Assembly (NCBI RefSeq): GCF_022846255.1 | Contig: NZ_AP025682.1 | Source: Escherichia coli | GTDB lineage: Bacteria > Pseudomonadota > Gammaproteobacteria > Enterobacterales > Enterobacteriaceae | Length of the DNA: 64,000 bases | Reading direction: 5' to 3' (one strand) | Part shown: one piece after another, positions 1 through 64,000 of the stretch | Layout: each line of letters begins with the position of its first letter | Position numbering within the stretch: position 1 is the first letter of the stretch | Translations under genes and position numbers: made by a program | Notes under the pieces: generated by a model | Told to the model about the DNA's origin: nothing | The model's database searches: none | The model's input: only the letters and a program-made list of their open reading frames with translations

Positions 1-727
1 GCTGCGTTTGTGGTGGATACCGTATGGCGAGACGGCAGATCAGGGCGCGTATGTTCACTATCCGGTGGATGATCTGCTCTCGATTCTGGCACTCGAAAGT
101 AAACGTCATCGCTGTATGGTGATTGGTGAAGATCTCGGTACCGTACCGGTAGAGATTGTCGGTAAGCTGCGCAGCAGCGGTGTGTACTCCTACAAAGTGC
201 TCTATTTCGAAAACGACCACGAGAAGACATTCCGCGCACCGAAAGCGTACCCAGAGCAGTCGATGGCGGTTGCGGCGACACACGACCTGCCTACGCTACG
301 CGGCTACTGGGAGAGTGGGGATTTAACGCTGGGCAAAACGCTGGGGCTGTATCCGGATGAAGTGGTACTGCGCGGTCTGTATCAGGATCGCGAACTGGCG
401 AAGCAAGGGCTGCTGGATGCTCTGCATAAATATGGTTGCCTGCCAAAACGTGCCGGGCATAAGGCATCGTTGATGTCGATGACACCGACGCTGAATCGTG
501 GCTTACAGCGCTACATCGCCGATAGCAACAGCGCCCTGTTAGGGCTACAGCCGGAAGACTGGCTGGATATGGCAGATCCGGTAAATATTCCCGGCACCAG
601 TTACCAGTATAAAAACTGGCGACGTAAACTTTCCGCAACGCTTGAGTCGATGTTTGCCGATGATGGTGTGAACAAATTGCTGAAGGATTTGGACAGACGG
701 CGCAGAGCGGCAGCGAAGAAGAAGTAG
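1..727 (+). CDS. malQ: 4-alpha-glucanotransferase (amylomaltase), 3' portion; gene starts upstream of window
   Basis: ORF 8..727 reads in frame from the window edge; C-terminal sequence recognised as MalQ; synteny with gntT. Confidence 0.9.
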   Translation, partial: LRLWWIPYGETADQGAYVHYPVDDLLSILALESKRHRCMVIGEDLGTVPVEIVGKLRSSGVYSYKVLYFENDHEKTFRAPKAYPEQSMAVAATHDLPTLRGYWESGDLTLGKTLGLYPDEVVLRGLYQDRELAKQGLLDALHKYGCLPKRAGHKASLMSMTPTLNRGLQRYIADSNSALLGLQPEDWLDMADPVNIPGTSYQYKNWRRKLSATLESMFADDGVNKLLKDLDRRRRAAAKKK

Positions 728-737
728 AGTGCGGTTG

Positions 738-783
738 ATGCCGGATCGTAGGCCGGATAAGGCGTTCACGCCGCATCCGGCCA
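738..783. repeat. REP (repetitive extragenic palindromic) element
   Basis: gccggataaggcgttcacgccgcatccggc palindrome between convergent malQ and gntT, matching the classic E. coli REP pattern. Confidence 0.7.
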
Positions 784-792
784 TCAGTATTA

Positions 793-2109
793 TCAAATCA
801 CCATATTCAGCAGCAGACAGCCTACCAGACCGCACACCGAGATAATGGTTTCCAGCATCGACCAGGATTTGATGGTCTCGCCGATAGTCAGGTTAAAGTA
901 CTCTTTGAACAGCCAGAAGCCCGGATCGTTCACGTGAGAGAAAATCACACTACCGGAACCAACCGCAATAACCATCAGCTCCGGGCTAACACCCGTCGTT
1001 GCAATCAGCGGTGCCGCGATACCACCCGCAGTGATTGCCGCAACGGTTGCGGAACCCAGCGCGATACGCAGTACGGCAGCAATCGACCAGGCCATCAGCA
1101 GCGGAGAAATGTTGGTTTCGTGCATCATGGAAGCAATGTATTTGTCCACGCCGCTGTCTACCAGCACCTGCTTGAACGCACCGCCACCACCGATGATCAA
1201 CAGCATCATCGCAATGATTTTGATCGAAGAAACCAGCGTGTCGTTAATCTGATCCATTGAACGACCACGGTTCAGACCAAAGGTGAACATCGCAATCAGC
1301 ACGGCAATCAGCGTGGCCATTACCGGGTCACCGAGGAACTCCGCCACCGGCAGGAAAGCGTGACCTTTCGGCAGGATCATTTCGGCAATCGCACGCATCG
1401 CCATCAGAACCACCGGCACCAGAGAGGTCCAGACGCTGACGCCAAAGCTCGGCATCTCTTCTTCGCTGAAGGTTTTCGCGCTGTACAGACCTTCCGGGAT
1501 CGGCTTATCGATACCTTTCAGCACGCGAGCGTAAACCGGACCGGCGAGAATCACGGTCGGGATTGCCAGAATAGTACCGTACAGCAGGGTTTTACCCATA
1601 TCGGCATTGAAAATGGTGGCAATCGCAGTCGGACCCGGATGCGGTGGCAGGAAGCCGTGGGTCACAGACAGTGCAGCCGCCATTGGTACACCAACATACA
1701 GCAGTGGAATATTCGCGGAAGCCGCGATGGTAAACACCAGCGGCAGCATCAGCACAAAGCCCACTTCATAGAACAGGGCAAAACCAACGGTAAAACCGGT
1801 CAGTACCACCGCCCACTGGATGTGTTTTTTACCAAATTTAGCAATCAGCGTGGTGGCGATACGTTGTGCGCCACCGCAGTCTGCCAGCATTTTGCCCAGC
1901 ATTGCGCCAAAACCCATGATCAGGGCAAGGCTACCGAGCGTTCCGCCGACACCTGCTTTGATGGAGCCAATAACTTTATCCAGCGGCATTCCTTGCATTA
2001 ATCCAACAGCAAGCGCCACGAGGACGAGAGCGATGAAGCCGTTCATTTTGAAACGGATCATCAGGAGCAACAACAAGATTACACCGATAGCAACAATGAC
2101 TAATGGCAT
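793..2109 (-). CDS. gntT: high-affinity gluconate:H+ symporter
   Basis: 438-aa ORF, polytopic membrane protein recognised as GntT; ATG start at 2109. Confidence 0.93.
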   Translation of the reverse strand: MPLVIVAIGVILLLLLMIRFKMNGFIALVLVALAVGLMQGMPLDKVIGSIKAGVGGTLGSLALIMGFGAMLGKMLADCGGAQRIATTLIAKFGKKHIQWAVVLTGFTVGFALFYEVGFVLMLPLVFTIAASANIPLLYVGVPMAAALSVTHGFLPPHPGPTAIATIFNADMGKTLLYGTILAIPTVILAGPVYARVLKGIDKPIPEGLYSAKTFSEEEMPSFGVSVWTSLVPVVLMAMRAIAEMILPKGHAFLPVAEFLGDPVMATLIAVLIAMFTFGLNRGRSMDQINDTLVSSIKIIAMMLLIIGGGGAFKQVLVDSGVDKYIASMMHETNISPLLMAWSIAAVLRIALGSATVAAITAGGIAAPLIATTGVSPELMVIAVGSGSVIFSHVNDPGFWLFKEYFNLTIGETIKSWSMLETIISVCGLVGCLLLNMVI

Positions 2110-2256
2110 GATTTACCTGGCCTTTCATTTGTTATGGGTAACGTCAATTTTCTGACGACAAACTCTAATTATCCCAATCGGGAACAGAGATATTGCGGCA
2201 CCACGACTGATACCCACTAAAACTAATTATTGTAGTCAGATGTCAGGAGTATGTTT

Positions 2257-2286
2257 GGTACCCACGTGAATGATACGGGTAACATC
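2257..2286 (-). promoter_or_regulatory. putative GntR operator-like sequence in gntT upstream region
   Basis: ATGTTACCCGTAT-type half sites (reverse complement of ggtacccacgtgaatgatacgggtaacatc) about 150 bp upstream of gntT start; assignment from memory of GntR operator shape. Confidence 0.35.
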
Positions 2287-2413
2287 TGGCGTTTGAGAAT
2301 CACCAGAGCGGGGTAAATTTAAATTATGAGAGGTTGGTCATATTATCGCGGGGAAACGAAGGGAGGGGTTTGCCAAAGCAATGCTGCGCCAACGTCTGGC
2401 TCATGTTCAACGT

Positions 2414-2469
<56 letters not shown>

Positions 2470-3045
2470 TTAGTAGTAGGAGTGCTCGCCGCGCTGGTGT
2501 TCGGTGAGATCGCGCACACCTTTCAGCTCCGGGAATTCGTTCAGCAGCTGCTTCTCGATCCCTTCTTTCAGCGTCACATCTACCATAGAACAACCGTTAC
2601 AGCCGCCGCCAAATTGCAGAATGGCGTAACCGTCTTCGGTGATTTCCATCAGCGAAACGCGACCACCGTGACCAGCAAGCTGTGGGTTGATCTGCGACTG
2701 CAGCATATACTCCACGCGCTCCATCAGCGGTGCATCGTCTGCGACTTTACGCATTTTGGCGTTAGGCGCTTTCAGCGTTAACTGGGAACCCAACTGGTCT
2801 GTAACAAAGTCGATCTCTGCATCTTCCAGGTAAGGAGCGCTTAACTCATCAACATACGCGGTCAGCAGGTCAAATTTCAGGGCAGTGTCGGTGGCTTCTA
2901 CAGCGTCCGGCGGACAATAAGAAACGCCACATTCAGCGTTAGGCGTGCCAGGGTTAATCACAAATACGCGGATTTGTGTCCCTTCTTCCTGATTTGCCAG
3001 CAGTTTGGCAAAGTGCGCTTGTGCAGCATCGGAAATACGGATCAT
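2470..3045 (-). CDS. nfuA: Fe-S cluster carrier protein NfuA
   Basis: 191-aa ORF with CxxC motifs; recognised NfuA sequence. Confidence 0.93.
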
Positions 3046-3103
3046 AGTAATGGCCTAATAGTTGACTATTTTAGTTGGTTATAATACGCCCATCATCGAG
3101 GCT

Positions 3104-4595
<1,492 letters not shown>

Positions 4596-4623
4596 GTGGC
4601 TTTTGAAATGGCGAGACAGAACT

Positions 4624-5502
4624 TTACTGACTCGCCGCAGCCAACTCTTCTTCTGACACCCCGGTAAAACGCATGATGTCCGCAAGAGGGACTCCGGATT
4701 CAAGCATTATTTTTGCTATATGCAAGGCTTTGGATTGTTCCCCCTCTTGCCGCAATCTTTCCGCAATAGTCATTAAGCTCTCCTTGTGTTTCGGTGAATG
4801 TTCGGCAACGCCGTCGATAAAATCGTTAAAACGTACCGCATCGCCGGTTTGCAAGATGTAATTAAACAGCCCTTTGATTTGTCTGTCATTAGCGTATCCA
4901 CTACTTAATAAGCAGGCCATTTGCTCTACCAGTCCCATCAGATCGCGTTGACGAATATGTTTTTGAATTAACTCCAGCAGCGCCATACGTCGGTGCTGCA
5001 TGATTTCATCATCAGGCATGACGGTGACATCAATCAGCGGAAATGCGGAGGCATAAAGCTGCCTTGCCAGGTTGGGATCGGCGAAACAATCCAGCCAACA
5101 CAGTGAATAGGGATAGGGGCTTTCAATGCCGTGGTAAAACAACAATGGCACCACCATCGGCAATGTTTTGTATCCGGCATCCAGGTGATTTTGCATTGCG
5201 GCAATGGCGTAACGCATCATGCGAAATGCGATCAGTTTGTTTGAGGTGCTTTGATGTTCAATCAGACAATAGATGTATCCTGGCCCTTGTTCCGTTTTCA
5301 CCGACCACAGCACGTCGGAATAGCTTTCACGCAGATCGTCATCAATAAAGCTGCTCGACTCCAGCTTGAGGGTTTTCATATCACAGAGCGCGTGAATAGG
5401 TGCCGGTAAATGAAACGCAAGAAAATCGCGCGCCGTCTCCGGTTGGCGTAAAAAGAGTTTGAACAGCGCATCGTGTGGGGTGGAACTCTGCTTTTTGCTC
5501 AT
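4624..5502 (-). CDS. rpnA: recombination-promoting nuclease RpnA (YhgA, transposase-like)
   Basis: 292-aa ORF recognised as YhgA/RpnA family. Confidence 0.85.
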
Positions 5503-5704
5503 GGCGTTCCTTCACCTGTTGTTTGAATGCCGCGACTCTACGCACCACTCCACACCTGTGCATTAGCGAGTTTTCATCCCTGCGAGACGCTTTCAGAGGA
5601 ATTTACGTCGCGCTGCAAGGGTTGCATTTTTATGGAAAGCCGCACGCAAAAAAGCCCGGATGCAAACGCATACCGGGCTTTTCAAAACAGGTGATGGAGT
5701 ATGG

Positions 5705-5941
5705 TTAACGCAGCGCCCACCACTCGCGCAGGCAGGCTTTGCCTTCCGGGCAGCTTTTACAATTGCCAGAGAGGCAGCCGTCAGGTTCTTCCTGAATCCG
5801 CACGGCTTTGCCCATGCTTTCCAGCTGTTGCAGCATGGCGTTAATCATTGGCTGCGGGGTGTTCAATGTCTGGCTTATCTGGGCCGCTTCCATCCGGCCC
5901 CGTAACGCCAGCAAATCACGCACCTGAATAAGTGAAGCCAT
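5705..5941 (-). CDS. feoC: ferrous iron transport protein FeoC
   Basis: 78-aa product from ATG (MASLIQ) at 5939-5941; ORF-track start at 5950 is a TTG extension; Cys-rich C-terminus; start overlaps feoB stop. Confidence 0.85.
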
Positions 5942-8262
5942 TAATGGCAATCACCGGTGGTGCTGGCTGCGCAGCAACTGCTTACCGACTTGCGCGTTGC
6001 CAGCAGTTCGATATCCACCCGGCTACGCGCGCGACGCAGCAAACCGATAACCACGATGTTAAACAGGATAACCGCCAGAATGCACACCAGGCTGTAAGTT
6101 GGATGCTGGCTGTAGCTGGCGACCTGATAGAACAATGTTGCCAGTGAGTAAGCAATATTCAGCCCCCACAGGATGGAGAAGCCCATCCAGCCACGGCTTG
6201 ATTCACGCGCGATAGCCCCCATCACCGAGATGCACGGTACGTACAGCAGGACGAAAATCAGGTAGCTGTATGCGGCAGCTGCGCTACCGAATTTCTGATC
6301 CATCACGCCCATCGCCCCGGTACCCATTTCGCCGTCGCCTTTGCTGGCTTCAATGGGGTTCATCAGTACGCTAAGGCTGAAGGTGTCTTTCAGGCTCTGC
6401 CAGGTTTCATCTACCGCACTGAACAGCTCTTCACCGAGGTTAAATTCCGCCGGATTGAACTCTTCGTCCTGAATATTTTCTGCGGTGTAGAGGGTGTTGA
6501 GCGTACCCACCACCACTTCTTTCGCCATGGCACCTGTAAACAGGCCAACCGTTGCCTGCCAGTTATCTTCATGTACGCCAATCGGCTTGAAGACCGGGGT
6601 GATCACCCGGCTGACGGAAGCCAGCGCCGAGTCGTTGATGTTATCGACGATTTTTCCGCTCAGCGAGAAGCTGTTGAAGGCGCTCAGGAAAATGCTGACA
6701 ATGATAATCACTTTACCAGCACGCAGAACGAAGCCTTTCAGACGCTGCCAGGTCTGGATAACCAGGCTTTTAACGTGTGGTACATGGTAGACCGGCAGCT
6801 CCATGACAAACGGCGTCGCTTCACCGCGCATGATGGTGTACTTGAGCATCAGGCCCGTCAGCACCGCCATTACGATACCCAGCATATACAGCGAGAAGAC
6901 CGCCAGCGCACCGTTCTGCCCGAAGAAGGCAGCCGCGAATACTGCGAAGATAGCCAGACGCGCGCCGCAGGACATAAACGGTGCCATCATGATGGTCATC
7001 AGACGTTCACGCGGTGCATCAAGCGTACGTGCGCCCATTACCGACGGTACGTTACAACCGAAACCAACGATCAGCGGTACAAAGGATTTCCCCGGCAAGC
7101 CCAGCGCCTGCATCAGGCGGTCCATCACAAACGCCGCACGCGCCATATAGCCGGAGTCCTCAAGGAAGGAGAGGAACAGGTACATCATGCCGATCTGCGG
7201 CACCAGTGGCAGCACGGTGTTAATACCGCCACCCAGGCCCTGGGCGAGGAAGATAGTCAGCCAGTCCGGGAAGTGGAGCGTGTAGCCAATCCACTGAATA
7301 CCATGCACAAACAGCGCCACGGAACCGACATCAAACAGCGGCTGTAACGCCCCGCCGATGTTGATAGCCAGCAGGAACATCAGGTACATCACAAAGAGGA
7401 AAATCGGCAGACCGAGGAAACGGTTGAGCACGATTTTATCTACCGCAGTGGTGAAACGGCTGGGTTCTGCCGTCAGGGTGTTGCTTACCACATCACAGAT
7501 GGCAGCAATGCACTGGTAACGCGCATCGGCAATGTGCAGCGCCGGATCGTCCATCTCATTACGCAGACGGGCGAGGGCGGCATCCAGATGCTGCGACGCT
7601 TCACCGGCGTAGGCGCGGCTGTAGATATCGCCTTCCAGCATTTGCAGGCCCAGCCAGCGACGTTGTTTCAGCGGGATGTCGGAAGGCATCACTTTTGCCA
7701 GTGAATCTGCTTCGTTGAGTAGCGGCTGTGCGTAATGCACCAGTTCCACATTCTCGTTAGCTTTATAGCGATCAATCGCCAGCTTGAGCGCTTCAATACC
7801 GCGACCACGGGTTGAAACCAGCGGGATCACCGGGCAGCCAAGACGCGCCGACAGAGCATCAATTTCAATACGAATATTTTGCTTCTCGGCAATGTCGAGC
7901 ATGTTCAGTGCCACGATGCAGGGAATGCCGAGTTCCAACAGTTGCAGCGTCAGGTACAGGTTACGCTCAAGGTTAGACGCATCCACCACGTTAATCAGCA
8001 GGTCTGCGTCGCCACTCAAAATGTAGTGACAGGCGATTTGCTCATCGAGCGAGGTCTGCGATGAGATGGTGGTCAGAGAATAGGTGCCGGGCAGGTCCAC
8101 CAGCGTGACCTGATGATCGGTGGTGGAGAATTGCCCTTCTTTACGTTCGACGGTAACGCCAGCCCAGTTACCTACACGCTGACGTGAGCCAGTGAGCTGG
8201 TTAAATAACGTTGTCTTGCCAGAATTTGGATTACCAATTAAGCCAATGGTTAATTTTTTCAT
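5941..8262 (-). CDS. feoB: ferrous iron transporter FeoB (GTPase plus permease)
   Basis: 773-aa product from [18 protein letters not shown] (G1 GTPase motif) at 8262; ORF-track start extended by 4 codons. Confidence 0.93.
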
Positions 8263-8278
8263 TGTTGTTATCACCGTA

Positions 8279-8506
8279 TTAACAGGAAACCGCTTCCACT
8301 TCTAATAAGGCCAGATCTTTTTTGCGTAATACCAGGCTCACACGACGGGTTTCGATATGAATGGGGTCGCCGAGTGGAGCGACGCGCACCACATTAAAAG
8401 AGGAGCCAGGTAACATGCCAAGAGAAAGCAGTTTTTGGCGATATGCCGGGCTGATTTCACGGGAAAAGCCAGTAATTTTCCACGCAGTATCTGGAGTGTA
8501 TTGCAT
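8279..8506 (-). CDS. feoA: ferrous iron transport protein FeoA
   Basis: 75-aa ORF immediately upstream of feoB. Confidence 0.92.
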
Positions 8507-8613
8507 AGGTGCCTACTTGTTTCTCATTAACTGGATAACTACCTCATGGGGCGTTTGACAGCGACATGAGACCAGATGATTTGCCAACGAAGGAGAGATT
8601 AAATAATCAACAG

Positions 8614-8633
8614 TACAATGATAATGAGAATGG
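8614..8633 (-). promoter_or_regulatory. candidate Fur box in feoA upstream region
   Basis: caATGATAATgAgaATgg resembles the GATAATGATAATCATTATC Fur consensus; feoABC is known to be Fur-repressed. Confidence 0.35.
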
Positions 8634-8695
8634 TTTCTATCAGCAATACTTAAAATGTGTGTGAATGTTGGTTTGAATAATAATCTGACTCAATG

Positions 8696-8709
8696 TTGAT
8701 ATGGCTCAA
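8696..8709 (-). promoter_or_regulatory. candidate FNR site in feoA upstream region
   Basis: TTGAT-atgg-CTCAA, one mismatch from TTGAT-N4-ATCAA; feo is known to be FNR-activated. Confidence 0.3.
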
Positions 8710-8834
8710 GGTTATATCGCAGCGAAAATATAATTCGCATGACGAATTATTAGGGCTGGTTAATGTTTAATTAAGGTTTCAGTTGTTAATGAAGTGATAA
8801 ATATTAATGGGATATATTATGAGTTTGCTTGTGG

Positions 8835-8862
8835 AATAAAAAGGCCGGAGATATTCTCCGGC
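8835..8862 (-). terminator. rho-independent terminator downstream of tex
   Basis: ggccggagatattctccggc hairpin flanked by A-tract on + strand (T-tract on - strand). Confidence 0.6.
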
Positions 8863-8871
8863 ACTTTTATG

Positions 8872-8920
8872 TCAGGCAAGGCGTTCGTTGCCAGATGTGG
8901 CGTGAACGCCTAATCGCGCA
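8872..8920. repeat. REP-like palindromic element
   Basis: ggcgttc...gaacgcc inverted repeat with REP-like flanks just downstream of tex. Confidence 0.4.
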
Positions 8921-8943
8921 GGTTTAGGGGCCAGTCCGGGCGT

Positions 8944-11265
8944 TTAACGTTTTTTGCCCATTGCCGCCGCCAGCGCATCCATCATCGCGCTATTACCGGC
9001 AGGCTGCGCTTCACGCCCACGCGGTTTGGCTGCCGGGCGGTTGTTTTGCGGGCGATCGTTACCGCCACCGCGACGGGCGTTGGTTTCGCCAGGCTGCTCG
9101 TCCAGACGCATGGTCAGGGCGATACGTTTACGCTGAAGATCCACTTCCAGCACTTTCACCTTCACAATGTCGCCCGCTTTCACCACGGTATGCGGATCTT
9201 CCACAAACTTGTTCGACAATGAAGAGATGTGAACCAGGCCGTCCTGATGCACGCCAATATCGACAAACGCGCCAAAGTTGGTGACGTTGGTCACCGCACC
9301 TTCGAGGATCATACCCGGTTGCAGGTCGTTCATTGTCTCGACGCCATCGGCAAACTGAGCGGTTTTAAATTCCGGACGCGGATCGCGACCCGGTTTTTCC
9401 AGCTCTTTGATGATGTCGGTTACCGTCGGCACACCGAATTTTTCATCAGTAAAGTCAGACGCTTTCAGGTTACGCAGCTCGCTGCTGTTACCCATCAGAT
9501 CTTTCAGTGCCTGCTGTGTTGCTGCCAGAATGCGTTCCACCACCGGATAGGCTTCCGGGTGGACGGTAGACGCGTCCAGCGGGTTATCACCATGGTTAAT
9601 GCGCAAGAAGCCCGCGCACTGCTCGAAGGCTTTCGGCCCCAGACGGCTCACTTTTAACAGTTGCTGACGGTTCTGGAACTGGCCGTTCTCATCGCGCCAG
9701 GCCACGATGTTTTGCGCCATCATGCGCGTCAGGCCCGCCACGCGGGTTAACAGAGGAACAGAAGCGGTGTTGAGATCGACGCCAACGGCGTTTACGCAGT
9801 CTTCTACTACTGCATCCAGTTTGCGTGCCAGCTGCGTCTGGCTGACGTCATGCTGATACTGACCTACGCCGATAGATTTCGGATCGATTTTCACCAGCTC
9901 CGCCAGCGGATCCTGCAAACGACGGGCGATAGACACCGCGCCACGCAGCGAAACGTCGAGATCCGGGAATTCCTGTGCTGCCAGCTCGGAAGCCGAGTAA
10001 ACCGACGCGCCAGCTTCGCTGACGATCACTTTCTGCGCGGTCACTTTCGGGAACTGCTTCTGCACGTCGAGATAGAAACGTTCGGTTTCGCGGGAAGCTG
10101 TACCGTTGCCGATCGCCACCAGTTCAACATTATGCTTTTCACACAGGGCGGCAACGGTCATCGCTGCTTTTGCGGCCTGCCCGGTATGCGGGTAAATGGT
10201 ATCGGTCGCCACCAGTTTGCCAGTTGCATCGACTACCGCCACTTTTACCCCGGTACGCAGACCCGGATCGAGGCCCATCGTTGCACGCAGTCCGGCAGGG
10301 GCCGCCATCAGCAGATCGTGCAGGTTACGGGCAAAGACGTTGATTGCTTCATCTTCCGCGCGTTCGCGCACGGTGCCCATCAGTTCAGTTTCCAGATGCA
10401 TCAACACCTTGATGCGCCACGTCCAGCTCACCACACCTTTGCGCCAGCTATCCGCCGGGGCATTGTTCAGGCGCAGGCCAAGGTGATCCATGATGATTTG
10501 CTCGCAATAGCTCTCTTTCGGCGGCTCTTCGAACTGCGGATCGGCATTCAGCGAAAGCTGAAGTATGCCTTCGTTACGACCACGGAACATCGCCAGCGCG
10601 CGGTGAGAAGGCACCGTTGACAGCGGTTCGTGATGATCGAAATAGTCGCGGAATTTCGCCCCTTCCTCTTCTTTACCGCTCACCACCGTAGAAACCAAAT
10701 GCGCGTTCTTCCACAGATAATCACGCACTTTCGCCAGCAGCGCGGCATCTTCGGCAAACCGTTCCATCAGGATATAGCGCGCGCCGTCCAGCGCGGCTTT
10801 GGTATCTGCCACGCCTTTATCGGCATCAATATATTGTGCAGCGGCGACTTCTGGCGTGTGTGACGGATCGCTCCACAGCAGATCGGCCAACGGCTCAAGC
10901 CCTGCTTCAATGGCGATTTGCCCACGGGTGCGGCGTTTAGGTTTGTAGGGCAGGTAGAGGTCTTCGAGTTCGGTTTTGCTTAGGGTGGCGTTGATGGCAT
11001 TCGCCAGATCATCGGTGAGTTTGCCTTGCTCGGAAATGGACTTGAGGATCGCCTGACGTCTCTCTTCCAGCTCGCGCAGATAGCTCAGACGCGTTTCCAG
11101 ATTACGCAGCTGCGTGTCATCCAGACCGCCGGTGATTTCCTTACGATAACGTGCGATAAACGGCACGGTATTCCCTTCGTCAAGCAGGCGAACGGCAGCG
11201 TCAACCTGTTCCGGGCGCGCCTGAATTTCACCCGCAATAATGCGGCAGAACGAATCATTCATCAT
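8944..11265 (-). CDS. tex: transcription accessory protein Tex (YhgF), S1 domain protein
   Basis: 773-aa ORF recognised as Tex/YhgF. Confidence 0.93.
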
Positions 11266-11361
11266 GGTTTGAGTTCATCTTTTCGGATCAAAAATCAGGG
11301 GATAGTTATACGGACTGGCTGGCAAAAATGCCAGCCATCGGCAGGAGGTTAAGACTCTTCC

Positions 11362-11838
11362 TTACGGTTTCACGTACTCGATAGCATTAACATACCAGCT
11401 CGCTTCCCCGGCAGGGGTATTCACCACCGCCAGATCGCCGACTTCTTTTTTCAGCAATGCGCGGGCCATCGGGGAATCGATAGAGATGTAATCTTTACGG
11501 CCAAAAATTTCATCGTAGCCGACAATACGGAAACGGTGAGTCACACCATCGTCGTTTTCAATCTCCACCCACGCACCAAAAAAGACTTTGCCTTCCTGCT
11601 GCGGGGAGTAATCGACGATTTTGAGATTTTCCATGCATTTAGTGAGATAGCGCACGCGACGGTCGATTTCACGCAGGCGCTTTTTATTATACTGATAGTC
11701 AGCATTTTCGCTGCGGTCGCCCAGACTTGCGGCCCAGGTCACTTTCTTTGTGACCTCCGGGCGTTCTTCACGCCAGAGATAATTAAGCTCTTGTTTGAGT
11801 TTTTCATACCCTTCCCGGGTAACCAGGGGCGTTTTCAT
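11362..11838 (-). CDS. greB: transcription elongation factor GreB
   Basis: 158-aa product from ATG (MKTPLVTREGYEKL) at 11838; ORF-track start is a 12-codon extension. Confidence 0.92.
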   Translation of the reverse strand: MKTPLVTREGYEKLKQELNYLWREERPEVTKKVTWAASLGDRSENADYQYNKKRLREIDRRVRYLTKCMENLKIVDYSPQQEGKVFFGAWVEIENDDGVTHRFRIVGYDEIFGRKDYISIDSPMARALLKKEVGDLAVVNTPAGEASWYVNAIEYVKP

Positions 11839-12065
11839 CTCGTTGATTCCCTTTGTCTGTTTGATAATGCGCACATTGGGTATAACGTGATCATATCAAC
11901 AGAATCAATAATGTTTCGCCGAATAAATTGTATACTTAAGCTGCTGTTTAATATGCTTTGTAACAATTTAGGCTGAAATTCATACCAGATTTAGCTGGTG
12001 ACGAACGTGAGCTTTTTTAAGAATACACGCTTACAAATTGTTGCGAACCTTTGGGAGTACAAACA

Positions 12066-14134
<2,069 letters not shown>

Positions 14135-14136
14135 AT

Positions 14137-14167
14137 AAAACGGGAGGTGAAGGTGCCTCCCGTTTTT
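14137..14167. terminator. bidirectional rho-independent terminator (envZ on +, TA cassette on -)
   Basis: cgggaggtgaaggtgcctcccg hairpin followed by TTTTT on + strand and T-rich run on - strand. Confidence 0.7.
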
Positions 14168-14462
14168 AGATTGTTTTCAATTGATTGATAATGAAAGGAT
14201 TCGCTTGCAAAAGCAGGAGCAATTTTCGGGGTGCTCCGGTAGGCTGACGGCGTTTGGTTTCCCAGCTTTTGACCAGGTCATAACTTACCCCTACGGCGAC
14301 AGCAAAATCTTGCTGACGTAAACCCGTTGCTTCACGGATCGCTTTTACATCGATTTCGCTAAAAGTATGGACGTGCTCTGGTTCAGGCGTTTCTTCACCC
14401 TTTTCGATGCGTACCATTTCTTCTGCGCTGGCAAGAAGATCAGCAAATAATTCATCTTTCAT
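14166..14462 (-). CDS. putative antitoxin, XRE-family helix-turn-helix protein
   Basis: 98-aa ORF, ATG at 14462 with GGAGG upstream; HTH-like segment GLRQQDFAVAVGVSYDLVKSWETKRRQP; lies downstream of a RelE/ParE-like ORF. Confidence 0.7.
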   Translation of the reverse strand: MKDELFADLLASAEEMVRIEKGEETPEPEHVHTFSEIDVKAIREATGLRQQDFAVAVGVSYDLVKSWETKRRQPTGAPRKLLLLLQANPFIINQLKTI

Positions 14463-14520
14463 CTGTTTTCAATGCCTCCGTTGACATTTCGGCCATGGTG
14501 GAATTTGTGGAGCTTCAACA

Positions 14521-14838
14521 TTAAAGCAGCTTCTCGGACAATAGTTTCAATGCCTTTCTTTGTTCTTCTGTTAAATCATCCTGTTCATTTTTAGGATAAA
14601 TCAACGCCAGATAAATTCGGCCATTGCGTGTTACGTTGTAATAAATTATCCGAATGCCACCCCGTTTCCCCATTCCAGAACGGTTCCAGCGAATTTTTCT
14701 AAAACTGCCTGTGCCTGCGATAATGTCACCGGCAGTGGGATCTTGAATGAGTAGTTCCTGAAAAGCCCGGAACTCATCATCAGGTAGCAATAACTGGCGG
14801 CGTTTGCTAAATCCTTGTAGTTCAATAAAGGTGAACAT
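14521..14838 (-). CDS. putative type II toxin, RelE/ParE superfamily (HigB-like, toxin-first arrangement)
   Basis: 105-aa ORF, ATG at 14838 with AGGA 7 nt upstream; motif GKRGGIRIIYY...IYLALIYPKNEQDDLT typical of RelE-like mRNA interferases; paired with the downstream HTH ORF. Confidence 0.65.
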   Translation of the reverse strand: MFTFIELQGFSKRRQLLLPDDEFRAFQELLIQDPTAGDIIAGTGSFRKIRWNRSGMGKRGGIRIIYYNVTRNGRIYLALIYPKNEQDDLTEEQRKALKLLSEKLL

Positions 14839-14902
14839 AATGCATCCTGCGGTCTATTGATAATTATAAGTGTACCGTGTACATATTGGTAGCTAATTAG
14901 AT
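14839..14902 (-). promoter_or_regulatory. putative promoter/operator of the TA cassette
   Basis: Perfect TATAAT on minus strand about 24 nt upstream of toxin ATG; tandem GTACAC-g-GTACAC repeat immediately upstream. Confidence 0.4.
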
Positions 14903-14934
14903 AAAAAAACCCCTTATCCGTTTGGATAAGGGGT
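14903..14934 (-). terminator. rho-independent terminator of pck
   Basis: ccccttatcc / ggataagggg perfect hairpin followed by T7 on minus strand, 19 nt after pck stop. Confidence 0.75.
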
Positions 14935-14952
14935 CAATGAGATATCAGCTGA

Positions 14953-16575
14953 TTACAGCTTAGGACCAGCCGCTACCAGCGCGGCACCCGCTGGGGTGTC
15001 GGTGTATTTATCAAAGTTGTCGATAAACAGTTTCGCCAGGGTTTCGGCTTTTTCCTGCCACTGTTCCGGGGAAGCGTAGGTGTTACGCGGATCGAGGATC
15101 TTCGTGTCTACGCCCGGCAGTTCGGTTGGGATCGCCAGGTTAAACATCGGCAGAGTGAAGGTTTCTGCGTTATCCAGCGAACCGTTGAGGATGGCGTCGA
15201 TAATGGCGCGGGTATCTTTAATCGAGATACGTTTGCCAGTGCCGTTCCAGCCGGTGTTAACCAGATACGCCTGCGCGCCTGCCGCCTGCATACGTTTCAC
15301 CAGCACTTCTGCGTACTGAGTTGGGTGCAGCGACAGGAATGCCGCGCCGAAGCAGGCGGAGAAGGTTGGCGTCGGTTCGGTGATGCCGCGCTCTGTACCA
15401 GCCAGTTTGGCGGTGAAGCCAGAGAGGAAGTGGTACTGGGTTTGATCGGCAGTCAGGCGAGAAACCGGCGGCAACACGCCGAAAGCATCAGCAGTCAGGA
15501 AGATAACCTTAGTCGCGTGGCCCGCTTTGGAAACCGGTTTAACGATGTTATCGATGTGATAGATCGGATAAGAAACGCGGGTGTTCTCGGTTTTTGAACC
15601 ATCATCAAAGTCGATAGTGCCATCTTCACGCACGGTGACGTTTTCCAGCAGCGCATCGCGACGGATAGCGTTGTAGATTTCAGGTTCCGCTTCTTTCGAC
15701 AGCTTGATGGTTTTCGCGTAGCAGCCGCCTTCGAAGTTAAACACGCCGTCGTCATCCCAGCCGTGTTCGTCATCGCCAATCAGGCGGCGTTTCGGGTCGG
15801 TGGAAAGGGTGGTTTTACCGGTGCCGGAAAGGCCGAAGAACACCGCAACATCGCCTTTCTCGCCAACGTTGGCGGAGCAGTGCATAGAAGCGATACCTTT
15901 CAGCGGCAGCAGGTAGTTCATCATTGAGAACATCCCTTTCTTCATTTCGCCGCCGTACCAGGTGCCGCCAATCAGCTGCATGCGCTCGGTCAGGTTAAAC
16001 GCCACGAAGTTTTCGGAGTTCAGACCCTGTTCTTTCCACTGCGGGTTAGTGCACTTCGCGCCGTTCATAACGATAAAGTCTGGTTTGAAACCTGCCAGCT
16101 CTTCATCGCTCGGGCGAATAAACATGTTTTTGACAAAATGCGCCTGCCAGGCCACTTCGGTGATGAAACGGACGGAAAGACGAGTATCCGGGTTCGCACC
16201 ACAGAAGGCGTCGACAACGAACAGACGTTTGCCGGAAAGCTGCCTGGTCACCAGGCCTTTCAGATGCTGCCAGGTTTCCGGAGAGAGAGGTTTGTTGTCG
16301 TTCTTACCTTTGCCTTTGTCTGCCCACCAGAAAGTATCGCGAGTGGTATCGTCACGAACGATATACTTATCTTTCGGTGAACGACCGGTGAAGATCCCGG
16401 TATCGACGGCAACGGCACCCAGATTAGTTAACACCCCGCGCTCATAACCGGTCAGGCTCGGGTCCAGCTCTTCCTGATACAGCAGATCGTAGCTTGGGTT
16501 GTAAACGATATCATGTACGTCACTGATACCATAAGCCTCGAGTTCTTGCGGGGTCAAACCATTGTTAACGCGCAT
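14953..16575 (-). CDS. pck: phosphoenolpyruvate carboxykinase (ATP)
   Basis: 540-aa product from ATG ([16 protein letters not shown]) at 16575; ORF-track start is a 23-codon extension; P-loop GLSGTGKTT present. Confidence 0.95.
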
Positions 16576-16953
16576 TTCACTGCTCCTTAGCCAATATGTA
16601 TTGCCTGAATAGTAAAGTCTTTTTGGGGGTGTTAACCGCGACAAGGCTCATAGATTTACGTATCTGGAGAAATTCATATTTGACAAAAAACTCCGTGATT
16701 CCTGTCACGAAACGGTTGCTATTATCGCAGAAATAGCATTTTAGGTGTGGAAAATGTTCTCAAAAGGTTAAATCTTGGTTTATATGGCGAGAATATTGTG
16801 AGTGGAATCGCATTCATGAATGAAATTGATGCAAATTCAATCGGTAAAGTATCGATTCACCACGCTAACTTTTTTTGATTATTTTCTGAAAAAAGCAAAA
16901 TACTACTGCCCGGATGCGATAATTAACCCACCTTTTGATTCTGGATAAACAAC

Positions 16954-18678
16954 ATGGATAACGTTGAACTTTCACCGGCAACACGCTGGGGGATGATTGC
17001 TACCGGATTACTTCAGGGGTTGGTTTGCTACCTGCTGATCGCCTGGCTTGCCGGAAAAAATCTCAGTTGGATTGTTTATGGCGTGCCTGCGACCGTCGCG
17101 TTTTCATCCGTTTTACTCTTCTCCGTGATCTCCTTTAAACAGAATCGCCTTTGGGGATGGCTGGCGCTGGTGTTTATTGCCACGCTGGGAATGAGCGGCT
17201 GGCTGAAGTGGCAAACTGATGGCATGACCCCCTGGAGAGCTGAAAAGGCGCTTTGGGATTTTGGCTGCTATCTGCTGCTGATGGCAATGTTGTTGCTACC
17301 GTGGATACAACAAAGCCTTCGCATCCGCAATGACAGTAGCCGCTATCGCTACTTTTACCAGTCAGTATGGCATAACGTACTTATATTACTGGTGATTTTT
17401 CTCGCCAATGGCCTGACGTGGCTGGTGCTTTTACTGTGGAGTGAGTTGTTTAAACTTGTTGGCATCACGTTTTTCAAAACGCTCTTTTTTGCAACCGACT
17501 GGTTTATTTATCTCACGTTAGGTCTGGTTACCGCGCTGGCGGTGATCCTCGCGCGAACACAGTCACGTTTAATCGACTCTATTCAAAAGTTGTTCACGTT
17601 AATCGCCACGGGGTTGCTGCCGTTAGTATCATTGCTAACCCTGATGTTTATTATCACCCTGCCGTTTACGGGCCTGAGCGCGATTTCTCGCCACATCTCC
17701 GCCGCTGGGTTGCTGTTAACGCTGGCCTTTTTGCAATTGATCTTAATGGCTATTGTCCGCGATCCGCAAAAAGCGTCACTTCCCTGGACGGGGCCATTGC
17801 GTTGCCTGATTAAAACCGCTTTGCTGGTTGCTCCGCTGTATGTGTTCGTCGCCGCCTGGGCGTTATGGCTGCGGGTCGCTCAGTACGGCTGGACTGCCGA
17901 CCGCTTGCAGGGCGCGCTGGCGGTGCTGGTGTTACTGGTATGGTCGCTGGGGTATTTTGTCAGTATCGTCTGGCGTAAAGGGCAAAATCCCCTTGATCTT
18001 CAGGGCAAAGTGAACCTTGTGGTTTCGTTATTGGTGTTGGTAATACTGGTGCTTCTTAATTCGCCGGTGCTGGACAGTATGCGCATTAGTGTGAACAGTC
18101 ATATGGCACGTTATCAGAGCGGCAAGAACACGCCAGATCAGGTAAGTCTCTACATGCTCGAACAGAACGGTCGCTATGGACGTGCGGCGCTTGAGTCGCT
18201 GAAAAGCGATGCCGGGTTTATGAAAGACCCGAAACGCGCGCGGGATCTGCTGATGGCGTTAGATGGAGAGCAACATCTTCAGGAACAGGTATCGGAAAAA
18301 GTATTAGCCGATAATGTGTTAATTGCCCCAGGTTCTGGTAAACCGGATGCGACATTCTGGTCGGCCTTAATCCAGGATCGCTATAACGTGATGACCTGTA
18401 TTGAAAAAGACGCCTGCGTACTGGTCGAGCAAGATCTGAATAGTGATGGCAGCGCAGAGCGGATCCTCTTTGCCTTTGATGATGAAAGATACATTGTCTA
18501 TGGCTTTGATCCTGACAAGAAAGAATGGCAAGAGCTTACGATGAGTTTACTTCCGCGTGATATAACGAAAGAAAAATTACTCACAGCTGCGAAGGATGGA
18601 AAACTGGGAACGAAGCCTAAAGCGTGGCGCGATCTTGTAGTGGATGGTGAACGGCTGGATGTGAATCTGAATGAGTGA
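16954..18678 (+). CDS. yhgE: inner membrane protein YhgE (function unknown)
   Basis: 574-aa polytopic membrane ORF recognised as YhgE. Confidence 0.85.
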
Positions 18679-18740
18679 CAAAGCGCATCAGGTGTATTAG
18701 TCGTAAAATCCGGCAGAGCCCTCTCTGCCGGACATACTCA

Positions 18741-19619
18741 TTAATGAACTTGCGGATCTGCCGGAGACGCGTTGTTGCGGATTTCAGCAATATCCATCGC
18801 ATTGAACAGATAGTGGTTACCGCAGTAATCACAATGCATGTCAATTTCGCCATCTTCCGCCAGGATGCTATCGACTTCTTCATCCGGCAGCGTTTTTAGC
18901 GCGTCGGCGCAACGTTCACGCGAGCAGGTGCATTTGAACTCCACATCCTGCGGATCGTAAACCGTCACCTCTTCTTCGTGATACAAACGCCACAACACTT
19001 CGTTTGCCGGTAAGGTCAGCAGTTCTTCGGTTTTGATGGTTTCGGTTAGCGTCGCCAGGTGGTCAAAGTCGTCCTGCTGGGCATTTTGCGCAGGCATTAC
19101 CTGCAACAACATACCGCCTGCAGCCGGTTTGCCGTCTACGTCGCCGGTGCGAATAAAAAGGCGCGTCGGCAGCTGTTCAGAACGCATAAAGTAATCTTCT
19201 AGGCAGGCCGCCAGAGTATCACCTTCCAGACCCACCACGCCCTGATAGCGTTCACCTTCGCTCGGGGTGATGGTGATCACCACGTAACCATTGCCGACCA
19301 GCGTTTTCAGGTCGGCATTTTCTGGAATTTCGCCCTGCACGCGCGCCACACCGCGCATCTGCTGTTTGTTGTTACCGTTAATAACCGCCAGATTCATCGG
19401 ACCGTCGCCTTGCAGCTGTACGGTGATATCACCATCAAACTTCAGCGTAGCGGTTAACAGGCTGGTCGCAACCAGCAGTTCTGCCAGCACGTTTTTAACG
19501 GGCTGCGGATAATCGTGGTTCTCAAGGATCTGTTGCAGGGTTTCCGAAACGGTTACCAGTTCGCCGCGAACGGCAAAGTTTTCAAACAGATAGCGATGTA
19601 ATTGGTCATGTTGCGGCAT
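18741..19619 (-). CDS. hslO: redox-regulated chaperone Hsp33
   Basis: 292 aa from second ATG (MPQHDQL) at 19619, which has better spacing to the GAGAG RBS; ORF-track start at 19625 is 2 codons longer; C-terminal CxC...CxxC zinc centre. Confidence 0.9.
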
Positions 19620-19643
19620 AATCATCTCTCTTGCAGGTGACAG

Positions 19644-20045
19644 TTATTCACTGTCGCCGTGTTTAAATCGTAACAGGTCGCGGCGCTCTTTTTTGTCCGG
19701 GCGTCGGTCCGGGTGCGGCATGGTTAAGGCATTAAGTTTACGTGCCAGCGCCATTTTTTCGCGTTTCTCTACACTTTCCGCAGTCTCTTCATACAGCAAG
19801 GCTGCCTCGCTGGCGGGGCGACGCTGTTCAGTAATCGCCTTTACAATCACCGTGCGTTCGTCATTTCCCTGGCGCAGAGTGAGCGTGGCATTCAGCTCGA
19901 CGATTTTGCTCGGCTTGCTGCGCTGCCCGTTGTAATGCACCTTACCGCCTTCAATCATTTCACGGGCCAGCGCGCGGGTTTTATAAAAACGGGCAGCCCA
20001 TAGCCATTTATCCAGTCGAACCTCAACAGCAGGTTTTTCTTTCAT
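19644..20045 (-). CDS. hslR: heat shock protein Hsp15 (ribosome-associated)
   Basis: 133-aa basic ORF with S4-like N-terminus, immediately upstream of hslO. Confidence 0.92.
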   Translation of the reverse strand: MKEKPAVEVRLDKWLWAARFYKTRALAREMIEGGKVHYNGQRSKPSKIVELNATLTLRQGNDERTVIVKAITEQRRPASEAALLYEETAESVEKREKMALARKLNALTMPHPDRRPDKKERRDLLRFKHGDSE

Positions 20046-20055
20046 GGCGTCTCCT

Positions 20056-20724
20056 TCACATTAGCGAGGGGATCAGGCGGCGGTAGTCATTCAGTGACGG
20101 ATGGCGTTGATACTGTTTCTCGGCAATCCCGGAGTCAGGATTAGTCACGCCGAGGCAGTAACGAATACCAAATTGCGCGGCAGCATCGAGAATCGCTTCG
20201 CTGTCATCAATAAACAGCGTTCTTTCAGCTTTCAGACCCGTAGCTTCGGCCACCGCATGCCATAACCGCTGATCCTCTTTCGGATAACCAAATGTGTGGG
20301 TGGAAAGTAATAAATCAAGGTGTGCGTCCAGACCGGTATGCTCAAGTTTTACCGCCAGGTTGTGCGGATGCGCATTGGTGAGCAAAATTCGCTGCTTACC
20401 GCTGGCTTTCAGTGCCTCAAGAAACGGAATGGTATCTTCACGCAGTACGGCGCGCGGTCCCATCTCGGTGGTCATCGCACAGATATCCAGACCCAGTTGC
20501 TCACTCCAGTAATCAAGACAGTACCAGTTTAGCGTATGCTGTACGTCGTGATATTGCTGGCGCATATATTCCATCGCTTCCTGTGGCGTAACCCCGTTTT
20601 TCGCGCCCCATGTTTCAGGCACCAGCTTTTGCCAGAAATAGTTATCGAAGGCGAGGTCGAGCAACGTGCCGTCCATATCCAGCAGAACGGTATCTACGTC
20701 CTGCCAGGCAATGTTGATATGCAT
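20056..20724 (-). CDS. yrfG: HAD-family GMP/IMP nucleotidase YrfG
   Basis: 222 aa from ATG (MHINIAWQDVDTVLLDMDGTLLD) at 20724; HAD DxDGT motif; ORF-track start extended by 15 codons. Confidence 0.88.
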   Translation of the reverse strand: MHINIAWQDVDTVLLDMDGTLLDLAFDNYFWQKLVPETWGAKNGVTPQEAMEYMRQQYHDVQHTLNWYCLDYWSEQLGLDICAMTTEMGPRAVLREDTIPFLEALKASGKQRILLTNAHPHNLAVKLEHTGLDAHLDLLLSTHTFGYPKEDQRLWHAVAEATGLKAERTLFIDDSEAILDAAAQFGIRYCLGVTNPDSGIAEKQYQRHPSLNDYRRLIPSLM

Positions 20725-20788
20725 GAGGGAAATCTCCAGAGTGAAGCAATTTGCGCGACAGGGTAGCATAACCTGCCGCGCAAACGTG

Positions 20789-22924
20789 TTATTCGATAAG
20801 GCTTTCTGAAGGGGTGATCAGTTGTGGGTTCAGGCAGCTTTCATAATAGGCCTGAATCTTCATCATGCGAGTACGATGACGCTGGTAACGCCGCCAGGCC
20901 TGTACGCCATTATAAATGGCGCTACCCAGCATTGTCAGTAGCAGCAGCGTGGTGCTGAGATAGCGCCACAGGCCGGAACGATCCGGGATCGGATGAAGGC
21001 CTATATGCTGCGTACCATTGGCGTCAGTGAAGATTTTTGTGACGATACCCTCGGCGTTAAACGGCGTATGCATCAGCATTTGTGCCAGTTTCTGGAAAGC
21101 GTTCCACTGTTCTTGCGGCGGGTAGTCGTAAAGTGATGCCGAAGGCCAGGGCTGATCAACAAAATCGCTGCCTTCGTCGCTGACAATCAGGAATCCGCCG
21201 GGGGCCGGACTGTTTAGTGATTGTGCCGCTCGCGCTGTTTCATGCGTGATAAACGGCGCGGTGGAGGTTGCCACCAGGTTATCCAGCGATTCCGCACTCA
21301 CCGGGCGTAATAACACATTCACGCCATCGAGCTTCCCGGCGTTGGCGCGTTTTACCAGCGCGTCCCAGTCTTTACTATTGCCGAGATTGACCAGCGCATT
21401 TTTCAGTCGCACACAGTCATCTTTAGCAGAACACAGATCCGCTGTCTTCAGTACTATGTCGCCAAAATCATCAAGCAATACCATGCCGGATTTTTGAATT
21501 GCTGAACGTAATGAGGCGCTGACGCGAGATTCATCTTCCGGTTTAGGGTGCAGCTGGCGATTAACTGCTTCGGTCAATGCCGTCGCTTTGTTGACCAATT
21601 CAGATTCTGGTAATGGCAATGAGCGGGCGTCATTCCAGATGATCTGCGAGCAGTCAAACGGTAAAAAAGGTGAGTTGGTTTTCGCGCTCCAGGTACCGGA
21701 AGTGCGAATATTACACATTCCCGTACCGCTAATACGCAATGTATCGCCAACCCGCACGCCAGCGTCAGCCAGTTGTTTCACGCTGGTGGCTTCAATGGTC
21801 TGCGCGCCTTTCATCCACGAGAGGGTGAATTTCAGCGGCATATCCAGCGGGATCCAGAATAACAGCATAAACAGCACCAGTAGCGAGCCCGCAGCGATAA
21901 TCGTATTGCGCAGCCAGTGCTGTAACGGAAAGTTTTTTACTTCATCATGCAGCGAAAGATATCGCCCCTGACGCACTACGTGGCGGTCGAGATAGATATC
22001 GATATCGGTTTGTTGACCGAGATCCTGAGCAATGTATGGCTGCCAGTGTGCGGGGTAGACCAGGTCGATAATACCGAGTGAAATATTGTTGATCTGTTCC
22101 TGATCGTTTTCGCCAAACAATCCCCAACGACGGGGTGTACCGCGCAGACAATGAATTTCCCGCAGGGAGGATTTTGCCGGGGGCGCGAATAGCCCCCACA
22201 GACCTGCGCCCAGCAGCAGTAACGCGCCGCCTGCCAGCCACGGAACAAATACATCCGGGGTAATCAGGCAGAAAAAGAACATCAGGAAGGAGGCGACAAT
22301 CAGCAACGCTTCGCGCAGCCCGCGCGGACGACTTAGCGCATACTCTTCGTGCGTTTCTTTGCGAATATTGAGTAGCTCGATTTGCTCACTCTCTTCCCCG
22401 CGAATCGACGCCTGTGTTGACGGAACAGGTTGCAAGGCATAGCCGCGAGTTTCCTGCATGTACTCCTGCAGCGTATGACCGTTGAGTGAAATAACCAGCG
22501 GCAGCGAATCGGTATGAATCAGTTCAACGGTATTCTCATCGTTGATGTACTGCTCCCAGAAAGGGGGCAGGTGGACTTCTACCGAATCGAGGTAGTAACG
22601 CCATTTATTCGGATCGTCGGTAGAGATGCCGTAACGCGTGATAGCGTGTGTTAGCATCATGACGTTGTTGCTTTCGGCATTCAGCGCCAGAGAGATCGGT
22701 GCCGCGCTGGCTCCCGTTGGGCCAGGCACCTGTAATACCTGCGTCAGGCTCTCAAGATAATTTTCAACGGCGCTACGTTCTTCAGGTGTGAGTTTGCGCG
22801 TTTGCGCGTCTGCGAAAGCGTTGGTCCAGGGCAGTTGACGCCGTCTGGATCGCACTTTTATCAGCCATCCCGCAAGTAGTGAGCAGGCCAGCAAAGCAGC
22901 TAAAAAAATCACAATGGTGCTCAT
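20789..22924 (-). CDS. igaA: Rcs phosphorelay attenuator IgaA (YrfF)
   Basis: 711-aa inner-membrane ORF recognised as IgaA. Confidence 0.9.
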   Translation of the reverse strand: MSTIVIFLAALLACSLLAGWLIKVRSRRRQLPWTNAFADAQTRKLTPEERSAVENYLESLTQVLQVPGPTGASAAPISLALNAESNNVMMLTHAITRYGISTDDPNKWRYYLDSVEVHLPPFWEQYINDENTVELIHTDSLPLVISLNGHTLQEYMQETRGYALQPVPSTQASIRGEESEQIELLNIRKETHEEYALSRPRGLREALLIVASFLMFFFCLITPDVFVPWLAGGALLLLGAGLWGLFAPPAKSSLREIHCLRGTPRRWGLFGENDQEQINNISLGIIDLVYPAHWQPYIAQDLGQQTDIDIYLDRHVVRQGRYLSLHDEVKNFPLQHWLRNTIIAAGSLLVLFMLLFWIPLDMPLKFTLSWMKGAQTIEATSVKQLADAGVRVGDTLRISGTGMCNIRTSGTWSAKTNSPFLPFDCSQIIWNDARSLPLPESELVNKATALTEAVNRQLHPKPEDESRVSASLRSAIQKSGMVLLDDFGDIVLKTADLCSAKDDCVRLKNALVNLGNSKDWDALVKRANAGKLDGVNVLLRPVSAESLDNLVATSTAPFITHETARAAQSLNSPAPGGFLIVSDEGSDFVDQPWPSASLYDYPPQEQWNAFQKLAQMLMHTPFNAEGIVTKIFTDANGTQHIGLHPIPDRSGLWRYLSTTLLLLTMLGSAIYNGVQAWRRYQRHRTRMMKIQAYYESCLNPQLITPSESLIE

Positions 22925-23243
22925 GCTTTCCCCATCTTACTTAGTCTGTCAGGCGTGGTCAGTCGCACCGGACACAAAACATGATTCTGCGGTTGGCTAT
23001 CGGCAAGCGTGGAGTTTAACTTGAGCATCATTAAGCACATCACAGTAACCGCTGATCATAGCAAACCCTCTGAAGGCGGAATATCAGCAAATTCCTAGAG
23101 TTATTTCAACCTATTGACTTTTAATTTGATTTGAGGACGATTATTTATTAAGTTACATAAATGTAAATAACATGCAATTCACATTGCCGAAAGCGTGTCC
23201 TATATCGCACAATAACCGCTGATTTCACAGCATAGATCCCACG

Positions 23244-23804
23244 ATGAGCAAATCATTACAAAAACCCACCATTCTGAATGTTGAAACTGTAGCCCGTTCC
23301 CGACTGTTTACCGTCGAAAGCGTGGATCTGGAGTTCAGCAATGGCGTGCGGCGTGTTTATGAACGAATGCGTCCAACCAACCGGGAAGCAGTGATGATTG
23401 TGCCGATTGTGGACGATCACCTGATCCTGATCCGCGAATACGCAGTGGGAACTGAATCCTACGAATTAGGTTTTTCGAAAGGATTAATTGATCCGGGTGA
23501 AAGCGTCTTTGAAGCCGCTAACCGCGAGCTAAAAGAAGAGGTTGGATTTGGTGCGAACGATCTGACTTTTTTGAAGAAGCTCAGCATGGCACCGTCTTAC
23601 TTTTCCAGCAAAATGAATATCGTGGTAGCGCAAGATCTCTACCCGGAATCACTGGAAGGCGATGAGCCAGAGCCGCTACCACAGGTGCGCTGGCCGCTGG
23701 CGCATATGATGGATTTGCTGGAAGCCCCTGACTTCAATGAAGCGCGTAATGTCAGCGCGCTGTTCCTCGTGCGCGAATGGTTGAAAGGGCAGGGGCGAGT
23801 GTAA
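23244..23804 (+). CDS. nudE: ADP compounds hydrolase NudE (Nudix)
   Basis: 186-aa ORF with Nudix box (GLIDPGESVFEAANRELKEEVG). Confidence 0.92.
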   Translation: MSKSLQKPTILNVETVARSRLFTVESVDLEFSNGVRRVYERMRPTNREAVMIVPIVDDHLILIREYAVGTESYELGFSKGLIDPGESVFEAANRELKEEVGFGANDLTFLKKLSMAPSYFSSKMNIVVAQDLYPESLEGDEPEPLPQVRWPLAHMMDLLEAPDFNEARNVSALFLVREWLKGQGRV

Positions 23805-23815
23805 ATGCGTGAAGT

Positions 23816-23845
23816 TTGCCTGATGCATAATGCTTATCAGGCTTA
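23816..23845. repeat. REP-like palindromic element
   Basis: gcctgatgcataatgcttatcaggc inverted repeat (gcctgat / atcaggc arms). Confidence 0.55.
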
Positions 23846-23883
23846 CGAAGTTCCTGCAATTTATTGAATTTTCAATTTTTGTT

Positions 23884-23912
23884 GGCCGGATAACGCGTTC
23901 ACCCGCATCCGG
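23884..23912. repeat. REP element
   Basis: gccggataacgcgttcacccgcatccggc, classic REP pattern between nudE and mrcA. Confidence 0.65.
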
Positions 23913-23968
23913 CATAAACAAGTGCACTTTGTCAGCAAACTGAAAAAGGCGCCGAAGCGCCTTTTTAA

Positions 23969-26521
23969 TCAGAACAATTCCTGTGCCTCGCCATTATCGA
24001 TAATGGTCGTTCCCACCTCGTGCACCGCCTGTTGTGTCGGCTGCGTACCTTCGATGAAATACTCTTCGCGGCTGTTGCCACCATTAGCTAATTGCCCGGT
24101 GCTGCGATCGATATTCACCGTCACAATACCCGGTGGCGGCGTCAGCGGCTGCTCCGGCACACCTTCAAGAACGGCTTTCATATAAGCGTCCCATGCAGGC
24201 TGGGCACTCTTGGCACCGCCTTCGTAACCTGAGATCTGATCTTTAATCGCTCCGGAAGCCGTTGTATGACCGAGATTACGACGGTGATCATCAAAGCCAA
24301 TCCAGACCGAGGTCACAACGCCCGGACCGTAACCCGAGAACCACGCATCTTTCGAACTGTTAGTGGTACCCGTTTTTCCGCCTATATCATGCCGTTGTAA
24401 ATCACGACCTGCTCGCCAGCCAGTACCCTGCCAGCCTGGTTCACCAAAAATATTGGTGTTCAAGGCACTCTTAATCAGGAATGCCAGCGGAGTGTTGATG
24501 ACGTGCGGTGCGTACTCCTGCGCGCCGGTCTTCGCCACTAACGCCTGATTTGCCTGCTCCAGCTGCGGCATTGGTACAGAAACATTCTGCTGCTCGCGGG
24601 AGATAGCGACATCTTCAACATCGTTATTTTCCAGCACGTTCGATTTCTGCGTATCACCGTAAATCACCGGAATATCGCATTCCGGGCAGGCTACTTTCGG
24701 TTTCGCTTCGAAAATTACGCCGCCCTGATCGTTTTCAATTTTGCTGATAAACCACGGGTCCACCAGGAAGCCGCCGTTCGCCATGACCGCGTAGCCGCGC
24801 GCCACCTGCATTGGGGTGAAGGAAGCTGAACCCAGCGCCAGCGATTCGGTGTGGACAATGTTTTGTGCCGGGAAGCCGAAGCGTTGCAGATATTCTGCAG
24901 CGTAGTCGACGCCCATCGCCCGCATTGCGCGTACCATCACCACGTTTTTCGACTGACCCAGCCCCTGACGTAAGCGAATTGGACCGGCATACTGCGGTGG
25001 TGAGTTCTTCGGCTGCCAGTCAGAACCGGCACCTGCATCCCAGCGGGAAATTGGCACATCGTTCAACATACTTGCCAGCGTTAGACCTTTATCCATCGCC
25101 GCGGTGTAGAGGAACGGTTTGATGTTGGAACCCACCTGACGCAGTGCCTGGGTGGCGCGGTTAAACTTGCTCTGATTGAAATCAAAGCCACCGACCAGCG
25201 CCATAACGGCACCGTTTTGCGGATTGATCGACACCAGCGCCGAGTTCACTTCCGGCACTTGCGCCAGCCACCATGCATCGTCAACTTGACGAACCCAGAT
25301 TTGCTGACCCGTTTGCAGAACATCGGTCACTTTACGCGGCGTCGGTCCCTGCTGAGTATCCGAACGGTAAGGACGAGCCCAGCGAACACCTTCCATACTC
25401 AATACGACGGTCGACCCGTCTGCCAGCATCGCCGTCGCTCCCTGAGGATTGGCGCTGGTGACTGCGGCAGGCAGCAGCGGACCATAGGTCGGCAGCGCCT
25501 TCAGCGTATCGGTAATCTTGTTGTTATCCCACGCCGATTCGCCCACTTTCCACAGCACATTCGCCGGGCCGCGATAACCGTGGCGCATGTCGTAGTCCAG
25601 CACGTTATTACGTACCGCCTGCTGTGCGGCCTGCTGCACTTTTCGGGTGATGGTGGTGTAAATGCGATAACCGTCTTCATAGGCACTTTCGCCATAACGG
25701 TTATACATCTCCTGGCGCACCATTTCGCTCAGGTATGGCGCAGAGAAAGCAATCTCCGGCGCGTGATAGTTAGCGTTAATCGCCTCAGTGCGTGTCTGAT
25801 CGAACTGTTGTTGGGTGATATACCCTTCATCCAGCATCCGCGACAGCACGACGTTACGCCGCGCGACGGCACGATCCATTGAGTAGAGCGGGTTGAAGGT
25901 GGAAGGCGCTTTCGGCAGCCCGGCTATCACCGCCATTTCGTTCAACGTCAGTTGGTCGACCGTTTTACCGAAATAGACTTGTGCCGCAGCACCGACACCA
26001 TAGGCGCGGTAACCGAGGTAAATCTTGTTCAGATAAAGCTCGAGGATCTCGTCTTTCGTCAGCAACTGTTCAATGCGAATCGCGAGGAAGACTTCCTTAA
26101 TCTTGCGCATCAGCGTGCGTTCTGGACTGAGGAAGAAGTTTCTCGCCAGCTGCTGGGTAATGGTACTCGCCCCTTGTGACGCGTGACCGGAGAACAGCGC
26201 CACGCTTGCCGCACGGAAGATCCCCACCGGGTCAACGCCGTGATGCTCGTAGAAGCGGCTGTCTTCCGTCGCGATAAAGGCTTTCACCATCTCCGGCGGG
26301 ATTTGATCCAACGTAACCGGAATACGACGTTTCTCACCGTATTGAGCAATCAGCTCGCCATCGGCGCTGTAAATCTGCATCGGAATTTGCAGGCGAACAT
26401 CTTTTAATGTCGCCACATCCGGCAGTTGTGGCTCGATGTAGCGGTATAGGCCATAAATCGAGCCTGCTCCCAGCAGAATGCAACAGACTGCAAGGATCAA
26501 AAAATACTTTACGAACTTCAC
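23969..26521 (-). CDS. mrcA: penicillin-binding protein 1A (bifunctional transglycosylase/transpeptidase)
   Basis: 850 aa from GTG (MKFVKYFLILAV) at 26521, matching the remembered PBP1a length; an in-frame ATG 8 codons upstream at 26545 is the ORF-track start. Confidence 0.9.
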   Translation of the reverse strand: MKFVKYFLILAVCCILLGAGSIYGLYRYIEPQLPDVATLKDVRLQIPMQIYSADGELIAQYGEKRRIPVTLDQIPPEMVKAFIATEDSRFYEHHGVDPVGIFRAASVALFSGHASQGASTITQQLARNFFLSPERTLMRKIKEVFLAIRIEQLLTKDEILELYLNKIYLGYRAYGVGAAAQVYFGKTVDQLTLNEMAVIAGLPKAPSTFNPLYSMDRAVARRNVVLSRMLDEGYITQQQFDQTRTEAINANYHAPEIAFSAPYLSEMVRQEMYNRYGESAYEDGYRIYTTITRKVQQAAQQAVRNNVLDYDMRHGYRGPANVLWKVGESAWDNNKITDTLKALPTYGPLLPAAVTSANPQGATAMLADGSTVVLSMEGVRWARPYRSDTQQGPTPRKVTDVLQTGQQIWVRQVDDAWWLAQVPEVNSALVSINPQNGAVMALVGGFDFNQSKFNRATQALRQVGSNIKPFLYTAAMDKGLTLASMLNDVPISRWDAGAGSDWQPKNSPPQYAGPIRLRQGLGQSKNVVMVRAMRAMGVDYAAEYLQRFGFPAQNIVHTESLALGSASFTPMQVARGYAVMANGGFLVDPWFISKIENDQGGVIFEAKPKVACPECDIPVIYGDTQKSNVLENNDVEDVAISREQQNVSVPMPQLEQANQALVAKTGAQEYAPHVINTPLAFLIKSALNTNIFGEPGWQGTGWRAGRDLQRHDIGGKTGTTNSSKDAWFSGYGPGVVTSVWIGFDDHRRNLGHTTASGAIKDQISGYEGGAKSAQPAWDAYMKAVLEGVPEQPLTPPPGIVTVNIDRSTGQLANGGNSREEYFIEGTQPTQQAVHEVGTTIIDNGEAQELF

Positions 26522-26640
26522 TGGAAATTTCCCATTTAGTTTCATTTGGGCAGTTTATAAACAAACGCGCGGTAGTATAAAGGCAAGCCAGACGCATTGA
26601 TATACCTGTCAGAGTGACGGGTGATAAGGAGATCATCACA

Positions 26641-27420
26641 ATGGCATTTAAGAACTGGCAAATTGGTTTGCATTTACAACAGCAAGAAGCGGTAGCGGTT
26701 GCTATCGTGCGGAGCGCAAAAGAATGCTTATTGCACCGCTGGTGGCGGTTGCCACTGGAGAACGACATTATCAAAGATGGGCGGATTGTTGATGTGCAGC
26801 GGCTGGCTAACACGTTGTTACCGTGGAGTCGTGAACTGCCGCAGCGTCATCACATTATGTTGGCGTTTCCCGCCAGTCGCACATTACAGCGGTCATTTCC
26901 ACGCCCGTCGATGTCCCTCGGTGAGCGGGAGCAAATGGCCTGGCTGTCCGGGACGATGGCCCGTGAACTGGATATGGATCCGGACTCCCTGCGCTTCGAT
27001 TACAGCGAAGACTCACTCAGTCCCGCCTATAACGTGACTGCCGCGCAAAGCAAAGAGCTGGCAACGCTGCTTACTCTGGCAGAAAGGTTGCGTGTTCATG
27101 TTAGCGCGATCACTCCGGATGCCAGTGCATTACAGCGATTCCTGCCTTTTTTACCTTCTCATCAGCAATGTCTGGCCTGGCGTGATAACGAACAGTGGCT
27201 GTGGGCGACGCGCTATAGCTGGGGGCGCAAACTGGCGGTGGGGATGACTAGCGCGAAGGAGCTGGCGGCAGCGTTATCTGTTGATCCCGAAAGCGTCGCG
27301 CTATGTGGCGAAGGCGGATTTGACCCCTGGGAGGCGGTTTCTGTTCGTCAGCCGCCGCTACCGCCACCAGGTGGAGACTTTGCCATCGCGCTGGGGCTGG
27401 CGCTTGGGAAGGTGTACTGA
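26641..27420 (+). CDS. hofM: PilM-like type IV pilus/DNA-utilisation assembly protein HofM
   Basis: 259 aa from ATG (MAFKNWQIGLHLQ) at 26641; first gene of hofMNOPQ. Confidence 0.85.
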   Translation: MAFKNWQIGLHLQQQEAVAVAIVRSAKECLLHRWWRLPLENDIIKDGRIVDVQRLANTLLPWSRELPQRHHIMLAFPASRTLQRSFPRPSMSLGEREQMAWLSGTMARELDMDPDSLRFDYSEDSLSPAYNVTAAQSKELATLLTLAERLRVHVSAITPDASALQRFLPFLPSHQQCLAWRDNEQWLWATRYSWGRKLAVGMTSAKELAAALSVDPESVALCGEGGFDPWEAVSVRQPPLPPPGGDFAIALGLALGKVY

Positions 27421-27959
27421 TGAACCCGCCAATTAATTTTTTGCCCTGGCGACAGCAACGCCGGACTGCTTTTCTTCGTTTCTGGTTGCTGATGTTCGTT
27501 GCGCCTCTGCTGCTGGCCGTCGGGATAACGCTAATACTGCGTCTGACAAGCAATGCCGAAGCACGCGTAAACGCCGTTTTGCTTCAGGCGGAACAACAAC
27601 TCGCCCGCAGCTTACAGATAACGAAACCACGTTTGCTGGAACGCCAGCAGTTACGCGAACAGCGTTTGCAACGGCAGCGCCAACGACAATTTACCCGCGA
27701 CTGGCAATCTGCGCTGGAAGCACTGGCGGCGCTTTTACCCGAACATGCCTGGCTGACAACGATAAGCTGGCAGCAGGGAACGCTGGAGATCAAGGGGCTG
27801 ACAACAAGCATTGCCGCGTTAAACGCGCTGGAAACGTCACTCCGCCAGGATGCTTCTTTTCATCTCAATCAGCGGGGGGCCACGCAGCAGGATGCGCAGG
27901 GACGCTGGCAATTTGAGTATCAGTTAACAAGGAAGGTTAGCGATGAACATGTTCTTTGA
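27420..27959 (+). CDS. hofN: PilN-like protein HofN
   Basis: 179-aa ORF with N-terminal TM segment; start overlaps hofM stop. Confidence 0.85.
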   Translation: MNPPINFLPWRQQRRTAFLRFWLLMFVAPLLLAVGITLILRLTSNAEARVNAVLLQAEQQLARSLQITKPRLLERQQLREQRLQRQRQRQFTRDWQSALEALAALLPEHAWLTTISWQQGTLEIKGLTTSIAALNALETSLRQDASFHLNQRGATQQDAQGRWQFEYQLTRKVSDEHVL

Positions 27960-28383
27960 CTGGTGGTTCGCCACATCACTCCGCCTCCGCCAGTTTTGCT
28001 GGGCAGTCTGGTTGCTGGTGTTAGTTACGCTCATTTTTCTGTCATTGACACACCATGAAGAGAGCGATGCATTAATTCGACTACGGGCAAATCATCACCA
28101 GCAGTGGGCTGCACTGTATCGCCTGGTAGACACCACTTCCTTCAGCGAAGAAAAAACGCTGCCCTTTTCGCCACTGGATTTTCAGTTATCCGGCGCGCAA
28201 CTGGTTTACTGGCATCCATCCGCGCAGGGAGGTGAGTTGGCGTTGAAAACGCTGTGGGAAGCAGTGCCGTCGGCATTTACACGGCTGGCAGAGCGCAACG
28301 TCAGCGTGAGCCGTTTTTTGTTAAGCGTGGAAGGTGATGACCTTTTGTTCACGCTACAACTGGAGACGCCGCATGAGGGTTAA
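27943..28383 (+). CDS. hofO: PilO-like protein HofO
   Basis: 146-aa ORF with N-terminal TM segment; overlaps hofN end. Confidence 0.82.
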   Translation: MNMFFDWWFATSLRLRQFCWAVWLLVLVTLIFLSLTHHEESDALIRLRANHHQQWAALYRLVDTTSFSEEKTLPFSPLDFQLSGAQLVYWHPSAQGGELALKTLWEAVPSAFTRLAERNVSVSRFLLSVEGDDLLFTLQLETPHEG

Positions 28384-28777
28384 ACGCTGGTTGTTGGCAG
28401 GCATTGCATTGTGCCTTTTAACCGGTATGCGTGACCCTTTTAAACCGCCGGAAGATCTATGCCGGATTAGCGAACTTAGCCAGTGGCGCTATCAGGGGAT
28501 GGTAGGGAGAGGCGAGCGCATCATCGGTGTAATAAAAGATGGGCAAAAAAAATGGCGACGGGTGCAGCAAAACGATGTGCTGGAAAACGGCTGGACGATC
28601 TTACAGCTGACGCCAGACGCACTAACGCTGGGAACCGGGACAAACTGCGAACCGCCACACTGGTTGTGGCAACGGCAAGGAGATACAAATGAAGCAATGG
28701 ATAGCCGCACTACTGTTGATGCTTATACCCGGCGTACAGGCGGCAAAGCCGCAAAAAGTGACGCTGATGGTGGATGA
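28373..28777 (+). CDS. hofP: PilP-like lipoprotein HofP
   Basis: 134 aa from ATG (MRVKRWLLAGIALCLLTGM) at 28373; lipoprotein-like signal; ORF-track start extended by 13 codons. Confidence 0.8.
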   Translation: MRVKRWLLAGIALCLLTGMRDPFKPPEDLCRISELSQWRYQGMVGRGERIIGVIKDGQKKWRRVQQNDVLENGWTILQLTPDALTLGTGTNCEPPHWLWQRQGDTNEAMDSRTTVDAYTRRTGGKAAKSDADGG

Positions 28778-29927
28778 CGTTCCGGTAGCTCAGGTGTTGC
28801 AGGCGCTGGCTGAACAGGAGAAGTTGAACCTGGTGGTTTCGCCAGACGTCAGCGGTACGGTGTCGTTACATTTAACTGACGTTCCCTGGAAGCAGGCACT
28901 ACAAACTGTAGTGAAAAGCGCCGGATTGATAACGCGCCAGGAGGGCAACATTCTCTCGGTGCATTCCGTTGCCTGGCAGAATGACAATATCGCCCGCCAG
29001 GAGGCGGAGCAGACGCGGGCGCAGGCAAATCTGCCGCTGGAAAATCGCAATATTACTCTGCAATACGCCGACGCCGGAGAGCTGGCGAAAGCGGGGGAGA
29101 AGCTACTGAGTGCCAAAGGGAGTATGACCGTCGATAAACGCACCAATCGCCTTTTGCTGCGAGATAACAAAACGGCGTTAAGCACGCTTGAACAGTGGGT
29201 ATCGCAAATGGATCTGCCGGTCGGGCAGGTTGAGCTGTCGGCGCATATTGTCACCATTAATGAAAAAAGTTTGCGTGAGTTAGGTGTGAAATGGACGTTG
29301 GCCGATGCGCAACAAGGTGGTGGCGTTGGGCAAGTCACCACGCTTGGCAGCGACCTCTCCGTAGCGACGGCGACAACGCATATCGGTTTTAACATTGGAC
29401 GCATCAACGGACGTTTACTGGATCTTGAGCTTTCCGCGCTCGAACAAAAACAGCAGCTGGATATTATCGCCAGTCCGCGTCTGCTGGCCTCACATCTTCA
29501 GCCTGCCAGCATTAAACAGGGGAGCGAAATTCCATATCAGGTTTCCAGCGGGGAAAGTGGCGCGACGTCGGTAGAATTTAAAGAGGCCGTCCTGGGGATG
29601 GAAGTCACGCCCACGGTGTTACAAAAAGGTCGCATCCGGCTGAAATTACACATCAGCCAGAACGTTCCGGGGCAGGTGCTACAGCAGGCCGATGGCGAAG
29701 TGTTGGCGATTGATAAGCAGGAGATCGAAACGCAGGTCGAGGTCAAAAGCGGAGAAACGTTGGCGCTGGGCGGCATTTTTACCCGTAAAAATAAATCGGG
29801 TCAGGATAGCGTACCGTTGCTTGGCGACATTCCCTGGTTCGGGCAATTATTTCGTCATGACGGAAAAGAAGATGAACGACGCGAGTTAGTGGTGTTTATC
29901 ACGCCACGACTGGTTTCCAGTGAGTAA
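28689..29927 (+). CDS. hofQ: secretin HofQ (PilQ/ComE-like outer membrane channel)
   Basis: 412-aa ORF with signal peptide and secretin C-domain; 5' end overlaps hofP by 89 nt. Confidence 0.9.
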   Translation: MKQWIAALLLMLIPGVQAAKPQKVTLMVDDVPVAQVLQALAEQEKLNLVVSPDVSGTVSLHLTDVPWKQALQTVVKSAGLITRQEGNILSVHSVAWQNDNIARQEAEQTRAQANLPLENRNITLQYADAGELAKAGEKLLSAKGSMTVDKRTNRLLLRDNKTALSTLEQWVSQMDLPVGQVELSAHIVTINEKSLRELGVKWTLADAQQGGGVGQVTTLGSDLSVATATTHIGFNIGRINGRLLDLELSALEQKQQLDIIASPRLLASHLQPASIKQGSEIPYQVSSGESGATSVEFKEAVLGMEVTPTVLQKGRIRLKLHISQNVPGQVLQQADGEVLAIDKQEIETQVEVKSGETLALGGIFTRKNKSGQDSVPLLGDIPWFGQLFRHDGKEDERRELVVFITPRLVSSE

Positions 29928-30327
29928 ACAGCCGTAAAAGCGGTAATGTTTTTACGCTGAACGTGTTTCATCTATTTGACGCGCGCAGGTATTTAGCATA
30001 CAAGGAGTACCGATTTGAGAGTTGGTGCTCTTCGCTGCCTGCGTTCCATGATGATGATTTATCATTCAGGCGGCATTTTGCTGTCTTTTTTACGCTAATC
30101 TTACCCGGTGATTTATCGCCAGAGCGGTGGTAGCAAGGCAGCGCGCTTGCAGCGACCAGATATGCAGAGGGATGGGTGATTTATTCAGTTGCCAAACCCG
30201 CTGGAGTATTGAGATAATTTTCAGTCTGACTCTCGCAATATCTTATGAGGTTTCAGTTCATGTCCTGCGGCGCTCTCTGAGCGAAGCGGGTTTATCATTA
30301 ACGAATAGTCTTAGTAGTACCGAAAAA

Positions 30328-30849
30328 ATGGCAGAGAAACGCAATATCTTTCTGGTTGGGCCTATGGGTGCCGGAAAAAGCACTATTGGGCGCCAGTTAG
30401 CTCAACAACTCAATATGGAATTTTACGATTCCGATCAAGAGATTGAGAAACGAACCGGAGCTGATGTGGGCTGGGTTTTCGATTTAGAAGGCGAAGAAGG
30501 CTTCCGCGATCGCGAAGAAAAGGTCATCAATGAGTTGACCGAGAAACAGGGTATTGTGCTGGCTACTGGCGGCGGCTCTGTGAAATCCCGTGAAACGCGT
30601 AACCGTCTTTCCGCTCGTGGCGTTGTCGTTTATCTTGAAACGACCATCGAAAAGCAACTTGCACGCACGCAGCGTGATAAAAAACGCCCGTTGCTGCACG
30701 TTGAAACACCGCCGCGTGAAGTTCTGGAAGCGTTGGCCAATGAACGCAATCCGCTGTATGAAGAGATTGCCGACGTGACCATTCGTACTGATGATCAAAG
30801 CGCTAAAGTGGTTGCAAACCAGATTATTCACATGCTGGAAAGCAACTAA
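30328..30849 (+). CDS. aroK: shikimate kinase I
   Basis: 173 aa from ATG ([19 protein letters not shown]) at 30328; Walker A motif; ORF-track start is a 67-codon upstream extension. Confidence 0.95.
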
Positions 30850-30905
30850 TTCTGGCTTTATATACACTCGTCTGCGGGTACAGTAATTAAGGTGGATGTC
30901 GCGTT

Positions 30906-31994
30906 ATGGAGAGGATTGTCGTTACTCTCGGGGAACGTAGTTACCCAATTACCATCGCATCTGGTTTGTTTAATGAACCAGCTTCATTCTTACCGCTGAA
31001 ATCGGGCGAGCAGGTCATGTTGGTCACCAACGAAACCCTGGCTCCTCTGTATCTCGATAAGGTCCGCGGCGTACTTGAACAGGCGGGTGTTAACGTCGAT
31101 AGCGTTATCCTCCCTGACGGCGAGCAGTATAAAAGCCTGGCTGTACTCGATACCGTCTTTACGGCATTGTTACAAAAGCCGCATGGTCGCGATACTACTC
31201 TGGTGGCGCTTGGCGGCGGCGTAGTGGGCGATCTGACCGGCTTCGCGGCGGCGAGTTATCAGCGCGGTGTACGTTTCATTCAAGTCCCGACGACGTTACT
31301 GTCGCAGGTCGATTCCTCCGTTGGCGGCAAAACTGCGGTCAACCATCCCCTCGGTAAAAACATGATTGGCGCGTTCTACCAGCCCGCTTCAGTGGTGGTG
31401 GATCTCGACTGTCTGAAAACGCTTCCCCCGCGTGAGTTAGCGTCGGGGCTGGCAGAAGTCATCAAATACGGCATTATTCTTGACGGTGCGTTTTTTAACT
31501 GGCTGGAAGAGAATCTGGATGCGTTGTTGTGTCTGGACGGTCCGGCAATGGCGTACTGTATTCGCCGTTGTTGTGAGCTGAAAGCAGAAGTTGTCGCCGC
31601 CGACGAGCGCGAAACCGGGTTACGTGCTTTACTGAATCTGGGACACACCTTTGGTCATGCCATTGAAGCTGAAATGGGGTATGGCAATTGGTTACATGGT
31701 GAAGCGGTCGCTGCGGGTATGGTGATGGCGGCGCGGACGTCGGAACGTCTCGGGCAGTTTAGTTCTGCCGAAACGCAGCGTATTATAACCCTGCTCACGC
31801 GGGCTGGGTTACCGGTCAATGGGCCGCGCGAAATGTCCGCGCAGGCGTATTTACCGCATATGCTGCGTGACAAGAAAGTCCTTGCGGGAGAGATGCGCTT
31901 AATTCTTCCGTTGGCAATTGGTAAGAGTGAAGTTCGCAGCGGCGTTTCGCACGAGCTTGTTCTTAACGCCATTGCCGATTGTCAATCAGCGTAA
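30906..31994 (+). CDS. aroB: 3-dehydroquinate synthase
   Basis: 362-aa ORF recognised as AroB. Confidence 0.95.
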
Positions 31995-32085
31995 CAACAA
32001 GAAAGGTCAGGCCGCTTATCAAGCGGTCTATTAGCTTCAGGTTAATTGCAACGTGGTAAGCATTAACCTTTTAGTGGGGTGTTAA

Positions 32086-33372
32086 ATGGATGAATTCAAA
32101 CCAGAAGACGAGCTGAAACCCGATCCCAGCGATCGTCGTACTGGTCGTTCTCGTCAATCTTCTGAACGTTCTGAGCGTACTGAACGTGGCGAACCGCAGA
32201 TCAATTTTGATGATATTGAACTTGATGACACTGACGATCGCCGTCCGACTCGTGCGCAAAAAGCGCGTAATGAGGAACCGGAAATCGAAGAAGAAATTGA
32301 CGAATCCGAAGATGAAACCGTGGATGAAGAGCGCGTAGAGCGTCGTCCGCGTAAGCGCAAAAAAGCAGCCAGTAAACCCGCTTCTCGTCAGTATATGATG
32401 ATGGGTGTCGGCATTCTGGTTCTACTGCTGTTGATCATCGGTATCGGTTCTGCGCTAAAAGCCCCCTCGACCTCTTCCAGCGATCAAACCGCGTCTGGCG
32501 AGAAGAGTATTGATCTTGCAGGCAATGCGACCGATCAGGCCAATGGCGTGCAGCCAGCGCCGGGAACCACGTCTGCGGAAAATACTCAGCAGGATGTTTC
32601 TCTGCCGCCGATCTCTTCTACGCCGACTCAAGGGCAAACCCCGGCGGCAACGGATGGTCAGCAACGTGTTGAAGTGCAGGGTGACCTGAACAATGCGCTG
32701 ACCCAGCCACAAAATCAGCAACAGTTGAACAATGTGGCGGTCAATTCTACATTGCCGACTGAACCCGCAACGGTTGCGCCTGTTCGCAATGGCAATGCAT
32801 CGCGTGACACGGCGAAAACGCAAACCGCTGAACGTCCGGCCACTACGCGCCCAGCTCGTCAGCAGGCGGTGATTGAACCGAAAAAACCGCAAGCAACCGT
32901 GAAAACGGAACCGAAGCCAGTCGCACAGACGCCGAAGCGAACTGAACCAGCTGCCCCTGTGGCGAGCACGAAGGCACCGGCTGCGACTTCTACGCCAGCA
33001 CCAAAAGAGACGGCGACTACGGCTCCAGTACAGACGGCATCCCCGGCGCAAACCACGGCAACACCAGCCGCTGGAGGGAAGACCGCAGGTAATGTTGGTT
33101 CGTTGAAATCGGCACCGTCCAGCCATTACACTCTGCAGCTGAGCAGTTCCTCTAACTACGACAACCTGAACGGTTGGGCGAAGAAAGAGAATCTGAAAAA
33201 CTACGTTGTCTATGAAACGACGCGTAATGGTCAGCCGTGGTATGTCCTGGTTTCTGGCGTGTATGCTTCGAAAGAAGAGGCGAAAAAAGCGGTATCTACA
33301 TTGCCAGCAGATGTCCAGGCCAAAAACCCGTGGGCGAAACCGCTGCGTCAGGTACAGGCCGATCTGAAGTAA
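32086..33372 (+). CDS. damX: cell division protein DamX (SPOR domain)
   Basis: 428-aa ORF; acidic N-terminus, TM segment, long Pro/Thr/Ala/Gln-rich linker, C-terminal SPOR-like domain. Confidence 0.93.
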
Positions 33373-33478
33373 TCAAGGTTATCTCCCGCAATGGTTTATC
33401 ATTGCGGGAGTTGCCTGAAGCGCTGGATGCTGTCGGAGCTTTCTCCACAGCCGGAGAAGGTGTAATTAGTTAGTCAGC

Positions 33479-34315
33479 ATGAAGAAAAATCGCGCTTTTT
33501 TGAAGTGGGCAGGGGGCAAGTATCCCCTGCTTGATGATATTAAACGGCATTTGCCCAAGGGCGAATGTCTGGTTGAGCCTTTTGTAGGTGCCGGGTCGGT
33601 GTTTCTCAACACCGACTTTTCTCGTTATATCCTTGCCGATATCAATAGCGACCTGATCAGTCTCTATAACATTGTGAAGATGCGTACTGATGAGTACGTA
33701 CAGGCCGCACGCGAGCTGTTTGTTCCCGAAACAAATTGCGCCGAGGTTTACTATCAGTTCCGCGAAGAGTTCAACAAAAGCCAGGATCCGTTCCGTCGGG
33801 CGGTACTGTTTTTATATTTGAACCGCTACGGTTACAACGGCCTGTGTCGTTACAATCTGCGCGGTGAGTTTAACGTGCCGTTTGGCCGCTACAAAAAACC
33901 CTATTTCCCGGAAGCAGAGTTGTATCACTTTGCTGAAAAAGCGCAGAATGCTTTTTTCTTTTGTGAATCTTATGCCGCCAGTATGGCACGAGCGGATCAA
34001 TCCTCGGTGGTGTATTGCGATCCACCTTACGCACCGCTTTCTGCAACCGCTAACTTTACGGCATACCATACGGACAGTTTTAGCCTGGAACAGCAGGCTC
34101 ATCTGGCGGAGATCGCCGAAGATCTGGTTAACAGGCAGATCCCGGTGTTGATCTCCAACCATGATACGGCGTTAACGCGCGAGTGGTATCAGCGCGCAAA
34201 ATTGCATGTCGTCAAAGTTCGACGCAGTATAAGCAGCAACGGCGGCACACGTAAAAAGGTGGACGAACTGCTGGCTCTGTACAAACCAGGAGTCGTTTCA
34301 CCCGCGAAAAAATAG
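33479..34315 (+). CDS. dam: DNA adenine methyltransferase (GATC)
   Basis: 278-aa ORF with DPPY catalytic motif (VYCDPPYAP). Confidence 0.96.
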
Positions 34316-34332
34316 TTCTCAAGGAGAAGCGG

Positions 34333-35010
34333 ATGAAACAGTATTTGATTGCCCCCTCAATTCTGTCGGCGGATTTTGCCCGCCTGGGTGAAGATACCGC
34401 AAAAGCCCTGGCGGCGGGTGCAGATGTCGTGCATTTTGACGTCATGGATAACCACTACGTTCCCAATCTGACGATTGGGCCGATGGTGCTGAAATCTCTG
34501 CGTAATTATGGCATTACTGCCCCTATTGATGTGCATCTGATGGTGAAACCGGTCGATCGCATTGTGCCTGATTTCGCTGCCGCTGGTGCCAGCATCATTA
34601 CCTTTCATCCAGAAGCCTCCGAGCATGTTGACCGCACGCTGCAACTGATTAAAGAAAATGGCTGTAAAGCGGGTCTGGTATTTAACCCGGCGACACCGCT
34701 GAGCTATCTGGATTACGTGATGGACAAACTGGATGTGATCCTGCTGATGTCCGTCAATCCTGGTTTCGGCGGTCAGTCTTTCATTCCTCAAACACTGGAT
34801 AAACTGCGCGAAGTACGTCGTCGTATCGACGAGTCTGGCTTTGACATTCGACTGGAAGTGGACGGTGGCGTGAAGGTGAACAACATTGGCGAAATCGCTG
34901 CGGCGGGCGCGGATATGTTTGTTGCTGGTTCGGCAATCTTCGACCAGCCAGACTACAAAAAAGTCATTGATGAAATGCGCAGTGAACTGGCAAAGGTAAG
35001 TCATGAATAA
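34333..35010 (+). CDS. rpe: ribulose-phosphate 3-epimerase
   Basis: 225-aa ORF recognised as Rpe. Confidence 0.95.
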
Positions 35011-35761
35011 GTTTGAAGATATTCGCGGCGTCGCTTTTGATCTCGACGGTACGCTGGTTGACAGTGCACCCGGTCTTGCTGCTGCGGTAGATATGGCGCT
35101 GTATGCGCTGGAGTTGCCTGTCGCAGGTGAAGAACGCGTTATTACCTGGATTGGTAACGGCGCAGATATTCTGATGGAGCGCGCATTGACCTGGGCGCGT
35201 CAGGAACGTGCGACTCTGCGTAAAACAATGGGTAAACCGCCCGTTGATGACGACATTCCGGCAGAAGAACAGGTACGTATTCTGCGTAAACTGTTCGATC
35301 GCTACTATGGCGAGGTTGCCGAAGAGGGGACGTTTTTGTTCCCGCACGTTGCCGATACGTTGGGCGCGTTGCAGGCTAAAGGCCTGCCGCTAGGCCTGGT
35401 CACCAACAAACCGACGCCGTTCGTCGCGCCGCTGCTCGAAGCCTTAGATATCGCCAAATACTTCAGCGTGGTGATTGGTGGTGATGATGTGCAAAATAAA
35501 AAACCGCACCCGGACCCGCTGCTACTGGTGGCTGAGCGGATGGGCATTGCTCCACAACAGATGCTGTTTGTTGGCGACTCACGCAATGATATTCAGGCAG
35601 CAAAAGCGGCAGGTTGCCCATCAGTTGGCTTAACCTACGGATATAACTACGGCGAGGCTATCGATCTCAGCCAGCCTGATGTAATTTATCAGTCTCTAAA
35701 TGACCTTCTGCCCGCATTAGGGCTTCCGCATAGCGAAAATCAGGAATCGAAAAATGACTAA
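35003..35761 (+). CDS. gph: phosphoglycolate phosphatase
   Basis: 252-aa HAD-family ORF ([10 protein letters not shown]); overlaps rpe end by 8 nt. Confidence 0.94.
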
Positions 35762-36758
35762 GCCCATCGTTTTTAGTGGCGCACAGCCCTCAGGTGAATT
35801 GACCATTGGTAACTACATGGGTGCGCTGCGTCAGTGGGTAAACATGCAGGATGACTACCATTGCATTTACTGTATCGTTGACCAACACGCGATCACCGTG
35901 CGCCAGGATGCACAGAAGCTGCGTAAAGCGACGCTGGATACGCTGGCGTTGTATCTGGCTTGTGGTATCGATCCTGAGAAAAGCACCATTTTTGTTCAGT
36001 CCCACGTGCCGGAACATGCGCAGTTAGGCTGGGCATTGAACTGCTATACCTACTTCGGCGAACTGAGCCGCATGACACAGTTTAAAGATAAATCTGCGCG
36101 TTATGCCGAGAACATCAACGCTGGTCTGTTTGACTATCCGGTGCTGATGGCAGCGGACATCCTGCTGTATCAAACTAATCTGGTGCCGGTGGGTGAAGAC
36201 CAGAAACAGCACCTGGAACTGAGCCGCGATATCGCCCAGCGTTTCAACGCGCTGTACGGCGATATCTTTAAGGTGCCAGAGCCGTTTATTCCGAAATCTG
36301 GCGCGCGCGTAATGTCGCTGCTGGAGCCGACCAAGAAGATGTCCAAGTCTGACGATAACCGCAATAACGTTATCGGCCTGCTGGAAGATCCGAAATCGGT
36401 AGTGAAGAAAATCAAACGCGCGGTCACTGACTCCGACGAGCCGCCGGTAGTTCGCTACGATGTGCAGAACAAAGCGGGCGTTTCCAACCTGCTGGATATC
36501 CTTTCTGCGGTAACGGGCCAGAGCATCCCGGAACTGGAAAAACAGTTCGAAGGCAAGATGTATGGTCATCTGAAAGGTGAAGTGGCTGATGCCGTTTCCG
36601 GTATGCTGACTGAATTGCAGGAACGTTACCACCGTTTCCGCAACGATGAAGCCTTCCTGCAACAGGTGATGAAAGACGGCGCAGAAAAAGCCAGCGCACA
36701 CGCTTCCCGTACGCTAAAAGCGGTGTACGAAGCGATTGGTTTTGTGGCGAAGCCGTAA
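35754..36758 (+). CDS. trpS: tryptophan--tRNA ligase
   Basis: 334-aa ORF with class I HIGH-type (TIGNYMG) and KMSKS motifs. Confidence 0.96.
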
Positions 36759-36773
36759 TTTAACATTAATGCC

Positions 36774-36799
36774 AAAAACCGGGGAAACCCGGTTTTTTT
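36774..36799 (+). terminator. rho-independent terminator of the dam-rpe-gph-trpS operon
   Basis: aaccggggaaacccggtt hairpin followed by T7 tract. Confidence 0.8.
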
Positions 36800-36917
36800 A
36801 TCCTCATTTGCAATAATCCGAAAAAATGTGAAGTGCCTCGCCGTTTCCACATCTCGCTGTTGCGCCTTATCTTCAAATTCCTGAAGATATAAACATTCAT
36901 TTTATTGAAAATATATT

Positions 36918-37823
36918 ATGCGTCGAACGTTTATCAAAAAAGAAGGCGTCGTTATCACGACACTGGCCCGTTATTTGTTGGGTGAAAAGTGCGGTAATCG
37001 ACTGAAAACCATAGATGAGCTGGCAACTGAATGCCGTTCATCGGTTGGCCTGACGCAGGCCGCGTTGAAAACGCTGGAATCAAGCGGAGCGATACGGATT
37101 GAACGCCGTGGGCGCAATGGCAGTTATCTGGTTGAGATGGATAACAAAGCATTGCTGACTCATGTGGATATCAACAACGTGGTATGTGCGATGCCCTTGC
37201 CCTATACCCGTTTGTACGAAGGCCTGGCGAGCGGATTGAAAGCCCAGTTTGATGGCATTCCTTTTTACTATGCGCATATGCGCGGCGCGGATATTCGCGT
37301 GGAGTGTTTACTTAACGGCGTGTATGACATGGCGGTGGTTTCGCGACTGGCGGCGGAAAGTTATCTCACGCAAAAAGGATTATGCCTCGCGCTGGAGTTG
37401 GGACCGCATACCTACGTTGGCGAGCACCAGTTGATTTGCCGTAAAGGCGAGTCCGCAAACGTGAAGCGCGTGGGGCTGGATAACCGTTCGGCAGATCAGA
37501 AAATCATGACCGATGTCTTTTTTGGCGATAGTGATGTGGAACGAGTCGATCTCTCTTATCACGAGAGTTTACAACGCATTGTTAAAGGCGATGTTGACGC
37601 GGTTATCTGGAACGTAGTGGCGGAAAACGAACTGACCATGCTGGGATTAGAAGCGACGCCGCTCACAGACGATCCGCGATTTTTACAGGCCACCGAAGCC
37701 GTGATCCTGACGCGAGTCGATGATTACCCAATGCAACAACTGCTGCGTGCAGTTGTTGATAAACATGCCCTGCTTGCTCATCAACAGCGAGTAGTCAGTG
37801 GGGAACAGGAACCCAGTTATTAA
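36918..37823 (+). CDS. yhfZ: putative transcriptional regulator YhfZ
   Basis: 301-aa ORF recognised as YhfZ; first gene of yhfZYXW-php-yhfUTS cluster. Confidence 0.85.
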   Translation: MRRTFIKKEGVVITTLARYLLGEKCGNRLKTIDELATECRSSVGLTQAALKTLESSGAIRIERRGRNGSYLVEMDNKALLTHVDINNVVCAMPLPYTRLYEGLASGLKAQFDGIPFYYAHMRGADIRVECLLNGVYDMAVVSRLAAESYLTQKGLCLALELGPHTYVGEHQLICRKGESANVKRVGLDNRSADQKIMTDVFFGDSDVERVDLSYHESLQRIVKGDVDAVIWNVVAENELTMLGLEATPLTDDPRFLQATEAVILTRVDDYPMQQLLRAVVDKHALLAHQQRVVSGEQEPSY

Positions 37824-37839
37824 ACGAAAGGCATCTGAT

Positions 37840-38202
37840 ATGGAAACCAGACTCAACCTGCTTTGCGATGCAGGCGTTATTGATAAGGACATCTGCAAAG
37901 GCATGATGCAGGTCGTCAATGTACTGGAAACAGAGTGCCATCTACCGGTGCGCAGTGAGCAAGGAACGATGGCGATGACACATATGGCGAGTGCACTGAT
38001 GCGCAGTCGCCGTGGTGAAGAAATAGAGCCGCTGGATGACGAATTGCTGGCGGAACTGGCGCAATCCAGCCACTGGCAAGCCGTTGTGCAATTGCATCAG
38101 GTGTTGTTGAAGGAATTTGCACTGGAAGTTAACCCGTGTGAAGAAGGCTATTTGCTGGCCAACCTTTATGGATTATGGATGGCTGCTAACGAAGAGGTTT
38201 GA
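37840..38202 (+). CDS. yhfY: PRD-domain-like protein YhfY
   Basis: 120 aa from ATG (METRLNLLCDAGVIDKD) at 37840; ORF-track start extended by 14 codons. Confidence 0.8.
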   Translation: METRLNLLCDAGVIDKDICKGMMQVVNVLETECHLPVRSEQGTMAMTHMASALMRSRRGEEIEPLDDELLAELAQSSHWQAVVQLHQVLLKEFALEVNPCEEGYLLANLYGLWMAANEEV

Positions 38203-38285
38203 AGCTCCCGATAAATCCACGTCGCACAACCTAAATATTCAAAAAAATGAATATTTAATTCAAGGAACAGAAACGAGGCAACAAG

Positions 38286-39449
38286 ATGTTTGTAGAAGCA
38301 TTGAAACGCCAGAACCCGGCGCTGATTTCCGCCGCACTAAGTTTGTGGCAGCAGGGCAAGATCGCCCCGGACAGTTGGGTGATCGACGTGGATCAAGTTC
38401 TGGAAAACGGCAAGCGGCTGATTGAGACGGCGCGGCTTTACGGCATTGAACTGTATCTGATGACCAAACAATTCGGTCGTAATCCGTGGCTGGCAGAAAA
38501 ACTGTTGGCTCTGGGCTACAGCGGCATTGTGGCGGTGGATTACAAAGAGGCGCGAGTCATGCGCCGCGCCTGTTTGCCGGTAGCGCATCAGGGGCATTTG
38601 GTACAAATCCCTTGTCATCAGGTGGTTGACGCCGTTGCACAGGGAACCGACGTCATCACCGTGTTTACTCTCGACAAAGCGCGGGAAGTTTCTGCGGCAG
38701 CGGTGGAGGCCGGACGTGTGCAGTCTGTGCTGCTCAAAGTTTATAGCGACGATGATTTTCTTTATCCGGGGCAGGAGAGCGGTTTTGTACAGCATTCGCT
38801 GCACGAGGTGGTTGCTGAAATCCAGAATCTGCCGGGGCTACATTTGGCGGGACTTACCCATTTCCCTTGCCTGCTTTGGGATGAGGCTGCCGGGAAAGTT
38901 TTGCCGACACCGAATCTTCACACGCTGGTACAAGCACGGGATCAACTGGCGAAATCTGGTATTGCGATTGAGCAACTGAACGCACCTTCAGCGACCAGCT
39001 GCACGTCGCTGCCATTGCTGGCGGAATACGGTGTGACTCATACCGAACCCGGTCATGCGCTGACGGGCACTATTCCGGCAAATCAACAGGGCGATCAGCC
39101 TGAACGTATCGCGATGCTCTGGTTAAGTGAAATCTCCCATCATTTCCGTGGCGACAGCTACTGCTACGGCGGCGGTTACTACCGTCGTGGTCACGCGCAA
39201 CATGCGCTGGTGTTTACGCCAGAGAATCAAAGCGTGACTGAAACATATCTCAACGCCGTGGATGACAGCAGTATCGACTACACCCTGCCGCTGGCAGGCG
39301 AGCATCCGGTAAGTAGTGCAGTGGTGCTCTGTTTTCGCACGCAGATTTTTATCACCCGTAGCGATGTGGTGCTGGTGTCCGGTATTCACCATGGCGAACC
39401 AGAAATAGTTGGTCGTTATGACAGCCTCGGCAACCCTCTGGAGGCGTAA
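38286..39449 (+). CDS. yhfX: alanine-racemase-fold PLP-dependent protein YhfX
   Basis: 387-aa ORF recognised as YhfX. Confidence 0.85.
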   Translation: MFVEALKRQNPALISAALSLWQQGKIAPDSWVIDVDQVLENGKRLIETARLYGIELYLMTKQFGRNPWLAEKLLALGYSGIVAVDYKEARVMRRACLPVAHQGHLVQIPCHQVVDAVAQGTDVITVFTLDKAREVSAAAVEAGRVQSVLLKVYSDDDFLYPGQESGFVQHSLHEVVAEIQNLPGLHLAGLTHFPCLLWDEAAGKVLPTPNLHTLVQARDQLAKSGIAIEQLNAPSATSCTSLPLLAEYGVTHTEPGHALTGTIPANQQGDQPERIAMLWLSEISHHFRGDSYCYGGGYYRRGHAQHALVFTPENQSVTETYLNAVDDSSIDYTLPLAGEHPVSSAVVLCFRTQIFITRSDVVLVSGIHHGEPEIVGRYDSLGNPLEA

Positions 39450-40676
39450 ATGGCGCGATTTGTGGTGTTAGTGATTGATAGCTTTGGCGTAGGGGCAATG
39501 AAAGATGTCACGTTGGTGCGTCCGCAGGATGCCGGGGCGAATACCTGTGGTCACATCCTGAGCCAGTTGCCGCATTTGCAGCTACCAACGCTGGAGACGC
39601 TGGGGCTAATCAACGCATTGGGTTATGCGCCTGGCGATATGCAGCCGTCAGACTCCGCAACCTGGGGCGTGGCAGAGCTGCAACATGAAGGTGGCGATAC
39701 CTTTATGGGGCATCAGGAGATTTTAGGTACGCGCCCATTACCGCCGCTGCGGATGCCCTTTCATGATGTGATTGACCGTGTTGAGCAGGCATTAGTTTCC
39801 GCTGGTTGGCAGGTGGAGCGCCGTGGCGATGATCTGCAATTTCTGTGGGTCAATCAGGCGGTTGCGATTGGCGATAATCTCGAGGCGGATTTAGGGCAGG
39901 TCTATAACATCACCGCCAATCTCTCTGTGATCTCTTTTGACGACGCAATCAAAATTGGTCGTATCGTGCGTGAGCAGGTACAGGTCGGTCGGGTCATTAC
40001 ATTTGGCGGCCTGTTAACCGACAGTCAACGCATTCTCGATGCCGCAGAAAGCAAAGAAGGGCGCTTTATTGGCATCAATGCGCCGCGTTCAGGCGCTTAT
40101 GACAACGGCTTCCAGGTCGTGCATATGGGCTACGGCGTCGATGAGAAAGTGCAGGTGCCGCAAAAACTGTATGAAGCGGGCGTGCCAACCGTGCTGGTGG
40201 GTAAGGTGGCGGATATCGTCAGCAATCCTTATGGCGTGAGCTGGCAAAACCTGGTGGATAGCCAGCGGATTATGGATATCACTCTCGACGAATTTAACAC
40301 CCATCCGACGGCGTTTATTTGCACCAATATCCAGGAAACCGACCTCGCTGGTCATGCAGAAGACGTCGCACGTTATGCCGAACGTTTGCAGGTCGTTGAC
40401 CGTAACCTTGCCCGGCTTGTTGAGGTGATGCAGCCAGATGATTGCCTGCTCGTGATGGCGGATCACGGTAACGATCCGACCATTGGTCACAGCCACCATA
40501 CCCGCGAAGTAGTGCCAGTGCTGGTTTATCAGCAAGGGCTGGTCGCTACGCAGCTCGGTGTGCGCACCACGCTTTCTGATGTGGGGGCCACCGTGTGTGA
40601 ATTTTTCCGCGCGCCACCGCCACAAAATGGTCGCTCTTTTCTTTCCTCCCTCCGGTTTGCAGGAGACACCCTATGA
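39450..40676 (+). CDS. yhfW: phosphopentomutase-like metalloenzyme YhfW
   Basis: 408-aa ORF recognised as YhfW; start abuts yhfX stop. Confidence 0.85.
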
Positions 40677-41551
40677 GTTTTGATCCGACGGGCTACACCT
40701 TCGCCCATGAGCATCTGCATATTGATCTTTCCGGCTTTAAAAACAACGTGGACTGCCGCCTTGATCAGTATGCGTTCATTTGCCAGGAGATGAACGACCT
40801 GATGGCCCGGGGCGTGCGTAATGTGATTGAGATGACCAACCGTTACATGGGGCGCAATGCGCAATTTATGCTCGATGTAATGCGCGAAACCGGGATCAAC
40901 GTGGTGGCCTGTACCGGTTATTACCAGGACGCGTTTTTCCCGGAACATGTGGCGACCCGCAGCGTGCAGGAACTGGCGCAGGAGATGGTCGATGAAATTG
41001 AGCAGGGTATCGATGGCACTGACCTGAAAGCCGGGATCATCGCGGAGATTGGCTCCAGCGAAGGGAAGATTACGCCGCTGGAAGAGAAGGTGTTTATTGC
41101 CGCCGCGCTGGCACATAACCAGACCGCACGCCCGATCTCCACGCATACGTCGTTCAGCACGATGGGGCTGGAGCAACTGGCTCTGTTGCAAGCCCACGGA
41201 GTTGATCTTTCGCGCGTCACCGTCGGCCACTGCGATCTGAAAGACAATCTCGACAACATTTTGAAGATGATCGATCTCGGCGCGTATGTGCAGTTCGACA
41301 CCATCGGCAAGAACAGTTACTACCCGGACGAAAAGCGCATTGCGATGCTCCATGCGCTACGTGACCGTGGGTTGCTGAACCGCGTCATGCTGTCGATGGA
41401 TATTACGCGGCGCTCTCATTTAAAAGCCAACGGTGGTTATGGCTATGACTTTTTATTGACCACCTTTATTCCGCAATTGCGCCAGTCAGGATTCAGTCAG
41501 GCCGATGTGGATGTGATGTTACGTGAAAATCCCTCTCAATTTTTCCAATAA
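40673..41551 (+). CDS. php: phosphotriesterase homology protein (amidohydrolase fold)
   Basis: 292-aa ORF with N-terminal HxH metal-ligand motif ([11 protein letters not shown]); ATGA overlap with yhfW. Confidence 0.88.
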
Positions 41552-41561
41552 GGACAGACTC

Positions 41562-41915
41562 ATGAAAAAGATTGGCGTTGCAGGCTTACAGCGTGAGCAG
41601 ATTAAAAAAACCATTGAAGCGACGGCTCCTGGCTGTTTTGAAGTTTTCATTCACAACGACATGGAAGCGGCAATGAAAGTGAAATCCGGGCAACTGGATT
41701 ACTACATCGGCGCGTGTAATACCGGTGCGGGCGCGGCATTGTCGATTGCCATCGCGGTGATTGGCTATAACAAAAGTTGCACCATTGCCAAGCCGGGCAT
41801 TAAAGCGAAAGACGAACATATCGCCAAAATGATCGCTGAAGGAAAAGTGGCGTTTGGCCTTTCCGTTGAGCACGTTGAACACGCGATTCCGATGCTGATT
41901 AACCATCTGAAATAA
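41562..41915 (+). CDS. yhfU: uncharacterised protein YhfU
   Basis: 117 aa from ATG (MKKIGVAGLQRE) at 41562; ORF-track start extended by 13 codons. Confidence 0.8.
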   Translation: MKKIGVAGLQREQIKKTIEATAPGCFEVFIHNDMEAAMKVKSGQLDYYIGACNTGAGAALSIAIAVIGYNKSCTIAKPGIKAKDEHIAKMIAEGKVAFGLSVEHVEHAIPMLINHLK

Positions 41916-41926
41916 AAGGCACGACT

Positions 41927-43231
41927 ATGGATCTGTATATTCAGATTATCGTGGTGGCGTGCCTGACGGGTATGACATCGCTTCTGGCGCATCGCTCGGC
42001 GGCCGTTTTTCATGACGGTATCCGCCCGATCCTGCCACAACTGATTGAAGGCTATATGAACCGTCGCGAGGCGGGGAGTATCGCTTTTGGTCTGAGCATT
42101 GGTTTTGTGGCCTCGGTGGGGATCTCTTTTACCCTGAAAACCGGGCTGCTCAACGCATGGTTACTCTTTCTTCCTACCGATATCCTCGGCGTACTGGCGA
42201 TAAACAGCCTGATGGCGTTTGGTCTTGGTGCTATCTGGGGAATATTGATCCTCACCTGTCTGTTGCCAGTAAACCAGCTGCTGACCGCGCTACCGGTGGA
42301 TGTATTAGGTAGCCTGGGGGAATTAAGCTCGCCGGTGGTTTCAGCTTTTGCACTGTTCCCGTTGGTGGCGATTTTCTACCAGTTTGGCTGGAAGCAAAGT
42401 CTGATCGCCGCCGTGGTGGTACTGATGACTCGTGTGGTGGTAGTGCGCTATTTCCCACATCTTAACCCTGAATCCATCGAAATCTTTATTGGCATGGTGA
42501 TGCTGCTGGGGATCGCAATAACTCATGACCTGCGTCATCGTGATGAAAATGATATCGATGCCAGCGGTATGTCGGTGTTTGAAGAGCGTACATCTCGGAT
42601 TATCAAAAACTTACCGTATATCGCCATCGTGGGTGCATTGATTGCTGCCGTTGCCAGCATGAAGATTTTCGCCGGTAGTGAAGTGTCGATCTTCACACTG
42701 GAGAAAGCGTACTCCGCAGGCGTAACGCCGGAACAATCGCAAACACTAATCAACCAGGCGGCACTGGCAGAATTTATGCGCGGGCTGGGTTTTGTGCCGT
42801 TGATTGCCACCACCGCGTTAGCCACCGGTGTGTATGCAGTTGCGGGCTTTACCTTTGTTTATGCGGTGGGCTATCTCTCGCCGAATCCGATGGTTGCAGC
42901 GGTATTAGGCGCAGTGGTTATTTCGGCGGAAGTCTTGCTGCTTCGTTCGATCGGCAAATGGTTGGGGCGCTACCCGTCGGTACGTAATGCGTCGGATAAC
43001 ATCCGTAACGCCATGAATATGCTGATGGAAGTGGCGTTGCTGGTCGGTTCGATCTTTGCGGCAATCAAAATGGCGGGCTATACCGGATTCTCTATTGCGG
43101 TTGCCATTTACTTCCTCAACGAATCCCTGGGCCGTCCGGTACAGAAAATGGCGGCACCGGTCGTAGCAGTAATGATCACCGGCATCCTGCTGAATGTTCT
43201 TTACTGGCTTGGCCTGTTCGTTCCGGCTTAA
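41927..43231 (+). CDS. yhfT: inner membrane transporter-like protein YhfT
   Basis: 434-aa polytopic membrane ORF. Confidence 0.85.
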   Translation: MDLYIQIIVVACLTGMTSLLAHRSAAVFHDGIRPILPQLIEGYMNRREAGSIAFGLSIGFVASVGISFTLKTGLLNAWLLFLPTDILGVLAINSLMAFGLGAIWGILILTCLLPVNQLLTALPVDVLGSLGELSSPVVSAFALFPLVAIFYQFGWKQSLIAAVVVLMTRVVVVRYFPHLNPESIEIFIGMVMLLGIAITHDLRHRDENDIDASGMSVFEERTSRIIKNLPYIAIVGALIAAVASMKIFAGSEVSIFTLEKAYSAGVTPEQSQTLINQAALAEFMRGLGFVPLIATTALATGVYAVAGFTFVYAVGYLSPNPMVAAVLGAVVISAEVLLLRSIGKWLGRYPSVRNASDNIRNAMNMLMEVALLVGSIFAAIKMAGYTGFSIAVAIYFLNESLGRPVQKMAAPVVAVMITGILLNVLYWLGLFVPA

Positions 43232-43242
43232 GGAAGGCACCT

Positions 43243-44328
43243 ATGAAGACGTTTCCTCTGCAAAGCCTGACGCTTATTGAGGCGCAGCAAAAGCAGTTTG
43301 CGCTGGTGGACACGATTTGCCGTCATTTTCCTGGCAGCGAGTTTCTTACCTGCGGTGATTTGGGCTTAACGCCGGGGCTAAATCAACCGCGCATTACCCA
43401 GCGTGTGGAACAGGTGCTGGCTGATGCATTTCACGCACAGGCCGCGGCGCTGGTACAGGGCGCGGGTACTGGCGCGATCCGTGCGGCACTGGCGGCTTTG
43501 CTCAAATCGGGGCAGCGTCTTCTGGTGCATGACGCGCCTGTTTACCCGACGACACGGGTTATTATTGAGCAGATGGGGCTAACGCTCATTACGGCTGATT
43601 TCAATGATCTGTCGGCACTGAAGCAGGTTGTTGACGAGCAACTACCGGATGCGGCGCTGGTGCAGCATACGCGCCAGCAGCCACAGGACGGCTACATTCT
43701 GGCAGATGTGCTGGCAACGTTGCGCTCGGCTGGCGTTCCTGCATTAACCGATGACAACTATGCGGTGATGAAAGTGGCGCGAATTGGCTGCGAATGCGGG
43801 GCAAATGTCTCGACTTTTTCCTGCTTCAAGCTGTTTGGGCCGGAGGGTGTTGGCGCGGTGGTAGGCGATGCCGATGTTATTAGTCGGATTCGCTCCACGC
43901 TCTATTCCGGCGGCAGCCAGATTCAGGGCGCTCAGGCGCTGGAAGTCTTGCGTGGGCTGGTGTTTGCGCCAGTGATGCACGCGGTGCAGGCGGGGGTATC
44001 TGAACGGTTGCTGGCCTTGCTCAACGGTGGCGCAGTGGCGGAAGTGAAAAGCGCCGTCATTGCCAATGCGCAGTCGAAGGTGTTGATTGTGGAGTTTCAT
44101 CAGCCGATTGCCGCCAGGGTGCTGGAAGAGGCGCAGAAACTCGGCGCGTTGCCTTACCCGGTGGGCGCGGAGTCGAAATATGAAATCCCGCCGCTCTTCT
44201 ATCGACTTTCCGGAACGTTTCGTCAGGCGAATCCACAATCAGAACATTGCACGATTCGCATTAATCCGAATCGCAGCGGTGAAGAGACGGTGTTGCGGAT
44301 TTTGCGTGAGATTATTGCCAGTATTTAA
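43243..44328 (+). CDS. yhfS: PLP-dependent aminotransferase-like protein YhfS
   Basis: 361-aa ORF recognised as YhfS. Confidence 0.85.
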   Translation: MKTFPLQSLTLIEAQQKQFALVDTICRHFPGSEFLTCGDLGLTPGLNQPRITQRVEQVLADAFHAQAAALVQGAGTGAIRAALAALLKSGQRLLVHDAPVYPTTRVIIEQMGLTLITADFNDLSALKQVVDEQLPDAALVQHTRQQPQDGYILADVLATLRSAGVPALTDDNYAVMKVARIGCECGANVSTFSCFKLFGPEGVGAVVGDADVISRIRSTLYSGGSQIQGAQALEVLRGLVFAPVMHAVQAGVSERLLALLNGGAVAEVKSAVIANAQSKVLIVEFHQPIAARVLEEAQKLGALPYPVGAESKYEIPPLFYRLSGTFRQANPQSEHCTIRINPNRSGEETVLRILREIIASI

Positions 44329-44369
44329 TCTTGTGAATGATGTTTTCGAAAAGAATGCAGAAATAAATA

Positions 44370-44393
44370 CGCCCCCGGGTAATCCCGAGGGCG
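44370..44393. terminator. possible bidirectional terminator hairpin between convergent yhfS and yhfL
   Basis: cgcccccggg-taat-cccgagggcg imperfect hairpin (one central mismatch) in the 106-bp spacer. Confidence 0.35.
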
Positions 44394-44434
44394 CCAGGCA
44401 ATTAAACCGACGTTAACCTATTTCTATCAATGGG

Positions 44435-44602
44435 TTACTGTGCAGTAGGACCGCAGCCACCAATGATTTTAGAAATAGAAATTGCCGGGTGTAGCAGGTA
44501 GTCGTAAGAGCAGTTCTTATCACGGTTTTCAATATGACCAGTACATGCAGTTAACGTAGCCAGTACTGCGCCTACCAGTGCAACTTTAATAAATTTGTTC
44601 AT
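44435..44602 (-). CDS. yhfL: small lipoprotein YhfL (55 aa)
   Basis: Manual translation: MNKFIKVALVGAVLATLTACTGHIENRDKNCSYDYLLHPAISISKIIGGCGPTAQ; lipobox LTAC; below ORF-track size cutoff. Confidence 0.85.
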   Translation of the reverse strand: MNKFIKVALVGAVLATLTACTGHIENRDKNCSYDYLLHPAISISKIIGGCGPTAQ

Positions 44603-44814
44603 TAACATTCCCTATGTATTATATAGATTAATATTCATTGATTATATGAATATAAACAGACTGCTCATTAAGAACGATACAGGATTAATTAATTGGTGCC
44701 AGTGACTGAATGACTTAATTTTGTAAGTCGCTGTAACGATAAATATGGCGGGTCAAAAATAAATGATGTTTGTTAATTAGTTGTTTTTTATTTGCTGAAT
44801 ATATAAAGAAAGTT

Positions 44815-44843
44815 GTAAAAGAAAAGGCCAGAATTCTCTGGCC
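44815..44843 (-). terminator. rho-independent terminator downstream of cysG
   Basis: ggccagaattctctggcc hairpin followed by T-rich run on minus strand, just after cysG stop. Confidence 0.55.
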
Positions 44844-44852
44844 CGGGTTAAA

Positions 44853-46226
44853 TTAATGGTTAGAGAACCAGTTCAGTTTATCGCGCAGGCCAACAACCCG
44901 ACCAATAATAATTAGCGATGGACTGTTCATTTGCTGCGCCAGTTCGCCCAGTTGTGTGAGCGTACCGTCAATCACGCGCTGCGTGACTGCCGTTCCGTTT
45001 TCGACAATTGCCACCGGCATTTCGCCAGGCATACCGTATTCAATCAGCTTTTGCTGAATAGTTGCAGCCTGATTCAGCCCCATATAAAACACCAGCGTCT
45101 GTTTTTCTGCCGCCAGGTTTTCCCAGTCCAGCTCGCCACCGGTTTTTAAGTGTCCAGTAATTAAGCGTACGCTCTGGGCATAATCGCGATGCGTGAGCGG
45201 AATACCCGAATAGGCAGAGCAACCAGAAGCTGCGGTAATACCCGGAACCACCGAGAATGGAATACCCGCGTTGCACAGTGTTTCCAGCTCTTCTCCGCCA
45301 CGCCCGAAAATAAACGGATCGCCGCCTTTCAGACGCACCACGCGTTTACCTTTTTGCGCTTCCCGCAGCAGGATCTGGTTAATCTCTTCCTGCGGTACGC
45401 AGTGGTATCCCGCGCGTTTGCCGACGAAAACGCGATCAGCATCGCGGCGTACCAGATTCATAATATCGTCAGAAACCAGACGGTCGTAGACCACCACATC
45501 AGCCTGCTGAATTTGTTGCAGACCTTTCAGTGTCAGCAGTCCGGCATCGCCCGGACCTGCACCAACCAGCACCACTTCACCGCGATGGTCGAGCGGTTCG
45601 TTGATTAACTGTTCGGTGGTTTCAGTAATGGCTTTCTGATCGTTGTTGGCCAGCGACTGCGCCAGGCGGTCGTTAACGAATAATTTCTCCCAGAAACGGC
45701 GACGCTCACCCATCGTGGCGAACTGTTGTTTCACTCGCCCGCGTAATTGCCCGGCGTATTTCGCTACCTGGCCCAGATGTAACGGCAGCAGTGATTCAAG
45801 TTTTTCGCGCAACAGGCGCGCCAGAACCGGAGAGGTGCCGCCAGAGGAGACCGCTACCATGAGCGGCGAGCGGTCAATAATCGACGGCATAATAAAGCTG
45901 GCGGCTTTCGGCGCATCGACCACGTTACAGAAGATGCGACGAGCTTCAGCGGCTTCGCTGACGCGCTGGTTAAGCACGTCATCATCTGTCGCTGCAATCG
46001 CCAGCCAGCAGGTGTCGAGAAGGCTTTCATCAAATGGCCCTTCGACGAGGGTTAACATGCCTGCATCTGCCCATGCGGTGAACTGTGGAATAAACGCTAA
46101 TGCATTCACCGTTAAGCGAGCGCCTGCGTCTAACAGCAACCTTGCTTTGCGTTCCGCGACATCACCACCGCCGACAATCAGACAGTCGCGATCGCGTAAT
46201 TGGCAAAATATAGGCAAATGATCCAC
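44853..46226 (-). CDS. cysG: siroheme synthase (multifunctional)
   Basis: 457-aa ORF recognised as CysG. Confidence 0.95.
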
Positions 46227-46244
46227 GTAAAAACCCCTTAGTAA

Positions 46245-47051
46245 TTAACCGGCAGCCGTTTCAGTTTGATTAAATTTGTCCGCAACCGGACGATTCGCTT
46301 TCGGCGTAGCATACCAATAACCCAATCCCATGAATACGGCACCCGATAAAGTATTACCCAGCGTCACCCACAGCAGGTTATGACCAATACCCGCCAGCGT
46401 GTAGGCTTCGCTGTGGTTGCCGAACCAGGAGAGGGCGAACAGCGTCATGTTAGCGATGGAGTGCTCGTAGCCGGACGCGATAAATGCCAGCAAACACCAC
46501 CAGATAGCGATAAATTTCGCCGCCCCTTCAGTGCGCAGCGCCATCCAGATTGCCAGGCAAACCAGCCAGTTACACAATGCACCTTTGAAGAACAGTACCA
46601 TTGCCGGTGCAGTGGTTTTAGCCAGCGCAACGGAGTGAACGATGCTGGTATCTACCGGCAGCAGGCTACCGCCGCCCCAGCTATAAAGCATGGCAACGAA
46701 GACGGAACCGACCAGGTTACCCAGCCAGGTTTGCGGCAGGATTGCCCACATTTGCCCGTGGCTGATAGTGCCCGCTTTCACCCCAAAGGTGAGGAACATG
46801 GTGTGTCCGGTGAACAATTCAGAACCGGCGATAATCACCAGCGTTAAGGCGATACCAAAGGTCGCGCCCATCACCAGAGGACGTACGGACGGGTCGAGCA
46901 AATTACCGAGCGTGAAAATCAGGATGATCCCAAGACCCACATACGCGCCCGCCATGGCGGAGCTGACCCAAAAGCCGAGCGGGTTATTTGCCGACAGGCG
47001 TGCAATGCGCGCAGCGTTAGCCGCACACTTAGTAATAGTGTCTGTAAACAT
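46245..47051 (-). CDS. nirC: nitrite transporter NirC (FNT family)
   Basis: 268 aa from ATG (MFTDTITKCAANAARIA) at 47051; ORF-track start is a 36-codon extension. Confidence 0.92.
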   Translation of the reverse strand: MFTDTITKCAANAARIARLSANNPLGFWVSSAMAGAYVGLGIILIFTLGNLLDPSVRPLVMGATFGIALTLVIIAGSELFTGHTMFLTFGVKAGTISHGQMWAILPQTWLGNLVGSVFVAMLYSWGGGSLLPVDTSIVHSVALAKTTAPAMVLFFKGALCNWLVCLAIWMALRTEGAAKFIAIWWCLLAFIASGYEHSIANMTLFALSWFGNHSEAYTLAGIGHNLLWVTLGNTLSGAVFMGLGYWYATPKANRPVADKFNQTETAAG

Positions 47052-47178
47052 TTGATTATCCTTTAAAAAAAATAAAAACAAAAAATAAAACAAAAAGTTT
47101 AAAAAATGTCCTGCAATATACCGAAGGTTATTACAGGACCATGCAAAAAGGGGAGGCATTGCGCCTCCCGTTAAAATA

Positions 47179-47505
47179 TTAACCGCGCAGCTGTACCACG
47201 CCGTCTTTCACTCGCGCGTCGTAATGCTTGACGGAAAACTGTTCGTCTTCCATGCACAAGCCGTCGCTTAAGCGAAAACGCTGTTTTTTCAGCGGGCTGG
47301 CGACCCACAGCTCGCCCTGGTGTTCCGCAATCAGCCCGCGTGACAGCACGCTGGACTCGAAGAACGGATCGATGTTGCTGATCGCAAACACCTGGTCGCT
47401 GTGATACGGGCGGAAAATTGCTACCTGCTCGTCACCTAACAGCGCGCAGACGCCGGTTTCAGGCAGGATGTCATCGATTTTGCAGATGTCTTTCCACTGG
47501 CTCAT
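47179..47505 (-). CDS. nirD: nitrite reductase (NADH) small subunit
   Basis: 108-aa ORF; start overlaps nirB stop (ATGA). Confidence 0.94.
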   Translation of the reverse strand: MSQWKDICKIDDILPETGVCALLGDEQVAIFRPYHSDQVFAISNIDPFFESSVLSRGLIAEHQGELWVASPLKKQRFRLSDGLCMEDEQFSVKHYDARVKDGVVQLRG

Positions 47506-50045
47506 GCGTTGTCCTCCACCAGAGTTACCGGGATACGTTCATACGGCGTTGCCGGACGGTGCTGTTCGCGCTCTGGTACCATCTGCACGTTCGGGTCACG
47601 CTTGTCGCTGTTGATGAAGTGTTTGAAGCGAGTCTGCGCAGACGGCGTATTGACCGTTTCAGTCCACTCACACACTACCGCTTCACGCAGGCGCGCCATC
47701 TCTTCTTCCAGATGAGCGTTCAGCCCCAGTTTGTCGTCAATGATCACCGCTTTCAGGTAATCGATGCCGCCTTCGAGGTTTTCTAACCACGGCGCGGTAC
47801 GCGTCAGTTTGTCGGCGGTACGGATGTAGAACATCATGAAGCGGTCGAGATATTTGATCAGCGTTTCGCGATCGATATCCGCTGCCAGCAGATCCGCATG
47901 ACGCGGTTTCATGCCGCCGTTACCGCAAACGTACAGGTTCCAGCCTTTTTCGGTGGCGATAATACCCACGTCTTTACCCTGAGCTTCTGAACATTCACGG
48001 GTACAGCCGGAGACACCGAACTTCATTTTGTGCGGCGTACGGATACCTTTGTAGCGGTTTTCCAGTTCCACGCCGAGGCCGACGCTGTCGCCAACGCCGT
48101 AGCGGCACCAGGTGCTACCCACGCAGGTTTTCGCCATACGCAGTGCTTTCGCATAGGCATGACCGGTTTCGAAACCGGCTTCAATCAGCTGACGCCAGAT
48201 TTCCGGCAGATCGTCTTTCTGTGCGCCAAACATCGCCAGGCGCTGGGAGCCGGTGATTTTGGTGTAGAGATTAAATTCACGCGCGATACGACCCACTGCC
48301 ATCAGCCCTTCCGGGGTGATTTCACCGCCCGGAGAACGCGGGATCACCGAGTAGGTGCCATCTTTCTGGATGTTAGCGAGGAAGTTGTCGTTAGAATCCT
48401 GCAGCGGAGTATGTTCCGGCTTCAGAATGTATTCGTTCCAGCAGGAGGCCAGCAGCGAACCGACGGTCGGTTTACAAACTTCACAACCGTAGCCTTTGCC
48501 GTGTTTCGCCAGCAGCTCTTCGAAGGTTTTAATGCCTTCAACGCGGATCAAATGGAACAGTTCCTGACGCGAATAAGCAAAGTGTTCGCACAGGTTGTTG
48601 TTAACTTCGATGCCCTGTTTCGCCAGTTCCGCGTTCAGTACCTGAGTGACCAGCGGGATACAGCCACCGCAGCCAGTACCCGCTTTGGTTTCAGCTTTCA
48701 GCGCCGCAACGGTGTGGCAGCCTTTGTTGATGGCAGCAATCAGATCACCTTTGGTGACGTCGAAGCAGGAGCAGATTTGCGCGCTGTCCGGCAGTTTATC
48801 AACACCGATAGACGGCTTACCGCTACCCGAGTGCGCCGGCAGAATCAGAGAATCCGGGTTTTCCGGCAGCTCGATAGCATTCAGCACCAGTTGCAGCAGG
48901 TTGCCGTAGTCGCTGGTATCGCCCACCAGTACCGCACCGAGCAGGGTTTTGTTGTCTTCGCTGACAATAAGGCGTTTGTAGATCTCTTTGCTTTCGTCGA
49001 GGTAAACGTAGCTACGTGCGCCAGGCGTGCGACCGTGCGCATCACCAATACCACCTACGTCTACGCCCAGCAGTTTCAACTTGGCGCTAAGGTCAGCACC
49101 TTCAAAGGCGTTTTCGCTACCAAGAATATGGTCAACGGCGACCTGCGCCATTTTGTAGCCAGGTGCTACCAGACCAAATACACGGTTGTTCCAGCTTGCG
49201 CATTCACCGATGGCGTAGATATCCGGATCGGAAGTCTGGCAGGAATCATTGATGACAATACCCCCACGCGGAGCAACGTCCAGACCACACTGGGTTGCCA
49301 GCTTATCGCGCGGACGGATACCGGTTGAGAAGACGATAAAGTCGACTTCCAGCTCGCTGCCGTCGGCAAAACGCATGGTTTTACGCGCTTCGACACCTTC
49401 CTGCACAATCTCAAGGGTGTTTTTGCTGGTGTGAACGCGCACGCCCATACTTTCGATTTTGCGACGCAGCTGCTCGCCACCCATCTGATCAAGCTGTTCC
49501 GCCATCAGCATAGGGGCAAATTCGATAACGTGGGTTTCAATACCTAAGTTTTTCAGCGCGCCAGCGGCTTCCAGACCTAACAGGCCGCCACCAACAACGG
49601 CACCGCGTTTGCTGCGACGGGCACAGGATTCAATGGCGTTGAGGTCTTCAATGGTGCGATAGACAAAGCAGTCCTGAGTATCAGAACCTTTGATTGGCGG
49701 GATCCACGGGTAGGAACCGGTTGCCATGATCAGCTTGTCATAAAAAACGGTACGTCCGGCGCTGGAGTGAATCACCTTCTCCTGACGGTTGATGGTGATA
49801 GCGCGTTCGCCGACCAGAACTTTGATGCCGTGTTTCTCGTAGAAGCCTTCGCGCACCAGCGACAGCTCTTCGGCGGTGTGGTGAGAGAAGTAAGACGAGA
49901 GGTGTACGCGGTCATAAGCGATGCGCGGTTCTTCACAGAAAACGGTAATATCAAAGTTGGCCGCATCAGATTTATCAAGAAGATCTTCGATAAAGCGATG
50001 GCCGACCATACCGTTACCGATAATTGCGAGTCTGACTTTGCTCAT
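47502..50045 (-). CDS. nirB: nitrite reductase (NADH) large subunit
   Basis: 847-aa ORF with N-terminal FAD/NAD Rossmann motif and siroheme/Fe-S Cys clusters. Confidence 0.96.
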   Translation of the reverse strand: MSKVRLAIIGNGMVGHRFIEDLLDKSDAANFDITVFCEEPRIAYDRVHLSSYFSHHTAEELSLVREGFYEKHGIKVLVGERAITINRQEKVIHSSAGRTVFYDKLIMATGSYPWIPPIKGSDTQDCFVYRTIEDLNAIESCARRSKRGAVVGGGLLGLEAAGALKNLGIETHVIEFAPMLMAEQLDQMGGEQLRRKIESMGVRVHTSKNTLEIVQEGVEARKTMRFADGSELEVDFIVFSTGIRPRDKLATQCGLDVAPRGGIVINDSCQTSDPDIYAIGECASWNNRVFGLVAPGYKMAQVAVDHILGSENAFEGADLSAKLKLLGVDVGGIGDAHGRTPGARSYVYLDESKEIYKRLIVSEDNKTLLGAVLVGDTSDYGNLLQLVLNAIELPENPDSLILPAHSGSGKPSIGVDKLPDSAQICSCFDVTKGDLIAAINKGCHTVAALKAETKAGTGCGGCIPLVTQVLNAELAKQGIEVNNNLCEHFAYSRQELFHLIRVEGIKTFEELLAKHGKGYGCEVCKPTVGSLLASCWNEYILKPEHTPLQDSNDNFLANIQKDGTYSVIPRSPGGEITPEGLMAVGRIAREFNLYTKITGSQRLAMFGAQKDDLPEIWRQLIEAGFETGHAYAKALRMAKTCVGSTWCRYGVGDSVGLGVELENRYKGIRTPHKMKFGVSGCTRECSEAQGKDVGIIATEKGWNLYVCGNGGMKPRHADLLAADIDRETLIKYLDRFMMFYIRTADKLTRTAPWLENLEGGIDYLKAVIIDDKLGLNAHLEEEMARLREAVVCEWTETVNTPSAQTRFKHFINSDKRDPNVQMVPEREQHRPATPYERIPVTLVEDNA

Positions 50046-50103
50046 TTTTGCCTCGATTTCTTTTCTATTACCGCCTACCTTAACGATTCAGCAACCCCGC
50101 TTA

Positions 50104-50117
50104 TTGATGTAAATCAA
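50104..50117 (-). promoter_or_regulatory. FNR binding site of the nirB promoter
   Basis: Perfect TTGAT-gtaa-ATCAA palindrome about 60 bp upstream of nirB ATG; position consistent with the known FNR-dependent nir promoter. Confidence 0.8.
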
Positions 50118-50130
50118 ATTCACCTTTATA

Positions 50131-50146
50131 TACTCCTTAAGGGGTA
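50131..50146 (-). promoter_or_regulatory. NarL/NarP 7-2-7 heptamer pair of the nirB promoter
   Basis: TACCCCT-TA-AGGAGTA on minus strand (tactccttaaggggta on +), inverted TACYYMT-type heptamers upstream of the FNR site. Confidence 0.65.
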
Positions 50147-50306
50147 TATTGCTGATTTGTATAAATTTTCTTAAGTCACGGAATTGTCTGACATTTCATG
50201 TTTGTACAAAAAACAGACAAATTGAGCGGGTTTATAGAAATAGATGTACGTAGCGCGGTAAGAGAGGAAAAGGCCGGACGACGATAGTGCCGCCCGGCAT
50301 GAGTAA

Positions 50307-51488
50307 TTAATGAGAGGTCAGGGTGTTATGCTGACGGTGACGGCTGACGAAACCTAACAGGAAGCACATCACAAAGACGACAGCGTACAGACCGTTTGCC
50401 GTCAGCAGCGCCGCCTGCGGACCGCTATGTTCAACAATCGGGCCGGTAACCACAAAGGTCAACATAGTACCGATGGTCCCGCAGGTCAGGACAAAGTTAA
50501 CCAGTTTTGGCGACGGTACTTTGGTCTGCTGTGAACCCAAAGTGATGATGGTGGTATAGATCGCGCTGGAGAAGAAGCCCAGGGCGAGAATTGACCACGC
50601 CATATGTGCCGGTGTTCCGGTGTTAAAGACGTACATCAGAATCGCAGCCAGACCAGCCAGTACGGTCAGAATGCGTTGCAAATCAAAGAAGCGAAGAATA
50701 AAGCTGAACGCCCACATGCCGACCATGTATGACATCCAGAAGTTACTCACCAGCGTGCCAGCGTCGTTCAGGCTCATGCCCAGGCCTTTGGCATACTCCG
50801 GCACCCAGGAGATAAAACCTAACTGACCGAGGATGTAGCACAGTGCCGCAATGGAGAGAAACAGCACGCCGATCCCCCATTTTTCTTTCGCTACCGGAGC
50901 GTCCGTTTTTGGCGCATGTTTACCCAGCGCCGGGAACTCACAGCCGAAGGTCAGAATAAAGATAGCGACGTACACCAGCCCGATGCAGGCATAAACCCAG
51001 TACCACTCAATGCTGCGCGCCAGCAGAAACGCGGCGATCATTGGGAAAATCATCCCGGCCATACTGAAGAAGGAGTCGGTAAATAACAGGCGTGAACCGC
51101 GCTGACGTCCTTCATACATTTGTGTTACCAGGAATGTACCAATCGACATGGTGATGCCGCTGACCACCCCGAGAATGAACATCGCCGCCGAGAACAGTGC
51201 CAGGCTGTGGCTGAACATCAAACCGGCAACCGCCAGCACCATCAGGAGAAAGCCAAAACGTAACTGCGTTTTCAACGGGACGATTTCCATCAGCCAGGCG
51301 TTGAGGAAGATAGAGATTAAAATGCCGGCGTTGAGGAAGGTGAAGGTATTACTCATACTGGAAACAGGCAGATTGAAATAATCGGCGATATTTCCCATCA
51401 CCATCCCGGTGACAATAACCAACGCACCGGTCAGTGCGTAGGAGAGAAAGCTAATCCATGTGAGCTTGATGCGATTGCTGTTAGTCAT
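50307..51488 (-). CDS. tsgA: MFS-type membrane protein TsgA
   Basis: 393-aa polytopic membrane ORF. Confidence 0.9.
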
Positions 51489-51749
51489 GATTGGCCTGCG
51501 TTCAAAAATAAAATGGCATAGCGGAATATGCCGCGAGCGGGCGATTTTAGGTGATTTTGTGATCTGTTTAAATGTTTTATTGCAATCGGTTGCTAAATTG
51601 CATTTTAAGAGGTGATTTTGATCACAGAATAAAAAGTGATCGTCAGGTTACATATATTTCAGATACGTAAAATTAGGTAAAGGGATGGCCTTGTTCTTGA
51701 AGGCTATTTAGAATCTCTTCACTTGCTTTTTTTCTGCTCTGTTTGTTAA

Positions 51750-52331
<582 letters not shown>

Positions 52332-52340
52332 TGATTTCTC

Positions 52341-52368
52341 GCGCGGGCAATCTTGCCCGCGCTTCTGC
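52341..52368 (+). terminator. terminator-like hairpin downstream of ppiA
   Basis: gcgcgggcaa-tc-ttgcccgcgc perfect 10-bp stem followed by a weak T-rich run. Confidence 0.5.
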
Positions 52369-52435
52369 TCTCCCGGCGTAACCCGGATTTGCCGCTTATA
52401 CTTGTGGCAAATGGACACGTTCAGGGAGGCATCAA

Positions 52436-52603
52436 GTGAAGAAACTCACCGATAAGCAAAAGTCCCGTCTCTGGGAGCTTCAGCGTAATCGTAATTTCCA
52501 GGCCAGTCGCCGTCTTGAAGGCGTCGAGATGCCTTTAGTCACTCTTACTGCCGCAGAGGCTTTAGCGCGCCTTGAAGCGCTGAGGAGGCACTATGAGCGA
52601 TAA
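52436..52603 (+). CDS. yhfG: small Fic-associated protein YhfG (putative antitoxin/regulator of Fic)
   Basis: Manual translation from GTG at 52436: (M)[54 protein letters not shown]; 3' end overlaps fic start by 11 nt; below ORF-track cutoff. Confidence 0.75.
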
Positions 52604-53195
52604 ATTCGGCGAAGGGCGCGATCCGTATCTTTATCCAGGCCTTGATATCATGCGTAACCGGCTGAACATCCACCAGCAGCAGCGGCTGGAACAGGCCGCT
52701 TACGAAATGACGGCGCTGCGTGCTGCGACCATTGAGCTTGGTCCGCTGGTGCGCGGTTTACCGCATTTGCGCACTATCCATCGCCAGCTGTATCAGGATA
52801 TTTTCGACTGGGCAGGGCAACTGCGTGAAGTTGATATTTATCAGGGCGATACGCCGTTCTGCCACTTTGCTTATATCGAAAAAGAGGGCAATGCCCTGAT
52901 GCAGGATCTGGAGGAAGAAGGTTATCTGGTTGGCCTGGAGAAAGCGAAGTTCGTCGAGCGGCTGGCGCATTACTATTGTGAAATCAACGTGCTGCATCCC
53001 TTCCGGGTGGGAAGTGGTCTGGCACAGCGGATCTTCTTCGAGCAACTGGCGATTCATGCCGGATATCAACTGAGCTGGCAGGGTATCGAAAAAGAGGCCT
53101 GGAATCAGGCAAATCAGAATGGGGCAATGGGGGATCTCACCGCGCTGCAGATGATATTTAGCAAAGTGGTAAGCGAAGCCGGGGAATCTGAGTAA
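52593..53195 (+). CDS. fic: Fic-domain protein
   Basis: 200-aa ORF; Fic-like motif [12 protein letters not shown] present but deviating from canonical HxFx(D/E)GNGRxxR. Confidence 0.9.
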
Positions 53196-53226
53196 AATAG
53201 CGCGGTTCTTTCGTACCGGAGCCGCC

Positions 53227-53790
53227 ATGATCCTGCTTATTGATAACTACGATTCTTTTACCTGGAACCTCTACCAGTACTTTTGTGAACTGGGGGCGAA
53301 TGTGCTGGTTAAGCGCAACGATGCGTTGACGCTGGCGGATATCGACGCCCTTAAACCACAAAAAATTGTCATCTCACCCGGCCCCTGTACGCCAGATGAA
53401 GCCGGGATCTCCCTTGACGTTATTCGCCACTATGCCGGGTGCTTGCCGATTCTTGGCGTTTGCCTCGGTCATCAGGCAATGGCGCAGGCATTTGGCGGCA
53501 AAGTTGTGCGCGCCGCAAAGGTCATGCACGGCAAAACCTCGCCGATAACACATAACGGTGAGGGCGTATTTCGGGGGCTGGCAAATCCACTTACCGTGAC
53601 ACGCTACCATTCGCTGGTGGTGGAACCTGACTCATTACCAGCGTGCTTTGAAGTGACGGCCTGGAGCGAAACCCGCGAGATTATGGGGATTCGCCATCGC
53701 CAGTGGGATCTGGAAGGTGTGCAGTTCCATCCAGAAAGTATTCTTAGCGAACAAGGACATCAACTGCTGGCTAATTTCCTGCATCGCTGA
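53227..53790 (+). CDS. pabA: aminodeoxychorismate synthase glutamine amidotransferase subunit
   Basis: 187-aa class I glutamine amidotransferase (catalytic Cys in GVCLGHQ). Confidence 0.95.
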
Positions 53791-53860
53791 TTTCTGATTG
53801 CTATTAAGTGATTTTTTATGCATATTTTGTGATTATAATTTCACATTGATTTATGCGTAA

Positions 53861-55099
<1,239 letters not shown>

Positions 55100-55161
55100 G
55101 ACGCATCAGGCAAAAGATGTCGGATGCGGCGTGAACGCTGTATCCGATGGTTTAGCCTGCA

Positions 55162-57252
55162 TTACGCCTTCGAATCCCGCAACTTGCGACTCAGCCAAAT
55201 CCCGTGATGCGGTCGCTGACGCCATGCCATCGACGAAATGGTGTGCATGGTGTTCAGATGACCAATAACCCGCTGTAAATGCTGCTCCAGCGTACCTGCC
55301 GCGCCTTCGTGCGGCTGCATCTCCGGCGCATCCATGATATTGGCATCGCCAGAACTACCCGGTTCGTCATACTCCAGTCGCTGCTGACAACGCTGAATGG
55401 CGATTTCACAAGACTGTAAATATTCTTGCGCCAGTTCAGGTGGCAATGCCCGGTGTTCCCGTGCCAGCGTGGTCATGGCATTGATATGTTCAACTATAAA
55501 CTGACTGTGCGTTACCCACAGTTTCATATCTGCCAGATAATGGCTGTTGAATGCCGGTTCCTGCATCGCCTGATTCAATGAGTTATACAGAGTGTTATGC
55601 GCCTGATTCACCCGCATTCGCTGCCAGGCCAGTGGCGTTGGTTGCGGGTCCTCGCTCAGAATCAAGCGAATCGCGTCCTGATAGGCTTCTAAAGCGTCAT
55701 GGGCGTTCTTACGCAATAACCCGCTCTGCCACTGCGGCCACAGCCAGACAGTACCGCCGAAAGCAATTAAACAACCAATAATGGTATCGATAAGACGTGG
55801 AAGGATGTACTGCTCACCGTTCAGCCACAACAGTTGCAGGGTATACACTGCGGTAATGGTAAAACCGACCGTCGCCCAGCCGTAGTTTTTGCGCAATATC
55901 AGGTAGCTGGCGAGGGTGGTAATCAGCATCAAGGTCAGGGTGTAACCTTCGGGAATTTTAAAGTGCAGCGCCACGCCCGCAATGATTAACCCGACCACGG
56001 TTCCCACGGAGCGATTCACAATCCTCAGACGGGTTGCGCCATAGCCATTTTGCGTCACCAGCAATACCGTCATCAGGATCCAGTACGACTTCGGCAGATG
56101 CAGTGCGGTGCCCATCAGGCTGGCAACGCTTAACATCACACTGAGTCGTCCGGCATTGCGTAGCGCCGGAGACTTTAGTGACAGATAACTTTTCAGCGCC
56201 GGAAGTAACGGCATTCGCCGCTGTTTATCGGCCAGTAAGTCACGGGCATAGAGCGGTTTTTGGGTGCGCAGCACGCGGGCAATGCGGCTGAAATGCCAGT
56301 AGCAGAATTGCCCAACCGGATTATCCGGGTGTTGGCGGGCGATTTTTTCCAGTGCGCCAATTTGCTTTTCCATCGTAAAACGCGTTGGCAGGCGATGGTA
56401 AAGAATGTCATCAGCCAGCACGCGCAGGCGAGCGGCGACGGTTTGCGCATTCCAGCGGATAACTTCTTCCGCATGGCTACGCTCGACCAGCTTTTGCACC
56501 TCTTCCGGCTGATGCAAACTGACCGAAATATGTTCCTGCAAATCCAGCGCCTCCTGGAAAATACGCAGCATCCGCTTGTAATCGGTATTATTTTGCGCGG
56601 AAAGCATATGCATTTGCTGATAGCACTGGGTAATTAAATCGACCGCTTTTTGCTGGCGCACCAGCAGCGGCGGCAGCGCTTTTTCAGGGTCGGTGTGCTG
56701 GGTAAGCAGGCTGTATTTGGCTTCACAGTAATCTGCCAGTTCACGGTACAGCAGACTTAGTGACTCGCGTAGCGGTTGTTCGCGCCAGATCCAGAACCAA
56801 AACCAGTTAAACAATCCGTACCACAAAGTGCCCAGCGCATAGATGAGCAACGGTTCCCAGACCGGCATGTATCCCGCCAGACTGAGGGTAAAAATGGCGG
56901 CGAGCAGCGATGCGGGAAGCAATTTTGCGTGCAATGGCCCCAGCTCAGCAGTGACGCCAAGTACCAGCGTTAATCCGGTCAGCAAAAAGGGCAGAGGAAC
57001 ATCTTTTGCCAGTAGTAGCTGTGTCAGCAAGCTACAGGTGGCAAACAGCGACGCACCAATGATTAAGCGTTTGAAAAAACGTTTATGAGGCGTATCAAGG
57101 CCCGCAATATTGCAACAGGCAGGAACGAGGGAGAAGAGCAGGCCGAATCGTAATTCGCCAAGCATTAACCCAACGGCCACGGGCAAACATAGCACCAGCG
57201 TTTGTCGAAGTGCATAGTTGATATCGGGGTGATAAATCAGTCTGCGCCACAT
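55162..57252 (-). CDS. yhfK: inner membrane protein YhfK (function unknown)
   Basis: 696 aa from ATG (MWRRLIYHPD) at 57252; large polytopic membrane protein. Confidence 0.85.
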   Translation of the reverse strand: MWRRLIYHPDINYALRQTLVLCLPVAVGLMLGELRFGLLFSLVPACCNIAGLDTPHKRFFKRLIIGASLFATCSLLTQLLLAKDVPLPFLLTGLTLVLGVTAELGPLHAKLLPASLLAAIFTLSLAGYMPVWEPLLIYALGTLWYGLFNWFWFWIWREQPLRESLSLLYRELADYCEAKYSLLTQHTDPEKALPPLLVRQQKAVDLITQCYQQMHMLSAQNNTDYKRMLRIFQEALDLQEHISVSLHQPEEVQKLVERSHAEEVIRWNAQTVAARLRVLADDILYHRLPTRFTMEKQIGALEKIARQHPDNPVGQFCYWHFSRIARVLRTQKPLYARDLLADKQRRMPLLPALKSYLSLKSPALRNAGRLSVMLSVASLMGTALHLPKSYWILMTVLLVTQNGYGATRLRIVNRSVGTVVGLIIAGVALHFKIPEGYTLTLMLITTLASYLILRKNYGWATVGFTITAVYTLQLLWLNGEQYILPRLIDTIIGCLIAFGGTVWLWPQWQSGLLRKNAHDALEAYQDAIRLILSEDPQPTPLAWQRMRVNQAHNTLYNSLNQAMQEPAFNSHYLADMKLWVTHSQFIVEHINAMTTLAREHRALPPELAQEYLQSCEIAIQRCQQRLEYDEPGSSGDANIMDAPEMQPHEGAAGTLEQHLQRVIGHLNTMHTISSMAWRQRPHHGIWLSRKLRDSKA

Positions 57253-57302
57253 CGGGGGAAACAAAATGGCGCGCTACTCAGTAACGCGCCACTCTGACAG
57301 GA

Positions 57303-57935
57303 TTAACGAGTGCCGTAAACGACGATGGTTTTACCGTGTGCGGAGATCAGGTTCTGATCTTCCAGCATCTTCAGAATGCGCCCCACTGTTTCACGAGAAC
57401 AGCCGACAATCTGACCGATTTCCTGACGGGTAATTTTGATTTGCATACCGTCCGGGTGAGTCATAGCATCCGGTTGTTTTGCCAGATTCAGCAGAGTCTG
57501 TGCAATGCGGCCCGTCACGTCGAGGAACGCCAGGTTGCCCACTTTCTCTGAAGTGACTTGCAGACGACGCGCCATCTGTGCAGACAGACGCATCAGAATG
57601 TCCGGGTTTACCTGAATCAATTGGCGAAATTTTTTGTACGAAATTTCAGCCACTTCACAGGCGGTTTTCGCACGTACCCATGCGCTACGTTCCTGGCCCT
57701 CTTCAAACAGGCCCAGTTCGCCAATAAAATCACCCTGATTCAGATAGGAGAGGATCATTTCTTTACCCTCTTCGTCTTTGATCAGCACTGCCACAGAGCC
57801 TTTAACGATGTAGTACAGCGTTTCCGCTTTTTCACCCTGGTGAATAAGCGTGCTCTTGGATGGGTACTTATGAATGTGGCAATGAGACAAGAACCATTCG
57901 AGAGTCGGGTCTGTTTGCGGTTTGCCAAGCACCAT
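57303..57935 (-). CDS. crp: cAMP receptor protein
   Basis: 210-aa ORF; cNMP-binding domain plus C-terminal HTH ([20 protein letters not shown]). Confidence 0.97.
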
Positions 57936-58236
57936 GCGCGGTTATCCTCTGTTATAAGCTTTCTCCAGAGCCAGATAACGCCGCTGTCTCTGGATTGCCG
58001 AAATATGCTTCCCGCTACCTGGGAAGGGGCTATCAACTGTACTGCACGGTAATGTGACGTCCTTTGCATACATGCAGTACATCAATGTATTACTGTAGCA
58101 TCCTGACTGTTTTAGCATAGCTTTCGCTTTGTGTCTCCTGGTGTCTCGCTTCAGCATGACCCAGGTCGCCTTCCGTTGCGCGATTTGGTTAGTACGCGTA
58201 CTCTGTCAGGAAAATTGACGCAGTGGAGTAGCAAAA

Positions 58237-58641
58237 ATGCAAGCGCGAGTGAAGTGGGTCGAAGGGTTAACTTTTCTGGGCGAATCCGCCTCTGGTCACC
58301 AGATTTTAATGGACGGCAACTCAGGCGATAAAGCACCAAGTCCGATGGAAATGGTGTTGATGGCGGCGGGTGGTTGCAGTGCCATCGATGTGGTTTCTAT
58401 TCTGCAAAAAGGGCGTCAGGATGTGGTCGATTGTGAAGTAAAATTGACCTCTGAACGCCGCGAAGAGGCACCACGCCTGTTTACGCACATTAATCTGCAT
58501 TTTATCGTCACCGGTCGCGACCTGAAAGACGCAGCGGTTGCGCGTGCGGTTGATCTCTCTGCCGAGAAATATTGTTCAGTGGCGCTGATGCTGGAAAAAG
58601 CGGTGAATATTACTCACTCGTATGAAGTGGTTGCCGCGTGA
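58237..58641 (+). CDS. yhfA: OsmC-family protein YhfA
   Basis: 134-aa ORF divergent from crp. Confidence 0.88.
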   Translation: MQARVKWVEGLTFLGESASGHQILMDGNSGDKAPSPMEMVLMAAGGCSAIDVVSILQKGRQDVVDCEVKLTSERREEAPRLFTHINLHFIVTGRDLKDAAVARAVDLSAEKYCSVALMLEKAVNITHSYEVVAA

Positions 58642-58695
58642 TTTAACTATCCCGTTGTGAAGCCGGATAGTATTTTATCCGGCGTAATAGCAGCG

Positions 58696-59565
58696 TTACT
58701 CGATTTTCTTTCCTTCCATCAATCGTTGCACCAGCGGCAGCATAATTAATTCCATTGCCAGACCCATTTTGCCGCCAGGCACCACTAACGTATTGATGTG
58801 GGAAATGAATGAGCCCTGCAACATTGCCAGCAGCCAGGGGAAATCGATCCCTTCCAGATTACGAAAATGGATCACCACAAAGCTTTCATCCAGCGACGGG
58901 ATACCTTTTGCCGCGAACGGGTTTGAAGTGTCGACGGTGGGAACGCGCTGGAAGTTAAGATGGGTGCGGGAAAACTGCGGTGTGATGTAGTTGATATAGT
59001 CTTCCATTGAGCGCACTACCGAGTCCATCACTGCTTCTCGTGAGTGCCCGCGCTCGCTGGTGTCGCGGATCAGTTTTTGAATCCACTCAAGGTTAACGAT
59101 AGGCACCACGCCGACCAGTAAGTCCACATGCTGCGCAACGTTATGCTGTGGCGTGACGACGCCGCCGTGTAAACCTTCATAAAACAGTACATCAGTGGGT
59201 TCCGGTAAAGGTTGCCATGGGGTGAATGTCCCCGGTACCTGATTCCACGGTACGGCTTCGTCGTAGGTATGCAGATATTTGCGAGATTTCCCTTTGCCGC
59301 TCTGACCATATTCAATGAAGGTTTGTTCCAGCAGGCCAAAGTCGTTCGCTTCGGGGCCGAAGTAGCTGATATGCCGCCCGGCGTCGCGCGCTTTGCGGAT
59401 CGCCATGTCCATTTCCGGGCGGGTATAACGGTGAAAACTGTCGCCTTCCACCTCGGCTGCATGCAGATTTAACTGCGCGAATATTTTACGAAACGCGAGG
59501 CTGGTGGTGGTGGTCCCCGCGCCGCTGGATCCTGTTACCGCAATGACCGGATGTTTGGCAGACAT
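58696..59565 (-). CDS. prkB: phosphoribulokinase homologue
   Basis: 289-aa ORF with P-loop (AVTGSSGAGTTT). Confidence 0.9.
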   Translation of the reverse strand: MSAKHPVIAVTGSSGAGTTTTSLAFRKIFAQLNLHAAEVEGDSFHRYTRPEMDMAIRKARDAGRHISYFGPEANDFGLLEQTFIEYGQSGKGKSRKYLHTYDEAVPWNQVPGTFTPWQPLPEPTDVLFYEGLHGGVVTPQHNVAQHVDLLVGVVPIVNLEWIQKLIRDTSERGHSREAVMDSVVRSMEDYINYITPQFSRTHLNFQRVPTVDTSNPFAAKGIPSLDESFVVIHFRNLEGIDFPWLLAMLQGSFISHINTLVVPGGKMGLAMELIMLPLVQRLMEGKKIE

Positions 59566-59618
59566 AGTAACTCCATGACTTAGCTATCATTATTATCTCG
59601 TCCGCCGACGGTTGCAGG

Positions 59619-59837
59619 TTATTCGCGAAACTGACTGCGCGGCATGATATTGACCGTTTCGTGCAGCTCCGACCATACCAGCACCGCTTCTCCGCACTGT
59701 AGCTGGCGTTTGACGTCGGCGACTTTCTGTTCAAGTGTACGCTCATGTTCACCATAATCGGTGCCTTCACGTAACACAAAGCTTTCAATTAAATTTTCCA
59801 GCGTTTCGGGGGAGAGGTCTTGCCACGGAATCAACAT
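59619..59837 (-). CDS. yheU: UPF0270-type small protein YheU
   Basis: 72-aa ORF; start overlaps yheT stop. Confidence 0.85.
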
Positions 59838-60853
59838 GATTTCGCCTCCAGATACGTTGTTAACCAGTCAGGAATGCGTGACTCCAGCCACATTTGCGGA
59901 TGAAGTAATGTACCGCCAATAAAGCCAACATGACCGCCATGTTCAGTCAGCTGATACTCCACCTGCGGGGGGAGACTTTCCGGTTTCGGGATCACCTGAT
60001 GATCCATAAACGGATCGTCTTTGGCGTGAATAATCAGTGTCGGTTTGGCTATCCGATTGAGCATCGGCATGGCGCTACACTGACGATAATAGTCAATAGC
60101 GTCAGCGTAGCCGTGAATTCTGGCGGTGATGAGATCGTCAAATTCACGGATGCGACGTACCGATTTTAACTGCGCGAGATTAATCGGCAGTGTGCCGGGG
60201 TAGGCTGCCAGCTTGCGCGCGGCATTGGCTTTTAACAGGTTCAGCAAGTAACGCTGATAAACGCGGGAAAAGCCCTTTTCCATATGGTAACTACAGGCCT
60301 CCAGCATAAACGGCGCAGAGACAATCACTGCCGCATCAATCGGGAGATCATTGCCTTCTTTTGCCAGCAAACAGGCCAGCATATTACCGCCGAGCGAATA
60401 GCCGACGGCAGCCGTTGGCGCATGACCAAACTCGCGTTGCAGCCAGCGTAAAAACCAACTGGCGTCTTCGGTTTCGCCCGAATGGTAAATGCGGTGCATA
60501 CGGTTTGGTTCACCGCTGCATCCGCGAAAATGCATCACCACGCCCAGCCAGCCGCGCTTTTGCGCCGCCTCAACCAGACCGTGAGCGTAAGGGCTATTGA
60601 GACTGCCTTCCAGCCCGTGAAATACCACTAAACGCGGTTTATGCCGCGCCTGTGCAGGATCTTCACTCCACGCGAGATCGACAAAATCGCCGTCGGGCAA
60701 CTCCAGCCGCTGCCAGTACGGGGTGAATTTCACCTTGCGACGGAACAGACGCGGCAGCATGGTTTGTAGATGACAATTGCTAAAGCCGCGCATGGGGGTG
60801 AATTCAGCACTGCTGCTGAATTCATTGGCATCGGTCGTTGTTATCTGCGCCAT
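59831..60853 (-). CDS. yheT: alpha/beta hydrolase YheT
   Basis: 340-aa ORF with GxSxG nucleophile (GYSLGG). Confidence 0.88.
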
Positions 60854-62766
60854 CAGTTGCTTTGGCCTTCCAGCAGCATCTGCTCAAGCTGCTCCTGGGC
60901 TTCCAGCCATGCCATTTCGCACTCTTCCAGGCCGGATTTGGCGCTGGCTTGCTGTTGCAGGCAGGCGGTCAACTCCGCTTTACGGCTTTGATCGTACAGT
61001 TCGCTGTCGCCGAGTTTCTCTTCCGCCTGCGCCAGTTGCGCGTTCAGCTTCTCCATCTCTTTTTCCAGACGGGCAATCTCTTTACGCAGTGGCTGGGTTT
61101 GCGCACGCAGCTCCGCTTCCCGACGCTTCTGATCTTTACGTGCCTGGGCGCTGTTCGCGTTCTCTTTTGGCGCTTCGTCGGTCTGGTTTTCCTGCTTTTG
61201 TACGTCGCTCAACCACTGTTGATAATCTTCCAGATCGCCGTCGAACGGTTCGACTTTACGATCGTGAACCAGGTAGAGATCGTCAGTGGTGGAACGCAGC
61301 AAATGACGGTCGTGCGAGACGACAACCAGCGCGCCTTCGAACTCGATTAATGCTTCGGTGAGTGCCTGACGCATGTCGAGGTCAAGGTGGTTGGTCGGTT
61401 CGTCGAGCAGCAGCAGATTCGGACGCTGCCAGACAATTAATGCCAGCACCAGGCGGGCTTTTTCCCCACCGGAGAAGCGGCGCGTTTCTTCGGTTACTTT
61501 ATCGCCCTGGAAACCAAAGCCGCCGAGGTAGTCACGCAGTTTTTGTTCCAGCTCCTGCGGCGCTAAACGTGCCAGATGTTGAATAGGCGATTCGTCGGCG
61601 CGCAGGTATTCCAGTTGATGCTGGGCGAAGTAGCCGAGCTTGATCCCTTTCGCCAGACCAATTTCACCGCTGACTGGCGCAAGTTCCCCGGCTAACAGTT
61701 TGATTAATGTCGATTTACCCGCGCCGTTGCGGCCTAGCAGACCAATGCGCGAGCCGGGGACCAGATTCAGTTTAATCGAGTCGAGAATAATGCGATCGCC
61801 ATAGCCTGCGCTGACTTTTTCCATCTTCAGTAACGGATTTGGCAGGCTTTCCGGCGCGCGGAAGCTAAAGCGGAACGGGTTGTCGACGTGCGCGGGGGCA
61901 ATCAGCTCCATACGCTCAAGCATCTTAATGCGGCTCTGGGCCTGCTTCGCTTTGGTGGCTTTGGCACGGAAACGGTCGATATAACTTTGCAGATGCGCCA
62001 CGCGTTCCTGCTGGCTTTCATACATCGCTTGTTGCTGCGCCAGACGGGTGGCGCGCTGCACTTCAAACGAACTGTAGTTGCCGGTGTACTCGAACATGCT
62101 TTGTTGTTCGATATGAATAATTTTATCAACGATCGGATCGAGGAAGTCGCGGTCGTGAGAGATCAGGATCAGCGTGCCCTGATAGCTCTTCAGCCATTTT
62201 TCCAGCCAGATAACGGCATCGAGATCGAGGTGGTTAGTCGGTTCGTCGAGCAGCAGCAAGTCTGAACGGCAAATCAGCGCCTGGGCAAGGTTAAGACGCA
62301 TACGCCAGCCACCGGAGAAATCACTCACCGGGCGCTCCAGTTGTTCATTGCTGAAACCGAGGCCGTGCAGCAGGCTGGCGGCGCGGGAGCGAATGCTCCA
62401 TGCGTCAATAGCATCCAGCTTGCCATGAATGGTCGCAATGGCGTGCCCGTCGTTACGTTCGTTGGCGTCGTGTAGCTGCGCTTCCAGTTGACGATATTCA
62501 CGGTCGCCGTCAATGACATATTCCAGCGCCGCTTGCGGTAGCGCTGGTGTTTCCTGATTCACCCACGCCAGTTGCCAGCTTCCTGGAAAGGTGTAGCTGC
62601 CGCCGTCGGCACTGATTTCATTTTTCAGCAATGCCAGCAGGGTAGATTTACCACAGCCGTTTTTACCCACCAGGCCGACTTTCTGCCCGGGGTTGATGGT
62701 GGCGGTGGCATTATCCAGCAGGACGCGCACGCCGCGACGAATTTGTAACGAGGAGAAAACAATCAT
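60853..62766 (-). CDS. yheS: ABC-F family ATPase YheS
   Basis: 637-aa ORF with two Walker A motifs (GKNGCGKST, GRNGAGKST), two LSGG signatures and a C-terminal coiled-coil. Confidence 0.92.
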   Translation of the reverse strand: MIVFSSLQIRRGVRVLLDNATATINPGQKVGLVGKNGCGKSTLLALLKNEISADGGSYTFPGSWQLAWVNQETPALPQAALEYVIDGDREYRQLEAQLHDANERNDGHAIATIHGKLDAIDAWSIRSRAASLLHGLGFSNEQLERPVSDFSGGWRMRLNLAQALICRSDLLLLDEPTNHLDLDAVIWLEKWLKSYQGTLILISHDRDFLDPIVDKIIHIEQQSMFEYTGNYSSFEVQRATRLAQQQAMYESQQERVAHLQSYIDRFRAKATKAKQAQSRIKMLERMELIAPAHVDNPFRFSFRAPESLPNPLLKMEKVSAGYGDRIILDSIKLNLVPGSRIGLLGRNGAGKSTLIKLLAGELAPVSGEIGLAKGIKLGYFAQHQLEYLRADESPIQHLARLAPQELEQKLRDYLGGFGFQGDKVTEETRRFSGGEKARLVLALIVWQRPNLLLLDEPTNHLDLDMRQALTEALIEFEGALVVVSHDRHLLRSTTDDLYLVHDRKVEPFDGDLEDYQQWLSDVQKQENQTDEAPKENANSAQARKDQKRREAELRAQTQPLRKEIARLEKEMEKLNAQLAQAEEKLGDSELYDQSRKAELTACLQQQASAKSGLEECEMAWLEAQEQLEQMLLEGQSN

Positions 62767-62893
62767 AAGGCGCCGTATGTTCAGACTATGTTAACTTATC
62801 ATTATGATAATGTAATGTATGGGCGAGCTGCCGCACCGGGCGCAATGGTAGCCCAAAACAGCGACTATACACAAAAACCATACCGGGAGGGGG

Positions 62894-63448
62894 ATGATGT
62901 CTCAGCCAGCGAAAGTTTTGCTGCTGTATGCCCATCCGGAATCTCAGGACTCGGTGGCAAACCGGGTGCTGCTTAAACCGGCCACGCAGCTCAGCAATGT
63001 TACCGTGCACGACCTTTACGCGCACTATCCCGATTTTTTTATTGATATCCCCCGTGAGCAGGCATTACTGCGCGAGCACGAGGTGATTGTCTTTCAGCAT
63101 CCTCTTTATACCTATAGCTGCCCGGCGCTACTGAAAGAGTGGCTGGACCGGGTATTAAGCCGTGGTTTTGCCAGCGGGCCGGGAGGAAACCAACTGGCGG
63201 GAAAGTACTGGCGTAGCGTGATTACCACCGGCGAGCCGGAAAGTGCTTACCGTTATGACGCCTTGAATCGCTACCCCATGAGCGATGTTCTGCGCCCCTT
63301 TGAACTGGCGGCGGGCATGTGCCGGATGCATTGGTTGAGTCCCATCATTATTTACTGGGCGAGACGGCAAAGCGCACAGGAGCTGGCGAGTCACGCCAGA
63401 GCCTACGGTGACTGGCTGGCAAATCCGCTGTCTCCAGGAGGCCGCTGA
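62894..63448 (+). CDS. kefG: KefB ancillary protein KefG (flavodoxin-like)
   Basis: 184-aa ORF; ATGA overlap with kefB start. Confidence 0.92.
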
Positions 63449-64000
63449 TGGAAGGTTCCGATTTTTTACTCGCAGGAGTGCTGTTTCTCTTCGCGGCGGT
63501 GGCTGCGGTGCCGCTGGCATCGCGGCTGGGGATTGGCGCTGTGTTGGGATATTTGCTGGCAGGGATTGCAATTGGCCCGTGGGGGCTGGGGTTTATTAGC
63601 GACGTCGATGAGATCCTCCACTTTTCGGAACTCGGCGTGGTGTTCCTGATGTTTATCATCGGCCTTGAGTTGAATCCCTCCAAGCTTTGGCAACTGCGGC
63701 GTTCGATTTTTGGCGTAGGCGCGGCACAGGTGCTGTTAAGCGCGGCGTTGCTGGCGGGATTATTGATGCTGACCCATTTCTCATGGCAGGCGGCGGTGGT
63801 CGGTGGCATTGGCCTTGCGATGTCTTCAACTGCAATGGCGTTGCAATTGATGCGTGATAAAGGGATGAATCGCAGCGAATCCGGCCAGTTAGGTTTCTCG
63901 GTACTGCTGTTTCAGGATCTGGCGGTGATCCCGGCACTGGCGTTAGTGCCGTTGTTGGCGGGTTCGGCAGACGAACATTTCGACTGGATGAAGATCGGCA
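63448..64000 (+). CDS. kefB: glutathione-regulated K+ efflux antiporter KefB, 5' portion (continues beyond window)
   Basis: ATG at 63448; hydrophobic N-terminal region of a CPA2 antiporter; open to window end. Confidence 0.9.

Follow-up and report, generated by a model that had tools for sequence, protein, structure and literature searches.

The window analyzed here, a 64,000-nucleotide stretch of an Escherichia coli chromosome, runs from malQ to kefB and contains genes of the ompB, nir, feo and dam operons. Annotation was carried over from a collinear E. coli reference and the junctions were then read on the coding strand; all transferred coding sequences lying wholly inside the window are intact open reading frames, and kefB is cut by the window end. 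Among same-strand neighbors, 14 of 46 pairs overlap (Table 1). Eleven junctions have spacings of -8 to 0, and four (hofN/hofO, hofO/hofP, hofP/hofQ and yhfG/fic) are overlaps of 11 to 89 nt. No terminator fits between overlapping genes, there being no room for one, and the spacing mix of the window agrees with the E. coli counts in the literature. These overlaps are ordinary E. coli operon architecture, of a textbook kind that was already known.

An initial annotation of this DNA had listed nine overlaps as evidence for coupled translation of functionally linked proteins, and all nine exist on intact open reading frames. The feoB/feoC TAATG (on the minus strand, 5943..5939) and the ompR/envZ ATGA lie where they had been placed, the 8-nt overlaps of rpe/gph and gph/trpS were read as described, and ATGA was found at both yhfW/php and nirB/nirD. 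The ATGA label for kefG/kefB must be corrected to TGATG, with a single shared nucleotide; if that label was also meant for the yhe junctions, the overlaps themselves stand but the motif does not, as yheS/yheT reads TGATG and yheT/yheU reads ATGTTGA (the minus-strand order is yheS, yheT, yheU). Five further overlaps (hofM/hofN, hofN/hofO, hofO/hofP, hofP/hofQ and yhfG/fic) and the abutting yhfX/yhfW pair had been missed. In the reference strain yhfX/yhfW reads TAATG (-1) against a spacing of 0 in the window, and a 1-nt indel toggles the two.

Table 1. Overlapping and abutting gene junctions of the window (positions count from its first nucleotide).
Junction	Motif or overlap	Position	Strand	Remark
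feoB stop/feoC start	TAATG, 1 nt shared (5941)	5939..5943	-	feoB 5941-8262, feoC 5705-5941
ompR stop/envZ start	ATGA, -4	12782..12785	+	
hofM stop/hofN start	TGATG, -1	27418..27422	+	Not in initial annotation
hofN/hofO	17-nt overlap	27943..27959	+	Not in initial annotation
hofO/hofP	11-nt overlap	28373..28383	+	Not in initial annotation
hofP/hofQ	89-nt overlap	28689..28777	+	Not in initial annotation
rpe/gph	8-nt overlap, ATGAATAA	35003..35010	+	
gph/trpS	8-nt overlap, ATGACTAA	35754..35761	+	
yhfX stop/yhfW start	TAAATG, abutting, spacing 0	39447..39452	+	Not in initial annotation
yhfW/php	ATGA, -4	40673..40676	+	
nirB stop/nirD start	ATGA, -4	47502..47505	-	
yhfG/fic	11-nt overlap	52593..52603	+	Not in initial annotation
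yheT stop/yheU start	ATGTTGA, 7-nt overlap	59831..59837	-	
yheS stop/yheT start	TGATG, -1 (1 nt)	60851..60855	-	
kefG stop/kefB start	TGATG, -1 (1 nt)	63446..63450	+	

Within spacings of -20 to +20, 7 of 22 pairs sit exactly at -4 or -1 (binomial against uniform spacing, p = 6e-5 to 1.6e-4), and -4, -1 and -8 are the spacings enriched across all prokaryotes. The bare motif is frequent: among the stop triplets of the whole window, 11.4% have an ATG at -4 or -1, and TAATG also occurs at 4 of 46 gene stops that have no partner gene. Because the motif is this common by chance, an overlap is established by a real gene starting there and not by the motif.

In most downstream genes, no other start codon lies between an in-frame stop and the annotated start. 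In feoC, envZ, gph, trpS, php, nirD, yheT and kefB, the next in-frame ATG is 48 to 117 nt downstream or does not occur in the 120 nt scanned, and the later ATGs of these eight genes mostly have poor Shine-Dalgarno (SD) sequences. The FeoC length of 78 aa and its N-terminus (MAS[LM]I) are conserved across genera, the N-terminus being invariant, and the ATG of envZ occurs without exception in 66 species. These observations argue against the view that some of the overlaps are annotation artefacts, with the true start downstream (and no overlap) or elsewhere, and we consider this view highly improbable; it draws on an in-frame ATG 36 nt upstream in hofP that has a better SD (-8.7 vs -6.4), on YheU gene calls that differ among genomes (72, 78 or 82 residues), and on a Yersinia trpS called with a 12-residue N-terminal extension. 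For hofP and yheU, alternative starts are plausible. The hofQ start leads into a hydrophobic N-terminus resembling a signal peptide.

The SD sites embedded in the upstream genes of overlapping pairs have a mean pairing energy of -7.95 kcal/mol, compared with -3.14 kcal/mol for random intragenic 20-mers (Mann-Whitney p = 8.6e-9), and are also stronger than those of separated pairs (mean -5.57 kcal/mol, p = 0.0096). Eleven of 15 junctions fall within the strongest 10% of the intragenic background, and the scores of feoC, gph, trpS and yheT lie inside the random range (15th-28th percentile). Embedded SD sites of this kind fit the published pattern. Five are very strong, namely those of fic (-12.1 kcal/mol; GAGGAGG, the strongest in the window), kefB (-10.3), hofN (-10.2), yheU (-9.7) and nirD (-9.3), and these could drive independent initiation. 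It is accordingly conceivable, though we lean against it, that the downstream genes mainly initiate at their own embedded SD and that the overlap merely saves space. The bioBF pair behaves in this way (PMC6728339), and predicted RNA structure occludes the starts of overlapping pairs no more than those of separated pairs, the two groups showing no difference in MFE z-scores or in accessibility of positions -15 to +5 in 120-nt contexts, a result that speaks neither for nor against an RNA-unfolding model. Against independent initiation, the SD is weak at ompR/envZ, feoB/feoC, gph/trpS and yheS/yheT, and four of the five native ATGA pairs examined in E. coli lost downstream translation, despite their SD sites, when a stop was placed prematurely in the upstream gene (PMC6728339).

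Conservation differs widely from junction to junction. The ompR/envZ ATGA is present in 66 of 66 Enterobacteriaceae species while synonymous sites on either side of it vary, so that 41 different junction strings occur. All four other genera compared retain the rpe/gph overlap, at -8 or -4, and nirB/nirD is at -4 in the two other Enterobacterales compared, with +39 and +1 in distant relatives. The kefG/kefB pair has a spacing of -1 in Salmonella and of +1 in one genome of the Pectobacteriaceae, and yheT/yheU is at -4, 0 or +1 in other genera. The gph/trpS overlap is kept in one of four other genera, spacings ranging from -8 to +9 (+2 in Serratia, +9 in Pragia, and +1 in Yersinia, where direct reading and gene calls give TAA-A-ATG); the -8 pattern fits a gph frame extended beyond an earlier stop and ending at a TAA within codons 2-3 of trpS. 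In three other enterobacterial genomes (Salmonella, Cronobacter and a Pectobacteriaceae genome) yheS and yheT are never adjacent, lying 0.7-3.4 kb apart with other genes called between them.

The feoB/feoC overlap is a derived state. Alignment and allele counts identify it as an 11-bp deletion in a lineage of E. coli that changed the spacing from +10 to -1 and took out an ancestral, SD-bearing TAAGGA spacer. Of 80 other Enterobacteriaceae species, 79 have an SD-bearing spacer of 8-13 nt between feoB and feoC and one has the overlap; the +10 spacer is also found in E. albertii. Across 5425 E. coli genomes, sensitive blastn searches consistently assigned the overlap allele to 4594 (carriers include K-12 and O157:H7) and the spacer allele to 831 (including strain 536), or ~85% and ~15% of complete genomes; megablast with 140-151-nt queries undercounts the spacer allele (42 and 90 genomes). 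By this comparison of sequences, the feoB/feoC overlap is a recent state, polymorphic within E. coli, and not a conserved design. The flanks diverge by ~9%, a hint that two old haplotypes may be involved. We also considered whether feoC had lost its SD through the deletion, and rejected this: the SD energy of the overlap allele (-6.0) is close to that of the Escherichia spacer alleles (-5.7). The two energies are similar because of a further, synonymous change in the overlap allele (GGC to GGT), which makes a new match, GGUGAU, to the 16S rRNA tail.

No description of this two-allele polymorphism was found in the searchable literature. We tentatively speculate that the two natural alleles may differ in the FeoC:FeoB synthesis ratio, or in how far FeoC synthesis depends on translation of feoB. 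If so, they would provide a ready-made natural experiment, informative about translational coupling and about the contested role and dosage of FeoC, and could be used on a small scale to test what share coupling has in FeoC expression. In a K-12 proteome supplement, FeoB was widely quantified and FeoC had values in just 3 of the 30 columns of a single table, which is too sparse to test coupling; computed from these three columns, FeoC amounts to ~1-2% of FeoB by mass, or ~0.12-0.17 mol/mol. KefB was never detected in the same supplement.

Overlaps arise and decay by small mutations, as feoB/feoC and gph/trpS illustrate, and an overlap alone therefore proves neither selection for coupling nor a functional partnership. 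Taken further, the overlaps could be neutral outcomes of genome compaction and of mutations such as small deletions or the loss of a stop codon, with coupling incidental or absent. An ATGA, once formed, is hard to undo, each of its bases lying within a start or stop codon. The deletion-derived feoB/feoC allele coexists with the spacer allele and is absent from nearly all other species, yhfX/yhfW is toggled by one nucleotide, the gph/trpS spacing drifts, and the yheS/yheT adjacency is lineage-specific. A purely neutral origin is nonetheless unlikely, given the strong enrichment of embedded SD sites, the experimental support for ompR-envZ coupling, the coupling of most tested E. coli ATGA pairs, and the 4.5-fold enrichment of subunits of protein complexes among short spacings in E. 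coli. We counted against coupling the random-range SD scores of feoC, gph, trpS and yheT, the very strong SD sites of fic, kefB, hofN, yheU and nirD, the lack of any structural difference from separated pairs, the length of the four longest overlaps, and the lack of conservation of feoB/feoC, gph/trpS and yheS/yheT.

The suggestion that overlapping genes encode functionally linked partners holds for some pairs only. We take FeoB/FeoC, OmpR/EnvZ, NirB/NirD, KefG/KefB, YhfG/Fic and HofM-Q to be products that act together. For gph/trpS, with its variable spacing, and for yheS/yheT a functional partnership is not evident, and the separation of yheS from yheT in other genomes argues, at the level of gene order, against a functional link. 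As a calibration, an overlap in this window is no reliable sign of conservation or functional linkage, ompR/envZ being invariant and feoB/feoC polymorphic.

The anatomy of the junctions, the clustering at -4 and -1, the embedded SD sites and the conservation patterns are direct observations. We judge it probable that these overlaps are normal operon architecture with termination-reinitiation coupling as their most likely mode of working, the coupling itself being drawn from the literature. A ribosome finishing the upstream frame would terminate 0-8 nt from the next start codon, and the same ribosome, or its 30S subunit, would re-initiate at the downstream start, mostly aided by an SD lying within the final codons of the upstream gene; the output of the downstream gene would thus follow that of the upstream gene at a fixed, usually lower ratio.

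The claim of coupled translation made in the initial annotation is partly supported: -4 and -1 stop/start overlaps are the classic translational-coupling architecture, according to reviews and experiments, and the embedded SD sites fit it; experimental support was found for ompR-envZ alone. In the literature searched, no coupling experiment was found for the other eight listed pairs, and no direct coupling evidence for any window pair besides ompR-envZ, feoB-feoC, nirB-nirD and kefG-kefB included. envZ is regarded as translationally coupled, and, in the Salmonella ompB work of Liljestrom, Laamanen and Palva (1988, J Mol Biol 201:663), as cited in PMC12548453, a change of spacing from -4 to +3 lowered coupling ~30-fold. 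OmpR and EnvZ are present at ~3500 and ~100 molecules per cell (PMC543474), amounts so unequal that coupling sets a ratio and not an equal output. Overlaps longer than ~8 nt are reported to couple poorly, which concerns hofN/hofO, hofO/hofP, hofP/hofQ and yhfG/fic.

As a discovery, these junctions are minor: the literature has described stop/start overlaps along with translational coupling since the 1980s and has catalogued them genome-wide, and the window is typical of E. coli. Comparative genomics has shown that gene overlaps evolve through stop-codon loss or small deletions; feoB/feoC (11-bp deletion), gph/trpS and yhfX/yhfW (1-nt indel) resemble such cases, with the difference that feoB/feoC is still polymorphic within one species. 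The classic coupled pairs of E. coli, trpE-trpD, trpB-trpA, galT-galK and rplK-rplA, are adjacent cistrons whose stop and start overlap or abut and in which downstream translation depends on upstream translation. These pairs are backed by direct genetic evidence, whereas most pairs of the window are not. NirB/NirD, KefG/KefB, OmpR/EnvZ, YhfG/Fic and the Hof proteins presumably interact, and in this too they are like the products of known coupled systems. Coupling of rplK-rplA is also reported in PMC12548453. Salmonella ompB offers the nearest parallel, with a gene pair and ATGA identical to those of the window, although the experiment was performed in Salmonella and not on the window sequence. 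In the termination-reinitiation systems of Huber 2019 (PMC6728339), where bioBF was the one uncoupled pair among five native ATGA pairs of E. coli, Huber 2023 (PMC10666635) and Brown and Wade 2025 (PMC12548453), the tested sets do not include the window pairs, some of which have longer overlaps (-11, -17 and -89); these systems and the window share the same ATGA, TGATG and TAATG motifs, a secondary -8 class, co-directional operon genes and an SD embedded in the upstream gene.

The overlaps in this window are best explained as ordinary operon junctions. Gene boundaries were carried over from the collinear reference NZ_LR898874.1 (malQ to kefB); all 62 CDSs have the expected start and stop codons and intact ORFs, except kefB, which extends beyond the window end. 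Reading the junctions on the coding strand, we found all nine overlaps listed in the initial annotation, although its label "ATGA" was wrong for kefG/kefB and yheS/yheT (TGATG, one base in common) and for yheT/yheU (a 7-nt overlap). Overlaps occur in 14/46 same-strand adjacent pairs, and several junctions had been absent from the list (see table). At yhfX/yhfW, a 1-nt indel that leaves both reading frames unaffected separates the window (spacing 0) from the reference strain MSB1_4I (TAATG, spacing -1, negative values being shared nucleotides).

Coordinates and anatomy of junctions and other features in the window
Feature	Position	Description
feoB/feoC	5943..5939, minus strand	TAATG, base 5941 common to both
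ompR/envZ	12782-12785	ATGA
rpe/gph		8-nt overlap, ATGAATAA
gph/trpS		8-nt overlap, ATGACTAA
yhfW/php		ATGA
nirB/nirD		ATGA
kefG/kefB		TGATG
yheS/yheT	60853-62766 (yheS); 59831-60853 (yheT)	TGATG; overlapping in E. coli
yheT/yheU		ATGTTGA
hofM/N		TGATG; not listed initially
hofN/O		17-nt overlap; not listed initially
hofO/P		11-nt overlap; not listed initially
hofP/Q		89-nt overlap; not listed initially
yhfG/fic		11-nt overlap; not listed initially
yhfX/yhfW	39447-39452	abutting, TAAATG; not listed initially
relE-like	14521-14523	partnerless TAATG stop codon
hslO	18741-18743	partnerless TAATG stop codon
ppiA	52329-52331	partnerless TAATG stop codon
yhfK	55162-55164	partnerless TAATG stop codon
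Last ompR codons	12765-12772	CCGGACGG
gntX	3104-3787	intact ORF
High-divergence stretches	38286-39449; 43243-44328; 33479-34315	window vs reference

The first 20 kb of the window are ~98% identical to essentially all complete E. coli genomes. Identity to the reference is patchy (yhfX 92.9%, yhfS 93.3%, yhfW 94.3% and dam 94.1%, against 98-100% in neighboring genes), which suggests recombination patches. The gntX gene has 227 codons here, whereas the reference annotation lists it as a pseudogene interrupted by a stop codon. In some assemblies, gene calls of 358-376 residues (P0241, P0242, P0246 and P0269) join a Dam methylase domain to an Rpe 99-100% identical to that of the window; such calls could have arisen by fusion over the 17 nt that separate dam from rpe.

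Taken alone, a bare stop/start motif is no proof of anything. Across the window, 11.4% of stop triplets have an ATG at -4 or -1, and TAATG is found at 4/46 gene stops without a partner gene, illustrating a chance background of ~9-11%; the overlaps are real because genes with homology support begin there. Spacings of exactly -4 or -1 account for 7/22 pairs spaced -20 to +20 nt (binomial p 6e-5 to 1.6e-4 versus uniform spacing), and a neutral origin without function probably applies to some pairs. The spacing mix is typical of E. coli, with 13 pairs at -8 to +10 and 24 at >+20, compared with 820 and 1,630 in the whole genome (Huber et al. 2023, PMC10666635).

Shine-Dalgarno (SD) strength was scored as the most stable pairing between the 16S rRNA tail and the 20 nt that precede the downstream start. 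The mean for 15 overlapping or abutting pairs was -7.95 kcal/mol, compared with -3.14 kcal/mol for random intragenic 20-mers (Mann-Whitney p = 8.6e-9) and -5.57 kcal/mol for separated pairs (p = 0.0096), reproducing the genome-wide pattern of Huber et al. 2019 (PMC6728339). Sites are very strong at fic, kefB, hofN, yheU and nirD and weak at feoC, gph, trpS and yheT; independent initiation from strong embedded sites probably operates at some pairs. Predicted RNA structure near the starts was no different in overlapping pairs than in separated ones, and an RNA-unfolding model is therefore unsupported here.

Mis-called start codons probably explain some pairs too. For feoC, envZ, gph, trpS, php, nirD, yheT, kefB, fic and yhfW, no ATG intervenes between a nearby upstream in-frame stop and the annotated one; where a further in-frame ATG follows within 120 nt, its distance is 48-117 nt. 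FeoC homologs across genera have 78 residues and an invariant MAS[LM]I N-terminus, and the envZ ATG does not vary across 66 species. The hofP and yheU starts are uncertain, the former because of an in-frame ATG at 28337, 36 nt upstream of the start at 28373 (SD score -8.7 versus -6.4; the hofO overlap would grow to 47 nt), the latter because its called length differs between genomes. Yersinia kristensenii trpS (locus L087, 5371-5410) is called with a 12-residue N-terminal extension relative to E. coli, MSKPTEISAVSDKQ..., starting 1 nt past the gph stop.

The ompR/envZ ATGA is invariant in 66/66 loci while adjoining synonymous sites vary (41 distinct junction strings). Every base of the motif lies in a start or stop codon, so its invariance may partly reflect entrenchment, not selection for coupling. 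Within the last ompR codons, the string CCGGACGG is likewise invariant in 66 species, including the third positions of Pro (CCG) and Asp (GAC), and all four bases are found at the third position of the adjoining Val codon; this pattern may point to constraint on the envZ initiation region within ompR. Changing the Salmonella spacing from -4 to +3 is cited as having lowered coupling ~30-fold (Liljestrom 1988, as cited in PMC12548453), and current work treats envZ as translationally coupled. Cells contain ~3,500 OmpR and ~100 EnvZ molecules at a constant ratio (PMC543474); coupling sets this ratio, not equal amounts.

The feoB/feoC junction, flagged in the initial annotation, is the labile one. 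Among 80 species-level Enterobacteriaceae loci fetched via FeoC alignment, 79 have an 8-13 nt gap with an SD (typically CAC-TAA-GGAG...ATG; +10 in E. albertii and E. whittamii), and only one, labeled Escherichia sp. MOD1-EC7003, has the TAATG of the window, whose lineage has, in the alignment, cleanly lost 11 bp. Sensitive reciprocal searches with both alleles (140 and 151 nt) against 5,426 complete E. coli genomes placed the overlap in 4,594, including K-12, O157:H7 and ATCC 8739, and the +10 spacer, CACTAAGGACACGACAATG (confirmed from annotation and direct reading), in 831 (15.3%), including strain 536; their flanks differ by ~9%. The feoC SD energies are alike (-6.0 overlap, -5.7 spacer). 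In the overlap allele, a synonymous GGC->GGT change yields a GGUGAU match, strengthening pairing from -2.1 to -6.0 (10-nt tail) or from -6.0 to -9.9 (13-nt tail). This may be compensation, although the event is a single one and GGTGA also occurs in four species that keep the spacer. We found no description in the literature of this two-allele junction within E. coli, which offers a natural test of the overlap's contribution and is the one item worth a note. FeoC appears in only 3/30 columns of one K-12 proteome table, and the calculated ~0.12-0.17 mol per mol FeoB is weak evidence because small proteins are hard to detect. An enterobacterial feoABC locus in CACSKA010000004.1 (L077), labeled Chryseobacterium sp. 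18061, has a junction nearly identical to the one in Citrobacter sp. 18056 (L075) from the same project, and this assembly is probably mislabeled or contaminated.

Among the other junctions, rpe/gph overlaps in each of four further genera compared (-4 in Pragia, -8 in the remaining three), and gph/trpS is -8 in one of four (+2 Serratia, +1 Yersinia, +9 Pragia). nirB/nirD is -4 in two other Enterobacterales, and a pair of distant relatives known from metagenomes have +39 and +1; kefG/kefB is -1 in Salmonella and +1 in one Pectobacteriaceae genome; yheT/yheU is -4, 0 or +1 in other genera. yheS and yheT lie 0.7-3.4 kb apart in one Salmonella, one Cronobacter and one Pectobacteriaceae genome (L089, L090 and L091), with called ydhR, LysE-family and NAMPT/PRPP-synthase/NrtR genes between them, and their E. 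coli juxtaposition looks like the product of a deletion.

Junction anatomy, spacing bias and SD enrichment, observed directly like the conservation patterns, favor the coupled translation initially proposed; since neutral origin, independent initiation and mis-called starts each probably hold for some pairs, that reading is partly supported. A ribosome ending the upstream gene would re-initiate at the start codon a few nucleotides away, usually assisted by an embedded SD; the downstream product would then be made in a fixed, generally lower, proportion to the upstream one. We found no published coupling test for window pairs other than ompR-envZ, and for these we infer coupling. Coupling at stop/start overlaps is already known: -4, -1 and -8 are the enriched overlap spacings across all prokaryotes, and coupling efficiency is highest from about -4 to +3. 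In E. coli, subunits of complexes are 4.5-fold enriched at short spacings (Huber et al. 2023, PMC10666635), and four of five native ATGA pairs are strictly coupled, bioBF being uncoupled (Huber et al. 2019, PMC6728339).

Follow-up and report, generated by a model that had tools for sequence, protein, structure and literature searches.

Arrangement and cross-genus conservation of the regulatory sites in the feoABC control region of Escherichia coli

Ferrous-iron uptake is a contributor to gut colonization and virulence, and the feoABC promoter joins iron signals (Fur), oxygen signals (FNR and ArcA) and envelope or osmotic signals (OmpR and RstA) over this uptake, which makes it a textbook example. 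The operon has been described in Escherichia coli K-12 (Kammler, Schon and Hantke 1993; Myers 2013; Park 2013; Beauchene 2015; Gerken 2020), and the DNA analyzed here is the same locus. Published work has documented anaerobic activation together with repression by Fur, and the Fur repression of feoA is reported as being only anaerobic, because FNR and ArcA are needed to switch the promoter on. Several further regulators have been connected with the operon: activation of feoA by ArcA has been published, overexpression of OmpR resulted in a 2-fold rise of a feo::lacZ fusion (Gerken 2020), NagC is listed as a known feoA regulator (Myers 2013), and NsrR binds near feoA by ChIP in both CFT073 and K-12, with a predicted NsrR site 38 bp upstream of the ATG.

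The window, i.e. the whole stretch of E. coli DNA that was analyzed, is 64,000 nucleotides long, and all positions given below refer to it. According to its open reading frame list, feoC, feoB and feoA lie on the minus strand and are followed by yhgF (tex), greB and ompR-envZ. The 561 bases around the region match two E. coli chromosomes at 100% identity, 5425 of the 5426 complete genomes of the species have the segment in single copy (annotated as feoA / yhgF), and the MG1655 annotation from yhgF to feoA holds no further feature. The yhgF (tex)-feoA intergenic spacer spans 8507-8943 (437 bp), with a REP-like element and a terminator hairpin at its end; the hairpin, at 8844..8862, forms the upstream boundary of the feoA control region.

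An earlier, preliminary description had singled out strongly AT-rich DNA upstream of feoA (minus strand, 8506-8279), and the composition bears this out: the G+C content of 8507-8830 (324 bp) is 34.3% versus 52.6% for the 64-kb window, a value as low is found in only 0.33% of 324-bp windows, which form just three clusters over the 64 kb. Calling the whole of these approximately 320 bp a leader was not correct, as they consist mostly of promoter DNA and the transcribed part, counted from the start in Park 2013, amounts to about 106 nt (8612-8507). This is the characterized feoABC control region, with published Fur, FNR and ArcA/OmpR sites, and as such it is ordinary and already known. We are highly confident in reading it as the promoter, operator and leader of the ferrous-iron uptake operon feoABC of E. 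coli, in which a weak promoter is covered by Fur and served by upstream activators. The AT-richness comes from the protein sites and the leader, which are themselves AT-rich, together with the promoter, and an extra layer of control is unnecessary to account for it.

In order to place these elements, we used the feoA loci of 80 Enterobacteriaceae species; for 32 of these, 450-500 bp of upstream DNA went into a 32-genus alignment. The features are given below, starting at feoA and moving upstream.

8279..8506, minus strand: feoA coding sequence, from the open reading frame list and the RefSeq annotation of identical DNA.
8507..8612, minus strand: 5' untranslated leader of the feoABC mRNA, 106 nt, with the start according to Park 2013.
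8512..8518, minus strand: Shine-Dalgarno region AAGTAGG, within the island 8520-8511 that is conserved across genera.
8543..8570, minus strand: candidate mid-leader hairpin CTCATG-N16-CATGAG, weakly supported; the consensus that RNAalifold gave for 10 related leaders has no other helix.
8612, minus strand: transcription start, within 1-2 nt, derived second-hand from Park 2013 Table S6.
8614..8640, minus strand: main Fur operator, reading TACAAT-GATAAT-GAGAAT on the plus strand and overlapping the promoter spacer, the -10 and the start site.
8618..8623, minus strand: -10 hexamer TATCAT, shared by 29 of the 32 genera; the remaining three have TACCAT or TATTAT.
8641..8646, minus strand: -35 hexamer TTGCTG, 17 bp from the -10, its TTG invariant in 30 of the 32 genera.
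8656..8671, minus strand: RstA/OmpR-like box CCAACATTCACACACA, -59 to -44, just upstream of the -35; a candidate motif of Gerken 2020.
8673..8691, minus strand: weaker, upstream Fur cluster, flanked by the FNR site and the -35 (Chen 2007; 10.5 bits, U00096.2 3538006, equal to 8685).
8696..8709, minus strand: FNR site TTGAGCCATATCAA, centered at about -90.5; the Myers 2013 site, found also with our own matrix and conserved in 30 of the 32 genera.
8712..8759, minus strand: variable spacer that separates the FNR site from the distal module, with 31% mean cross-genus identity and a length that differs between clades.
8757..8780, plus strand: extension of the distal module with the ArcA-box-like repeats TGGTTAATGTTTAATTAA and ATGTTTAATTAAGGTTTC, from the ArcA matrix; about 67% cross-genus identity.
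8783..8803, plus strand: distal activator site, which reads as the ArcA box TTGTTAATGAAGTGATAA on the strand that is non-coding for feoA, -191 to -171 (Park 2013).
8844..8862, both strands: bidirectional intrinsic-terminator hairpin at the end of yhgF (tex), from a terminator scan (8-bp stem, 6 G-C pairs).

Across genera, the upstream DNA is organized as four conserved islands (8800-8783, 8709-8696, 8648-8614 and 8520-8511) with poorly conserved DNA between them, and each island corresponds to one published site, namely ArcA/OmpR, FNR, the core made up of -35, Fur box and -10, and the Shine-Dalgarno region. Island identities were calculated from one Escherichia sequence and 27 other genera; over these 28 genera the core island (8648-8614) is approximately 90% identical, versus 84% in the first 60 nt of coding sequence. 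The same division is visible within E. coli, where 64% of the complete genomes are only 90-95% identical to the window over 8507-8843, so that the window represents a minority allele. The differences between alleles are located in the spacer at 8759-8721, upstream of the ArcA site at 8803, and in a 19-bp indel in the REP-like element beside yhgF, leaving the sites intact, and it is the variable spacer at 8712..8759 that carries most of the polymorphism.

The position of the promoter follows from published coordinates. Park 2013 placed the ArcA site at U00096.2 3537888-3537908, numbered -191 to -171 relative to a start that had been mapped by experiment (source EcoCyc or Kim 2012), and this numbering puts the start at 3538079, i.e. 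at window position 8612, 106 nt upstream of the ATG. A start near 8612 fits TATCAT, which is correctly placed for a -10, and in most of the other genera of the 32-genus alignment the -35 reads TTGATG. A sigma-70 promoter scan over both strands of 8400-9000 returned no site above threshold; the scanner missed the real promoter because its -35 matches at 3 of 6 positions and falls below threshold, which is expected for an activator-dependent promoter. The core promoter is thus weak, and activators are needed for transcription.

The Fur-like segment ATGATAATGAGAAT is located at 8618-8631 on the plus strand. When three consecutive GATAAT hexamers were searched for with up to 3 mismatches, the sole match in the 64-kb window was 8614-8631 (15 of 18 positions, with 0.02 matches expected), and a Fur site this good occurs in 0.5% of AT-matched 324-bp null sequences. 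The plain 19-bp Fur consensus was rejected as a test in favor of this hexamer array, given that the 13/19 it scores here, in two registers 6 bp apart, is reached at 13 loci of the window and is not distinctive. Taking the start from Park 2013, the operator (8614-8640) extends over the -10 (8623-8618) and borders on the start near 8612, and since the Fur hexamers cover the core promoter, iron-loaded Fur would exclude RNA polymerase by occlusion.

Published data place Fur at the same position. By information theory, Fur sites scoring 10.9 and 13.4 bits lie at 3538059 and 3538065, corresponding to window positions 8632 and 8626 (Chen 2007; a Fur footprint for the region did not exist at that time), Fur ChIP-seq in CFT073 peaks at 3966911, which is 116 bp ahead of the feoA ATG (3967027), K-12 ChIP-exo and ChIP-seq agree with binding of Fur at feoA, and feoA is up 10.6-fold in a fur mutant. 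The Fur-box-like segment of the preliminary description is therefore a published Fur site, and its main box was read correctly, but the second Fur cluster near 8685 had been missed. The core of this upstream cluster, GATTAT, is 70-90% conserved across genera and the cluster reaches 11/19 of the plain consensus by our own count; according to the account in Chen 2007, two Fur boxes were already annotated by Kammler 1993.

On the plus strand, the FNR-like sequence TTGATATGGCTCAA occupies 8696-8709 and matches TTGAT-N4-ATCAA at 9 of 10 consensus positions. We built a position weight matrix from the 62 ChIP-bound sites of Myers 2013 Table S6, with feoA excluded, and with this matrix the site scored 15.4 bits and ranked 2 of approximately 64,000 positions, behind only the nirB site in the same window (about 0.2 sites expected per 64 kb). 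It also stood above chance against the AT-matched null, where 1.0% of 324-bp sequences held an FNR site this good, and both motifs together, Fur and FNR, were found in 0 of 2000 such sequences. That the TTGAT-N4-CTCAA sequence is an FNR site had been proposed from the letters alone, and it is indeed a published one: Myers 2013 Table S6 lists TTGAGCCACATCAA at U00096.2 3537982, exactly the window position, with 14.6 bits and under a ChIP-seq peak (summit or center at U00096.2 3538050 or 3537996).

Of the 32 genera, 26 have the FNR site 86 bp from the -10 and a further 5 have it at 85 bp, in spite of intervening DNA that is only about 56% identical. Promoters controlled by FNR are mostly class II, with the site at -41.5, and a site near -90 is unusual. 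A class II placement was rejected here, as the site is centered at 8702.5 (approximately -90.5) and there is no conserved -10 at 30-35 bp downstream of it. Class I activation by members of the CRP/FNR family, on the other hand, is said to occur from -61.5, -71.5, -82.5 and -92.5 (reportedly shown by Wing, Williams and Busby in 1995). Helix-face activation requires such fixed spacing, and from the fixed FNR-to--10 distance we therefore infer a mechanism of class I type; judging by the arrangement of the sequence, FNR most likely activates from one helix face via the C-terminal domain of the alpha subunit. The 85-86 bp distance across the Enterobacteriaceae supports upstream activation that depends on the helix face.

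The same unusual position can be read in another way, with two promoters of which one is the Fur-controlled promoter at about 8612 and the other has a second start, located upstream or downstream and used via FNR, ArcA or RNA polymerase alone. A model of this kind has been proposed for Yersinia pestis feoABC, an FNR site at -90 is atypical of a single promoter, and in genomic SELEX the RpoD holoenzyme binds the spacer on its own, the promoter predicted there being another one, TTATCA-15-TTTAAT, approximately 20 bp downstream (Shimada 2014). However, the hexamer that a class II FNR position would require as a -10 reads AACCAA at 8673-8668, is not -10-like and is unconserved, no second promoter was detected on either strand in the sigma-70 scan of 8400-9000, and the distance of the FNR site is fixed relative to the Fur-overlapped -10 and to no other element. 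Myers 2013 also assigned one promoter to feoA. Two promoters at this locus are in our view very unlikely, and we retain the single, activator-dependent promoter starting near 8612.

Further upstream, Park 2013 reported the distal ArcA box with both ChIP-seq and a motif of 17.6 bits. Our leave-one-out ArcA matrix gave TTGTTAATGAAGTGATAA a score of 16.4 bits, the second best of the window and above 99% of the AT-matched nulls, and TGTTAA-like direct repeats are present in it at 11-bp spacing. Read on the feoA strand, 8783..8803 is also the OmpR EMSA motif TTATCActtcaTTAACA: OmpR shifted a fragment with the motif TTATCAtttcaTTAACA, located -294 to -278 from the ATG (Gerken 2020). The adjoining extension at 8757..8780 holds the repeats TGGTTAATGTTTAATTAA and ATGTTTAATTAAGGTTTC, which scored 12.2 and 11.8 bits with the ArcA matrix, both among the top 12 of the window, and its identity across genera is about 67% versus 31% for the spacer that follows. 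With these two further ArcA-like boxes in conserved DNA, the distal module has about double the length of the two-repeat site that is annotated. Clades differ in how far the module lies from the FNR site (45 to 120 bp), and strict phasing of the module is therefore unlikely.

A second OmpR-type motif is found closer to the promoter. The box CCAACATTCACACACA, in a partly conserved patch, aligns with TACATTCCGTCACA of Salmonella, which fits the RstA motif as far as it is quoted in Gerken 2020; there, this candidate motif is placed at -165 to -150 from the ATG, and unphosphorylated OmpR gave no shift with that motif alone. The preliminary description had anticipated control beyond Fur and FNR, and this was right insofar as ArcA, OmpR, RstA (in Salmonella), NsrR and NagC have all been published as additional regulators, but these are neither H-NS nor small RNAs, the two kinds of control that it had put forward.

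H-NS or another nucleoid protein could coat the AT-rich spacer and silence feoABC, with the length and composition of the DNA serving filament nucleation. A G+C content of 34% over more than 300 bp would be suitable for this. The high-affinity H-NS motif, TCGATAAATT, reportedly that of Lang et al. 2007, was searched for with up to 2 mismatches, and of its 74 matches in the window none is located in 8507-8830. The conserved islands are, in addition, all assigned to specific regulators, and the AT-rich DNA that remains is not conserved. Binding data are divided: genomic SELEX revealed an H-NS site in the yhgF-feoA spacer in vitro (Shimada 2014), but the feoA FNR site is listed without ChIP enrichment for IHF, Fis or, by ChIP-chip, H-NS in Myers 2013 Table S6, and the FNR peak there was 0.56 in the wild type versus 0.53 in an hns stpA mutant (both for anaerobic glucose medium only). 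The suggested H-NS control thus has an in vitro site in its favor and, against it, neither in vivo enrichment at the FNR site nor a high-affinity motif; a role of H-NS at feoA is weakly supported, and silencing by a nucleoid filament appears quite unlikely.

The transcribed leader evolves in a way that the sites described above do not predict. Compared with E. albertii and E. whittamii, it has 0-1 substitutions over 106 nt, versus differences of 13-25% at third codon positions of feoA and feoB (binomial p of approximately 1e-7 and 1e-5), and compared with Salmonella its divergence is about half that of third positions. Beyond this clade the leader is not maintained: Enterobacter cloacae is without 71 of the 106 leader nt, the leader of the Enterobacter group is shorter by about 71 nt, and the leader has diverged in Klebsiella and Kluyvera as well. 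The near-invariance of the leader within Escherichia is not explained by the promoter model.

One possible cause is post-transcriptional control, in which feoA translation or mRNA stability would be adjusted either in trans by a small RNA or in cis by a structured element of the 5'UTR. The slow evolution of the leader is compatible with it, and so is the CTCATG/CATGAG hairpin, which is kept in Escherichia and Citrobacter and which, by our own reading, has counterparts in several genera in the form of GC-rich hairpins of other sequence at the same place. The structural evidence, however, points the other way, as leader folding compared with shuffled sequences showed no extra stability (z = +0.38), the RNAalifold hairpin has a covariation term of -0.24 with one pair showing a compensatory change, and no Rfam family was found at threshold over the region. 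Nor is the shortened leader of the Enterobacter group, or its divergence in Klebsiella and Kluyvera, in line with a general mechanism of this type. In published data feoA is unchanged in a ryhB mutant and effects of CsrA on iron-uptake genes are reported as apparently indirect, and our literature search for papers tying feoA to a small RNA found none. Moreover, the constraint could act on the DNA instead, through a downstream extension of the Fur array or through the NsrR site predicted within the leader. Small-RNA control as proposed in the preliminary description finds no support in Rfam, folding, covariation or ryhB data, and we consider post-transcriptional control through the leader to be unlikely.

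More broadly, the leader may carry an undescribed control element, either a hairpin or small-RNA switch of translation or stability, or a DNA operator such as the NsrR site or an extension of the Fur array, although we hold any such element to be doubtful. The constraint could reflect the Fur-array extension (AATAAT, 8602-8607), the NsrR site or, alternatively, constraints on translation initiation. Most of the leader is missing in the Enterobacter group, so that any leader element would be specific to the clade of Escherichia, Citrobacter and Salmonella.

Other candidates around the leader were rejected. A leader peptide encoded by a 24-codon, TTG-initiated open reading frame (8587-8513) has, by our own reading, kept neither frame nor length in Citrobacter (2-nt deletion, early TGA) or in Salmonella, is without a Shine-Dalgarno sequence of its own and ends in the Shine-Dalgarno region of feoA; other small open reading frames on the plus strand had no support. 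A sub-threshold Rfam match to STnc390 at 8810-8876 on the plus strand (29.6 bits versus a gathering score of 50) is on the strand opposite to feoA and is driven by the generic terminator hairpin; STnc390 is absent at the Salmonella, Citrobacter, E. albertii and Klebsiella loci, and nothing was found in a literature search for it. As a separate observation, the AATAAT at 8602-8607 is in phase with the hexamers of the Fur operator.

Taken together, the arrangement can be put into a working model. A weak sigma-70 promoter (-35 TTGCTG, 17-bp spacing, -10 TATCAT, start near 8612) would sit inside an array of Fur hexamers, with a second, weaker Fur cluster adjoining the FNR site. FNR, bound at a near-consensus site approximately 90 bp upstream, would activate this promoter, and ArcA-P and OmpR (with RstA in Salmonella) would use the TTATCA-N5-TTAACA module about 180 bp upstream, in a mode of action that we infer, while the putative RstA/OmpR-like box abuts the -35. 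Of this model, the sequence features and how they are conserved come from the present analysis, and the occupancy and regulation by Fur, FNR, ArcA, OmpR and NsrR from ChIP, EMSA and expression data in the literature. As a discovery the locus carries little weight, and the analysis makes three modest additions to what has been published, namely the FNR-to--10 spacing, the longer distal module and the constraint on the leader.

Comparison with known systems shows how closely the window follows them. The feoABC region of MG1655 is 95% identical over 541 aligned columns, with identical Fur boxes, -10 and -35, a leader identical but for one base, one change in the FNR site (in the non-specific N4) and one in the ArcA/OmpR motif (in its spacer). 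In the feoAB region of Salmonella enterica, the Fur box, the FNR site, the TTATCA-N5-TTAACA module and all spacings are conserved with the window. The RstA motif of Salmonella, TACA-N6-(T/C)ACA (Jeon et al. 2008, to the extent quoted in Gerken 2020), aligns with window 8671-8656, but the aligned E. coli box differs in reading CCAACATTCACACACA, and a fragment with this motif alone was unshifted by unphosphorylated OmpR. The feoABC region of Yersinia pestis (PMC5519574) resembles the window in having an intergenic region of similar length (396 bp) upstream of feoA, a promoter under Fur control and putative sites for FNR and ArcA; in contrast, according to that study its DNA is not significantly similar to that of E. 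coli, and mutations in fnr, arcA and rstAB were without effect on feoABC in that organism. Compared with class I CRP/FNR sites, finally, the feoA FNR site, centered at about -90.5 and with a spacing that is kept within 1 bp across 31 genera, has the constancy that helix-face activation requires; class I activation is a putative mechanism at feoA, and the helical phase is approximate, the start being placed within 1-2 nt.

The 5' untranslated region of feoABC (window 8507-8612) carries 0-1 substitutions over its 106 nt when compared with Escherichia albertii and E. whittamii, whereas feoA and feoB differ by 13-25% at their third codon positions in the same comparison. In Enterobacter cloacae, 71 of these 106 nt are absent, and the leader is similarly short in other members of the Enterobacter group.

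The swine isolate E. coli PEC301 (locus L085, NZ_CM168013.1) matches the window only to base 200 of the 337-base query, i.e. the feoA upstream region, and the matching part is directly followed by the transposase gene of ISApl1 (IS30-family). The insertion point corresponds to approximately window position 8644. In this strain the element thus appears to separate the -35/Fur box and feoA from the FNR and ArcA sites.

Matches to the 19-bp Fur-box consensus were also present elsewhere in the window:

6697-6715, Fur-box-like match within the feoB coding sequence, GACAATGATAATCACTTTA, 15/19 positions
38748-38766, minus strand, Fur-box-like match, GATAAAGAAAATCATCGTC, 15/19 positions

By a crude count against this consensus, the match inside feoB is better than the box in the feoA promoter.

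As positive controls, the scan with the FNR position weight matrix (PWM) recovered two sites, both of which are listed in Myers 2013:

50104-50117, nirB FNR site, TTGATGTAAATCAA, a perfect site
51612-51625, ppiA/tsgA FNR site, GTGATTTTGATCAC

The highest ArcA-box score of the window was obtained at the following position:

23150-23167, predicted ArcA box, AAGTTACATAAATGTAAA, PWM score of 19.8 bits

This predicted box sits between two divergent ORFs, which we take to be igaA (yrfF) and nudE (yrfE). It was not found among 115 of the 128 ArcA boxes of Table S3 in Park 2013.

A repeat-like sequence was noted next to yhgF in the window:

8870-8943, REP-like element between the terminator and the yhgF stop, with a weak naRNA4 match (21.7 bits)

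Relative to K-12 this element contains a 19-bp indel, and the equivalent place in the Salmonella arizonae locus holds a stronger naRNA4/REP match (46 bits, versus 21.7 bits in the window). The distance from the -10 element to the feoA ATG in Klebsiella indica (locus L070) is 246 bp instead of ~115, because its leader carries an insertion of ~130 nt with inverted-repeat ends, a candidate repeat that we presume to resemble the ERIC/IRU-type elements of enterobacteria.

Follow-up and report, generated by a model that had tools for sequence, protein, structure and literature searches.

A probable HigBA2-type toxin-antitoxin operon with a predicted operator in an old islet between pck and envZ of Escherichia coli

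Exploring the spacer between envZ and pckA in a chromosomal stretch of E. coli (GCF_022846255.1, contig NZ_AP025682.1), we found a two-gene cassette that is very probably a chromosomal type II toxin-antitoxin (TA) operon of the HigBA2 type, predicted to be autorepressed and residing in an old pck-envZ islet. Below, the window is the whole stretch of DNA that was analysed, 64,000 nucleotides in length. At the level of sequence, the pair displays the features of the HigBA2 branch, i.e. a putative RelE-fold toxin, its catalytic residues, the toxin-first order and the layout of the antitoxin. The family itself is already known, as the sequence-only reading of this DNA had supposed: RefSeq/PGAP names the pair "RelE/ParE family toxin" and "NadS family protein", these genes are labelled in more than 1300 E. 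coli genomes, and the HigB2/HigA2 pair of Vibrio cholerae has been characterised structurally and biochemically. Searches of the literature found no paper on this E. coli locus, on the "NadS family" or on higBA in Nissle, and none in which the E. coli pair was tested experimentally. The value of the locus lies in what appears to be a clean TA islet maintained as an old presence/absence polymorphism across genera, in a core-gene spacer and with no mobile element, and in a predicted operator motif that comparison of loci defines for the enterobacterial branch.

The envZ gene, with ompR further upstream on the same plus strand, ends at 14134, and pckA, encoded by the minus strand, ends with its stop codon at 14953-14955. 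Between them, the minus strand carries two co-directional ORFs of 105 aa and then 98 aa separated by a gap of 58 bp; the ORFs, the gap and the peptide motifs quoted in the sequence-only reading are all present. RefSeq calls the same four genes with identical starts in strain SCU-172, which is 99.7% identical to the window. The convergent spacer of K-12, described earlier as cassette-free and shorter than 100 bp, is indeed so and measures 75 bp (75-76 bp when six other empty E. coli are included), and one junction haplotype is common to all seven empty alleles examined, K-12, O157:H7 and B1172 among them. Alignment with K-12 and the six other empty alleles, a check that had been proposed, delimited a variable segment of ~784 bp at 14167-14950, both boundaries being accurate to within a few bases; K-12-type genomes carry ~43 unrelated nt in its place. 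A resemblance of the K-12 spacer to the 3' end of the antitoxin gene (9/11 nt alike) was too weak to be taken as a deletion scar. As judged by eye before, the cassette is richer in AT than its flanks: its GC content is 0.41-0.45 versus 0.54-0.59 in the flanking genes, with 0.42-0.45 for the two ORFs themselves and 0.54-0.57 for envZ and pck, and its GC3 is 0.39 versus 0.64-0.69. An Rfam search returned no match at gathering score. Strain RMDEC465 has another islet at the pck-envZ site, one that carries an SMI1/KNR4 immunity-like gene.

The upstream ORF (14521-14838, minus strand, 105 aa) encodes the putative toxin, HigB2-like by its PF06296, HigB-2 and PHROG 5869 matches. The proposal that it belongs to the RelE/ParE superfamily was borne out by profile and PDB searches (PF06296; HigB2 at E 1e-23). 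PF06296 "RelE" was its sole match in the Pfam scan (E 1e-5), PHROG 5869 matched with E 1e-33, and the NCBIfam scan gave no match. In the PDB search, the toxin aligned with V. cholerae HigB-2 (PDB 5JA9) with E 1.3e-23 and 48 of 98 residues identical (49%) over toxin residues 3-100, and a direct significant match to RelE was absent. Mutagenesis of VcHigB2 showed that R51, R64, Y82 and K84 are needed for ribosome-dependent mRNA cleavage (Hadzi et al., PMC5416850), and its strand 65-IIYY-68 slides upon antitoxin binding (PMC5416850). These catalytic residues align with R50, R63, Y81 and K83 of the toxin, and the IIYY strand corresponds to residues 64-67. The four residues are invariant in VcHigB2 and in 22 homologues that represent more than 20 genera. 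Between genera the toxin shows a dN/dS of 0.04-0.06, indicating purifying selection; within E. coli, the protein (WP_000493756.1, common to many strains) is identical in five other intact alleles from different strains, and the differences in the gene are synonymous. The sequence data support assignment of the toxin as a RelE-type member of the RelE/ParE superfamily, and by homology it is predicted to be a ribosome-dependent mRNase of the RelE fold. A Shine-Dalgarno sequence, AGGA (14845-14848, minus strand), lies 6 nt before the toxin ATG, and GCAGGA is conserved in this region in the same-site loci of other genera.

The downstream ORF (14166-14462, minus strand, 98 aa), higA2-like and named nadS by PGAP, encodes the putative antitoxin. 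It was previously read as an XRE-type helix-turn-helix (HTH) protein, and the searches agree: Pfam HTH_31 and HTH_3 matched residues 39-76, the NCBIfam model NadS (NF041265) scored 75.1 bits against a cut-off of 60, and V. cholerae HigA-2 in the PDB aligned end to end over residues 4-94 (E 5e-5, ~29% identity). No HigA model was among its NCBIfam matches. In V. cholerae HigA2, the N-terminal helix alone is enough to neutralise the toxin (PMC5416850). The alignment with HigA-2 covers this neutralising helix at 3-22, and residues ~1-23 of the E. coli protein are predicted to have the same task. Among the 22 homologues compared, the N-terminal segment, MKDELFADLLASAEEMVRIEKGE, hardly varies within Enterobacterales. 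The dN/dS of the antitoxin between genera is ~0.015, and with values of 0.015-0.056 for the two genes purifying selection on both is strong. The 58-bp spacer separating the two genes (14463-14520) contains a ribosome-binding site, GGAGG, 12 nt before the antitoxin ATG; a terminator scan of it found none. The sequence of this spacer is not conserved between genera: Citrobacter and Kluyvera have a different one or none.

To the cassette the sequence-only reading had assigned its own TATAAT, and a perfect -10 box was confirmed on the minus strand at 14863-14868; its conserved counterpart in Citrobacter and Kluyvera reads TATAAT or TATACT. A consensus promoter scan did not call the cassette promoter because its -35 region is poor and does not conform to the consensus. 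Abutting the TATAAT, between the -35 and -10 positions, lies an inverted repeat, TGTAC-N3-GTACA (14871-14883), that we predict to be the operator of the antitoxin. It is the sole match in the 64-kb window (0.02 expected). In 25 of 28 related loci (27 genome loci and K. aerogenes) the motif precedes the toxin gene, and it occurs nowhere else in those loci of ~6 kb; the arms are conserved across loci while the central N3 varies. Since the motif recurs in this position in 25 of the 28 loci, it is likely an operator, and we infer that the antitoxin represses its own operon at 14871-14883. Footprinting of V. cholerae HigA2 delineated an operator, TGTACGC-N5-GCGTACA, that begins immediately downstream of the -35 and covers the -10 (PMC11006873). 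Most loci at other chromosomal sites carry a second copy of the palindrome ~30 bp further upstream, and their -35 (TTGAnn) is better; in the pck-envZ lineage only the proximal copy exists, because the pck terminator sits at the distal position.

The cassette was also described as bracketed by the native terminators of envZ and pck, and this held for the envZ side only. On that side, a bidirectional intrinsic terminator (14137-14166) conserved in K-12 was found by the scan; it folds with -19.1 kcal/mol on the plus strand and -17.8 kcal/mol on the minus strand, and a U tract follows on each. The antitoxin stop codon (14166-14168) overlaps the A/T run of this terminator, and since the hairpin folds well on both strands, it can terminate both the envZ and the antitoxin transcripts. 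On the pck side, cassette-bearing genomes carry an intrinsic pckA terminator at 14908-14935 (minus strand; -20.4 kcal/mol, z -5.8, U tract), which is predicted to insulate the cassette promoter from pck read-through. This hairpin is kept, with changes in the stem, in the cassette-bearing loci of E. albertii, Citrobacter and Kluyvera; K-12-type spacers and cassette-less relatives lack it. Because the same pck-proximal hairpin is linked to the cassette in each case, it is part of the cassette haplotype and distinct from the pck terminator of K-12.

Taken as a HigBA2-type operon, the pair would be expressed from a single promoter, with its perfect -10, weak -35 and predicted operator between them, as one transcript reading toxin and then antitoxin and ending at the bidirectional envZ terminator. 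By homology, the toxin would cut mRNA in the A site of the ribosome, with R50, R63, Y81 and K83 as its catalytic residues, and the N-terminal segment of the antitoxin would fold onto the toxin and neutralise it. A dimer of the C-terminal HTH would bind TGTAC-N3-GTACA and repress the operon, as the comparative evidence suggests; loss of the labile antitoxin would free the toxin, and translation would stop. The islet, i.e. the cassette with its own pck terminator, would move by homologous recombination in its flanks and not as a mobile element. Candidates for the biological role are addiction, stress response and phage defence.

That the main role is anti-phage abortive infection, in which shut-off of host transcription by the phage depletes the antitoxin and frees the mRNase, seems to us rather improbable. 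The setting is suggestive of such a role, since the accessory islet is small and AT-rich and lies in an intergenic hot spot of variable content, where RMDEC465 has its SMI1/KNR4 islet, and homologues of both proteins form PHROG families, which means that relatives occur in phage genomes. However, PADLOC gave no match for the toxin and generic HTH matches only for the antitoxin, no neighbouring defence genes were seen, and the phage collection held no phage copy and no close DNA relative of the cassette. This reading concerns the role alone and is compatible with the molecular mechanism of a HigBA2-type pair.

A somewhat different account takes the toxin to be attenuated or silent and the locus to be kept for its antitoxin, NadS, as a stand-alone transcription factor or an anti-addiction factor that counters related TA modules entering the cell. 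We consider it unlikely, though several findings speak for it. The weak -35 of the promoter favours a silent toxin, and within Enterobacterales the antitoxin is far better conserved than the toxin (85-95% vs 69-83% amino-acid identity; dN/dS 0.015). Furthermore, intact antitoxins persist as orphans after decay of the toxin. In Nissle 1917, the toxin carries D21K and E22stop, a 7-bp deletion (14870-14876) removes half of the predicted operator, and the antitoxin protein does not differ from that of SCU-172. A 100-nt probe spanning three clustered SNPs detected this nonsense allele in 107 of 1328 carriers (~8%). A broken toxin beside an intact antitoxin was also seen in Kluyvera sichuanensis, Phytobacter, Photorhabdus bodei, Photobacterium and one further enterobacterium. 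With nonsense alleles in ~8% of carriers and three quarters of E. coli without the cassette, the toxin is dispensable. Against a silent toxin, the allele of the window is intact, retains all catalytic residues and is under purifying selection, and the same protein recurs in the five other intact E. coli alleles. Moreover, loss of the toxin first is the order of decay expected for any active TA pair; broken toxins with intact antitoxins are the pattern to be expected of an active toxin. Among the loci from a search seeded with toxin peptides, none had an intact toxin with a broken antitoxin; the asymmetry is only partly informative because of this seeding. The HigBA2-type operon remains our preferred explanation; the missing NCBIfam match of the toxin, its modest Pfam E-value of 1e-5, the poor -35 and the dispensability of the toxin weigh against it. 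The probiotic strain Nissle 1917, with its natural toxin-null allele, may offer a ready-made control.

The NadS/HigA2-like antitoxin may in addition have a function of its own, either immunity against incoming related toxins or regulation of other genes. We regard this as a minor possibility. If true, it would explain both the tighter constraint on the antitoxin than on the toxin and the orphan copies left after toxin decay in the Nissle-type lineage and in several genera.

The distribution of the cassette bears on its origin. A search with the 784-bp variable segment found it in 1330 of 5426 complete E. coli genomes (24.5%) belonging to several lineages, always on the chromosome and nearly always in single copy, and in this respect its placement is strain-variable as had been proposed. 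Among the carriers are O104:H4, Nissle 1917, ATCC 25922 and numerous isolates from animals and the environment, and their cassette alleles have diverged by up to ~2%. Identical protein alleles of EnvZ and PckA occur with and without the cassette (for example STEC1587 vs K-12), and the EnvZ protein is identical in SCU-172, which has the cassette, and B1172, which is empty; this speaks for recombination. Two apparent degraded cassettes were set aside: that of BS-04 is, by alignment, homopolymer-rich assembly noise and not biology, and HS-02, known from one 46-nt match only, is probably another such apparent case.

Outside E. coli, the pck-envZ site holds the cassette in E. albertii, Citrobacter gillenii, C. 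portucalensis, Kluyvera ascorbata and K. sichuanensis. Between E. coli and the Citrobacter and Kluyvera cassettes, synonymous divergence has reached saturation (pS 0.70-0.80) and is greater than in the flanks (0.49-0.57), which excludes a recent intergeneric transfer. The assembly of the E. albertii type strain is ~99% identical to the window in the cassette and at the 3' end of pck but 5-11% diverged in the interior of pck, a mosaic that is, judged from these identities, a recombination tract. Metagenomic pck-envZ loci whose PckA is ~94% identical to that of E. coli, and which are probably Citrobacter-like, were found in cassette-bearing and cassette-less forms, indicating that the presence/absence polymorphism crosses genera. 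The cassette-less forms have REP elements in the spacer, in which no remnant of the cassette or the hairpin was found. As far as these alignments can tell, the cassette with its own pck terminator has long been polymorphic for presence and absence and has spread through recombination in the core genes on either side.

Related cassettes are found at other chromosomal sites. They adjoin dusA in six loci (Leclercia, Silvania, Enterobacter, one further enterobacterium, Psychromonas and Photorhabdus bodei), and Pseudescherichia has one in the same zur-qor neighbourhood without an adjacent dusA; others adjoin guaA in Shimwellia and Budvicia, and that of Klebsiella aerogenes lies between murR and yfhL. 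DNA homology between the K. aerogenes copy and the window extends over 14170-14883 and stops at the operator, suggesting that the portable unit consists of promoter/operator, toxin and antitoxin. The 3-kb flanks of these loci yielded neither an integrase or transposase nor a target duplication; a 401-aa gene beside the dusA-adjacent cassettes was considered as an integrase and rejected, since it encodes a TraF_2-like outer-membrane protein.

The sequence-only reading had presented the cassette as a compact, strain-specific insertion, and a recent insertion by a mobile element might be suspected from its low GC relative to the flanks, its absence from K-12 and the related cassettes beside dusA, beside guaA and between murR and yfhL in other genera. 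The data make this very unlikely. The 1330 carriers with their diverged alleles, a quarter of complete E. coli genomes, and the occupation of the same site in Citrobacter and Kluyvera with the linked hairpin and saturated dS contradict a strain-specific event, and the pck-envZ site itself revealed neither an integrase or transposase nor traces such as IS ends, flanking direct repeats or a target duplication. No convincing copy was found in the plasmid search either, and there was no true phage copy. An E. coli plasmid match and matches in K. pneumoniae are multi-megabase or ~1-Mb records that look chromosomal and are filed as plasmids, and the K. aerogenes "plasmid" record carries core genes and looks chromosomal as well.

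That the toxin is a ParE-like gyrase poison and not an mRNase is scarcely credible: RefSeq gives it the generic name "RelE/ParE family toxin" and the two groups share a fold, but its only Pfam match is PF06296 (RelE), the scan gave no match to the ParE_toxin model, its closest solved relative is the mRNase HigB2, and the RelE-like catalytic residues are all present.

Comparison with known systems places the pair closest to HigBA2. With E. coli RelE/RelB it shares the RelE fold and a RelE-like active site, and HigB2 itself acts by ribosome-dependent, RelE-like A-site mRNA cleavage (PMC5416850). The RelE/RelB operon differs in that the antitoxin gene comes first and RelB, of the ribbon-helix-helix type, neutralises through a C-terminal helix. 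E. coli YiaG (PRK10072) is a small XRE-type HTH protein with distant similarity to the antitoxin (65.5 against a cut-off of 110), and the published TA27 relE-1/yiaG-1 of AIEC NRG857c, considered as the same locus, was rejected since it is located between yiiD and fdhE. The C-terminal domain of MqsA resembles the antitoxin in its XRE-type HTH only (TIGR03830, 31.1 bits against a cut-off of 61.8); the antitoxin lacks the CxxC zinc domain and contains no cysteine. Like HigB/HigA of Proteus vulgaris Rts1, the founding HigBA, the pair has the toxin-first order and an XRE-type HTH antitoxin, but no HigB-type Pfam model matches the toxin and no HigA NCBIfam model matches the antitoxin; in addition, Rts1 HigB lacks helix alpha3 and the Rts1 antitoxin does not neutralise via a disordered N-terminus (PMC5416850). 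The earlier designation as HigBA-type is thus to be narrowed: the toxin-first order and membership of the V. cholerae HigBA2 branch stand, and a match to the Rts1 HigB/HigA models does not. Overall, Pfam and NCBIfam scans of both proteins gave no support for the Rts1-type HigBA, ParE and MqsA families.

The closest counterpart, HigB2/HigA2 of V. cholerae (PDB 5JA9, 5JAA, 5J9I and 8A0X; PMC5416850, PMC11006873), is likewise a toxin-first operon. The toxins are 49% identical and share the four catalytic residues, the IIYY strand and a Gly/Lys/Arg-rich beta2-beta3 loop. The antitoxins have in common the N-terminal neutralising segment (LFAxL...) and the C-terminal XRE HTH, and the predicted operator of the E. 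coli pair resembles the footprinted one of V. cholerae in being an inverted repeat whose outer arms read TGTAC and which lies between the -35 and the -10. However, the antitoxins are only ~29% identical, and in the alignment three of the four base-contacting residues of VcHigA2, R68, E71 and N72, are replaced with D, K and S. The half-sites are also spaced differently, TGTAC-N3-GTACA here versus TGTAC-N9-GTACA in V. cholerae, a difference of 6 bp, which would imply a different geometry of the dimer on DNA. Given the differing contact residues and half-site spacing, DNA binding as described for V. cholerae is not simply transferable to the E. coli pair. The two systems differ in location too: the E. 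coli pair occupies a spacer between core genes, unlike higBA2 of V. cholerae, which we take to be placed in the superintegron.

In E. coli Nissle 1917 (comparison locus L039) codon 22 of the toxin gene is a nonsense codon (matching window 14775-14778), and a 7-bp deletion (matching window 14870-14876) has taken out one GTGTACC unit, so that one of the two halves of the predicted operator is missing; this allele has an intact antitoxin. The Nissle-type allele was present in about 107 of the 1328 cassette-bearing genomes. Analysis of the pck-envZ site of Kluyvera sichuanensis (L032, 3001-3083) revealed that all that is left of the toxin gene is about 17 N-terminal codons and a short tail, and that the promoter/operator and a full-length antitoxin have been kept. 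E. coli BS-04 has low-complexity sequence rich in homopolymers where the cassette would be (L003, 2500-3160), flanked by perfectly conserved ends; this looks more like a poor long-read consensus than like real decay of the cassette. The sole cassette match of HS-02 (H106) is 46 nt long.

The envZ-pck spacer of E. coli RMDEC465 is occupied by a different islet of 2.7 kb (L004, 4536-7225), which encodes an immunity-like protein of the SMI1/KNR4 family along with two hypothetical proteins and has a pck-side terminator of its own. Because a different islet is found at the same spacer, this site appears to be a hot spot where small accessory islets settle. Cassette-less metagenomic pck-envZ spacers (L044, L056, L062, L071, L091 and others), whose source organisms are probably Citrobacter-like, harbor REP/BIME-like repeats (GCCGGATGGCGG...CTTATCCGGCCTAC), from one to three in number, positioned between pck and the envZ terminator. 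Away from pck, related cassettes are directly adjoined by dusA in six loci of distant genera (L007, L008, L011, L028, L023 and L027). At most of the non-pck loci the operator palindrome is present twice, with about 30 bp between the copies, and the -35 element is better (TTGAnn). The 3 kb around the related cassettes at these loci showed no integrase.

Comparison of the E. albertii NBRC 107761 locus (L006) with window 13890-16864 showed mosaic similarity, in that the cassette and the 3' end of pck are ~99% identical to the window whereas the interior of pck is 5-11% diverged from it. Past residue ~371 of envZ the sequence of the contig is unrelated, apart from short fragments that resemble pck. 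The pattern points to interspecies recombination, possibly with an assembly problem in addition.

In K-12 BW25113, PGAP annotates a separate "nadS" gene, bearing the family name of the cassette antitoxin, and this gene is reported to be expressed (PMC12350097). At the DNA level it shows no similarity to the cassette antitoxin gene. The start of pckA differs between the two descriptions of the gene, as the mechanical ORF list places it at a TTG at position 16644 (window 14953-16644, 563 aa), whereas RefSeq has an ATG start and a protein of 540 aa (14953-16575).

Follow-up and report, generated by a model that had tools for sequence, protein, structure and literature searches.

The window analysed here, a stretch of 64,000 nucleotides of the Escherichia coli chromosome, has ompR-envZ encoded by its plus strand and pckA by its minus strand, and a two-gene cassette with the organization of a toxin-antitoxin (TA) module is located between pckA and envZ. 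The features of the cassette and its surroundings are given below in window coordinates, in the order in which they follow pckA:

14167-14951, minus strand: strain-variable inserted segment of about 785 bp, which holds a terminator hairpin, the predicted promoter/operator, the toxin gene and the antitoxin gene
14903-14935, minus strand: intrinsic-terminator-like hairpin with a T7 run (12-bp stem at 14935-14908, T7 at 14909-14903)
14886-14892, minus strand: position expected for a -35 element (TACCAA with a 17-nt spacing, CTACCA with 18 nt; poor match)
14870-14884: predicted operator A-TGTAC-acg-GTACA-C, a 15-bp palindrome (arms at 14883-14879 and 14875-14871, spacer at 14878-14876)
14882-14877 and 14875-14870, minus strand: GTACAC units with a g between them at 14876, a direct repeat in this allele only
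14868-14863, minus strand: predicted -10 hexamer TATAAT, assigned from the sequence and from relatives; the t at 14869 separates it from the palindrome
14854-14858, minus strand: predicted transcription start zone, 5-9 nt past the -10 by standard sigma-70 geometry
14848-14845, minus strand: Shine-Dalgarno AGGA, 6 nt 5' of the toxin ATG
14521-14838, minus strand: toxin gene, 105 aa, HigB2-type member of the RelE/ParE superfamily, annotated as RelE/ParE family toxin WP_000493756.1
14463-14520, minus strand: untranslated gap of 58 nt between the toxin stop and the antitoxin start
14166-14462, minus strand: antitoxin gene, 98 aa, NadS family and HigA2-like, annotated as nadS in RefSeq
14137-14166, both strands: bidirectional terminator hairpin serving the cassette (minus) and envZ (plus), which follows pckA in cassette-free strains

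Both genes are on the minus strand, the toxin gene first, with 58 nt between them, and RefSeq annotates the same pair. The toxin matched the V. cholerae HigB-2 chains over residues 3-100 (phmmer, E 1e-23), and its score against the Pfam RelE model PF06296 was borderline (27.6 bits, cutoff 27). For the antitoxin, a score of 75.1 bits was obtained with the NCBIfam NadS model NF041265 (cutoff 60), together with a match to PDB HigA-2 over residues 4-91 (E 5e-5). When its AF2 model (pLDDT 87) was compared with known structures by Foldseek, the best matches were those of HigA2 (5jaa, 8a0x and 5j9i), with an rmsd of 1.9 Å for the C-terminal domain; the C-terminal domain of MqsA (3fmy) was matched with a TMt of 0.78. 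Its layout is that of a HigA2 homologue, with the toxin-binding segment at the N-terminus and an XRE helix-turn-helix (HTH) domain at the C-terminus. Assignment to the MqsA family, which is marked by an N-terminal CxxC zinc domain and a TIGR03830 score above cutoff, was not supported: the antitoxin holds no cysteine in its 98 residues and reached 31.1 bits against TIGR03830 (cutoff 61.8), through the C-terminal HTH only. The YiaG model gave 65.5 bits (cutoff 110). By gene order, toxin family and antitoxin architecture, the cassette was classified as a HigBA2-type TA module, for which growth inhibition by the toxin and its neutralisation by the antitoxin are predicted functions.

The antitoxin was much more conserved than the toxin across genera, with 95% versus 81% identity in Citrobacter and 94% versus 76-83% in others; in type II modules the usual pattern is the reverse. 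Orphan nadS genes were frequent (L012, L024-26, L056 and L058). The sequence of the 58-nt gap was not conserved among the chromosomal relatives, and in plasmid relatives the toxin and antitoxin genes overlap or are 4-5 nt apart.

Of the 5426 complete E. coli genomes, 1324-1330 (~24%) have the cassette, always between pckA and envZ, and the same site is occupied by the cassette in E. albertii, Citrobacter and Kluyvera. In the comparison of this site among loci (including L005, L006, L015, L022 and L032), Pluralibacter (L032) was seen to retain only an orphan antitoxin gene, without the palindrome, and Kluyvera sichuanensis (L022) to carry an internally deleted toxin gene with the promoter, palindrome and antitoxin kept. 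A cassette-bearing record of 4.8 Mb found in the plasmid collection (NZ_OL790696.1, H96) is clearly a misplaced E. coli chromosome. When the window was aligned with the empty sites of strain S88 (L002) and of a K-12 derivative (L003), the inserted segment was found to replace 45 bp of the pckA-envZ intergenic region, and no target-site duplication was evident against these two sites. In both of them, 45 nt separate pckA from the bidirectional terminator that it has in common with envZ.

The hairpin downstream of pckA had been described in the original prediction as the pck terminator, which should keep pck transcripts from reading into the cassette. A strong terminator-like hairpin does follow pckA: it starts 17 nt past the stop codon (14955-14953), its stem contains 6 GC pairs and closes on a 4-nt loop, and it folds at -21.8 kcal/mol (z = -5.8 versus shuffles). 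A GC-rich stem, a T-run and a position after a stop codon are the features of a predicted rho-independent terminator, and three weak sub-threshold Rfam matches lay over the hairpin, with no family at threshold. The hairpin is conserved where the cassette follows pckA in E. albertii, Citrobacter and Kluyvera. Its origin, however, had to be revised. The region 14903-14951 is missing from the empty sites (L002 648-700, L003 449-500), so an ancestral pckA terminator was rejected and the hairpin must have arrived with the cassette. Located now at the 3' end of pckA, it plausibly insulates the cassette from pckA transcription.

Upstream of the toxin gene, the order of elements on the minus strand is GGGGTTTTTTTATCTAATTAGCTACCAATAT-GTACAC-G-GTACAC-T-TATAAT-tatcaatagaccgcAGGAtgcatt-ATG. 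The base-by-base reading thus agreed with the earlier description of a TATAAT about 24 nt 5' of the toxin start next to a GTACAC-g-GTACAC repeat; the interval between the hexamer and the ATG (14838-14836) is 24 nt (14862-14839). The element TGTAC-acg-GTACA (14883-14871) ends 2 nt short of TATAAT. At the Shine-Dalgarno position, CAGGA or CAGGGA was kept in relatives. No acceptable -35 was found, with 2/6 matches for TACCAA and 3/6 for CTACCA, and the TG of an extended -10 is absent at TATAAT. Because the -35 fails, no sigma-70 promoter was called at this site by the consensus scan, so that the promoter is assigned from its perfect -10 and from its position in comparison with relatives. The 13-mer GTACACNGTACAC was found once in the window when up to one mismatch was allowed, against 0.07 expected (at least one in 7 of 100 shuffles). 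The bare core GTAC-N3-GTAC also occurred once, against 0.36 expected (at least one in 33 of 100 shuffles), which is not significant alone. Hence, the window by itself could not establish significance, and this was supplied by the homologous loci. A repeat search of the window listed only the terminator stem and AT-rich palindromes, the short repeat being below the reporting length.

For this comparison, 80 chromosomal loci with antitoxin relatives were retrieved by peptide patterns including [VI]KSWE..RR. A toxin gene was located upstream in 55 of these, with toxin identities of 39-100%. GTAC-N3-GTAC was present within 130 nt 5' of the toxin start in every one of the 55 homologous cassettes, and 85 sites were counted in 7,150 nt of upstream sequence (~12 per kb) against none in the other 219,008 nt of the same loci. 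From the 80 unique sites a family consensus R-TGTAC-N3-GTACA-Y was derived, in which the 5' flank was R in 76 and T in 67 sites, and the 3' flank A in 66 and Y in 79. The spacer was found in 36 different 3-nt versions and carried 0.02-0.2 bit per position. Mirror-symmetric flanks around an uninformative spacer are the signature of a site for a dimeric protein. At the syntenic position, Citrobacter and Kluyvera have TGTACtctGTACA, TGTACtccGTACA, TGTACcagGTACA and TGTACcaaGTACA, and among non-deleted alleles of E. coli, Citrobacter and Kluyvera the palindrome was invariant and the spacer varied. Full 5-bp complementary arms were found in 59 of the 80 unique sites, and the 6-mer was directly repeated in 8.

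These results indicated that the conserved unit is the palindrome R-TGTAC-N3-GTACA-Y, given its symmetric conservation and the rarity of the 6-mer repeat. The tandem GTACAC repeat, which had been put forward as the functional unit, was accordingly discarded in that role; it looks like a direct repeat since GTAC reads the same on both strands and the free spacer is, by coincidence, ACG here. Where the toxin gene is internally deleted (L022, L014, L035 and L048), palindrome, promoter and antitoxin are all retained, which speaks for the operator. Upstream of some orphan nadS genes (L012, L024-26 and L032) the palindrome is missing.

Furthermore, the position of the palindrome relative to the predicted promoter was fixed. 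Of 24 Enterobacterales-type loci, 22 have a TAnnnT hexamer whose start is exactly 1 nt past the proximal palindrome, and in loci of this type TTGAnn lies about 17 nt 5' of that hexamer. A second palindrome is placed 29-31 bp upstream in 18 of the 24, so that the two sites bracket the -35. The pckA-linked cassettes, this window included, carry the proximal site only, with the terminator hairpin at the place of the distal site, and combine a weak -35 with a perfect or near-perfect -10. The Oceanospirillales-type relatives have a pair of palindromes, spaced by 21-24 bp, on either side of the -10. That the geometry stays fixed in unrelated genomic contexts is the strongest reason to regard TATAAT as a real -10 and the palindrome as an operator, and from it TATAAT is taken to be the probable active -10 of the cassette promoter. 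In Siccibacter turicensis (L040) the distal palindrome, about 76 nt 5' of the toxin start, has longer arms (GGCGTAC-agg-GTACGCC) with A5 and T6 on its two sides, and therefore doubles as a terminator-like hairpin.

As to the protein that reads the palindrome, the antitoxin is the sole DNA-binding protein encoded in the cassette. All 55 chromosomal loci share its recognition helix, G-x-S-x-(D/E)-x-(V/I)-K-S-W-E-x-x-R-R, an invariance that was rejected as independent evidence; it is partly circular, an effect of ascertainment, because the retrieval pattern contained the helix. Plasmid relatives found through the toxin, together with V. cholerae, were used instead as a test set of helix and operator, about 8 systems beyond the chromosomal set and about 9 in all, with the following pairs of recognition helix and promoter palindrome:

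K/RSWE..RR, chromosomal family and L096: GTAC-N3-GTAC
RSWE..RR: TAGTAC-N3-GTACTA, in two copies
RNWE, Pseudomonas plasmid: TACGCC-N3-GGCGTA
QSWE, Klebsiella plasmid: TCCTAC-N3-GTAGGA
LNWE, Acetobacter plasmid: ATACGTC-N3-GACGTAT
QNWE, Ralstonia: ACTATACGC-N5-GCGTATAGT
QNWE, Salmonella plasmid: TATCCCCA-N3-TGGGGATA
ENWE, V. cholerae: TGTACGC-N5-GCGTACA (PMC11006873)

The promoter palindrome differed wherever the recognition helix differed, which supports the antitoxin as the reader. We infer that the antitoxin is the binding protein and that its binding represses.

Comparison with known systems pointed in the same direction. Among characterised proteins, HigA2 of V. cholerae is the nearest to this antitoxin; its dimer recognises a palindrome in its promoter, and the footprint starts after the -35 and covers the -10 (PMC11006873); PDB entry 8a0x holds the HigB2-HigA2 tetramer on operator DNA. 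The V. cholerae higBA2 module resembles the E. coli cassette in its toxin-first order, its PF06296-type toxin, and an antitoxin with an N-terminal toxin-binding region and a dimerising C-terminal XRE HTH (PMC11006873; 5j9i, 5jaa, 8a0x). In both, a single palindrome is located between the -35 and the -10 (predicted elements in the E. coli cassette) and reaches toward the -10, and the outer half-site bases TGTAC...GTACA are in common. Nevertheless, the E. coli palindrome does not have the sequence and spacing of the V. cholerae operator, which spans 19 bp with 7-bp arms, an N5 spacer and a contacted inner ACGC, whereas the arms here are of 5 bp, the spacer is N3 and the whole covers 13-15 bp. 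The HigA2 contact residues also differ in the E. coli antitoxin (R68 to D, E71 to K and N72 to S, with R77 retained; identity ~26%). A transfer of the V. cholerae base contacts was therefore rejected, three of the four contact residues and the half-site spacing being different.

The geometry of 5-bp arms around an uninformative 3-nt spacer is instead that of E. coli MqsA, whose operator is 5'-AACCT-N3-AGGTT-3' (PMC4894380). Two such sites per promoter are common there, as in most relatives of the cassette, and the MqsA HTH is related to that of the antitoxin, as judged from the partial TIGR03830 match and the Foldseek match to 3fmy. MqsA differs in its half-site, in its N-terminal zinc-binding domain and in its toxin, which is MqsR rather than HigB2-like. 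The higBA2 module of an A. baumannii plasmid belongs to the same toxin and antitoxin families, and its antitoxin is annotated as NadS on related plasmids; HigA2 of A. baumannii represses its own promoter with the toxin as co-repressor (PMC5906591). It differs from the present cassette in being plasmid-borne, in its QNWE helix and in a TACGCC-att-GACGTA-like palindrome, the operator being unmapped in that study (PMC5906591). The relE-yiaG modules and K-12 YiaG share a YiaG/NadS-type HTH antitoxin, a PF06296 toxin and an HTH modelled as a HigA2-like dimer (PMC11980606). An extended toxin N-terminus found in relE-yiaG modules is missing from the E. coli cassette toxin, and operators were outside the scope of that work (PMC11980606). 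E. coli K-12, which lacks the cassette, has an orphan homologue, YiaG (PMC11980606), and a small PGAP-annotated 'nadS' (RS26030) whose expression by PIRT-seq is reported (PMC12350097); cross-talk of these with GTAC-type operators is conceivable.

Taken together, the 15-bp palindrome is probably an operator in the cassette's own promoter, at which an antitoxin dimer would bind and repress the TA operon. In the proposed mechanism, the dimer, either alone or as a toxin-antitoxin complex, would place one HTH on each TGTAC half-site and keep RNA polymerase off the -10 region, so that the TA operon would repress itself, and the hairpin and T-run that travel with the cassette would insulate it against pckA transcription. 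Against the operator stand the poor -35, the lack of a promoter call, the presence of a single palindrome where most enterobacterial relatives have two, the orphan nadS genes that have no such site and the three altered HigA2 contact residues; the ascertainment in the chromosomal set likewise limits the weight of the helix. The autoregulatory operator anticipated in the original prediction is nonetheless very likely on comparative grounds: none of the 55 homologous cassettes lacks the palindrome, which sits at a constant place directly next to the -10, and the V. cholerae HigA2 palindrome is footprinted at the same place (PMC11006873).

Other explanations of the element were considered. The two head-to-tail GTACAC half-sites could form a tandem operator on which antitoxin subunits are bound in the same orientation. 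Some type II antitoxins use direct repeats, and the allele in this window has two exact copies of the 6-mer, offset by 7 bp. The mirror-symmetric flanks, the predominance of complementary arms over 6-mer repeats (59 versus 8 of the 80 sites) and the Citrobacter and Kluyvera sequences make this arrangement highly improbable, and the XRE-HTH relatives HigA2 and MqsA bind palindromes as symmetric dimers. That a short repeat and a TATAAT were paired by chance in an AT-rich intergenic region, with no function, would accord with the missing -35 and with the 0.36 copies of the core expected per window, but every one of the 55 homologous loci carries the motif, with an upstream density of about 12 sites per kb against none in 219 kb elsewhere, which leaves this explanation a negligible probability.

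The palindrome could also be the site of a host factor, or the recombination or insertion site of a mobile cassette: recombinases often target palindromes, and the cassette varies between strains and occupies the same pckA-envZ site in several genera. This explanation is very improbable, given that the palindrome lies on the promoter side only, that its 1-nt offset from the -10 is kept in unrelated contexts and on plasmids, and that its sequence changes with the recognition helix of the antitoxin. Moreover, no recombinase was linked to the chromosomal cassettes and no copy of the palindrome was found at the insertion junctions. Finally, the complementary arms could act as an RNA hairpin affecting the stability or translation of the toxin mRNA, in a transcript started upstream or read through from pckA, and in the Oceanospirillales-type loci the proximal palindrome comes as close as about 20 nt to the start codon, in the vicinity of the Shine-Dalgarno. 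Yet the arms are invariant, with no compensatory changes, and a hairpin of 5 bp closed by a 3-nt loop has little stability; in the Enterobacterales the site lies upstream of the predicted -10 and is preceded by a strong terminator, and no Rfam family was found at threshold. Such a role is extremely unlikely.

Autorepression of HigBA2-type operons through a palindrome at the -10 is already known, and the general picture of type II TA autoregulation is unchanged by the proposed operator. This cassette and its subfamily consensus appear to be undescribed in the literature searched, in which nothing was found on the cassette, on RTGTAC-N3-GTACAY or on the origin of the name NadS. The analysis offers this consensus as a testable operator for a widespread, unstudied chromosomal HigBA2/NadS branch, carried by about a quarter of E. 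coli genomes and by many other Enterobacterales, and the tracking of the half-site with the recognition helix could help to predict the specificity of HTH antitoxins.

Additionally, a natural deletion allele of the element was detected. In the alignment of E. coli alleles, exactly one 7-bp unit is lost (ATAT[GTACACG]GTACACTTATAAT to ATATGTACACTTATAAT), and with it one arm of the palindrome. The deletion was found in ~107-108 of ~1330 cassette-bearing genomes, including CFT073, Nissle 1917, ABU 83972, ATCC 25922 and E2348/69; A13 and FCI1 are also among the strains with the deletion (deletion loci L084, L085 and L090-L093). All five sampled members of the large deletion group carry D21K and a stop at E22 in the toxin, with an antitoxin protein identical to that of the intact allele, and in E2348/69 the toxin has a frameshift in addition to these two changes. 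Strain FCI1 combines the deletion with an intact toxin, and its flanking SNPs match the non-deleted allele of MSHS133. This different SNP background suggests that the 7-bp unit was lost at least twice independently. The direct repeat, though not the functional unit, is thus a real slippage substrate and a deletion hotspot.

If the deletion derepresses the promoter, an orphan NadS would be expressed constitutively in CFT073, Nissle 1917 and their kin. The further idea that the ACG spacer makes the operator a slippage-prone genetic switch, and that the deletion lineage constitutively expresses an orphan NadS regulator, perhaps as an anti-addiction factor or co-opted for other genes, is speculative and considered unlikely. 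The occurrence of the deletion allele in heavily used strains provides a ready-made mutant for the study of autoregulation, and this is the most useful by-product of the analysis.

Follow-up and report, generated by a model that had tools for sequence, protein, structure and literature searches.

The hofP/hofQ overlap of the Escherichia coli hofMNOPQ operon: a probable case of a disordered tail overprinted on a signal-peptide region

The last two genes of the Escherichia coli hofMNOPQ operon are annotated with an overlap of 89 nt in different reading frames, and this raises the question of why two co-directional genes should share so long a stretch of DNA. A preliminary description of the locus offered two answers: that the overlap implies tight translational coupling, or that the hofQ start has been mis-assigned. 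Here we present an analysis of the locus within a 64,000-nucleotide stretch of E. coli DNA (GCF_022846255.1, NZ_AP025682.1; hereafter the window, with positions counted from its first letter). We argue that a third reading is better than either of these, namely that the signal-peptide region of hofQ, flexible in composition, has a disordered C-terminal HofP tail overprinted on it. The whole account, comprising the hofMNOPQ operon, an ancestral overlap, a hofQ start of its own and an overprinted HofP tail, is on sequence evidence probably correct. A literature search found no paper treating hofP, hofQ and their overlap together.

The hofMNOPQ operon and its relatives

The locus, the hofMNOPQ operon for DNA uptake in E. 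coli, is already well known, and textbook annotation gives its gene order and overlaps. All five ORFs are intact, co-directional on the + strand and adjacent, in the order M-N-O-P-Q. The first, hofM (26641-27420, delimited by its ORF, start and RefSeq annotation), encodes a cytoplasmic PilM-like component of 259 aa, and shares a TGATG with hofN (27420-27959), which encodes a bitopic inner-membrane protein of 179 aa with a PilN domain. These are followed by hofO (27943-28383; a HofO/EpsM-like protein of 146 aa), the hofP ORF (28373-28777) and hofQ (28689-29927), the product of which is an outer-membrane secretin of 412 aa with STN/N0, Secretin_N and Secretin domains. Both the ORF coordinates and RefSeq confirm the junction overlaps reported earlier, 1 nt for hofM/hofN, 17 nt for hofN/hofO, 11 nt for hofO/hofP and 89 nt for hofP/hofQ, and RefSeq/PGAP gives identical genes and overlaps for a strain of 99.8% identity and for one of K-12 type. 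Of 5426 complete E. coli genomes, 5425 carry the locus, and both the gene order and the mrcA...aroK synteny are kept in about 85 loci. Of 76 loci, 60 have a hofM/hofN junction of 1 or 4 nt and 46 a hofN/hofO junction of 17 nt; these two and the hofO/hofP overlap are ordinary operon junctions that would be compatible with translational coupling.

The PilMNOPQ sets of Pseudomonas aeruginosa, Myxococcus xanthus and Neisseria likewise consist of five co-directional genes in this order, and the proposed correspondence of the five genes to these sets stands, with support of different depth for each protein. HofQ is covered over residues 1-412 of 412 by the NCBIfam HofQ model PRK10560 (854 bits; cutoff 598), passes the PilQ model TIGR02515 (446 bits; cutoff 284) and exceeds the cutoffs of the Pfam Secretin, Secretin_N and STN families; against the PDB it matches PilQ 6w6m (E = 3.6e-74, alignment from residue 23), although at 412 aa it is shorter than the matched PDB PilQ chains (571-901 residues). 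HofN carries the Pfam PilN domain (PF05137, 40.3 bits; cutoff 22.8), and HofO matches PF25319, the Pfam 'HofO EspM-like domain' (85.4 bits). In contrast to their PilMNOPQ counterparts, HofM and HofP are far more divergent, falling below curated sequence cutoffs. HofM scores 16.9 bits against the PilM model TIGR01175, below its curated cutoff of 133, has a weak T2SSL match and nothing else in Pfam, and finds Myxococcus PilM as its best PDB profile match, weakly (E = 0.003, residues 6-170). The kinship of HofP lies in its predicted fold, as described below.

By analogy, HofM, HofN, HofO and HofP would form the inner-membrane alignment subcomplex, and HofQ the outer-membrane secretin, of a type IV pilus or DNA-uptake machine. 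We know of no natural competence of E. coli under laboratory conditions. The annotated neighbourhood of hofMNOPQ contains neither a pilin nor a pilus-ATPase gene, which agrees with the earlier suggestion of a machinery split across loci.

Upstream, the published yrfD (hofM) promoter fragment lies at 26365-26490, within the 5' coding region of mrcA, a divergent gene, and the EMSA primers of Cameron and Redfield (2006) map exactly to 26365-26384 and 26469-26490. Two CRP-S sites were predicted in this fragment, to which CRP bound weakly, and induction by Sxy was 16-fold (PMC1635313). Candidate positions for the CRP-S-like 16-mers are 26376-26391 and 26457-26472; the two TGCGA-N6-TCGCA-like cores are weak, each with mismatches at 3 of 10 positions. 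The operon is poorly transcribed unless Sxy and cAMP-CRP act at the upstream CRP-S sites, and yrfD-hofQ has been treated as the orthologue of comABCDE (comA-E) of Haemophilus influenzae, with two CRP-S sites predicted in Enterobacteriaceae versus one in Pasteurellaceae (PMC1635313). Furthermore, Sxy-dependent DNA uptake requires hofQ (PMC3330819).

The HofP core and the hofQ start site

Codons 1-105 of hofP (28373-28688, + strand) encode a conserved core, which consists of a signal sequence and a PilP/HR-type beta-sandwich and terminates in CEPxxWxW-Q-R-Q-G. HofP matches Pfam PF10748 with 260 bits, AlphaFold models residues 31-100 with a pLDDT of 89-95, and pN/pS in the core is 0.15-0.37. Sequence-only searches for PilP are weak (E = 0.08 for the HofP profile against PilP in the PDB), so the kinship of HofP was taken from structure prediction: the top 13 Foldseek matches of the core in the PDB are all PilP or GspC/PulC/LspC HR domains, and the predicted core superposes on the latter with TM 0.69-0.74 (target-normalised). 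HofP is therefore predicted to have a PilP/GspC-HR fold in its core. GspC-type HR domains dock onto secretin N0 domains, and GspC proteins run on into PDZ or coiled-coil domains, whereas in HofP the HR-type core is followed by a short tail predicted to be disordered. Cysteines C30 and C92 are invariant among 38 aligned HofP sequences. Neisseria PilP is a lipoprotein, and Pseudomonas PilP entries in the PDB are titled 'lipoprotein PilP'; in contrast, no conserved cysteine that could serve a lipobox follows the signal sequence in the 38 aligned HofP sequences, where the conserved junction reads ...L-T-G-M-R-D-P-F and Cys14 of E. coli is not conserved.

Immediately past the core, the start of hofQ is well supported by the sequence: initiation at ATG 28689 would proceed from a strong, unstructured Shine-Dalgarno of its own, AAGGAG at 28677-28682 (+), 6 nt 5' of the ATG. 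The Shine-Dalgarno also contributes to the conserved R-Q-G codons of HofP; the predicted RNA fold leaves it unpaired, and it is kept across loci as a motif of the AAGGAG/GAAGGA type. The first codons of hofQ encode a signal peptide (28689-28742, +; MKQWIAALLLMLIPGVQA) that is present at all loci for which the hofQ start was mapped, start and signal peptide alike being conserved over about 85 loci; cleavage is predicted at VQA|A, which would leave AKPQKVTL at the mature N-terminus. A mis-assigned start, with HofQ initiating 3' of the hofP stop and the long overlap disappearing, draws on precedent, in that most annotated overlaps of more than 60 bp between co-directional genes have been judged start-codon errors (Palleja et al. 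2008, PMC2478687). Here, however, the hofQ frame offers no start past the hofP stop before GTG 28794 (codon 36), an unlikely start because its use would delete the signal peptide required by a secretin and would truncate the N0 domain. The homology of HofQ to a solved PilQ also starts at residue 23, which places it upstream of the hofP stop (codon 30). Taken with the Shine-Dalgarno at its 6-nt spacing, the conserved signal peptide and the PRK10560 match over the full length, these observations leave the mis-assigned start with a negligible probability; we consider it effectively refuted, and the hofQ start should stay as annotated, with no re-annotation to abolish the overlap.

The other proposal was that the overlap exists for tight translational coupling of hofP to hofQ, either through termination-reinitiation or through ribosomes that unmask the hofQ ribosome-binding site. 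It has some attraction: PilP binds the N0 domain of PilQ and the two interact stoichiometrically in homologous machines, the remaining junctions of the operon overlap by the short lengths usual for coupled genes, and ribosomes on hofP must traverse the hofQ initiation region. The geometry is unfavourable, however. In native E. coli pairs, reinitiation loses 80-100% of its level when 38 nt separate the two genes (PMC10666635); here the hofP stop lies downstream of the hofQ start by 89 nt, and the overlap ranges from 4 to 140 nt among lineages, including classes of 38 and 62 nt. No RNA structure that would mask the hofQ start was found: the local fold is no better than that of shuffled sequences (z = -0.39), with Shine-Dalgarno and AUG unpaired, and a consensus of 18 species shows neither RNA structure nor covariation at the initiation region. 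With hofQ equipped with a strong Shine-Dalgarno of its own, tight termination-reinitiation coupling at this junction is unlikely, and we give coupling as the reason for the 89-nt overlap little credence.

The overlap and its codon composition

We return to the reading that the overlap carries two overprinted segments. In the hofQ frame, the region 28689-28777 (+) encodes the signal peptide and the first 11-12 mature residues; in the hofP frame it encodes the tail, i.e. the last 29 residues (codons 106-134), and the stop. According to the proposed mechanism, ribosomes on hofP would run through the hofQ initiation region and the signal-peptide codons in the other frame, and this read-on would extend the PilP-like core by about 29 residues that are predicted to form a disordered tail. 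Translation would end at TGA (28775-28777), which is made by HofQ Asp29-Asp30 (GAT GAC) within the Val-Asp-Asp codons of a conserved V-D-D motif that opens the HofQ N0 domain. The hofP frame would be cheaply held open because a stop requires that a hofQ codon ending in T precede a codon for Lys, Asn, Ser, Arg, Asp or Glu, a combination rare in a hydrophobic signal peptide.

With hofP ends taken strictly from ORFs, 71 of 82 Enterobacteriaceae loci have an overlap of 77-140 nt, typically 80-92 nt, and Pantoea, Cedecea and other relatives one of 50-83 nt. The survey spans the HofP Pfam family; the best 120 matches listed by a word-indexed profile search were all Enterobacteriaceae, and the outgroup loci (Pantoea, Cedecea and others) were drawn from an exhaustive search of representatives. 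Protein lengths are 130-138 aa for HofP and about 409-412 aa for HofQ across genera, so that the pair shows the orthologue-consistent lengths and cross-genus overlap by which Palleja et al. (2008) recognised genuine overlaps. From this comparison, we take the 89-nt overlap to be real and ancestral. The overlap itself is conserved across genera; the hofP-frame tail cannot be aligned between them.

The tail is rich in Gly, Ala, Arg and Asp, has an AlphaFold pLDDT below 50 and contains no conserved columns. Its pN/pS in its own frame is 1-2.5, without a conventional signal of purifying selection; pN/pS in the hofQ frame of the overlap is 0.5-0.7. Eleven of the 82 loci are without the long overlap (in ten the tail is shortened or missing, and in one hofP is truncated), and the tail would for this reason be dispensable at least in part. 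Since it is unalignable between genera and shortened in some lineages, it probably has no sequence-specific role.

Probable selection on the hofP frame shows in a different place, the synonymous third positions of hofQ codons. In the overlap, T occupies 5.7% of these positions and the ratio matched for amino acids is 0.35; ten control segments give 16-27% and 0.87-1.23, respectively. The deficit depends on the residue that HofP would receive: observed/expected ratios are 0.05 for Cys (5 observed, 97.6 expected), 0.16 for Tyr, 0.22 for Trp, 0.27 for stop and 0.74 for Ser, while the same ratios in the rest of hofQ are 0.78-1.44. The T-ending hofQ codons that give HofP Cys, Tyr, Trp or a stop are depleted 4-20-fold, and only where hofP is translated; relative to expectation, T stands at 0.28 at hofP-translated sites, at 0.74 at untranslated sites of the same region (p = 0.003) and at 1.0 in the rest of hofQ. 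The ratio is below 1 in 28 of 30 clades (sign test p = 9e-7). Also, 61 of 66 loci (92%) use the stop-forming GAT, against a baseline of 65% (p = 3e-7; p = 0.007 at genus level), where it must be borne in mind that the loci are phylogenetically related, so that pooled counts overstate significance and clade-level tests are weaker. The cross-genus conservation of the overlap and the frame-specific codon bias exceed chance. Because T is purged where it would give HofP a Cys, Tyr, Trp or stop, the tail is probably made, and we infer from codon composition that selection acts through the hofP frame; it would keep the HofP tail harmless, soluble and periplasmic.

Two other signals were considered and set aside. 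Synonymous diversity of hofQ is lower in the overlap (0.32-0.68 of the rest), which might be read as dual constraint; it is not diagnostic because the non-overlapped mrcA, aroK and aroB show a 5'-end reduction equal to or stronger than that of hofQ. Stops in the hofP frame number 12 against 37.8 expected, but stop-specific selection was rejected: T-ending codons are equally rare at sites where no stop is at risk, which points to a general avoidance of TNN codons.

Two readings of the tail compete with this one. The tail could be a purely neutral by-product, its frame open merely since signal-peptide codons cannot form stops. The length of 89 nt by itself is indeed not improbable: with the HofQ protein fixed, 70% of synonymous recodings keep the frame free of stops for 89 nt or more (median 89). 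The lack of alignability, the predicted disorder, the truncations in several clades and a pN/pS of at least 1 also fit a neutral tail. What it does not lead one to expect is a depletion so specific to residues, with Cys almost eliminated and Ser nearly untouched, that is absent from this frame elsewhere in hofQ and from the other hydrophobic segments of the operon, and that relaxes downstream of early hofP stops; the excess of stop-forming GAT is likewise unexplained. We therefore regard a purely neutral tail as unlikely. At the other extreme, a specific function, e.g., contact with HofQ, peptidoglycan or DNA, could maintain the overlap, as might be suggested by the similar length and composition of the tail from Escherichia to Pantoea, the depletion of stops and the retention of the end point. 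Against this, no residues or motifs are conserved beyond those imposed by the hofQ Shine-Dalgarno and start, the tail is predicted to be disordered and has been lost or shortened repeatedly, and avoidance of harmful residues is the simpler explanation for a constraint on composition only; a specific function is thus decidedly improbable. It is reasonably probable that a dual-coding region of about 90 nt has been conserved since ancient times, with selection on the tail visible solely as avoidance of Cys, aromatic residues and stops at hofQ synonymous sites.

Overlapping genes and signal-peptide regions

A close parallel is holD/rimI (PMC2478687), likewise a co-directional overlap conserved across enterobacterial genera in which the C-terminus of the upstream product and the N-terminus of the downstream product are both retained. 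It spans 32-56 bp, in contrast to the typical 80-92 nt and maximum of 140 nt of hofP/hofQ, which differs further in pairing a signal peptide in one frame with a disordered tail in the other, both under low constraint. The hofP/hofQ pair is missing from the tables and supplement of Palleja et al. 2008 (PMC2478687), probably due to the restriction of that study to gene pairs with KEGG pathway assignments.

The operon is a known one and the new detail is modest; pilus and competence biology are unaffected by it. For the study of overlapping genes, hofP/hofQ is a conserved exception to the working rule by which a co-directional overlap of more than 60 bp counts as an annotation error. It also indicates that codon composition can reveal selection on a second frame where dN/dS is uninformative, and that a signal-peptide region can carry such a frame almost free of cost. 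If the account given here is true, the overlap would be a clean natural case of two low-complexity segments overprinted at little cost.

The hof operon and its surroundings

The window is E. coli chromosomal DNA. Of 5426 complete E. coli genomes, 5425 contain a match to positions 26400-30200, with identities of 95-99.8%. A script check found five intact plus-strand ORFs, hofM (26641-27420), hofN (27420-27959), hofO (27943-28383), hofP (28373-28777) and hofQ (28689-29927), with overlaps of exactly 1, 17, 11 and 89 nt at the successive junctions. Since the RefSeq/PGAP annotations of a 99.8%-identical strain and of a K-12-type strain give the same genes and overlaps, the layout of five co-directional genes in the preliminary description is correct and standard annotation, and its reading of this already known operon holds. 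Annotated overlaps elsewhere in the neighbourhood are 1-11 nt, against which the 89 nt shared by hofP and hofQ are conspicuous.

HofQ is a secretin: the Pfam Secretin, Secretin_N and STN domains each exceeded cutoff, the TIGR02515 PilQ model scored 446 bits (cutoff 284), the HofQ model matched end to end (residues 1-412 of 412), and the best solved relative is the PilQ-family secretin 6w6m (E = 3.6e-74). A Pfam PilN domain is present in HofN, and HofO is matched by the HofO family of Pfam. Neither HofP nor HofM passes the curated PilP and PilM models, their sequences having diverged too far; the best PDB profile match of HofM is Myxococcus PilM (E = 0.003). AlphaFold, given 38 orthologues, models HofP with a beta-sandwich core at high confidence (pLDDT 89-95 at residues 31-100). 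When this model was compared with the PDB, the top 13 matches were without exception PilP proteins or GspC/PulC/LspC HR domains. Unlike PilP lipoproteins, which have a lipobox cysteine, HofP has no conserved lipobox cysteine in its alignment, and, as judged from sequence, it may reside in the periplasm in soluble or signal-anchored form instead of as a lipoprotein. A conserved L-T-G-M-R-D-P-F junction follows the hydrophobic segment at its N-terminus (28373-28440). In the core, the C30/C92 pair is invariant and probably forms a disulfide.

The hof genes evolve fast: HofP of E. coli and E. fergusonii are only 63% identical (82-92% within other Escherichia), and pN/pS is 0.15-0.37 for the HofP core versus 0.04-0.13 for HofQ. 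In a single genome, E. coli CNR20180903 (4.28-Mb chromosome, locus 5326-8042), hofQ ends at ~111 nt and adjoins a truncated barA pseudogene, a large deletion or rearrangement in which the secretin was lost.

As had been claimed, the annotated neighbourhood contains no pilin or pilus-ATPase gene. The window is nevertheless not without other competence-related genes, because it holds crp (57303-57935, minus strand), whose product regulates the hofM promoter together with Sxy, and gntX (3104-3787, minus strand), a comF homologue annotated as 'DNA utilization protein GntX'. Two CRP-S sites were predicted in the yrfD (hofM) promoter, a fragment of which showed weak CRP binding and 16-fold, CRP-dependent induction by Sxy (PMC1635313), and Sxy-dependent DNA uptake requires hofQ (PMC3330819). 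We placed the published fragment at 26365-26490, within the mrcA coding region. The first 29 codons of mrcA (26459-26545, minus strand) have almost no synonymous diversity, with pS of 0.000 versus 0.185 for the rest of the gene in Escherichia, 0.046 versus 0.523 in Citrobacter and 0.000 versus 0.382 in Enterobacter; as this stretch abuts or overlaps the CRP-S fragment, a regulatory element within the mrcA 5' coding sequence is possible. Synonymous diversity is similarly low in the first 29 codons of aroK. Also in the window, a full-length 292-aa Rpn-family ORF (recombination-promoting nuclease/putative transposase; 4624-5502, minus strand) is replaced at this position by only a partial pseudogene in the closest complete genome, strain A37, where collinearity is shifted beside bioH and gntX.

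Initiation of hofQ

Two explanations had been offered for the overlap (28689-28777), a mis-assigned hofQ start or tight translational coupling. The former is countered by an AAGGAG 6 nt upstream of the ATG at 28689 and by the canonical signal peptide that follows it (MKQWIAALLLMLIPGVQA, followed by A); start, Shine-Dalgarno sequence and signal peptide all have counterparts in the 80 species-level Enterobacteriaceae loci fetched and in six more distant loci. Past the hofP stop, hofQ has no in-frame start before GTG 28794 (codon 36), and initiation there would remove the signal peptide. Moreover, HofQ aligns with solved PilQ from residue 23 onwards and hofP does not stop until hofQ codon 30, further downstream, so some overlap would exist under any hofQ start. 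By these sequence features and their conservation, the annotated start stands. Tight coupling is likewise poorly supported and unlikely: in native E. coli gene pairs, a 38-nt intergenic distance cuts reinitiation by 80-100% (PMC10666635), and no masking structure was seen, as the predicted fold of the hofQ initiation region is no more stable than that of shuffled sequence (z = -0.39) and leaves SD and AUG unpaired, and an 18-species alignment of the region revealed neither consensus structure nor covariation. Ordinary coupling would fit the other three junctions (1, 17 and 11 nt), all of which are conserved.

Conservation of the overlap

Among 82 loci with strictly mapped ORF ends, the overlap is 89 nt in 39, 92 nt in 10, 86 nt in eight, 80 nt in five, 83 nt in three, 98 nt and 122 nt in two each, and 140 nt and 77 nt in one each; it is 62-65 nt in five, 38 nt in three (Phytobacter/Kosakonia) and 4 nt in two metagenome-assembled genomes, and one locus, from E. 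albertii, has an apparent hofP pseudogene. In the latter (NBRC 107761, type strain), hofP stops prematurely after 33 codons and hofQ is intact. The 4-nt junction is an ATGA in the other frame, with the tail entirely absent, and represents either a real short-junction variant or an assembly frameshift error; a cultured Leclercia has 86 nt. Outside the family, the mrcA-hofMNOPQ-aroK-aroB synteny is kept, with overlaps of 68 nt in Cedecea, 80 and 74-83 nt in Pantoea, and 50 to about 70 nt in further lineages. The HofP family is narrow (only 177 clusters at 50% identity), and the arrangement is ancestral to it. In the set of Palleja et al., every one of the 715 co-directional overlaps >60 bp was ruled an error, and holD/rimI (32-56 bp) was the longest accepted as real; that set was limited to gene pairs with KEGG assignments, and hofP/hofQ is absent from their tables (PMC2478687). 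We conclude that the 89-nt hofP/hofQ overlap is real and ancient.

The HofP tail and probable selection in two frames

The conserved HofP core ends in CEPxxWxW-Q-R-Q/E-G, of which the R-Q-G codons are also the hofQ Shine-Dalgarno sequence. Beyond it, the tail of ~29 residues has no conserved columns between genera and is composed of 18% Gly, 16% Ala, 11% Arg and 10% Asp. In the HofP model, pLDDT falls below 50 only at residues 107-134; the hofQ ATG lies within hofP codon 106, by which the overlap would encode a disordered tail. A stop in the hofP frame requires a T-ending hofQ codon followed by one starting AA, AG or GA, combinations rare in a hydrophobic signal peptide. When the window's hofQ was synonymously recoded, 70% of trials left 89 nt or more of the hofP frame open (median exactly 89). 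The usual stop is formed from the conserved Val-Asp-Asp codons (GTG GAT GAY) with which the HofQ N-terminal (N0) domain begins.

Conventional measures say no to selection on the tail (pN/pS 1-2.5, versus 0.15-0.37 for the core). Low synonymous diversity of hofQ in the overlap was rejected as a signal of tail selection, because the 5' portions of mrcA, aroK and aroB are reduced at least as much. Codon composition does carry a signal tied to the frame. Within the overlap, 5.7% of hofQ codons have T at position 3 (hofP position 1), versus 16-27% in ten control segments, among them the hofM 5' end and the hydrophobic stretches of hofN, hofO and hofP; the amino-acid-matched ratios are 0.35 and 0.87-1.23, respectively. 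Sorted by would-be HofP residue, depletion is strongest for Cys (5 observed versus 97.6 expected; 0.05), followed by Tyr (0.16), Trp (0.22), stop (0.27), Leu (0.35), Phe (0.60) and Ser (0.74), while the same-frame reading of the rest of hofQ gives 0.78-1.44. The ratio is below 1 in 28 of 30 clades and, within the same region, is 0.28 where the hofP frame is translated versus 0.74 where an early hofP stop leaves it untranslated (Fisher p = 0.003). Also, 61 of 66 loci carry the GAT that creates the stop, against 65% at baseline (p = 3e-7; p = 0.007 at genus level), although pooled p-values are optimistic as the loci are related by descent. The simplest reading is that the tail would be made and kept clear of cysteines, aromatics and further extension, its sequence otherwise being free.

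The best explanation of the overlap is thus that the signal-peptide region of hofQ has been overprinted with a disordered HofP tail. Such a tail would be cheap to keep and weakly policed by selection, and the codon-composition evidence for dual-frame selection adds a modest new detail.

Follow-up and report, generated by a model that had tools for sequence, protein, structure and literature searches.

The window analysed here is a 64-kb stretch of DNA, and its positions 30906..36758 carry aroB, damX, dam, rpe, gph and trpS of Escherichia coli. damX sits between aroB and dam, within the gene order aroK-aroB-damX-dam-rpe-gph-trpS that is found in RefSeq for the near-identical strain 1105. The product of damX matches the DamX equivalog NF008153 of NCBIfam with 850.9 bits (2e-256; cut-off 256), with residues 1–428 aligned to model positions 1–424. 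The SPOR domain PF05036 of Pfam was located at residues 345–418 with 54.2 bits against a cut-off of 21, and residues 334–428 correspond to the solved SPOR domain deposited as 'Protein damX' (PDB 2LFV) at 1.3e-55. The sense gene is DamX itself, the SPOR-domain cell-division protein, with no difference noted. damX is present at no less than 95% identity in 5,425 of 5,426 complete E. coli genomes, and the exact DamX protein of this window was found on at least 1000 contigs. In all the genomes inspected, RefSeq annotates damX alone over this stretch and no antisense gene opposite it. The positions of the features discussed below are collected in Table 1.

Table 1. Parts of damX, antisense frames and sites of length variation, in window coordinates.
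Feature	Position	Strand	Remarks
damX coding sequence, real gene	32086..33372	+	428 aa plus stop; equivalog match, RefSeq, synteny
DamX transmembrane segment, about residues 104–124	32395..32457	+	hydrophobicity judged from translation
Low-complexity Ala/Thr/Pro/Gln-rich periplasmic linker, about residues 125–337	32458..33096	+	T-poor, Leu-poor; cross-species indels cluster here
SPOR domain, residues 338–428	33097..33369	+	Pfam and PDB match; likewise without antisense stops
Flagged antisense ORF, 223 codons	32455..33126	−	ATG at 33126, TAG at 32457..32455; codon-aligned (−1) frame
Full stop-free antisense stretch, 305 codons	32458..33372	−	spans whole linker and whole SPOR domain
Second antisense ORF, 65 aa	32859..33056	−	GTG start, another frame; from the ORF list
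12-bp in-frame indel site, ACGCCAGCCGCA (Thr-Pro-Ala-Ala) between direct repeats ACGCCAGC	32984..32999 (at 32992)	+	insert absent here
6-bp CCGGCC (Pro-Ala) tandem duplication after Arg250	32830..32841	+	E. coli VCSW7
+Glu-Pro after Thr286			430-aa Shigella flexneri variant, also 433-aa variant
+Val-Ala-Pro after Thr229			433-aa variant
−Ser-Glu-Arg, N-terminal 9-bp repeat region			425-aa variant

DamX consists of a cytoplasmic N-terminal region, a transmembrane segment, a periplasmic linker and the SPOR domain. An earlier note, made from the letters of this DNA, had described the linker as a Pro/Thr/Ala/Gln-rich stretch of low complexity, and its composition bears this out: Ala accounts for 16.5%, Thr for 15.2%, Pro for 12.1% and Gln for 9.8% of residues 124–347. 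The same note had spoken of repeated units in the linker, which is right for the composition and wrong for tandem DNA repeats. Tandem Repeats Finder reported none in the linker, its sole array being a 9-bp repeat in the N-terminal region, and the repetition of the linker is therefore compositional. A further repeat search yielded nothing beyond one two-copy match of 13 nt and an inverted repeat of low quality, probably due to chance. Thymine makes up 14.3% of the sense strand of the linker and 10.3% of positions 32800–33100, compared with 24.1% in the window. Because the sense strand is poor in T, fewer stops are expected on the opposite strand across the linker; from base composition alone, the expectation is 0.022–0.030 minus-strand stops per codon in the linker versus 0.042 in the window, for all three antisense frames. 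The proposal that the biased spelling of the linker lowers the density of antisense stops was thus correct.

The linker was also supposed to tolerate variation in length between strains. The alignment of damX across strains revealed small in-frame indels in the linker, between strains as well as between species, and showed them to be uncommon. The length of DamX varies between 420 and 451 aa in 85 Enterobacteriaceae sequences, with the indels clustered in residues 141–180, in residues 241–340 and in the acidic N-terminal part, and with none in the SPOR domain or in the transmembrane segment, which is conserved. Within E. coli the length of DamX is nearly fixed and linker variants are small and uncommon; of 40 records taken at even intervals from 5,425 genomes, 39 gave a 1287-nt match. 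The known length variants differ by a few in-frame codons, gained or lost as units of local repeats. The 12-bp ACGCCAGCCGCA insert is present in E. albertii, E. whittamii, Escherichia sp. E1V33, E. coli VCSW7 and the 432-aa DamX variant, the last of which was found on at least 1000 contigs.

On the minus strand, the 223-aa Arg/Cys/Trp-rich frame of the earlier note was found at exactly the coordinates given there. The frame starts at 33126, a third codon position in damX, and its codons are exact reverse complements of damX codons; stops are therefore possible solely opposite sense TTA and CTA (Leu) and TCA (Ser). The stop-free stretch is bounded on one side by a TGA, the complement of the TCA at 33373..33375 that lies right after the damX TAA, and on the other by a TAG, the complement of the CTA of Leu124. 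It reaches 305 codons because damX holds just two stop-mirroring codons, CTA at residues 113 and 124, both of which fall in the transmembrane segment and are the sole representatives of TTA, CTA and TCA in damX. Since no ATG, GTG or TTG occurs within the first 82 codons of the stretch, the ORF is given a length of 223 aa. The antisense product contains 25.6% Arg, 6.3% Cys and 4.0% Trp, in comparison with 5.6%, 1.2% and 1.5% in the genes of the window; it lacks Glu and carries a net charge of +55. Its Arg, Cys, Trp, Gly and Ser residues arise because GCN, ACN and CCN reverse-complement to NGC, NGT and NGG. The 65-aa antisense ORF in another frame sits inside an 88-codon stop-free run (32862..33125), and this run is consistent with an A-poor antisense strand, for which 0.022 stops per codon are expected.

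Why is the codon-aligned frame open for such a length? The linker had been named as its source, which holds only in part: the linker contributes, but the open stretch extends beyond it, across the SPOR domain, as far as the damX stop. Across residues 126–337 there are 6 Leu (2.8% of 212 residues) and 15 Ser, and across the SPOR part 9 Leu and 11 Ser, and not one of these is spelled TTA, CTA or TCA. In the entire gene the 35 Ser codons are distributed as TCT 17, AGC 5, TCC 5, TCG 5, AGT 3 and TCA 0, and the 23 Leu codons as CTG 14, TTG 5, CTT 2 and CTA 2. What decides the length is the alignment of the frame with the damX codons, combined with the scarcity of TTA, CTA and TCA in damX; the composition of the linker helps. 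Three factors keep these codons rare in damX. First, the periplasmic linker offers little Leu and little T, because it is built of Ala, Thr, Pro and Gln. Second, damX favours TCT for Ser, avoiding TCA altogether, and CTG for Leu. Third, ordinary chance plays its part. The rule for frame −1, and the probability (1−f_Leu)^N_Leu × (1−f_Ser)^N_Ser that goes with it, are described in a preprint (10.1101/724807), and the same formula was applied here.

The role of chance was quantified with two null models. When the synonymous codons of damX itself were permuted, an ORF of at least 223 aa appeared with P = 0.44 and an open run of at least 304 codons with P = 0.36. When the DamX protein was held fixed and its codons were redrawn from the average usage of the genes in the window, the corresponding probabilities were 0.08 and 0.03, and the open run had a median length of 164 codons. 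Under this usage 6.5 stop-mirroring codons would be expected in damX, against the two that are present (P = 0.035). These window-usage figures (the run with P = 0.03 and the two stop-mirroring codons with P = 0.035) lie in the upper tail, and they were counted against the reading of the frame as a by-product. The window as a whole provides a further comparison. Ten ORFs that reach 200 aa or more lie antisense within longer ORFs there, nine of the ten in the codon-aligned frame and most of them opposite ordinary genes. The damX antisense ORF is the sixth longest of the ten; the five ahead of it (432, 274, 258, 256 and 225 aa) lie opposite ordinary non-repetitive genes, and the nearby gene rpe has a shadow ORF of 215 aa opposite it. 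Since long shadow ORFs occur opposite ordinary genes such as rpe, low complexity helps but is not required. The length of the damX antisense ORF is unremarkable and needs no selection to explain it.

These data also bear on the reading of the earlier note in its literal form, in which a linker of low complexity would alone suffice for the long antisense frame and be its main cause. It is true that the composition of the linker (Leu 2.8%, T 14.3%) roughly halves the density of antisense stops, and that a median open run as long as 164 codons already results when the codons of DamX are resampled. However, the open frame runs 91 codons further through the SPOR domain, which is non-repetitive, and an ORF of at least 223 aa arises in just 8% of the resamplings at average usage. 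The nine other long shadow ORFs of the window lie opposite ordinary genes, and relatives whose linkers are equally low in complexity carry several antisense stops. We therefore regard low complexity as unlikely to be the sufficient and main cause.

A second alternative is that a functional non-coding antisense RNA regulates damX or dam, with the ORF being incidental to it. Antisense transcription is pervasive in E. coli; nothing specific speaks for such an RNA here. Neither promoter-like nor terminator-like sites were found on the minus strand within or just upstream of 32455..33400, and the sole matches of the promoter and terminator scan on this strand lie near 32110–32240, downstream of the antisense ORF. 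The region 31500..34000 gave no match in an Rfam scan at E ≤ 1. The only inverted repeat is a weak one of 19 nt with 79% complementarity. In addition, synonymous divergence is not depressed in the linker, and within E. coli it is higher there than in the rest of damX. A regulatory RNA at this place is thus very improbable.

The remaining alternatives give the frame a product of its own. The antisense ORF may be taken for a young overlapping gene restricted to E. coli, whose weak translation would give a strongly basic protein, as in the antisense overlapping genes reported from enterohaemorrhagic E. coli. The frame does begin with an ATG, counts 223 codons, is intact in all the sequences of E. 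coli proper that were examined and is called by gene callers in a handful of assemblies; under average codon usage its run length falls in the upper few per cent, and there are published reports of antisense overlapping genes in E. coli, asa being one (PMC6294744). Several lines of evidence stand against it, namely coding potential, expression signals, homology, selection and conservation.

Coding potential was scored as codon log-odds trained on the genes of the window. The antisense ORF scored −0.18 bits per codon, below all 49 gene-like ORFs (0.34 ± 0.13, minimum −0.14), while damX in the sense direction scored 0.30. Rare codons make up 49% of the Arg codons in the antisense ORF versus 19% in genes. 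The composition of the product described above, with a quarter of its residues being Arg, a charge of +55 and no Glu, is a further point against a gene. As for signals, no AGGAGG-like Shine-Dalgarno motif occurs in GCAGAGTGTA, which lies upstream of the antisense ATG, and no sigma-70-like promoter was found on the minus strand between 33127 and 33600; consensus scans such as these are weak evidence either way. Neither antisense product matched a family in Pfam or NCBIfam. A collection of about 15 billion predicted proteins lacks the exact antisense protein sequence and holds no more than 14 clusters similar to it, most of which come from short or chimeric assembly contigs. These clusters were rejected as independent support, given that several of them are frame-switching or chimeric products of short contigs.

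Selection was assessed by Nei-Gojobori dN/dS over the span of the ORF, in eight comparisons ranging from other E. coli strains to Salmonella and Citrobacter. The values were 0.00–0.12 for the sense frame and 1.14–5.39 for the antisense frame, which exceeds 1 within E. coli too. Sense dN/dS is 0.00–0.17 in all regions of damX, and purifying selection is therefore clear even on the low-complexity linker. Nearly all the changes that are synonymous in the sense frame alter the antisense product; within E. coli, 16 of the 17–19 changes alter an antisense amino acid. Antisense dN/dS above 1 is in part artificial, being produced by constraint on the sense frame, and it denotes a lack of constraint rather than positive selection.

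Conservation was followed across species; a partial damX (locus L082) is absent from the ORF set and a truncated ORF of 328 aa (locus L057) was excluded from the alignments. In the linkers of 77 Enterobacteriaceae species, 150 antisense stops were observed, compared with 134.6 predicted by codon usage in the flanking genes, and 13 species had a linker devoid of antisense stops versus 17.6 expected. There was accordingly neither a depletion of antisense stops nor excess conservation across these 77 species. Outside E. coli proper, the homologous span is stop-free in 5 of 78 loci and interrupted in 73. The ORF is intact in 7 of 7 sequences of E. coli proper examined and in Escherichia sp. MOD1-EC7003. 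Its intactness across E. coli proper is expected by descent, since these sequences are 97–99.9% identical. In the other Escherichia species examined the frame is interrupted in all but one cryptic lineage. E. whittamii, Escherichia sp. E1V33 and SCPM-O-B-8794 (a divergent representative titled 'E. coli') have a stop two codons past the ATG, E. albertii has one at codon 137, and the antisense stops of E. fergusonii, opposite residues 133, 177, 186, 221 and 321, all fall inside the span.

The literature offers a comparison in both directions. The antisense overlapping genes of E. coli O157:H7, of which asa is one, are likewise long, fully embedded antisense to another gene and confined to a narrow lineage; according to the papers that describe them, they are backed by transcription, ribosome-profiling and phenotype evidence (PMC6294744). 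Unlike them, the damX antisense ORF is known from its sequence alone, and it fails the tests of selection, conservation, coding potential and expression signals. PIRT-Seq, a genome-wide translation-reporter transposon screen in E. coli (PMC12350097), names damX solely for a nested 'in-damX' candidate, which was followed up and which was observed in one selection replicate only. This candidate lies on the sense strand in the +1 frame and comprises 50 codons at 32186..32338, the tagging primers abutting the TAG at 32336..32338. Both it and the antisense ORF are alternative frames in damX, but 'in-damX' falls in the cytoplasmic N-terminal region, outside the flagged interval. It is the only published alternative-frame candidate in damX that was found. 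No peptide string of the antisense ORF occurs in the supplementary tables of that study, and the names of neighbouring genes there led to nothing relevant. Our literature search found no report of an antisense product of damX. Two papers that came up as possible antisense reports (PMC7242855 and PMC5719062) were set aside, as 'antisense' in them denotes the orientation of a resistance cassette or occurs in a cited title; the 'overlapping genes' of PMC5719062 are overlapping gene sets rather than nested genes.

Taken with these observations, a young overlapping gene restricted to E. coli is extremely improbable. We give just as little credence to the related idea of an E. coli-specific proto-gene, in which occasional antisense transcription would yield a basic Arg/Cys/Trp-rich polypeptide too young to show purifying selection. 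The 223-aa ORF is almost certainly a non-functional shadow of damX and not a gene, and the antisense frame is probably neither transcribed nor translated at a meaningful level. dN/dS, conservation, coding score, protein families and RefSeq all agree with the advice of the earlier note that the antisense frames should not be annotated.

The damX shadow ORF is an ordinary and well-understood artefact, and frames of this kind are common. Shadow ORFs in frame −1 of bacterial genes share with it the codon alignment, stops confined to positions opposite TTA, CTA and TCA, and the lack of purifying selection and of conservation. Nothing essential differs, except that the Leu-poor and T-poor linker of damX adds a compositional boost beyond codon bias. 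The case says nothing new on DamX or on overlapping genes. Its use lies in annotation hygiene, since length alone is no ground for calling antisense ORFs, especially in the codon-aligned frame, and it may serve as a worked quantitative example that combines a null model, dN/dS in two frames and stop counts across species. If the ORF were translated after all, it would be one more candidate for a de novo antisense gene in E. coli, but none of the present results suggests this.

A separate observation, unrelated to the antisense ORF, concerns the neighbouring genes. A tract of ~0.95 kb (roughly 33900..34850), which takes in the 3′ half of dam together with most of rpe, shows near identity to E. 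fergusonii, and its flanks are identical to E. coli strain 1105. The Dam protein (WP_137501922.1) is a mosaic of E. coli and E. fergusonii. An origin of this tract from a phage or plasmid was considered and rejected, because the matches in the phage and plasmid collections are at most 85% identical. The annotated ones among these matches are dam genes, and several of the matches lie in megabase-sized, chromosome-like records.

Comparison of the window with the near-identical E. coli strain 1105 and with Escherichia fergusonii shows that the divergent tract in dam and rpe is a recombinant one, acquired from E. fergusonii. The 5′ part of dam (33479..33898) shows no difference from strain 1105. 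The two sequences then differ at ~70 positions between about 33899 and 34800, 50 of which are packed into the 250 bp between 33931 and 34180, and E. fergusonii is nearly identical to the window across the same interval; identity with strain 1105 resumes from about 34856. At the protein level, all ten diagnostic residues of Dam (10/10, residues 161-231) agree with E. fergusonii. A protein with exactly the mosaic Dam sequence of the window, WP_137501922.1, is present on two contigs. Over 33373..35010, none of the 5,426 complete E. coli genomes had an identity above 95.9% to the window.

Collinearity between the window and strain 1105 (locus L087) is also broken at about 5600..9300, where window ORFs (e.g. 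5941..8274) are shifted down by ~740 nt relative to feoB, which occupies 6682..9003 in that locus. From about 16950 onward, the coordinates of the two match within a few bases. This offset, together with the later agreement, implies that the two differ by an indel in the vicinity of bioH, the Rpn pseudogene and feo.

Nucleotide differences within E. coli are concentrated in the low-complexity linker of damX (32461..33096) relative to the rest of the gene. Compared with K-12, 19 of the 23 differences in damX fall within linker residues 126-337, and the dS values for the linker, the SPOR domain and the N-terminal part are 0.094, 0.016 and 0.024, respectively. The contrast between the linker and the rest of damX weakens with distance, for instance against Salmonella. 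Either a recombination mosaic or a weaker synonymous constraint could account for this concentration within E. coli.

In the N-terminal region of DamX, the Ser-Glu-Arg / Thr-Glu-Arg repeats are encoded by the 9-bp tandem repeat of TTCTGAACG; in a DamX variant of 425 aa from E. coli, one of the Ser-Glu-Arg units is missing at this place. The 50-codon nested ORF in the +1 frame of damX corresponds to the 'in-damX' nested candidate that was followed up in PIRT-Seq, a translation-reporter transposon screen of E. coli (PMC12350097): the tagging primers stop just short of the TAG at 32336..32338, and the candidate comes from a single selection replicate only. A Tn-seq paper on Salmonella Typhimurium 14028s (PMC7242855) lists a hypothetical gene, 'STM14_4197.J', whose tag is derived from the damX locus tag STM14_4197; judging from this tag, the gene is probably located at or beside damX of that strain.

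The window holds nine more shadow ORFs, 205-432 aa long and antisense-nested in longer gene-like ORFs, eight of them in the codon-aligned frame, in which codons are reverse complements of those of the host gene. The largest, with 432 aa, lies on the strand opposite to an 847-aa ORF at 47502..50045. All nine probably represent the same artefact as the ORF opposite damX.

Coordinates of features in the window
Feature	Position	Strand	Description
Tandem repeat	32160..32187	+	9-bp unit x 3.1; damX N-terminal region
Nested ORF	32186..32338	+	inside damX, +1 frame; 50 codons, GTG start
Sigma-70-like promoter match	33103..33132	+ (sense)	3′ part of damX; TTGAAA, 18-nt spacer, TACACT; 9/12
Divergent tract	33900..34850		dam (3′ half) and rpe (most of it)
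Further shadow ORF	6571..7347	+	antisense-nested
Further shadow ORF	9850..10620	+	antisense-nested
Further shadow ORF	34357..35004	-	antisense-nested
Further shadow ORF	36024..36701	-	antisense-nested
Further shadow ORF	40529..41353	-	antisense-nested
Further shadow ORF	48030..49328	+	antisense-nested

Promoters for dam have been reported within damX, and dam lies ~350 nt downstream of the sigma-70-like match.
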